Origin: Moniliella sp. 'wahieum'
Lineage: Eukaryota
NCBI GenBank assembly: GCA_003971905.1
Contig: RSEE01000066.1
Span: 372,001 to 397,582 of the forward strand
Direction of reading: 5' to 3'
DNA length: 25,582 bases
Shown here: positions 1 through 25,582 of the stretch, one piece after another
How positions within the stretch are numbered: the stretch's first letter is position 1
Layout: every line of letters starts with the position of its first letter
Notes under the pieces: model-generated
Seen by the model: only the letters and a program-made list of their open reading frames with translations
Database searches by the model: none
Told to the model about the DNA's origin: nothing
Translations under genes and position numbers: made by a program

Positions 1-446
1 AACTAACTGACGCCCGCAAAAACCAGCCGTGTCGAGAGAAGAGAGAGCATTGTTGCCAATTCTACCACTTTTTACCTCTCTTCTTCCCCGTCTGGCCCAT
101 GTGAAGCCAATCTAGCTGGGAACTGATGTGCTCCGTATAGACTTGAGATCTCCTGGGCATGCCGGTCGTTACCTCTGCTCGTCTCCGAAGCTAAAGTGGG
201 AAGGGAACAACCGCTGTGGATCACTCGGTATTATAGGATGCACCCCCTCGCTCCGCCGCAAGGACTCAAATCCCAAAAACCACAATACACACGAAGAACC
301 CTCAATCTTTCTCCTTGTTTAGCCTCGATCGATTTTGGCCTACCGAACTGGAAACCCCCCTGCCCCTCCCCAGCCGGTCACCTCATCTCCTCTGTCATAC
401 CCTCACATCGCCTTTCCCTCTTGCACACCTTCTCTCCCATGTATCT

Positions 447-954
447 ATGGCACAACCTACCTTGTTCCTACTACTCACAGCAGTCGCAGTCTCTCGAGCC
501 TTCTCCTTTGGGTCACCATTCTCTTCTCTCGTTGCAGGCAAAGCGAGAACACTCGGATCCCGGTCATTCCACACCACTGCGCACTTTATCGCTATGTATG
601 CTACCATGGAAGACACCTGTCCATTAGTCACCCCATGAATCCAAGAACGCCTCTTCTTCCCATTATACCCCCTCTTTCTTTTTCTTGTATCTGTCCCTAC
701 AGAAATCGAGCGCGGAAGGGTCCCCTGCGCCCCAGACCACCCCTCGGCCGCTTCAACTTCATCCTGCATCACCTCGGATCTCCGGTACCTCGCGAGCTCA
801 CGGAGCTCCCCGATCCAGTGGGAGGCAAAACATCAATGCAATGGGCATCCGAACCGCGTGTGGGTGGCCGTGCTACTCCGCCACCGAGTGGGCGCCGACG
901 TTGATCGCAACTTGTGGGCATAGGTTGGGTTTCTGTGCTTGTTTTCCCGTGTAA
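447..954 (+). CDS. Putative small secreted Cys-rich (defensin-like) precursor, 2 exons, frame disturbed by probable indel errors
   Basis: ATG 447 gives a signal-peptide-like MAQPTLFLLLTAVAVSRA. Candidate intron 596-702 (GTATGC, pyrimidine tract, CAG). The 3' part reads TACGWPCYSATEWAPTLIATCGHRLGFCACFPV then TAA TAA TAG. The exons do not join in frame as written. Confidence 0.45.
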
Positions 955-1466
955 TAATAGGAAGAAGTGTGAGGAGAGGGAGACGGCGACTGCTCTGCCC
1001 GCGGGATCATATAAGATCACCGGCCATGGGACGCGATGCATGAGGCTGGCGCGGACTAAAATTTAAAAAGCGCACGGGAGAGAAGCAGGGGCGCGGAGCG
1101 GGCCGCGCCCCAGTGCGCTGTCGCCCCCGGGCACCCAGGCACGGCGCCTGTGGGAGGTGACGGGCAGTGGGGCCGGCACGGGGCAGAGTGGCGCTGGGTG
1201 CGGCGCTGGGCGGCGGCGGCGCGCGGGGGCAGTGTGTGGCATGCGGCGCGCGCCCACATGGGCGGCGCTGGGGGCAACGGGGGCACGCAGCACGGCGCGG
1301 GGCGTGGGGCACGGGGGCACTGGGCGCGCCTCGGCTGGCGGCGCCCGCAGCGCTCGCCGCTGGCGCAAGTTCCGCCCCGGCAGGCCCACGCAGCCCAGCC
1401 CCCCCGCCGCCACGTGCCACCGCTTCCTTCCTCCCCACCACTGGCGCGTCTGCTCTGCTGTCCACC

Positions 1467-2131
1467 ATGTCTGCTGCCCAGCCGCCACCGCACGATCAAG
1501 TGTGCGTCGCTGCTCCTCTCCTCCTCTCCGCCGCCCCCCGCCCCCTGCTGACCCCCCCCCCCCCCAGGCGTCGTCGTTGGAGATGGCGCTGTGGGCAAGA
1601 CGTGCCTGCTCATCTCCTACACCACCAACTCCTTCCCCAGCGACTACATCCCCACTATCTTTGAGAACTACTCGGCCCAGGTCCTCGTCGATGGCCGACC
1701 CGTCGTCCTTGGCCTCTGGGACACGGCTGGCCAAGAGGACTATGACCGCCTGCGCCCGCTCACTACCCGCAAACCGACGTGTTCCTTATCTGCTTCAGCC
1801 TCGTCTCCCCCCGTCGTTTGAGAATGTGAAGAGCAAGTGGTGGCCCGAGATCACCCACCATGCGCCCCAGGTGCCCGCGTTGTTGGTCGGCACCAAGCTC
1901 GATCTTCGCGACGACCCCGAGACGTTGCAGAAGCTGCGTGACCGCCGTATGGCCCCCATCTCCTTTGCTCAGGGCTCTCAGCTGGCACGGGAAATTGGCG
2001 CGGTCAAGTACATGGAGTGCTCGGCACTCACCCAAAAGGGACTCAAGGGTGTCTTTGATGAGGCTCTGCGGGCGGTGATCACACCAGTCGTGCGCAAGCA
2101 ACGAAAGAAGAACAACTGCAGGATCTTGTAA
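1467..2131 (+). CDS. RAC1: Rac-type Rho-family small GTPase (intron 1502-1567; 3 apparent frameshifts)
   Basis: Spliced [42 protein letters not shown] (Trp at position 56 = Rac, not Cdc42), [30 protein letters not shown], polybasic tail plus CAAX ([12 protein letters not shown]). Intron GTGCGT...CTGAC...CAG. Frame slips in exon 1, at ~1762 (ctc-ac-tac for L-S-Y) and in the C-run at ~1807-1812. Confidence 0.95.
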
Positions 2132-2703
2132 GCCTACCCGGCTCAATTCATCTCCCTCCCTGCCGCTCTTCCCAAGCTGCGCGACCGCTCGCTCGCATTG
2201 CAGTTCTGAGCGCTGGCCGGGTCGGTCGCTGCTATTTAACCCCTGCCCCGTTGGGGGAGAAGGAAGAAGCGGGGAAAGTGACAGGGCAGGGAGTCGCATG
2301 TCGCTGGGTTAAGGGAGGCAAGGGGTGGGAGGGAGGGGGGTGTAAAAGCATGGTTCAGATCAGCTTGAAGAATATGGTTCGCCAGCTTCTTTTCCGCTTC
2401 CTTTCCCCCTTTTTTTTCCTCCCGCTCCTGCCTTCCCCCCTACCCTGTCCCCCCGCCCCCACCGTTTCACCCCCAGATCCAGTCCAGGAGCACTTTTCAT
2501 CTCCCTTTCCCATTTCCCTCTTCCTCCTCTTCACTTGACCTCGCCTTGCTCACTCTCGACGTGATTTCCACGTTGCCTTTCTCCCCTTACCTACCCTCTT
2601 CCCTCTTCCGCGCTTATGCGCCCTGTTTCCGCCTTTGTTCCTCTCTGTTCCCCCCTGCTCCTACCTCATTGACTGGTGTATCTGAGTTGACGCACGAATC
2701 GCC

Positions 2704-3469
2704 ATGACAAGCCTCGTTAATGGGTGTTTCGCGTTCTCGCCTGCGTTGTGCTGTAGCTGGCTCATGCCCCTCCCATCATGGGTACCGTGGTCTTACTACG
2801 AAAAGGAAGGGGCACTGCGAGAGGGCGTGTGCCCCAATTGCCCAGTGGCCAACGGTATCACCTGCCATTTGCCCAGCGGCATCATCCACCCTTCACCTGC
2901 ATCAACTCTTTCCCCATCTCTTTCCCTTGACTCCAATCGTAAATGTGAGCTGGTTTAATACTCTGTACTGTGAGATGCGACTGCTTACAACGAGCACAAT
3001 CGGAGCGGAAGCGGCGCAAAGGTGCGAACCTTTTAGCTGTCCGAACCGGCCAGCAACACACTTCGTCTCGACGCCGCTCCTGCCATTGTTGGCCGCACTA
3101 CAGGCGGGACGGATGGTCGGTCGGTTTCACGTTTTGGCACAGCTCGGTCCTCGGATCGGATTGTCCACGGCGACCTATCACACTTCCCGCTTCTGTGTCC
3201 CCCCGATCTCGCTATCGGACCAGGCTGAGGTGGACGCCGGCGCCTCCTCTACAGTAGAGGCGGGGCAGTTGGCATCCCCTACTGCTTCCGATACTGCATG
3301 GCCTCATGCGTTACGACGATGGGCGACGACGGCTACGCAACCAGAACCAAGTCTCTCCTTGAATACGGTGACAGCCTCGGTGCTTGCCACCCTGCCCCTC
3401 TGCTTCATGATCTTCCACCGGTTCCACATAATGGGCAATGAAAGACGTTGGTCCCTCAACCGATCGTAA
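2704..3469 (+). CDS. Possible hypothetical protein (Cys-containing N-part, Ser/Thr/Ala-rich region, hydrophobic segment near the end)
   Basis: ATG in GCCATG context after a pyrimidine-rich leader; overlapping ORFs 2704-2958 and 2720-3469; possible donor GTGAGC at 2945. No family recognised. Confidence 0.2.
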
Positions 3470-4235
3470 AGAGCGCGAGGTGTGCTGCCTTGGTGGTCAT
3501 GCTTCTGACCCTCTGTTGGTACATGTGAGAAGTATAGCAACTATGCACAACTTACATGTAGCCGGCGCGGGCCTGATGAGCCCTGGCAAAGGTTTCCTTC
3601 TTGATAGGTTCCGTCGCCTGTGACGCCTTTTGTGCATCTCCTTATTTCGATATAGATGCTCACGCAGCTCACTACGCGGTACTCCTCTTCTTGCCGCGTG
3701 CGAACCGTCAGCTCCTACGGTGGGGTATGGCATCTCAGCCATCTCACCTCGCGCAAAAGTTGATTGCCTTCTTTTATCAAGGGTTAGGTGGGTGAGTCAA
3801 ATGCCGAACTTGTTCATCGTCTGGCGCCAGTCGTTGAGCAGAGTGCCTCTGGTCCCGCAGCACATTGCGTTCGTGTACAGGGGGAAAAGAGGCTGCGTGC
3901 CCGTATGTCCGATGAGTTCGATGAGTTGAACGGCAGCTCTCGTCGGACCGATGCGACGCTATACGCTCACGACGCGCACCATGCCACTCCAAGCGGTATA
4001 CACTATTCGCCCTCAATCGGGCCAAGGGGAGTCTTGGGCATGCCCTGCTTGACCAGCTTGCGCTTCTTTCGACCGGGGGCCGTATAGAGCAGACTGCGTG
4101 GTGGCCTACATGTATAGCGTAGTACTAGTTGGATGGATGGAGTGTTGGTGGGCCTCGCCAAAAAACCCACAGCGCATGCTGAACGTTTCAACAATGGGCA
4201 CAAGAGCAGAAGTCGTCGCCACGGAAAAATTCATC

Positions 4236-4247
4236 GCTGACGTCAGC
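4236..4247. promoter_or_regulatory. Perfect palindrome GCTGACGTCAGC containing a CRE (TGACGTCA) bZIP site
   Basis: Seen directly, ~145 nt upstream of the haspin ATG; function inferred. Confidence 0.4.
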
Positions 4248-4391
4248 AACCAGCGCAGGTAGAACTTACCTGGATTTCTCGCTTGCTTTGGCGCCCGCAA
4301 GTGGGCGCGCCGAGGACTCCACCAGCTGCCCCCTCCATCTGGCCTGCCTGCCGTGCGAACAGCCAGCGGGTTCCGCCCCCACACCGCCTCG

Positions 4392-6387
4392 ATGATGCGC
4401 GTCCACACCGGAAAGACCTACACCCGCCGCCCCCTGCTTGCTACGACCGCCGCGTCCCCCGCCGCGGCCGGCCGCAGCGGGGTGGCCGACGAGAACACAC
4501 CCCATTCCACCACACAAACCCACCGCCGACGTCAAGCCCCCGGCCAAATCCACCACCCGTGCCCCGACCAGACCATTGCTCGAGCGCAATCCCAACTCCT
4601 CCCTCTCTTCCCCACTGCCCCCATCCGACAAGCCCATGCCCCAACAGCCGCCCCTCGTACAGGACGCCCCCGTCCCTCAATCCCGCCCTAAACGACGTAC
4701 CACTCTCAAGCACATCAACTACGCCGAGCCCACCGAAAAGGACATCCCTTTCCGCCCCAGCCGCAGCCGCCGTTCGGTCGCTCCTAATGCCTCGACTGTG
4801 GACCCAGGGATAACAGGATCTACGCAGCAGCAATCCAAGCCATGCCCCCAGCCCGCCGCCGCCCCTTCCTCTGCCAAGGATTGCGCCAGGAGGACAAGCT
4901 CGCGCGCACGTTCTACCTCCCTCACTGCCTTTTCCCGAACGCCCCAATTATCTCAACCCCAGTCTGAAGCACCCAAGACCGAGTCTCTCAATGCAGAAAT
5001 GTCCCGGCTCCACTTAACCGACCGCCAGCCAGCCCCGGGCCCACCCTCACACCCCCACTCAGAATCTCGTACCAAGACCCGTTCCCCTCCCCCGAGCAGC
5101 TCATTCCGTTGCTCAAGACGTGCGGCCAAGCGCGTGTCTTGGACTTTACCCGCTACGTTGCTGGATTTGACATGGAGATTGTTAAGATTGGCGAGGCGAG
5201 TTACTCGGAGGTTTTTGCCACGGTTCAACGTGGCCAATTGCGAACAGTGCTCAAGGTGATTCCGCTCCACTTTCCTGCTGCCTTGAAGAAAGGTAACTCG
5301 GACCAAGCCCTGCCAGAACAAACCAAGTTGGAAGATGCATTGCGGGAAGTCAAGGTGACCAACCTGCTCAATATGGTTCAACCCTTGGGACCCCACTACT
5401 TCTCTCCCCACTCCAAGCCGATCCAGATCCCAACAGGCCACTTTGTTGATTTGCTCGGTGCTCGCGTGGTTCGGGGTGCCTACCCGGCTACATTGATGGA
5501 CTGTTGGTATCAATACCAAGCGACCAACGAAGAAGAAGCTCTTAATCTCTCTCCACGTACGTTGTTGTTGTCCCCGTTGCGGTAGCCAACGCCTGTTGTA
5601 CTATAAGTGTGCGGATCCTCACCCGCCTGACCTTGACTGGCTTACTACAGAGTTGTTTGGATCGGACCAACACTACCTCGTCCTCGAGCTGGTGCATGGC
5701 GGCACAGACTTGGAGCACCACCCTCACCTCGTGGCTCGAAGCAGCCTCGATCTTTTGGCAAGTCGTCCGCCTCCTTGCCTCGGCCGAGGTGCAGATGGAG
5801 TTTGAACACCGTGACTTGCACTGGGGCAATTTGCTCGTCCGTTCCCAGGGCCCGCGAGGTGAAGGCAAACGCGGAGTGTTTCTGCCTCTCCTGCCTCCCC
5901 TGCCAAGACGCCCACCACCGTGTGGGAGGCAAGTGATCCTGCCTGGGCCGGAGTGGAAGTAACCATCATTGACTTTACCCTTTCGCGGTTACGCGACCCG
6001 ACCCTGCCCGAAGCCCCCATCCTCTTTTCTGACTTGTCCGGCGACCCAGACCTGTTTGTCGGACAAGGCGACGAGCAATTTAGTGTGTACCGTCAAATGC
6101 GCAAGGTGACCGGCGACCAATGGCAGCGCCACACCCCGTCCACTTCGGTGTTGTGGCTGCAATATTTGCTACAAAAGTTGTTGCGCGCCAAGGGCTTGAC
6201 CAAGCCCAATGTGGCCGACAAGGATAACCACTATGCCTACCGGTTGCTCAGCGTTGCCCAACTCTTTCTCCACAAACGCCCACACCAATTGGACTCGGCG
6301 GTAGCAGTGTTGCACTGGGCCGCTTCCCCTCGGCTCTTCGCGACGCTGTACGAACCCCAAGCCAAACGGGAACCGCGCACCCAATGA
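4392..6387 (+). CDS. HASPIN: Haspin-family atypical protein kinase (Alk1/Alk2/Hrk1-like); disordered N-terminus, C-terminal kinase; intron 5557-5650
   Basis: KIGEASYSEVF, VLKVIPL, YLVLELVHGGTDLE, FEHRDLHWGNLLV, VTIIDFTLSRL, LFVGQGDEQFSVYRQMRK are haspin signatures. The intron GTACGT...TTGAC...CAG joins LSP/QLFGSDQHY in frame. Frameshifts near 4500, 5090, 5720 and 5880. Confidence 0.93.
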
Positions 6388-7061
6388 GAGCAGCGTAGGT
6401 TGAATGTTGAGGCACGAACCATGCGTAGGCTCATGCACTGTGAATCGGATGACACGTCGGACACTCAAACTTACGTGTTCTGTAAAGGGGGGAGAGAGGA
6501 TGAACTGTCGATTGTGCCAAACGAGCGCGGCAGTGGAGGAAGGTCGTACAGACGAGCTTGTTGAGCTCTGGGTCCGGGCCCCTCGGCCTCTACTAGGAAG
6601 AGGGCCCCTGGGAGGAAGGGGGGTTGACGAGGCAGCCCCGATGCGGGATAGGATCGATAAGAGTGCTGCTTTTCACATGTAAGTAGGCGGACCCAAACCA
6701 AACGTATGTGGCAGGAGCGAGCCTAAAAGCAAAAGTATGCACCTCTTCTCCTCGCGTATTATTGTTGCCCTTACAACTAAGCGAACAAGGTGGTGAAAAG
6801 GGGCATACGGAGGCAACCGGCTGAGAGGTTGTATGGAACACCACATTTAAGGCATCATTGAGCATCGACCACCCCGGTCCGAATGGCAGGGACGGACAAG
6901 GGGTAGGGTCCCCACGCAGGCACCAGGGAATCCATCTTCTGTCCAATGCATTATTTCGATCATTGGCGGTCGCGCCACAACATAGCATCAGCTGTCGCCG
7001 GAGGTCCGATGCCAGCCGACCTATTATACTTTTGTGGCCACACAGGGGAGAGATTGCAGCC

Positions 7062-7064
7062 CCA

Positions 7065-7096
<32 letters not shown>
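7062..7096 (+). repeat. (CCRCCA)n hexamer microsatellite
   Basis: ccaccaccaccgccaccgccaccgccaccgccacc, just upstream of the probable ATG at 7162. Confidence 0.85.
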
Positions 7097-7099
<3 letters not shown>

Positions 7100-7161
7100 A
7101 TAGTCGTCACCTGCAAGTTCTTCAGTGCCTTCATCCCCATTGGCCTCCGCCATACCCCACT

Positions 7162-8574
7162 ATGACCTTCCACGCCGGCATTCTGGCTCTGCGGCAGGAA
7201 TTGCCACCATCGCAGCCGCTTGGCAGCACCGGCGCCATTGACACTCCATCTGCCGCATCCCAGGCCCCGCTTCCGAGCGCATCAGCAGCAGGGCCGGTGG
7301 TCAACCCAGCGACTGGGCGCAACGCCTTTGCATCACCCACCGCGCCCGCCACAACAGGGCCGGCGGGCATGCCGCAGTTGACGGCGACGAGTGAACCTTC
7401 AGGTGGAGCAGCCAGCTCCGCGTTATCGTTATTGTCCGAGTATACCCTACTCTCATCGTACAGCGACCTGGCTTCCATGGAATCAGCTCTTGGTGGCAGC
7501 GGTTTCCCTTCCAACGCAATCGCATCATCTTTGTCACAGGCTCTGTCCAGCTCAGCGTTATCGCCCACTTCCATGGCCTCTGCCGTGTCTCCATTGACCA
7601 GTAGTACTACCCCTACCGTTTTGTTCAGCTCGACCGGCGCATCATCTACCTACACTACCTTGCCCAACTCGATTAGCACCACAGTCACGAGAACCGCTTC
7701 GTCTTACCCCACTTCAACTACGAGCGCCTCGTCCGGTACACACTCCTCTAATTCGTCCGCATCCTCCTCGGCCACCACACACCCACACCGGGATTCGAAC
7801 CATGCAGGTGCGTTCCGACCTTATATGCATACCGACCCATGTTTTTTGCTTCCCTTCTCCATGATACTAACCGCTCCTGCTTTGATAGCTTCCATCGTTG
7901 GTGGCATTATCGGCGGCATTGTGGGCCTCATTGTGCTGTTTTTGGTTGCGTGTCTTCTGCTCCGGCGCAAGCGCAATCGGGCCCGCCAAACTGGTTGGCT
8001 TCCTTTCCACGGCACACAAGGTCAACCGGAAACCACTACTCGGTACGATCCGGGTACAGATAGTGAGGATGTTGCTGCTGGATACATTATTGGCGCGAGC
8101 ACAAGGCGTGCAAGTCGTGAAGTGCTCCCCTCTTCCCATTGGGCTTCCGATGACAGACTGGCTGTGCCAATCCAGCCCCCGACGGAGAACCCCTTTTGCG
8201 ACCCGACGAACCTCGAGGGCGGACCCAACAGTGAAGCGGTGGTACCCATCGCGACGCAGCCGAAGCTCCTCGTTCCCGGATCGAACCAGTACCTGGGGGT
8301 GCCTGACATTGCACGTCACGCATCGCGATCTTCCGGCCGGGAATCGTTTACTTCCACAGTCTTGCCAGAAACCAGTGCAAGCCAGGTGCAGTCGGCCGAA
8401 CCTTCTGGCGCTCCGTTCACCAGACCGATGCAAGACAACCCCTCCATCAAGACGCCCGCGCCTCCCGCCGCCATGGCTGCCCAAGCATACCCCACTTACC
8501 CCACTTACACCTATCCCTCTGGATCTTACACCAGGGAGGGAAACTCATACGCCCCAGTTCCCCACTTGCATTGA
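7162..8574 (+). CDS. Ser/Thr-rich single-pass membrane protein, Mid2/Wsc/Axl2-like architecture; probable in-frame intron 7808-7888
   Basis: Long S/T/A-rich region, then a TM helix SIVGGIIGGIVGLIVLFLVACLLL, stop-transfer RRKRNR and a cytosolic tail with ENPF. The 81-nt GTGCGT...ACTAAC...TAG intron gives NHA/ASIVGG. Start 7162 preferred over 6946. The frame may continue to 8768 through a frameshift. Confidence 0.75.
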   Translation: MTFHAGILALRQELPPSQPLGSTGAIDTPSAASQAPLPSASAAGPVVNPATGRNAFASPTAPATTGPAGMPQLTATSEPSGGAASSALSLLSEYTLLSSYSDLASMESALGGSGFPSNAIASSLSQALSSSALSPTSMASAVSPLTSSTTPTVLFSSTGASSTYTTLPNSISTTVTRTASSYPTSTTSASSGTHSSNSSASSSATTHPHRDSNHAGAFRPYMHTDPCFLLPFSMILTAPALIASIVGGIIGGIVGLIVLFLVACLLLRRKRNRARQTGWLPFHGTQGQPETTTRYDPGTDSEDVAAGYIIGASTRRASREVLPSSHWASDDRLAVPIQPPTENPFCDPTNLEGGPNSEAVVPIATQPKLLVPGSNQYLGVPDIARHASRSSGRESFTSTVLPETSASQVQSAEPSGAPFTRPMQDNPSIKTPAPPAAMAAQAYPTYPTYTYPSGSYTREGNSYAPVPHLH

Positions 8575-9735
8575 CTCTGAACAATAGCCCACCCGGGTTG
8601 GACAATACGATACATTACGATGACTGTCACCACCTTGCATATAGCTTTCGTACTGTCCCCGCTCATACTCCCACAGAGTTTGTTCCAGTTCGTCAAATTG
8701 GACCCACTGCTGACGGTCGATCATCCCATCCGAGAGATTTTGACCCGCGCACGAACATACTCTTTTAGGGAAAGCTGGGGATCAAAGTACCTTTTCTTTG
8801 AAAGTGACGGTCCTTGCGACACGCATACAAAAAGGAAAAACAGGAGCCACAGAGTCGGCCAACGTGCACTCCCGATGTGGAACCAGAGCTATTGCCATCA
8901 TGTACGCCTCGCCCCCCCGATCTTGGTCAGGGGCGTCTGCCTCTTCAAACAACTCAAGGCTTATATACGTGAGCTAGAGAAAAAAGGTATCGTCGCCAAT
9001 GCCACTTTTCTCGTCGGTGGACGGTTTATATTGGACAATAGCACGCTCGTACAGGCCACGGATCTTGTTGCGGGAATGAATCGCCTCTGGGCAGGCTAAC
9101 GCATCCCCCTGATCCCACGTGGACTCGTACACTCTCCTGCTCGAGTTGTTGAAAACCAGGTATCGAAGTCTGTGATGGACCATAGTTGTATTACCCGGTT
9201 GGGCCAGCTGCTCCTCATGCTGGATTCTCCTCTTGTCCAACCCGGTATCTTCCTCTGGCATCTTGGAGATTGTCAAACTGTTTCTCAAACCGGTGGTATA
9301 GGAAGCATATACACACCTGTGGGCTCTTTTTTGGATTGCGACAGCCGTTCCAAGATATACTTTTCCCAGTAGCACAAAACTGTTGGGTGGGGGGTTGCCG
9401 CTTGCTTATTAGGCGGCCCAGGTGCAAGTTGAAAGTTGAACGTTGAAACCTCCAGCCAACGCCGCACTTTGCAATTTGAACGTTTAGGGGCGGTGGCGTC
9501 TGACATAAGCGGATTCTCCACGCTGGCCTCCACAGTTGGGTGCTGTGCAGCTGAGGTAAGCGGCGCGAAGATTTTTCCTTTTTCCAGCGCGCTTCGAGAA
9601 GCAATGCTTGTGGATGCAAACCACCACCTGTTTTCTTCTTTCCAGCTCAGCCCCCTCCCCCACCATCACCACCCCCATCCGCCCATCCCCGCTCCAGCCC
9701 CACATCTTGGGTAAGTCGCACGCTGCTCCTGATGC

Positions 9736-9820
9736 GGACATGATGCTTTTGGTTCGATTACATGACCGCCTTTTGCACGGCAACATGGATACAACATTTT
9801 TCGCATTTATGCCTGATCCT
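9736..9820 (+). ncRNA. Intronic box C/D snoRNA; D' guide antisense to LSU rRNA UAAUCGAACCA (predicted Um at ~yeast 25S U922)
   Basis: Box C-like ATGATGC 9740-9746; guide TGGTTCGATTA 9750-9760; D' ATGA 9762-9765; degenerate C' ATGGATA 9785-9791; box D CTGA 9813-9816; short terminal stem GGA/TCC. Confidence 0.7.
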
Positions 9821-9978
9821 CCTTACCCCAGCCCTACCGAGCTGTTTTGCTGACCAGCCCTGCGCTACGCTACCAGACTCGCGCCACGGCGGTGCATCCC
9901 TCTGGCCGACCGCTCCCTCGCCCTTCCTGGTTTCTGCCTCGGACACAACAAGACGTGAGTACCATCTTCCCACCCACT

Positions 9979-10056
9979 CTCTCTGATGAGTAACTTACAC
10001 CATCTTTCGTTTGAGCCAAGGGCTATGATCCTCTTTTGATTAGTCTTCCTGACCCA
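9979..10056 (+). ncRNA. Intronic box C/D snoRNA, snR39/snR59 (SNORD32A/51)-type guide for LSU Am807, with a second guide to ~A917
   Basis: Box C CTGATGA 9983-9989; guide CACCATCTTTCG 9998-10009 is the reverse complement of conserved LSU CGAAAGAUGGUG; D' TTGA 10011-10014; AGCC/GGCT hairpin; C' ATGATCC 10025-10031; second guide TTTGATTAGTCTT 10035-10047 against LSU AAGACUAAUCGAA (one G:U); box D CTGA 10049-10052. Confidence 0.9.
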
Positions 10057-10221
10057 TCCACCTCCCCTGGCTTGTCTGGGCCCGAATGGAACAAAATCAG
10101 AATGCTGACCATTGCTCTTGTTGGTTGCACAGCCTTTTCTGTCCCGAGTTGCTTGCTACACGCGCGCTCTCACAGCGAATCTACACTGGTACGTCCCTCT
10201 TTCCTTTGCCCTCCTTCTGGC

Positions 10222-10342
10222 GTACCACCCGCCTGTTCGCCTCGCGCTTTTGGCGCGGCCCAACCATGGTACATAGTTGCGCAATTCATCACACTACACC
10301 TCATGTTCGTCTCGTGGTTTGTTATGGTAGCGTGTACGATTT
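10222..10342 (+). ncRNA. Possible H/ACA snoRNA (two hairpins; both boxes non-canonical as written)
   Basis: Hairpin 1 closed by GTACCA (10222-10227)/TGGTAC (10267-10272) with an internal loop and a CGCGC/GCGCG top stem; hinge ATAGTT; hairpin 2 closed by GTTGC/GTAGC; ACGATTT at 10336 where ACA-NNN is expected. Confidence 0.3.
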
Positions 10343-10542
10343 CATCAGCTCCGCTACAGATGTAACGCGTAGCGCTGGTCTATACATGCCGGGAGGGGCG
10401 GATGAGATCTGAGAGGATGTACAAGGGGGAACAGATGGCATGTTTTGGAAGGGGGTACAGACAACGCAAGGCCGCAGGAATTACTAAGTAGGAAGAGTCG
10501 TCGAAGAACCAAGCCAAGGGCGGCCCACCTGAGGCTCAGGGC

Positions 10543-13135
10543 TCAGGGCCCTGTTCCCAATGCCGGTGGTTCCAACGACAGAGCGTGCTGCCACCCCTCG
10601 GGGAACAGGTCGGGGTCCTCGGCCGGGTTGGCCAGGCCTTGGGCCAAGACGGTTTGTTTGGCGCGTTTGGTGCTGGCCAGCTCGGCCTTCCATGCTTCCA
10701 CGACGGCAGGCACCCGCGAGGGCGCATACGTGCGTGCAAACAGCGCTGCCTCGGCCGTGCGCTCGGCACCTTGCAGCAACGCAATGCACCCGTCCACGTC
10801 GCCCAATTGAAGCAGGGCCGAAAAGGCGACGTTGGTCAGCTGCTTTTCTTGCGCCAGCTCGGCAACGGTGCTCAGCAGCGCACGGTCCCCCTTGGCCACC
10901 GCCAGCAACAAGCGCCGACACATCGCCCGCCTTGCTAAAGCATTCTTGCGCCAAGTTCAAGTCCCATTGGGCCAGCGCTTTGTCTCCCAGCGTGCGCCAG
11001 TGCGCCTCGCTGCCCGCCGCCGGCTCGGCACGCGCAATGTTGAGCGCCACCTCGAGTTGATTGAGGTTGATGGCCAATTCGAACCGCTGGTCCGGATCTT
11101 GCGCCACCGACAGCGCCAGCTCCGTCTCGCCGTGCCCCTCGAGGAAGCGGGCTACGCGGTTGAGTTGGTCAGGAGGAATGTCGTGCAGCAGTTCGGCGGC
11201 TGCGTCCTTGTCGCCTTGGAGAATCAAGGTTTGGTATTGGACCATGGCGAGCGACAAGGCATAGCTGTAGATTGTCAGGTCTTTGCCCACCACGTACACG
11301 CGGCTGTGGGTGGGCAAGTAGCCCAGAATGTAAAGCTCGCTTCAGGAAGGAAGACAAGGAAGGAGGGAAGGAAGAAACGGTTAGTCTCAGAAAAAAAGAG
11401 AGAGGGACCAAGGCAAAAAGAGGACAAAAGGAAAGACGTACGTATCGGTATGACTGATTGTGTACGTTTGATCGCCGACGAGGTATTGAAGCTTGTTGTT
11501 GGTGGTGGTGTAGAGCAAGCACTCTTCCGTCCACTTGGCGGAGCGGACAGGATCGTTAACCTCGGCCACCACGTCCAAGCTGTCCTCCACCCCTTCGTCG
11601 CCCAGGTCGGCAGGGGTTTGCGCCGAGGCCAAGGCGGCCTCCAAGGCCATCGGGTTGTAGCGCAGCACGTAAAACGAGTCGTCACCAACGATGCTCACCA
11701 GCTCGCCCGAACGGGACCAAGCGACCTGCTTCGCCTCAACATCAATCCGCCGCACCAGCGCACCCGAATCCCAATCGTAAAAGCACACAAACCCATCCCC
11801 GACCACCGCCAACAGAGCCCCGCCGAAAACGGTGGTCACGGCATAGCCCAACGATAAGAACGCCTCGCGCTCTTTAAAGTTGCGGTACACCTTGACGCTT
11901 ATCGTCCGTCTTGACCGCATACGTGGTCGAGTCGTGGGACCAGGCAAAGGCCGAGCCCGGACCAAACGCTTTGTTGCGCCAGGCCAACGCGGTGTAGACA
12001 ACGTACTCGCCATCTCCGACGGCGGTGACGAAGCGGCCGTTGGGCGAATGGTGCAGCGCTTGTGCGTACGACTCCAAGTGGCCCAGTTCGCGCGTGGGCA
12101 CAATGAGCGCCTGGCCATCCGATGCCGTCTCGTCCGCTAGCGCTCCCACGTTGGCACTGTGAATCTCGAGGTTCTTGGCATAGATCACCTTGCCTGCCTG
12201 GTCCATGCTCACCACCGGTTCCTCCTTACCCAGCTTGACCACGACCAGCCCATTGTCGTACCCAAGCGCCACGTCGTTGCTCGCCTTGCTCACCGCTGCG
12301 CACCAGCACCGCTCCAGACCATAGTCCAATAAACTTTCTGTCCGGTACGTCGTACTGTCCCACACCGCACCGTGCCATCTTCCGCGCCCGAAATGAGCAC
12401 GGGAAGACTGGGATGGTAGATGGCAAAGGAGACGTTGAACGCATGGCCTTCGAGCGTCTGCACGCACGACTTGGTCAGGTAGTCCCACTTTGATCGTCTT
12501 GTCGTCCGAGCAGGTGATGAGGTAGGGCTTGTCGCTGCCAGGGTAGTAGTCGACGTAGTTGACCCCGCGCTCGTGCGCTTCGAGGGTATAGTTGGGCGTG
12601 GTGATGCCGCTCGGCCCGAGGCCGGCACCAATCGTCCACACCTTGACTGTGCGGTCGATCGAGGCCGAGGCAAAAGTGTTGGAGTCCTTGGGGTTGAACA
12701 CAAGGTGCATAATGTAATGCGTGTGGCCCTCAAACGTCTGCACGTGCTTCCAGTTCTTGTCCCAGTCAAACAGCCGGATGGACATGTCGTCGCTGCCGGT
12801 CAGGATAAAGGGCAGGGTGGGGTGCACGGCCAGGTGCGGATGTAGTCCGGGTGCGCCTCAAACTGCACCACCTTCTCCGACGTGTTGTAGTTGAACACGC
12901 GCAACTGGTGGTCATCTGCACCCGCCACAAACCAATGCTTGCGTGCGACGAACTTGGCCGTGCGCACCGGCACAGGCGCCACATCAAACGACTTGACCAG
13001 CGCACCCGTCGTGTAGTTGGTGATCTGCACCGTGCCATTGTACAGCGCAGCCAGGACCCAGGGCTCGGTCGGGTGGAAGTCGAGCGCCTTGACGCGGTCG
13101 GAGCGCGCGACAATGCGCCGGTTCAGCTCGAGCAT
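10543..13135 (-). CDS. SEC27: Coatomer (COPI) beta' subunit; intron 11340-11441; about 5 apparent frameshifts
   Basis: [130 protein letters not shown]. The intron GTACGT...ACTAAC...AAG joins [13 protein letters not shown]. Exact stop (10543 vs ~10484) is uncertain. Confidence 0.97.
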
Positions 13136-13232
13136 GGCGGCAGAGCGAGCGGAGGTGGTCGCGCAGAGCCAACCGGCCCCGTCCCGTTGGCGTGGCCGGC
13201 CAGCTGGCCCAGCCGCCATGCCCCGCCCGAAG

Positions 13233-13246
13233 ACGCGCTGACGTGG
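13233..13246. promoter_or_regulatory. ACGCGCTGACGTGG, UPRE-like bZIP element ~100 nt upstream of SEC27
   Basis: Identical 14-mer also at 18305-18318; TGACGTGG is the XBP1/ATF6-type UPRE core. Confidence 0.45.
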
Positions 13247-13809
13247 AGAGTGCTCGCGAGCCCCGACCCGACTGGCGGCGCGGGCAGGGGTAGGGTTGGT
13301 GCTTATGTCAGCACACGGCGCTTGGGCGCTTCGGTTCTGCCGGCCACGTGTTTGTGTGTGGTGGGTGGCAGTGGGTTGCGCGCTACCAAGGCTGCTGGTT
13401 GCTACGGGGTGCGGTTCAACTCAACGCTGCTCTTCCGAGCGGCAAGCGCAGATGATTTCGTGCTCTGTCGGCGTCCAGCGCCACTGGCACCGCCCTGCGC
13501 CCGGGGCAGGGAGGGCCCGTAGGCACAGCAGGGGGCAGAGTGGGGTACGTCGGCTGGACGGTCCCGGGGGAATGTAATAACACGTCGTGCGAGGACCGCC
13601 ACAGCCACGAAAGCTCTCGTCGGGCCAACGTAGCCTAGCCGGTCGGGGGGCTTGTGCGCGCCCTCGAGCCAGCCAGGGCCAGACGAGCGTTCGAAGGCGA
13701 GAGGGGGGCATATCCAGTCGTGGGGCATAGAAAGGCAGGCAACAATCAATCGGGCGCAGCCGACGCCGACCAGCCGGTTCGGGCTGGGTCGCTGCACCAC
13801 GCGGCACGG

Positions 13810-16419
13810 TTACACAAACACTGCATGGTGCGTGCGGTCACTGGGCGCCTTGGTGGTACTGGCGCCCGAGGCATAGGAACTCATAGTCAGCCCGCGCGAG
13901 CGACCTACGATCGGGCCCTCGGGCTCGGTAGGGCGCAGGTCCAGGTCGACGGGCGGGGCTAAGCTGAGGCTCAGCGGTCGGCCTAGGCGGAACGAAGGCA
14001 AGGGCGGCGAATCGACAACGCTAGCGCTCAGACTGGGCCCGACACTCGGCGCCGTCTCGGCAGGCTCGTCCATGTCGAGGTACTCCAGCCGAGGCCATAG
14101 GCGTGCGACGGCGGGTGCGGCGGTATTGGCATCGAGTCGGGGTACTGCTCCCAACTGGTCCAGCTGGTCGGGGTGGGAAACCATGCGCGGGACTGAGCCG
14201 CGTGCCAGACCGAGGCGAAGAAGCAGGGGGCGAAGGCGACGTGGTTTGCACCACTGACTCAGAAAGGTGCTGGACGAAAGTGAGAGCTGCGAGACGCCTT
14301 GCGACGCCACACCGTACAGGGGCGAGTGGTGGGACGGGCTGCGCGCAACGGTGTGGACAGAAGAGTGGTGGGAAGGGTAAGACGGCGCAGAGGGGACGGA
14401 CGGGTGGCCCGTCGAAAAACCGCCACTGGCTCCGAGGGAACGAACGCGTACTGCCCATCCGCGGGCCTACACTCGACGGGCCCCGGCTGCATACTCGGGC
14501 CGGCCGACTGGGCCGATTGCCCCCGAGCGCTGGCTGCGGTAGCCCAACGAAGCCACGGGCGAGCGCAGGGAGCGGTGCGAGCCGCGAGAAAAGGTGGATC
14601 GGCGGGTAAACGAGGGCCCGGGACTGTGCGCCCAGCGAAGGTCCGGCTCTTGACCGGGCAACACGACGTCTCGCTCGGAATTGTCCGACGCATCTTCCCC
14701 ATACACCTCGGACGTGCCATAGGTGCCCTCGTATACACTGTCGAGTGCGCTGGGGCCGCCCAGCGGTCCAGCTCCTTCCATCCACCGGGAAGGGGTACAG
14801 GTCCGACCGCAGTCGATGAGCGCCCATTGCGCCCATTGTGCCCATTGTGCCCAGCCCCATACCCCCATGCCACCCATCGTGCCCACACCCAGGGCAGCTC
14901 GGATTCCGGAGAATAGACAGCCGACTGGCCAAAGTGGTACTCGGGCAGCGGCGGCGGCGGCGACATGCGTTCTCGCTCCCGCTCCTCGAGGCAGGCACCG
15001 AGTCTTCCAACGAAGCGCGTTCGTCGTCCGACAAGACGTTGGCCTGCCATAGAGCCGCGCCTCGAGGTAAGCGCGCAAGTCGCGCTGGGAAAACGCGGCA
15101 TCGGGATCGTCCTTGGTCTGGGCGCCTGCGCCTTCGTCCAGCGGCGGAGCCAGGGTGGTCGCGACCGCTTCGTCTTCGTCTTGGGGAAAGGGCGAGGCGG
15201 GGAGGGAGGTACGCGAATGCTTGGCCCGCGGGACATTCATAATCCCGCCCACGGCATCGTCGTGGCGATCGCGCGCGCACGCGGACTCATGCCTTCCTGT
15301 CCGGAATCCCACCCCTGGACGGAAGGCGAGCGGCGACTGGGCGCAGAGGGGGGGGCGGGAACGGGGTGGTGCCGACGCGAGGTAGGGTGGGACGAGAGGT
15401 GGACGGCAGTCGCTTCGGTCGCCCCGGTTCGGGCACGGGTGGCAGAAGGGTCAATGCCCCCTGCACCGGGCGTGCCAGCACACTGCCAGTCACACTGTGC
15501 CCGGCGACCCAGCGCGAGGTGCGGCCGACCGGGTCAGAGGGCACAAGGTGCAACGCGGCAGAGAAGCTGGCTCGAGGCCTCCTTTCCCTCTCTGACTGAG
15601 ATACGGCGGGAACGGGCGCCGGCGGGGCGCACCAGCGCTCTCGGCGCGCAGGGGCGAGGGGCGTGGGCGTGGGCGTGCGGGTGGGACGCACAACAAGCGC
15701 AGAGCCGAGCCTCGGGCGGACCTGCGGGCCGCTGGGCCGGCGGAGACGGCGTGGCGAAGGTGGAACGCGGCACTCGGCCGGCAAGCGGTACAGCACAGTG
15801 AGGGCGATGGGTGGGGGGACGTGGTAGGCGGCGGACGCTGGTAGGAAGCAATGAGCGCAGGCCAGCTGCAGGGCGGGACACGTGCGTTGACCCGCTTAGG
15901 CTCGGGGGGTGGAGCTAGAGGTGGGCAGGAGGAGGTGGGTGCGTGGGACGAGGTCGTCGGCCAGGCCAAGCGCCTGGCGAGCGAGGCGACTTGTTGCTCG
16001 TAGACGCGCAGAGCGGCAGCAGCACCGTGTCGGCCTCGATCGGTGGCGCGCCGACGCAGCGGGCGGAATGCGGCTCGGCGCAAGCGGCGAAAAGACGGCG
16101 AGCCACTTGTCGAGATGGGCGGGACTGGCGAGGGTGGTGGGCTCGGTGGCGCGGGCGCGCGGGCGCGGGCGTGGGCGGCGCGGTGGGGCTGTGGGCGGCG
16201 CAGAGGCAATGTAGGCAGGCCGCGGCGAACAGAGGCAGAGCCAGAGACCGAGGGGGCGCGGGCGGGGTGGGAGGGGTGCGTCGGGCGTGGCGGGGTGGAA
16301 GGTGGGCAGGCTGGGGGCGTGGCGGAGCGAGGCGAGAGAAAGCGGGGGCGCTGGACGGCGGGGCCAGACGGGCGGTCGGAGTCACGCCGGGCAAGAAGGT
16401 GGCGGGGAGGCCCGCGCTG

Positions 16420-16460
<41 letters not shown>

Positions 16461-16563
16461 GGCTGTCGTGGTGGTTGTGGGTGCCGGGGTGGTGCTTCGA
16501 CGTGGCGCTGGCAGCACGCTGGGCGTCGTACAGGGCGTGGTGGATGCTGGGCGGGCGGCGCAT
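13810..16563 (-). CDS. Long low-complexity hypothetical protein (Pro/Ser/Arg-rich, poly-Asp), fragmented by frameshifts and possibly introns
   Basis: Chain of protein-like minus-strand segments: MRRPPSIHHALYDAQ...poly-D, ALRVYEQQVASLARRL, FSQRDLRAYLEARLYG, LDSVYEGTYGTSEVYGED, LWPRLEYLDMDE...HHAVFV*. No domain recognised. Confidence 0.55.
16420..16458 (-). repeat. (GAC)13 trinucleotide repeat, poly-Asp in the hypothetical gene
   Basis: 13 GTC units on the + strand. Confidence 0.9.
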
Positions 16564-16997
16564 GGCAGGGGCGGGTGCGGGGTCGGTGGTGGGCGGCGCG
16601 GAGGCCGAGGGGAGGCGGCCATGGCGCGGAGGCAGCCAGTGGTGGGGGGGGGGCAGGCGGCGGGGGGGGAAAGGATGGGAAAAAGATGGGACAGGCGACA
16701 CAAATGACGTTTTCGGAAGAGCAGCCGGAGAAAAGCCACCGCCACCGCTGGCACACTAACCCTGGCTGCTCGGCCTCCAGGGCATGTGTACTGTCCGTCT
16801 CAGCGCCCACATTGCCCGACGCCAGCCCAGCGCCCGACCCGCCTCGTCCCACCCGGCGCCACCCCCTCCGGTCTCCTCCGAACACACGCCTCCCGCCCGC
16901 CTTGAAACGTTCACCCCTCCTCCCACCCTGCCTTTTTCCCCTTTTTCCCTAGGTGTACGACTGCCCCTCGCCCATCCCATACCCCCGCTCGCCCGTT

Positions 16998-17815
16998 TCA
17001 ATCAAACAAAGCAGACCGTCTGTCTCCATTGGCTCCACCACCTTGCCCCTTTTCCTCTTGACCTGACGATGACGTAGTGCGAGTCCCCAGCCTCGGACCC
17101 CGTTTGGTCAGCTTGCGTGTATTAGACGCGTCGGGATCAACAGCGTCGCCGTGACGCACCGTCTGCTTACGTCCTGGCGACACTTTTTTGTTGACGGCGA
17201 GCAAAGACAGGTACTCATTCACCAGGATCAACGTTGTGTTGGGTGGCTCAGCGCGCACAGCCTCTTCCTCTGCAGCAGGTTCAATCTGTACATCTCGCAT
17301 ACCAGTCTCTTCCACCTTGGCACATCCGCCTTGCCCTTGTTGTCGTCTGCAGTGCCTTGAGCTTGCGCTGGGCCATTGGGACCGCCCCAGTCATGCTCCA
17401 ACGTCTTGGCCGCTCAGAGTCGCTGTGGGCGGTGGCCGAGTTATGGTACGACCGTGGCCACCACAGCGGGCACTGTGCCACTCCGACGCCGACCACAACC
17501 ACAACCACAACCACGACATTCGTTTGTTCCAACACACATTCCTCCCGCATCTACTCAGTCAGTTCCTCGTAGCCTCAGCCTCCTACACCATGTTCCGTGC
17601 GGAACGAGCGTGGGCAGCGCATCCAACGCACCACGGGGGACACGGCAGCGCTCGTTACCGGACAAGGTACCTTACCAGCGGCAGAAGGACGGCTGGTCGC
17701 GAGCGGTTGGGCCCTTGGGGGGGATGTCGCACGGGTGGGCGCACCAGGCCCGTCTTGTGGTTTGGGCGCGTGCTTTCTTCTCTGCAGGCGTGGCCGAGGG
17801 GGCGGGGGGCGTCAT
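16998..17815 (-). CDS. Possible small hypothetical gene
   Basis: Protein-like ORF 16998-17315 (EETGMRDVQIEPAAEEEAV...TTLILVNEYLSLLAV); an upstream ATG at ~17815 (MTPPAPSATPAEKK) with a GTAAGG donor. Structure not resolved. Confidence 0.25.
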
Positions 17816-18298
17816 CGTCGCTGAGAAGAACAAGTAAAAGGGGTTTTGGAAGAAGCGTCGCACGGGGCGCAGCTAGCCATATAGTACCAGGAGCTCAGTG
17901 GGCGCGGTAACAGGCGCAATAAAGGCGAAAGAGGTGGCATGCGAGCGAGAGGGAGGATTGGCTTGGGCTGCGCCAGCGGTAGAGGGGGAATACAACAGCA
18001 ACTGGAGTAGCCTGCTCGCCATCCCGGCCAGAGCTGCGCGCGCTTGAAGGCTCGCACCGAGTGGCAACACGCTGAGAACGGATCAAGGAGGCTGGGGTAT
18101 ATATGGGCGAGAAGCAGCTGGGCCTGCGCCAGAGTGGGGCGCTCAGCTGGAGCACTGGGATTCGGTGAGCGAGTGCTGGCGACCAGGCGCTCCCTGCGCA
18201 GCCACGGTGCTTCGTATGCTTGTCGCTTCGGCACATGTGATGTGGGATGGACTATCACATGTGACATCCCAACTTCAGATGCCACTCTAATCACCACA

Positions 18299-18318
18299 CC
18301 AATCACGCGCTGACGTGG
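18299..18318 (+). promoter_or_regulatory. CCAAT box plus ACGCGCTGACGTGG UPRE-like element upstream of the J-protein gene
   Basis: CCAAT 18299-18303 followed one base later by the 14-mer shared with the SEC27 promoter. Confidence 0.45.
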
Positions 18319-18489
18319 CGGTGGCTCGTCACCGATCGACGTCATCGACAGGGGCATCAATCAGCGAGGATTGATGGACGCTGTGTCTTGTGTGCCCCTC
18401 TCCCCTTGGCCAGCAACACCAGCCAGCTGCCCCGCTTGCCCTGTCCCACTCGTCCCCCACCCCCGCGCTTCTCCCCCCGCCGCACCGCC

Positions 18490-19452
18490 ATGACCGAGCC
18501 CCTGCCTGACTTTTACGCCGTGCTCGGCGTCCGCCCCGCCTCCACCGCCGACATTGCCCAGGCCTACCGCAAAGAATCGCTGAAAACCCACCCGGACCGC
18601 TTCCCCCACGCCACCCCCAGCGAGTACGTGCTGTGTTGTCCTGTGCCCGCATCGCCCGCATTGGCCGGCACCTGGCCTGGTGCCAAGTGCCAAGTGCCAA
18701 GTGCCAGATGCGAAGTGCGAAGTGCTAACCTCCCCGCCTTGCCCTGTGGCGCTCTAGACGCGAGACGTACACGGCGCGTTTCCAGTCCGTCGCCGACGCC
18801 TGTACGTGCCTCTCCTCCCCTCCCTCTCCCCTCCTCCTCGGCCCCGGTCTCTCTTAAATATCGAGGTAGGTAGGTATTGACATCCCCCCCCCGCCTCCTC
18901 TGTTCCTCCAGATTATGTGCTGTCGGACCCAACGCGGCGTGCCGAGTACGATGCCCAGCGCCTGGCCCAGCCGGATACCTGGGCCGAGTTTGAGCGCTAT
19001 TTTGGCCCGGCCGGCGACGCGCGGCGGGAACAGGCGTCGTCCGCCCACTTTTCCACACGCGTCCGTCGGGAGCGGGATCGACATCTGCATCGGGATCGAC
19101 ATCGGGATCGGCCGGGTCGTCGCAGGCGCCGCCGCCGGCCGGGCAGCCTTCTGCGACGGGCGTGTTTGGGGATGTGTTTGCGGAGATGCTTCGTCCGGAG
19201 GTGCACCGCTTAGCTCCGTGGTGGACGTGGGTGGGTTCGGCGTCCGGCGCGGCGCTGGGGTTTATTGTGGCCAACGTGCCTGGCGCCGTGGCGGGCGCCG
19301 TAGCGGGCAACCGCCGCGCCGTGCGCGACGCCAAGGGCAAGTCGGTCGCTGAGGTATTTGCTGACTTGGGCGCCAGCCAACGCACCCAGATCTTACGCCA
19401 CTTGGTACTCAAGTTGCTTGGCCCGCAGCCCGAGGCGTACCACAGCGCGTAG
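18490..19452 (+). CDS. J-domain (DnaJ/Hsp40 class C) co-chaperone with a C-terminal Gly/Ala-rich hydrophobic segment; introns 18624-18757 and 18802-18911
   Basis: Splicing gives LPDFYAVLGV...IAQAYRKESLKTHPDRFPHATPS/ERETYTARFQSVADA/YYVLSDPTRRAEYD (HPD motif, complete J-domain). C-terminus FGDVFAEMLRPE...GAALGFIVANVPGAVAGAVAGNR...RDAKGKSVAEVF is a conserved fungal J-protein type. One frameshift in ~19020-19150. Confidence 0.93.
18680..18728 (+). repeat. Heptamer tandem array (GTGCCAA/GTGCGAA variants, 7 units) in J-protein intron 1
   Basis: gtgccaa gtgccaa gtgccaa gtgccag atgcgaa gtgcgaa gtgctaa. Confidence 0.85.
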
Positions 19453-20957
19453 CCTCCCCTCCCCCTCCCCTCCGTATCCTTTCGTATCCTTTTCAGTTGC
19501 CCCCCCCTTGGTCCCTGCCGCGTTCGTCCTGCTTCCTTCCCCCGTTACGCGTTTTTACGTTTTTTGTTTCGAGCGGGCATTGGCCTGGGTGGATACCCCC
19601 CCCCCTCCAACTGTTGCTGGTTGGGTACCTTCTGTTCTCTCCAACCACGAGGATGCATCTCTTGACCCCATTGGCCTCCGCTCGTCCGCACAAGGTGAGG
19701 TGACCCCAGCCAGCCAGCATGGTACATTAGGCGGCTGCTCCGTTGGGCACGCGTCGTAGACCCCCGTTCTCACCTCCGTTCCTGTTCCTGTCCCGGTAAC
19801 CCGCCGCGTATCCCCCTCCCCTCGCGCGGCCCGTGGGGCCCGGAACAGCCTCTTCGTCGCACCTCACGCGGTCTGGCTTGATTGGCGCACAAGGACGTTC
19901 ATAGCAGGCTGGCAGCACGCGGCGGCGGCGGTGGGAGCAGCGCGCGACGTGGGCGCATGCCCTGCGGCACGTCCCGCCCGACGGCAAGGTGGAGCGGACG
20001 AGGTCGCGAGACGGGGCTCTGGTGGGAGGCAGAGATGCGCAGGACCGTTGCGCCTGCACGTGAATGGATTGTTCCTTGTTCTCTCGAGCGAGCGCGCAGG
20101 GCACCGTGCAGGATGGCCCGCGCGGCGGATGATCGATGAGAGGGATGACTAGATGACTCGCTGACAGATGACAGGTGTCAGATGACATGGATGACAGATG
20201 GCGCCCGCTGATCTGTCTGTCTGGGCACTGCGCCATTCTGGTTGGGTTGTGCTTGCGCTCCCTGCTGGGGTGTGGGGGAGCGGCGCCTGTCTGGATGGGG
20301 TGTGCCGGGCGGCCAGAAAGCGTCTGATGGGCGTGTGGACGAAAGGGGGCTATGCGCAGCAGTCCATTAGTCATGAGCATCCATACTCAACACTCGAGTA
20401 CGCAACAGCGTTTGAGGCGCGTGTCCGTTTCTGTGTGCGGTGTGTGATTGGGTGGCGCGGTGGCCGCTGTTGACTAGCTGGCTGTCAGGCGCATGGCGTT
20501 GCTGGGGATGGGGGGTGGGGGGTTGGGGTTGGGGGCGTGGTGGTTGTGCGTAGCGCAGCGGCGGGTGCGGATGATGGTGAGGGAGCCGCTTGGAGACGGG
20601 AGAGCCGGCCGGGGGCAGACAGATGGCGATGGAGGGGCAGGCGTGTGACATGTGACATGTGACGAGACCCAGGCGGGAGGGGCGGTGGGTGTGATGTGCA
20701 TGTGACAGGCAGTGGCTGTGACGAGAGCGGGTGGGTGCGCGCCAGACGGGCAGCACGGGGCGGGTGTGCGCCACACGCCACGTGGCGCGGGCGACGCAGG
20801 GGGGCGCATGGGGGGACGAATGGGACGCATGGGGGAGGGCGGCGCTGTGCGCTGCGCTGCCCGAAGGCCTGAGGCCTAACGCCTAACCATCCGCCCTCGG
20901 CCATCCGCACGCCCACCCGCCATCCGCACGCCCGCCACGCCCATCTGCTGCGCCGCC

Positions 20958-23900
20958 ATGGCCACCACCTCCCGCCCCCCCCGGCGCAACGCTGCGGCAG
21001 CTCCGCCAGGGCTTCTCCTCGCCCTACGCCTACGCCTCCAGCCACGCCGTCTTCCCCACCGCCCCGCCCCACCCGCCCTCCCGCTACCCGCCCCGCCGCC
21101 TGCGCCCGCGGCCGCGTCGCCTTCGTCGCCTCCGCCGCCTCTCTCGCCCCCCTCCGCTGTCTCCGCCGCCTCCGCCGCCTCCGCCGCCTCCACGCCCTCC
21201 ACGCCCTCCGCCCCGCCCCGCCGCCGCGTCAAGCATGACTCCCAGGCGCTCGCCCGCATGGCCTCCACCCACTACGCCAAGCTCCTCGCCTTCCTCGCCA
21301 CCCACCTCGCCTCTGGTACGTTGCCCTCGCCTGCGCATCGCTGTACCCTGCTGACCTCCCGCCAGCCTCGCCCCCCAGCCGCTCCCATGCTCGCGACAAG
21401 CTCAGCAAGCTGAGCAAGCAGCAGTTTGCCGAGCTCTCCACCGACGTGTACGACGAGCTGCTCCGTCGCCAGACCACCCTCTCCGCCGCCCCGCCTGCCT
21501 TGCCCACCCGCGCCGAATTCCACCCGAAGCGCAACCAGGCCCGCCAGAAGCTCGCCCACTTGCCCTCGGCCCGCTTCCGCGACCTGGCCACCGACGTGCT
21601 CACCGAGCTCGAACACCGCTTCCCGCACATCTGCCACCGGCCCCCCCTCGACCACTTACTGCAGCCACCACCAGCGGTCGAGTCTGAGCCACCAGGACTA
21701 GACCAGGACCAGGGCCAGGACCCGCCCAGGACCAGGACCAGGACCAGGGCCAAGATCTGGACCACGACCAAGATCTGGACCAGGACCAAGAACCCGAACA
21801 GGAGACCAGCTCCTCTTCCCATTTCTTGCGTCCCACCAGCTTGGCCTCCTCTACCACCACGACCTCCGCCCGCTCTCCCCCTCACCACTGCCCCAACCAG
21901 CGCCATCGACACTGATCCTCACTTTTCTGACGACGCCGGGCGCAAGATCGAATTTGCCCCGGACGCGGACGCGGACCAGCCACGCTCTCCCTCCCACCTA
22001 ACACTGCACACTGGCCAAGATACCGTCCGAGATAGCGGTCGGGATACGGATGGCGAGGGTGAGGGTGAGGGCGAGGGCGAGGGGAGGGTGGTGGCTATGG
22101 ATATAGCTATGGCTATCGCGATGGTGATGCCCAACCCACCGCGGAAGCCAACACGGGGCTGCGGTCGCCGGCCTTTGCGCCCCCTCCCCGCTTCTCGCAC
22201 CAGAGTCGCATTGATTTTTCGATTTCGGGCCCGAGCGAGTCGGGGCAATCCGAGCTGCTGAGCGACGATGAGTCCTCGGCGCTTGCCCGGCTCGGTCGGA
22301 TCCGGGGGTGTCCGATGCGCATTTGTCGTTGGAGTATGACGAGATGGAAGCCACGCCCCGTGCGGAGCGACTGGATTGGGCCCGGCCCGGTGCGGCGGGC
22401 TCGTTTGGGTCGGACGAACTGGAGGTCGTTCCGCGGGAGGACGAGGCCCGGGCTCGTGTCAGCTTCGTCTCTTCCGTCGGAGGCGGCTTGCTGCTCGCGT
22501 CCCAGCCCCGATCCGACAGCCAAGCCGCATGGTCCGACCCGCTCGCCCTACCGCCTCAAGAGGAGTACGACCACGAGGCCGACGCAGACGCCCATCCAGC
22601 GAGCCATCAGCCCCACCTCGATCACAGCTTCCTCCCTGACATGACCTTCTCCACGTCGGCCAAGTCGTTCGGGAGCAACGAGACGTACCTGCCGGCCACG
22701 GGGGACCGTGGAGCGGCGGGAGCAGAAGCAGCCGGGCCAGGGTCCGAGGCGGCCGACGTGTCGCGCCTGGTGCGCGAACGCGATGAGGCGCAGGCCCAGG
22801 CCCAGGAAACCGAGCGGATCTGGACCGAGTTGCGCGCTGGGCTGGAGAGCGAACTGGCGCACCTGCGCACCCAGCTTACCGAGACCCAGGAGCAGCACCG
22901 CGCCCTCGAAGCGCAGCTGAGCCACGTGCACCAAGACCATCGCGATGCGCTGCAAGAGCGCGAGACGTACTTTGCCCAAGCGCTCGACGAGCAAGCTACC
23001 TCGCACGCGCGGGCGCTCGAAGAGCATGCGCAGGCCCATGCGCAGGCTTTGGCTCAGCACACCGAGTCGCATGCCCAGGCCCAGGCTAAATGGGACGCCG
23101 AGCGCGCCCAGTTGCTCCCCTGGCAGGACAGGCACGACGAGCAACGTACCGAGGCGGAACGGTGGCGAGCGATCAGTGAGCAGGCCACCGCGCGCGCCGA
23201 CGAGCGTCCGGCATGGCTGAACAGGCGGGCATGTTGTTGGACCAACTGCGCTTGGAAACCGATCGGGCGACCGAGGCAGAAGCCAAATTGGCCTTGCTCG
23301 AGCAGGAGCAGGAGCAACAGCGCAACTTGCCCGCGTCCTCTGACACGCAGACCGAAACGCAGACGGAAACGCAATGCAAATGGTGCAGGAAGTGCAGCTG
23401 AGCGGGACCAAGCCCATGCCGACCTGGCCTCGCTGGGCGCCCGGCTGACCCAGGTCGAAGCGCAGTTGGCCCAGGAGCAAGAGCACGAGCAGGCCCGGGC
23501 GCGAGAAGCGCAGTACCAAGCTACCATCGCGTCGCTCCAAGCCCAAGCCGAACAAGATGCCACCTTGCTGCAGCAGCTGACCGCCCAGCTCGACGCCCAC
23601 AAGCACACTGAAACCCAACACAGTCTTCTGTCGCACCAGTCGCCGAGCTCGAGGCCCAGCGCACCGCCGCGCAAGAGGCGCTGGACCGGATCCGGTCCCA
23701 GATCGCCTTGGCTCGTCCTCTCCGCTCGCGCCAAGGCGCCGCAGCGCAGCAGCGCGTCCGCCTGCCTCTCCTGCCCGTACTGAGGCCGAGGCCGGGGCCG
23801 ACGCCGAGACGACGCCGAGGGGGACCGCCTGCCTGCCCTCGTCGCGCCCGGGGGGAAGATTGATCATGGCCACTGGTCGGAGCTGCAACAATCGCTGGAT

Positions 23901-24648
23901 AGGCTTCTGGCTGGCTCGGAGGACTCGGCCGCGCGCGCGGCGCGGCGCTGGAGCGTGTCGTTTGGGCCAGCAGCCTGATCTTGTGGGACGTGAGTGGCAG
24001 CGGGAGCGGAAGGGCGTCGAGCTCTGCACCTGGGCAGGAGGAGGCCGAGCAGGCCGAGCAGGCTGAGCTGCGCAGCGCACGGGCCAGCTACTCGCGCGCT
24101 CTGCACCGCTCAGGGCCACGTGCGACGCGGCGGCGTCCGCTTCGGACCTCGTGCCCCCCTCGCTCGTTTCCACCAGCACGACCGAGGTGGCCTTGGCTGC
24201 GCTCGCGCTCGCCAAGCGCGTCGGTATCGCGCCTGCGCCGCCCCTGGCCGATCTACCCACGCCACCTGGCACGAGCACCACGCTGCGCCCACTGCATACC
24301 CCGTCCCATGCCCCGCCACCACCTCGGTTCTTGCGCCCCGGGCCTGTGCCCGCCTCGTCGTCCTCCCGCGCGCTGCCGGCCCAGTTCCGGTTCCTTACCG
24401 CTCCTACACGGTTCCCTACCCCCTATCCGACCTCCGTCTCCGCCGCCGCACCTCCTCCTGCGCTGCCCGTCCCGCCCGTTTCGCACGCTTCCCACGTTTC
24501 GCACGCTTCCCACCCATGGTCCTCGCCGCGCTCCGCCACGTCCGACTTGAGCTCGGGCTCGTTTGATGATGAGGACACCAGCGACGTGATTGGCCATGCG
24601 CATGTGCAGCCGCTGCGGTTACCTACGGTGCACCTCGTCGCTCGTTAA
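20958..24648 (+). CDS. SPA2: Spa2-family polarisome scaffold (tandem GIT/Spa2 homology SHD-I repeats plus long coiled coil); intron 21316-21365; several frameshifts
   Basis: HYAKLLAFLATHLAS/ASPPSRSHARDKLSKLSKQQFAELSTDVYDELLRRQ...LPTRAEFHPKRNQARQKLAHLPSARFRDLATDVLTELEHRFP is the diagnostic SHD-I tandem. E/Q/A/L-rich coiled coil at ~22760-23640; Pro-rich tail to the stop at 24648. Confidence 0.88.
21700..21790 (+). repeat. Degenerate (GACCAG)n hexamer repeat within SPA2, probably Asp/Gln-rich linker
   Basis: gaccaggaccagggccaggacccgcccaggaccaggaccaggaccagggccaag... Confidence 0.75.
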
Positions 24649-24785
24649 ACTGTGAACTGTTAACCGTTCCACCGTTCCACCGTCCCCGTTACCGGTTACC
24701 CTTTCCACCGTTAACCCGTTTACCACGTTGACCCGTTTACCGCGTTCCACCGTTAACCCGTTTACGCGTTCCACCATTTAACCAT
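24643..24785 (+). repeat. Degenerate 7-9 bp tandem array (CCGTTCCA / CCGTTAAC / CCGTTTA variants) just 3' of SPA2
   Basis: More than a dozen variant CGTT-core units starting at the stop codon. Confidence 0.8.
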
Positions 24786-25260
24786 GTAAAAAATGCCCCC
24801 CCCCCCCCCGGCCTCCCCTCCCGGGACGCTTGGGTTGTTGGCGATGGATTGATATTGATTAATCATTGTCACTGGCCGATGGGGGGGGGGTGCTCTCTGC
24901 TGTGTTTTCTCTCTGCTTGCCGTCTCCCCCTTCCTCCCCTCGCTCATTTTCTCTTCCCGTTGCCCCCCCCCCCCCCGTTGTGGACGATTTCTTGTACCGA
25001 TGTTTGCATTTTTTTGGCTCTTGCCTCGTCGGCGTAATTGTGCGACTCCTCTGTTCTGCTTGCTCTGCTCTGCCTACTGGCTCTACTGCTTTGCCCTACG
25101 GTCGATCGATCGGTCCCGGATCGAGGATCGAGGATCTAATGCACCAAGCGCGATCCTAACCCCCCTCGCGTACCCTCCCCTCCCCTCCCCTCCCCTCCCT
25201 GCTCTGCATCGGGCGAGGACCATCCCATGGCTGTCTACTATATACAAGGCGGGGTATTAG

Positions 25261-25300
25261 TTCTTGGTTTCTTGGTTCTTGTTCTTGGTTCTTGTTGGTT
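25261..25300 (+). repeat. (TTCTTG[G])n simple repeat
   Basis: ttcttggtttcttggttcttgttcttggttcttgttggtt. Confidence 0.75.
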
Positions 25301-25376
25301 ATGGCGGTTGCGGGCGAGAGCGGGAGCGAGAGACCGCTAGGTCTGGCAGAGTGAGGCAGTAGAAGTTCTTTCTTCC

Positions 25377-25582
25377 TTACGCGGCGCGACCGGTCAGGGG
25401 CGACCGGTCAGATCTCAGAGCAGCACCGCACAGACGTACATGCAAAGGGGGTCCCGGGGTACCGGTTTCTCGGCGAGGAAGCCGAGGTAGGCCGACGCAG
25501 AGGCCGACGCTGCAGGAGGAAACGCGGGCGTGTTCGTGCCAAAGACGAAAGGACTGGGCAATAGCTTGGTCCAACGCCACCA
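25377..25582 (-). CDS. Possible 3' end of a minus-strand gene entering from outside the window
   Basis: Frame open from the window edge (ALDQAIAQSFRLWHEHARVSSCSVGLCVGLP...) to a stop at 25377; no family recognised. Confidence 0.3.
   Translation of the reverse strand, partial: VALDQAIAQSFRLWHEHARVSSCSVGLCVGLPRLPRRETGTPGPPLHVRLCGAALRSDRSPLTGRAA

Follow-up and report, generated by a model that had tools for sequence, protein, structure and literature searches.

A probable spliced non-coding host gene for two box C/D snoRNAs converging on the SEC27 gene of a fungus

What does the plus strand encode between the gene for a Ser/Thr-rich membrane protein and the beta'-COP (SEC27) gene in this stretch of fungal DNA? 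The original prediction for this region was a dedicated, spliced, non-coding RNA that carries one small nucleolar RNA in each of two introns. We analyzed the whole stretch of 25,582 nucleotides (here referred to as the window, with a G+C content of 54–73%), and the results support this prediction: there is one C/D unit in each consensus intron, the units have guides for large subunit (LSU) rRNA, and no coding signal is found in the exons. Judged from the sequence, the locus is probably a spliced non-coding RNA polymerase II host for two box C/D snoRNAs, which are referred to below as snoRNA A (intron 1) and snoRNA B (intron 2).

The plus strand contains two consensus fungal introns, at 9711–9876 and 9955–10132, around an exon of 78 nt. 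The presumed first exon of the host covers 9604–9710, where position 9604 is merely the ATG of the spliced ORF, and it ends at the GTAAGT donor of intron 1. This intron is 166 nt long and has a CTGAC branch site at 9850–9854 and a CAG acceptor. Exon 2 (9877–9954, plus strand) separates it from intron 2, which is 178 nt long, starts with a GTGAGT donor, has its CTGAC branch site at 10105–10109, and also ends in CAG. Exon 3 extends over 10133–10412 of the same strand, and 10412 is again merely the stop of the spliced ORF. The near-consensus splice signals that had been predicted, together with the 78-nt exon between them, were thus all found in place. Intron-like patterns of at most 200 nt are scarce, covering 3.6% of the strand positions of the window with introns 1 and 2 counted in. 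A third intron, from a GTACGT at 10188, was considered and rejected, since the pattern search gave neither a branch site nor an acceptor for it. Folding of introns 1 and 2 showed no gain over shuffled sequences (z 0.46 and -0.04, respectively), a result that is neutral for C/D snoRNAs.

As for the neighbourhood, SEC27 lies downstream on the minus strand in convergent orientation and its stop is at 10484–10486, so the last exon of the host heads towards, and converges on, the 3' end of SEC27. This gene also points to an ascomycete as the source, a protein atlas having assigned a piece of its beta'-COP product to the level of Ascomycota. The ORF of the Ser/Thr-rich membrane protein is upstream and ends at 8574. 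Because about 1 kb separates this end from exon 1, the host is unlikely to be the 3' UTR of the membrane protein gene. Protein searches found no relatives and Pfam no family for the upstream 542-aa ORF, and the same was the case for a minus-strand ORF at 8977–9261, which starts at 9261 and might be a divergent neighbour of the host. In the presumed promoter region, a TTAGGG hexamer, a Tbf1-type site, occurs on the plus strand at 9484–9489, about 120 nt before 9604. In N. crassa and A. fumigatus, ribosomal protein genes are reported to have an enrichment of TBF1 motifs upstream of them (PMC4138321), and the single hexamer here is weak evidence, a hint only, for a Tbf1-type promoter site. Three GTTGAA[AC] repeats are also present, at 9428–9456.

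SnoRNA A is about 84 nt long and occupies 9736–9819 of the plus strand. It has a C box AUGAUGC (9740–9746), whose last base is C instead of A, a D' box AUGA (9762–9765) and a D box CUGA (9813–9816). The C and D boxes are 77 nt apart, and a short terminal stem is formed outside them by GGA at 9736–9738 and UCC at 9817–9819. The D' guide is located at 9749–9761. A second sequence resembling a C box, CUGAUGC, is found 11 nt upstream of the C box of snoRNA A.

SnoRNA B lies at 9979–10056 of the plus strand, with approximate ends. Its boxes are C, (C)UGAUGA, at 9983–9989; D', UUGA, at 10011–10014; C', AUGAUC, at 10025–10030; and D, CUGA, at 10049–10052. The D' guide covers 9998–10010 and the D guide 10035–10048, and a mini-hairpin of three pairs, GCC-AAG-GGC, is located between D' and C'. 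Neither a stem scan nor folding detected a terminal stem adjoining the C and D boxes of snoRNA B, which is the reason that a stem-requiring scan missed it. Many intronic snoRNAs have no terminal stem.

Both units show the arrangement of a box C/D snoRNA, in which a RUGAUGA-type C box towards the 5' end is followed at a distance of 60–120 nt by a CUGA close to the 3' end. Moreover, their positions are similar, as the C box begins 28–29 nt after the donor in both introns and the end of the D box is 60 nt (A) or 80 nt (B) away from the acceptor, with the branch site between the two in each case. The predicted C/D'/C'/D unit upstream of the branch point was therefore present once per intron, except that the C' box of snoRNA A is degenerate.

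The guides were compared with eukaryotic LSU rDNA that contaminates prokaryote assemblies and was fetched by a 16-base motif; this is rRNA from other eukaryotes and not that of the present organism. Of the 65 fetched loci, 43 carry rRNA context, and all six that were tested are eukaryotic LSU rRNA according to Rfam. Three of the four guides fit this rRNA under the box+5 rule, each with an antisense stretch of 10 bp or more adjoining D or D' and the target at the fifth base before the box (marked below by an asterisk behind it). First, the D' guide of snoRNA B pairs at 12 of 12 positions with CGAA*AGAUGGUG (that is, CGAAAGAUGGUG) in 33 of the 43 loci. Second, the D guide of snoRNA B forms 13 bp, including one G-U pair, with AAGA*CUAAUCGAA (that is, AAGACUAAUCGAA) in 42 loci. 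Third, the D' guide of snoRNA A pairs at 11 of 11 positions with UAAU*CGAACCA (that is, UAAUCGAACCA) in all 43 loci. Since the second and third of these target sites were part of the fetching motif, the 12-bp match of the B D' guide is the only fully independent one. The two targets of snoRNA B are 110 nt apart in the rRNA, exactly so in 33 loci. Antisense guides had been predicted for both units, and this was borne out for all but the D guide of snoRNA A, for which no rRNA match was found; its best pairing, 8 bp, was equalled by 220 of 300 shuffles. An assignment of this guide to 5.8S rRNA was not accepted, as by eye it reaches at most about 8 bp from position 5, and an assignment of the A D' guide to 18S rRNA gave way to the LSU match, which is perfect over 11 bp.

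Chance matches of this length are rare for snoRNA B. Shuffled guides reached the observed length in none of 300 cases for B D, in one of 300 for B D' and in 15 of 300 for A D'. Among the CTGA sites on both strands of the window (n=124), the B D guide outranks all others with an rRNA match of 13 bp. Among the other NTGA sites (n=364), three reach 12 bp and six reach 11 bp, and the B D' guide and the A D' guide, respectively, are the only ones of these without a G-U pair. In fact, the two strongest rRNA-antisense matches among all 488 NTGA sites of the window stand 38 nt apart within one C/D'/C'/D frame. We consider it very likely from these features that snoRNA B is real.

The Rfam covariance search, a check that had been proposed together with the original prediction, agreed weakly with it. 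Over the whole window no match reached the gathering score, and below it the 5' half of snoRNA B, guide included, aligned to snoMe28S-Am982 (RF00535), scoring 21.5 bits where the gathering score is 49 (E 0.077, 106 bases). By the gathering score snoRNA B is not a member of RF00535 or of clan CL00054. The best match of snoRNA A was SNORD11, with 15.3 bits and E 1.6. Permissive matches to mir-540, HOTTIP, MIAT, KCNQ1OT1, mir-51 and TCL6 were sub-threshold and were taken as chance. A pattern scan of metagenomes with both guides of snoRNA B yielded four loci and no homologue among them: three are chance matches in A+T-rich sequence, and the fourth is a reduced stretch resembling rRNA.

The sites addressed by snoRNA B are sites of known fungal guides. 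In the numbering of one of the rRNA loci (L035), its targets are 839 and 949, and the target of snoRNA A is 954. For S. pombe, Supplemental Table S2 of PMC4138321 has the first two of these numbers as Am839 (snR39) and Am949 (snR83). In that table, S. pombe snR39 guides 25S-Am839 and is given as the homologue of S. cerevisiae snR39/snR59 and human U51/U32a, while snR83 guides 25S-Am949 and is listed without a homologue in S. cerevisiae, Arabidopsis or human (PMC4138321). Among the N. crassa guides, the snR39b homologue CD47 is directed to Gm785, which is the G of CCCG*AAAG (PMC2780460, Additional file 4), and CD39 guides 26S-Am897 in AAGA*CUAAUCGAA, its second guide being directed to 26S-Am375 (PMC2780460). 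The target of the B D' guide is two bases after Gm785 and that of the B D guide is Am897 itself, and the 110-nt spacing fits these two N. crassa sites.

The guide strings of snoRNA B and S. pombe snR39 match, and both RNAs put the same A of CGAA*AG at box+5. The S. cerevisiae number of this snR39-type site is presumably A807. However, the guide sits before D' (UUGA) in snoRNA B and before the D box in snR39, and snoRNA B carries a second, unrelated guide. This second guide corresponds to that of S. pombe snR83 and N. crassa CD39: GAUUAGUCUU pairs with AAGACUAAUC(GAA), with the same A at position 5, so that the A of AAGA*CUAAUC is placed at box+5 and snoRNA B falls into the snR83/CD39 functional group. 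In both known RNAs the guide precedes D' (box AAGA), whereas in snoRNA B it precedes a canonical D box, and the remaining halves of the RNAs differ from snoRNA B. These differences in guide placement and partner half fit the recombination of guide elements described for fungal evolution, in which such elements were separated and recombined (PMC2780460).

No match to snoRNA A or B was seen by eye among the N. crassa box C/D sequences (PMC2780460, Additional file 1), and none of the guide strings matched N. crassa snoRNAs listed there beyond CD39 and CD47. SnoRNA B as a homologue of U18 was rejected, as N. crassa U18 (CD46A/B) has a different guide. Literature searches with the guide string of snoRNA A returned rRNA primer papers only, and a search for RiboMeth-seq in filamentous fungi found none. 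A survey of fungal snoRNAomes describes Sordariomycetes as being without detectable members of the snR39/b family (PMC5824354). If the present fungus is a Sordariomycete, snoRNA B may be where the snR39/b guide went. Both snoRNAs may already be among the families in the supplements of that survey (PMC5824354).

SnoRNA A calls for separate consideration. The U of UAAU*CGAACCA is absent from the N. crassa and S. pombe site tables and lies five bases from the second target site of snoRNA B. It is conceivable, and in our view unlikely without being negligible, that only snoRNA B is functional, the unit in intron 1 being a paralogue in decay or a look-alike that arose by chance. Its variant C box, degenerate C' box and orphan D guide would agree with this, as would the C-box-like CUGAUGC upstream, the shuffles that equal its D' match and a target listed in neither fungal table. 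Against it stand the spacing of its C and D boxes together with the GGA/UCC stem, and a D' match that, alone among those of 11 bp in the scan of the window, contains no G-U pair. Moreover, this match is in the correct register and adjoins the second target of snoRNA B on the same rRNA stretch, and snoRNA A has its own consensus intron with the same offset from the donor as snoRNA B. We keep to two snoRNAs at this locus, and regard snoRNA A, from its sequence features, as likely to be real.

Whether the host itself is coding is the next question. Splicing of introns 1 and 2 yields a 154-aa ORF (465 nt) from the ATG at 9604 to the stop at 10412, and it is exactly these two splices that create an uninterrupted ORF. 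The host could accordingly be a protein-coding gene for this product, with the snoRNAs riding in its introns as most intronic snoRNAs of protein-coding hosts do, and in N. crassa intronic snoRNAs indeed occur in protein-coding and non-coding hosts alike (PMC2780460). We consider this rather improbable here. On codon usage the spliced ORF scores -0.02, compared with 0.09–0.23 for frames of the window that are truly coding (the codon model was built from only five ORF pieces of the window, the same frames that were scored as coding). Once the exons are joined, their other two frames stay almost as open, over 137 and 108 codons, and DNA of 58–60% G+C commonly contains long ORFs by chance. The product is of low complexity and rich in Pro, His and Ser. 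Protein searches used a 108-aa ORF (10086–10409) over exon 3, which represents 93 of the 154 codons of the spliced ORF. For this ORF there were no matches among proteins of 59–189 aa in a search of 5.8 billion clusters, none among 1.84 billion representatives, and no Pfam family. The spliced ORF looks non-coding on this evidence, and the host is quite probably non-coding as well. A gene finder may, as the original prediction warned, miss the locus or miscall it as the 154-aa ORF, which exists and comes without codon bias and, for the last-exon ORF, without a Pfam match or relatives.

The two snoRNAs could also be real and yet be cut by endo- and exonucleases from an unspliced mono- or dicistronic precursor, the splice-like signals being incidental. 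Both S. cerevisiae and plants are well known to have polycistronic snoRNA clusters outside introns (PMC2780460). Nevertheless, a donor, a CTGAC and an acceptor flank each snoRNA at typical fungal distances, in a pattern that covers so few of the strand positions, and in N. crassa introns contain 45 of the 55 box C/D snoRNAs, each intron a single one (Liu et al. 2009, PMC2780460), which makes an unspliced origin improbable. That the whole pattern is chance, with neither snoRNA nor host gene, would suit the lack of an Rfam match at the gathering score and is nonetheless highly improbable, given the low shuffle and NTGA-site counts, the scarcity of intron-like patterns, and the two strongest window matches falling into one C/D'/C'/D frame on sites of known fungal snoRNAs.

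The preferred reading, a spliced non-coding host with two intronic snoRNAs, has close counterparts. N. crassa has six snoRNA clusters, five of which are in UHG-like hosts that carry only short ORFs of 159–267 bp; its hosts are poorly annotated, and their splicing, alternative splicing included, was confirmed by RT-PCR (PMC2780460). The present locus resembles these UHG-like hosts (clusters I–V) and vertebrate UHG/GAS5 in that each short intron, bounded by canonical splice signals, has a single box C/D snoRNA, in its low-coding exons and probably in being poorly annotated by gene finders. Its exons are likewise without a conserved protein product, as far as the last-exon ORF (93 of 154 codons) that was searched against databases is concerned. 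It differs from the N. crassa hosts in that there are only two snoRNAs and the ORF is longer (465 nt), and whereas those hosts are confirmed by RT-PCR, the present one is predicted from sequence. As the locus fits the description of the N. crassa UHG-like hosts in every tested respect, it is of a kind already known.

We infer transcription, splicing, processing and methylations at this host as follows. The host would be a small plus-strand Pol II gene whose neighbours are a possible divergent ORF on the minus strand (or the gene for the Ser/Thr-rich membrane protein) on one side and convergent SEC27 on the other. Its primary transcript would be spliced at 9710/9877 and 9954/10133. Then the two lariats would be debranched and trimmed by exonucleases to the snoRNP cores assembled on the C/D boxes, which would leave two RNAs of about 75–85 nt. 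The spliced three-exon RNA would be a by-product without a conserved protein. SnoRNA B is predicted to direct 2'-O-methylation by fibrillarin (Nop1) of two adenosines in 25S/26S rRNA: the A of CGAA*AG, equivalent to S. pombe Am839 and guided there by snR39, and the A of AAGA*CUAAUC, equivalent to S. pombe Am949 and N. crassa Am897. The probable methylation target of snoRNA A follows five bases later and is the U of UAAU*CGAACCA.

A more specific proposal can be made only tentatively, and we think it less likely than not as a whole. In it, snoRNA A guides methylation of a U at a site outside both fungal tables, five bases from an A served by snoRNA B, and the two RNAs form a co-expressed module acting on one stretch of LSU rRNA. 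The snR39-type guide would have been placed in a new double-guide RNA, snoRNA B, and this could account for the snR39/b gap of Sordariomycetes if the fungus belongs to that class.

The understanding of snoRNA biogenesis is left unchanged by this locus, since the arrangement has been known in Neurospora crassa since 2009 (PMC2780460). What it would add to one fungal genome is two unannotated methylation guides together with their host, and the 154-aa ORF would be a gene model that should not be called a protein. Moreover, with an snR39-type and an snR83/CD39-type guide combined in one RNA, snoRNA B would represent a further case of guide reshuffling in fungi, and from snoRNA A a possibly new site of rRNA methylation is predicted at the U of UAAU*CGAACCA.

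The intron 1 donor and the intron 2 acceptor of the putative snoRNA host gene together delimit a valid 422-nt intron (9711-10132, + strand), and skipping of the 78-nt exon 2 (9877-9954) is therefore possible in the predicted host transcript. Alternative splicing of this kind has been reported for the polycistronic intronic snoRNA hosts of N. crassa (PMC2780460). Within intron 1, a second C-box-like element, CUGAUGC, is present on the + strand at 9729-9735; it precedes the C box of the box C/D unit, snoRNA A, by 11 nt and could represent either a remnant or an alternative to that C box. In the presumed promoter region of the host, three tandem GTTGAA[AC] units (9428-9456, + strand) are followed on their 3' side by TTAGGG (9484-9489, + strand), and these elements may represent transcription-factor sites.

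On the minus strand beside the host, the interval 8548-9261 holds an ATG-started ORF (8977-9261) with two further open pieces downstream of it (8785-8973 and 8548-8781). Neither a Pfam family nor, in the protein search, any relative was found for this ORF; together with the pieces, it possibly forms an orphan gene that is transcribed divergently to the snoRNA host. Further upstream, a 542-aa ORF (6946-8574, + strand) encodes a Ser/Thr-rich single-pass membrane protein with a His/Arg repeat at its N-terminus, HHHRHRHRHRHPH. Its sole Pfam match is TM_ErbB1, under the curated cut-off, and the matches listed include no relatives at E<=1e-5. G+C is mostly 54-63% in the left half of the window (exception: 70% at 1001-2000) and mostly 64-73% in the right half (13000-25000; exception: 60% at 17001-18000), being higher across most of the latter.

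The LSU rRNA for the guide-pairing tests came from among 65 loci (L001-L065, in genome_contigs), which were retrieved with a 16-base LSU motif from the genomes of prokaryote species. Of these 65 loci, 43 are eukaryotic rDNA (e.g. L034, L048, L015 and L035), and an Rfam check on six of them returned eukaryotic LSU rRNA in all six. Some sit on long contigs labelled as bacterial MAGs, including L034, on a contig of 532 kb, and L048, on one of 116 kb, where SSU, 5.8S and LSU are all complete. Eukaryotic rDNA on contigs filed in this way points to eukaryotic contamination or misbinning of those assemblies.

Follow-up and report, generated by a model that had tools for sequence, protein, structure and literature searches.

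A fungal intron within the window analysed here, a 25,582-nucleotide stretch of the Moniliella sp. 'wahieum' genome, very probably encodes a guide RNA that directs the methylation of two rRNA adenosines. The element is best explained, with high probability in our judgement, as an intron-encoded, double-guide box C/D snoRNA carried by a non-coding host transcript. This assignment draws on features observed directly in the genome: the boxes, complementarity to the organism's own rRNA, the +5 register, conservation, intron geometry and redundancy of one of the two guides. The locus comprises the following features:

9983..10052, + strand: box C/D snoRNA (span of boxes C to D); recognised by its boxes, its duplexes with large subunit (LSU) rRNA and 94% identity with distant copies
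9983..9989, + strand: box C, (C)TGATGA; 6/7 of the consensus, the first base being C and not a purine in all four copies
9998..10009, + strand: D' guide, CACCATCTTTCG; 12 bp with LSU rRNA, -19.2 kcal/mol, predicted target the equivalent of yeast A807
10011..10014, + strand: box D', TTGA, from the sequence
10015..10023, + strand: short GCC/GGC hairpin, from the sequence
10025..10031, + strand: box C', ATGATCC, from the sequence
10035..10047, + strand: D guide, TTTGATTAGTCTT; 13 bp including one G-U with LSU rRNA, -14.9 kcal/mol, predicted target the equivalent of yeast A917
10049..10052, + strand: box D, CTGA; exact consensus
9955..10132, + strand: predicted host intron (178 nt); GTGAGT donor, branch point GCTGAC (A at 10108), CAG acceptor
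9525..10340, + strand: predicted non-coding host transcript with several introns; donor sites conserved at 9556, 9711, 9955 and 10190
9740..9816, + strand: neighbouring C/D snoRNA, in the predicted intron 9711-9876; present in all four copies

Boxes C and D, the defining motifs of C/D guide RNAs, are both present and are kept in 4/4 genomic copies of the locus, and the mature RNA probably extends from about 9979 to 10056, or ~78 nt. A purine occupies the first position in 92% of fungal C boxes, a preference from which this box departs. The internal pair (TTGA and ATGATCC) is degenerate, as is usual in fungi; because both D' and C' lie off consensus, activity at D' is less certain. A terminal stem was not seen in the snoRNA at 9983-10052, a structure that is also missing from more than 40% of fungal C/D snoRNAs, and folding of the same segment revealed nothing beyond shuffled sequences (z 0.94).

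To identify the targets, all duplexes of the 78-mer were searched against 15 kb of rDNA from the organism's own genome (contig C33). The two longest duplexes are the two guides. The D' guide pairs over 12/12 Watson-Crick positions with LSU CGAAAGATGGTG, and the fifth base upstream of D' lies opposite the second A of CGAAAG, the A807 equivalent. The D guide pairs over 13/13 positions, one of them G-U, with LSU AAGACTAATCGAA, and the fifth base upstream of D faces the A of GACTAATC, the A917 equivalent. Both antisense elements thus fall within the 10-21 nt found before D or D' in C/D guides, match the species' own rRNA and obey the +5 rule. The predicted target adenosines are 110 nt apart, the same spacing as between S. 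cerevisiae 807 and 917 and between S. pombe 839 and 949. When the 22 nt before each box were shuffled, the observed duplex length was equalled in 48/20000 cases for D' (0.0024) and 22/20000 for D (0.0011), rates that are to be read per box because the candidate was picked after the fact. The target sites are exact in 36/37 (A807 region) and 33/34 (A917 region) rDNA matches, and the single mismatched match at either target has its mismatch outside the paired stretch. A sequence-only reading of the locus had proposed a double-guide box C/D snoRNA aimed at A807 and at a residue near A917, and had named alignment to the species' own LSU rRNA as one check. That alignment bore out the proposal: the boxes lie where it had placed them, the guides are in register, and neither paired stretch contains a mismatch. 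The rDNA matches themselves are spread over 33 contigs, many of them within ~20 kb of a contig start; possibly the rDNA is dispersed and subtelomeric, or the contigs are broken at rDNA.

Conservation within the genome is concentrated on the snoRNA. The locus is present four times in synteny in this one genome: the copy studied here (contig C66), a close relative at 93% identity (C17) and two more at 72% over the matched part (C147 and C26). Compared with the two distant copies, the snoRNA retains 94% identity, against 39-57% for its flanks and the exons. The D guide is identical in 4/4 copies. The D' guide is intact in 3/4, with its 12 bp and the D' box unchanged between copies whose flanks are ~43% identical, and within 10011-10031 the sole change in the distant copies is in the hairpin loop. 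In the C17 copy the D' guide is reduced to 9 bp (-12.1 kcal/mol, versus -19.2). Such shortening fits relaxed selection on a redundant guide, but it could be an assembly error. The four loci fall into two pairs, alike within each pair and strongly divergent between them, which suggests that the genome is hybrid or polyploid and holds four subgenome copies.

The predicted host intron shows a similarly preserved geometry. The distance from box D to the branch-point A is 56 nt in 4/4 copies, with flank identity of just ~43%. No ATG was found in any frame of the predicted spliced host exons examined, and between distant copies these exons contain indels and share 39-49% identity. The motif GGCCTCCACA (9525-9534) and the first donor region (9550-9580), which lie just ahead of the host introns, are conserved between distant copies, and this stretch is a possible promoter element. 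The host transcript is convergent with a SEC27/beta'-COP gene on the - strand (10484-13135). The reading frame of that gene shifts several times, owing either to introns or to assembly indels. Among the best 120 relatives of a piece of the SEC27 protein, the named ones are mostly basidiomycetes, at ~65-75% identity; on this basis the host fungus is called basidiomycete-like.

A second C/D snoRNA is located one intron upstream. Its D' guide (9750-9760) forms 11 bp with LSU rRNA and predicts methylation at the U922 equivalent; 196/20000 shuffles equal this duplex length. The U922 duplex (LSU 919-929) overlaps that of the A917 guide (914-926), and the 3' part of the neighbour may add pairing near LSU 910-915. 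A derivation of the neighbour from a decayed snR60 is unsupported, as its 3' region pairs over 7-8 bp (12 in one copy) near LSU 910-915, outside the +5 register. The neighbour has no Rfam match, the available part of the S. pombe methylation table has no row for 922 or 954, and a literature search returned no report of Um922 or its equivalents. The U922 guide is possibly more novel than the A807/A917 snoRNA.

The two guides differ in how many other RNAs in the genome carry them. An exact guide-plus-box pattern for A917 gave four matches in the assembly, which is possibly incomplete, and all four are this snoRNA. Because the pattern also fits the ascomycete form with the guide before D', no canonical CD39 is seen in the genome. 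In contrast, the corresponding A807/G805 pattern gave 13 matches: three are this snoRNA, seven are of the snR39B type, one lacks snoRNA context and two belong to another intronic snoRNA. The snR39B-type (G805) copies (L015, L017-L020, L022 and L024) outnumber the four copies of the studied locus. The other intronic snoRNA carries an A807 guide before a canonical CTGA box D and occurs at L026:1439-1517 (C127), L023 (C33) and L087 (C44), the third copy having a one-base deletion that looks like an assembly error. It also contains, before an off-consensus D', an element complementary to the region of the 18S G1271 equivalent. Its target pair is that of human U32A (the A807 equivalent and the 18S G1271 type), with the positions swapped. 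A loose 18S G1271 guide pattern matched 221 times, versus 80 for the control, and none of the eight exact matches inspected (of nine) was snoRNA-like. Taken together, guiding at A917 is probably the main, non-redundant task for which the RNA is selected, and guiding at A807 one that it shares.

In box C/D snoRNPs, the core proteins Snu13, Nop58, Nop56 and fibrillarin/Nop1 assemble on RNAs that, when intronic, are released from the intron and then trimmed by exonucleases, with fibrillarin adding a methyl group to the ribose that lies opposite the fifth base upstream of D or D'. By analogy with this established mechanism, we infer expression, splicing-linked processing and methylation for the present RNA. 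The non-coding host transcript would be spliced, and the intron would be debranched and trimmed by exonucleases to a protein-protected core, the ~78-nt RNA shielded by the four core proteins. The D guide would then set fibrillarin on the A917 equivalent, and the D' guide would target the A807 equivalent, a task it would share with the second intronic snoRNA.

In a rival arrangement, the RNA guides at A917 alone, the D' element is a relic or an aid to folding or pre-rRNA binding, and A807 is methylated through another snoRNA. The second A807 guide with its canonical CTGA box is a ready candidate for that role, and the shortened D' guide of one copy and the non-canonical TTGA and ATGATCC boxes point the same way. 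Against this stand the D' box and the full 12 bp of its guide, which are unchanged between copies with flank identity of ~43%. The Rfam consensus sequences of Me28S-Am982 and SNORD51 place the guide before D' too, as is described for U32A, and divergent C'/D' motifs have been reported to be usually active. We consider the single-guide arrangement improbable.

Two further explanations are much less likely. The main target might be another RNA, such as an snRNA or mRNA, or the RNA might act as a non-methylating pre-rRNA chaperone bridging two regions of domain II. Nothing in the data favours either directly, the nearest precedent being C/D RNAs reported to make extra pairings without methylation, and each duplex is in precise +5 register with a residue that is methylated in S. 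pombe, so that we assign this explanation a very small probability. Still less credible is a chance assembly of motifs in an unexpressed intergenic region. The failure of any Rfam family to reach its gathering score would suit such a view, which is opposed by the low per-box shuffle rates, the strong local conservation and the conserved splice signals and spacing. The double-guide, intron-encoded snoRNA thus remains the preferred reading.

Searches for relatives were conducted at several levels. Rfam gave no match at gathering level in the whole window, and matches to mir-540 and MIAT were taken as chance. The 5' half of the snoRNA aligns weakly to Me28S-Am982 (21.5 bits against a gathering score of 49, E 0.73), which is the best result within clan CL00054 (Me28S-Am982, SNORD51, SNORD33/32 and Z196), none of whose thresholds was reached. 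A genome search with the SNORD33 family found no match among the 60 of 3439 candidates that were scored. A metagenome scan for the guide pair returned 47 matches, of which 0/47 had box C or D at its expected position; for lack of the boxes they were taken as chance, and because the collection is not a fungal genome set, this result is no evidence of absence. No literature report of an A807/A917 guide pair was found, and the main-text sections available of PMC5824354 do not mention it; the supplement of that study, which covers basidiomycetes, may list it in its families CD_39 or CD_47.

Both predicted target sites are known from other organisms. Background information was taken from the available parts of PMC5824354, PMC2780460, PMC4138321, PMC4605285, PMC5062969, PMC5033589, PMC3116282 and bioRxiv 10.1101/2024.11.18.622494. 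In S. pombe, mass spectrometry found Am839 (yeast 807) 99.8% methylated and Am949 (yeast 917), which lies in the ribosome interior, 98.6% methylated. Low-dNTP primer extension also located Am949, for which snR83 was named as the guide. In N. crassa the listed homologue of snR83 is CD39, whose D' guide of 13 bp is predicted to act on 26S Am897, and CD39 is reported in every Candida species examined. The Am949-type site is described as missing in humans, in plants and also in budding yeast, and the LSU A917 equivalent is reported as unmodified in humans. The sequence-only reading had noted that Am917 is not in the S. cerevisiae map and had suggested that the pairing may be lineage-specific. The former agrees with the S. 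cerevisiae mass-spectrometry table, whose available part contains neither a row for 917, nor one for 915 (the numbering there is offset by two), nor any fragment that matches; the latter fails for the site itself, since S. pombe Am949/snR83 rules out A917 as new or lineage-specific, as do the CD39 RNAs of Neurospora and Candida. With both sites known in other species, novelty extends at most to their being combined in a single RNA, and lineage specificity may apply only to the A807/A917 pairing and to the move of the A917 guide from D' to D.

Comparison with individual families places the snoRNA between several known systems. snR83/CD39 (CD_39) shares its target (Am949/Am897, yeast A917), has an antisense element that is essentially identical and is likewise intronic. 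However, in snR83/CD39 the guide lies in the 5' half, before an AAGA-type D' box, whereas in the studied snoRNA it precedes box D. The second guides also differ, that of CD39 being predicted for 26S Am375 and snR83 being listed as a single-guide RNA, in contrast to A807 here, and there is no apparent likeness outside the guide. On the A807 side, S. cerevisiae snR39/snR59, S. pombe snR39 and plant Z196/R39/R59 have the same target and antisense element, but their guide precedes box D and not D', as seen for S. pombe snR39 and for the consensus of Z196. The C'/D' motif of budding yeast snR39 was inactive in an assay. From its guides, the studied snoRNA would work like snR83/CD39 plus snR39, while fitting the guide position of neither family, and we propose it as a functional stand-in for ascomycete snR83/CD39.

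The position of the A807 guide finds its counterpart in clan CL00054, where U32A/SNORD32A, SNORD51 and Drosophila Me28S-Am982 carry it after box C and before D', as here. The sequence-only reading had likened the 5' half to vertebrate SNORD32A, and on guide position the two agree. The D guide of U32A is directed at 18S G1328 (yeast G1271), unlike that of the studied snoRNA, which is directed at LSU A917. One could speculate that an animal-type U32/U51 scaffold with A807 at D' was kept in a basidiomycete lineage and gained the fungal A917 guide at D, and that it forms with the Um922 neighbour a cluster of two snoRNAs, so far undescribed, with guides that overlap on LSU 914-929; this descent is rather doubtful, though less so than the alternatives weighed above. 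Because of the overlap, the two guides would have to act in turn or yield differently modified ribosomes.

If the preferred reading is correct, Am917, tied so far to ascomycete snoRNAs in the sources available, would extend to a basidiomycete-like fungus, and the locus would offer a clear example of reshuffled guides, one of them moved from D' to D. It illustrates why homology tools miss such RNAs, and its four copies form a natural test of redundant-guide decay. No mechanism is changed, as the two sites, this class of RNA and the swapping of guides are already known. For fungi, recombination of guides and second guides confined to a lineage are on record, and shifts between D and D' are called sporadic in the fungal snoRNAome (PMC5824354). 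The host likewise resembles the UHG/gas5-like fungal cluster hosts, which also carry one C/D snoRNA per intron in a non-coding multi-intron transcript, and differs from them in a snoRNA content that has no counterpart among the S. pombe and N. crassa snoRNAs of the available tables.
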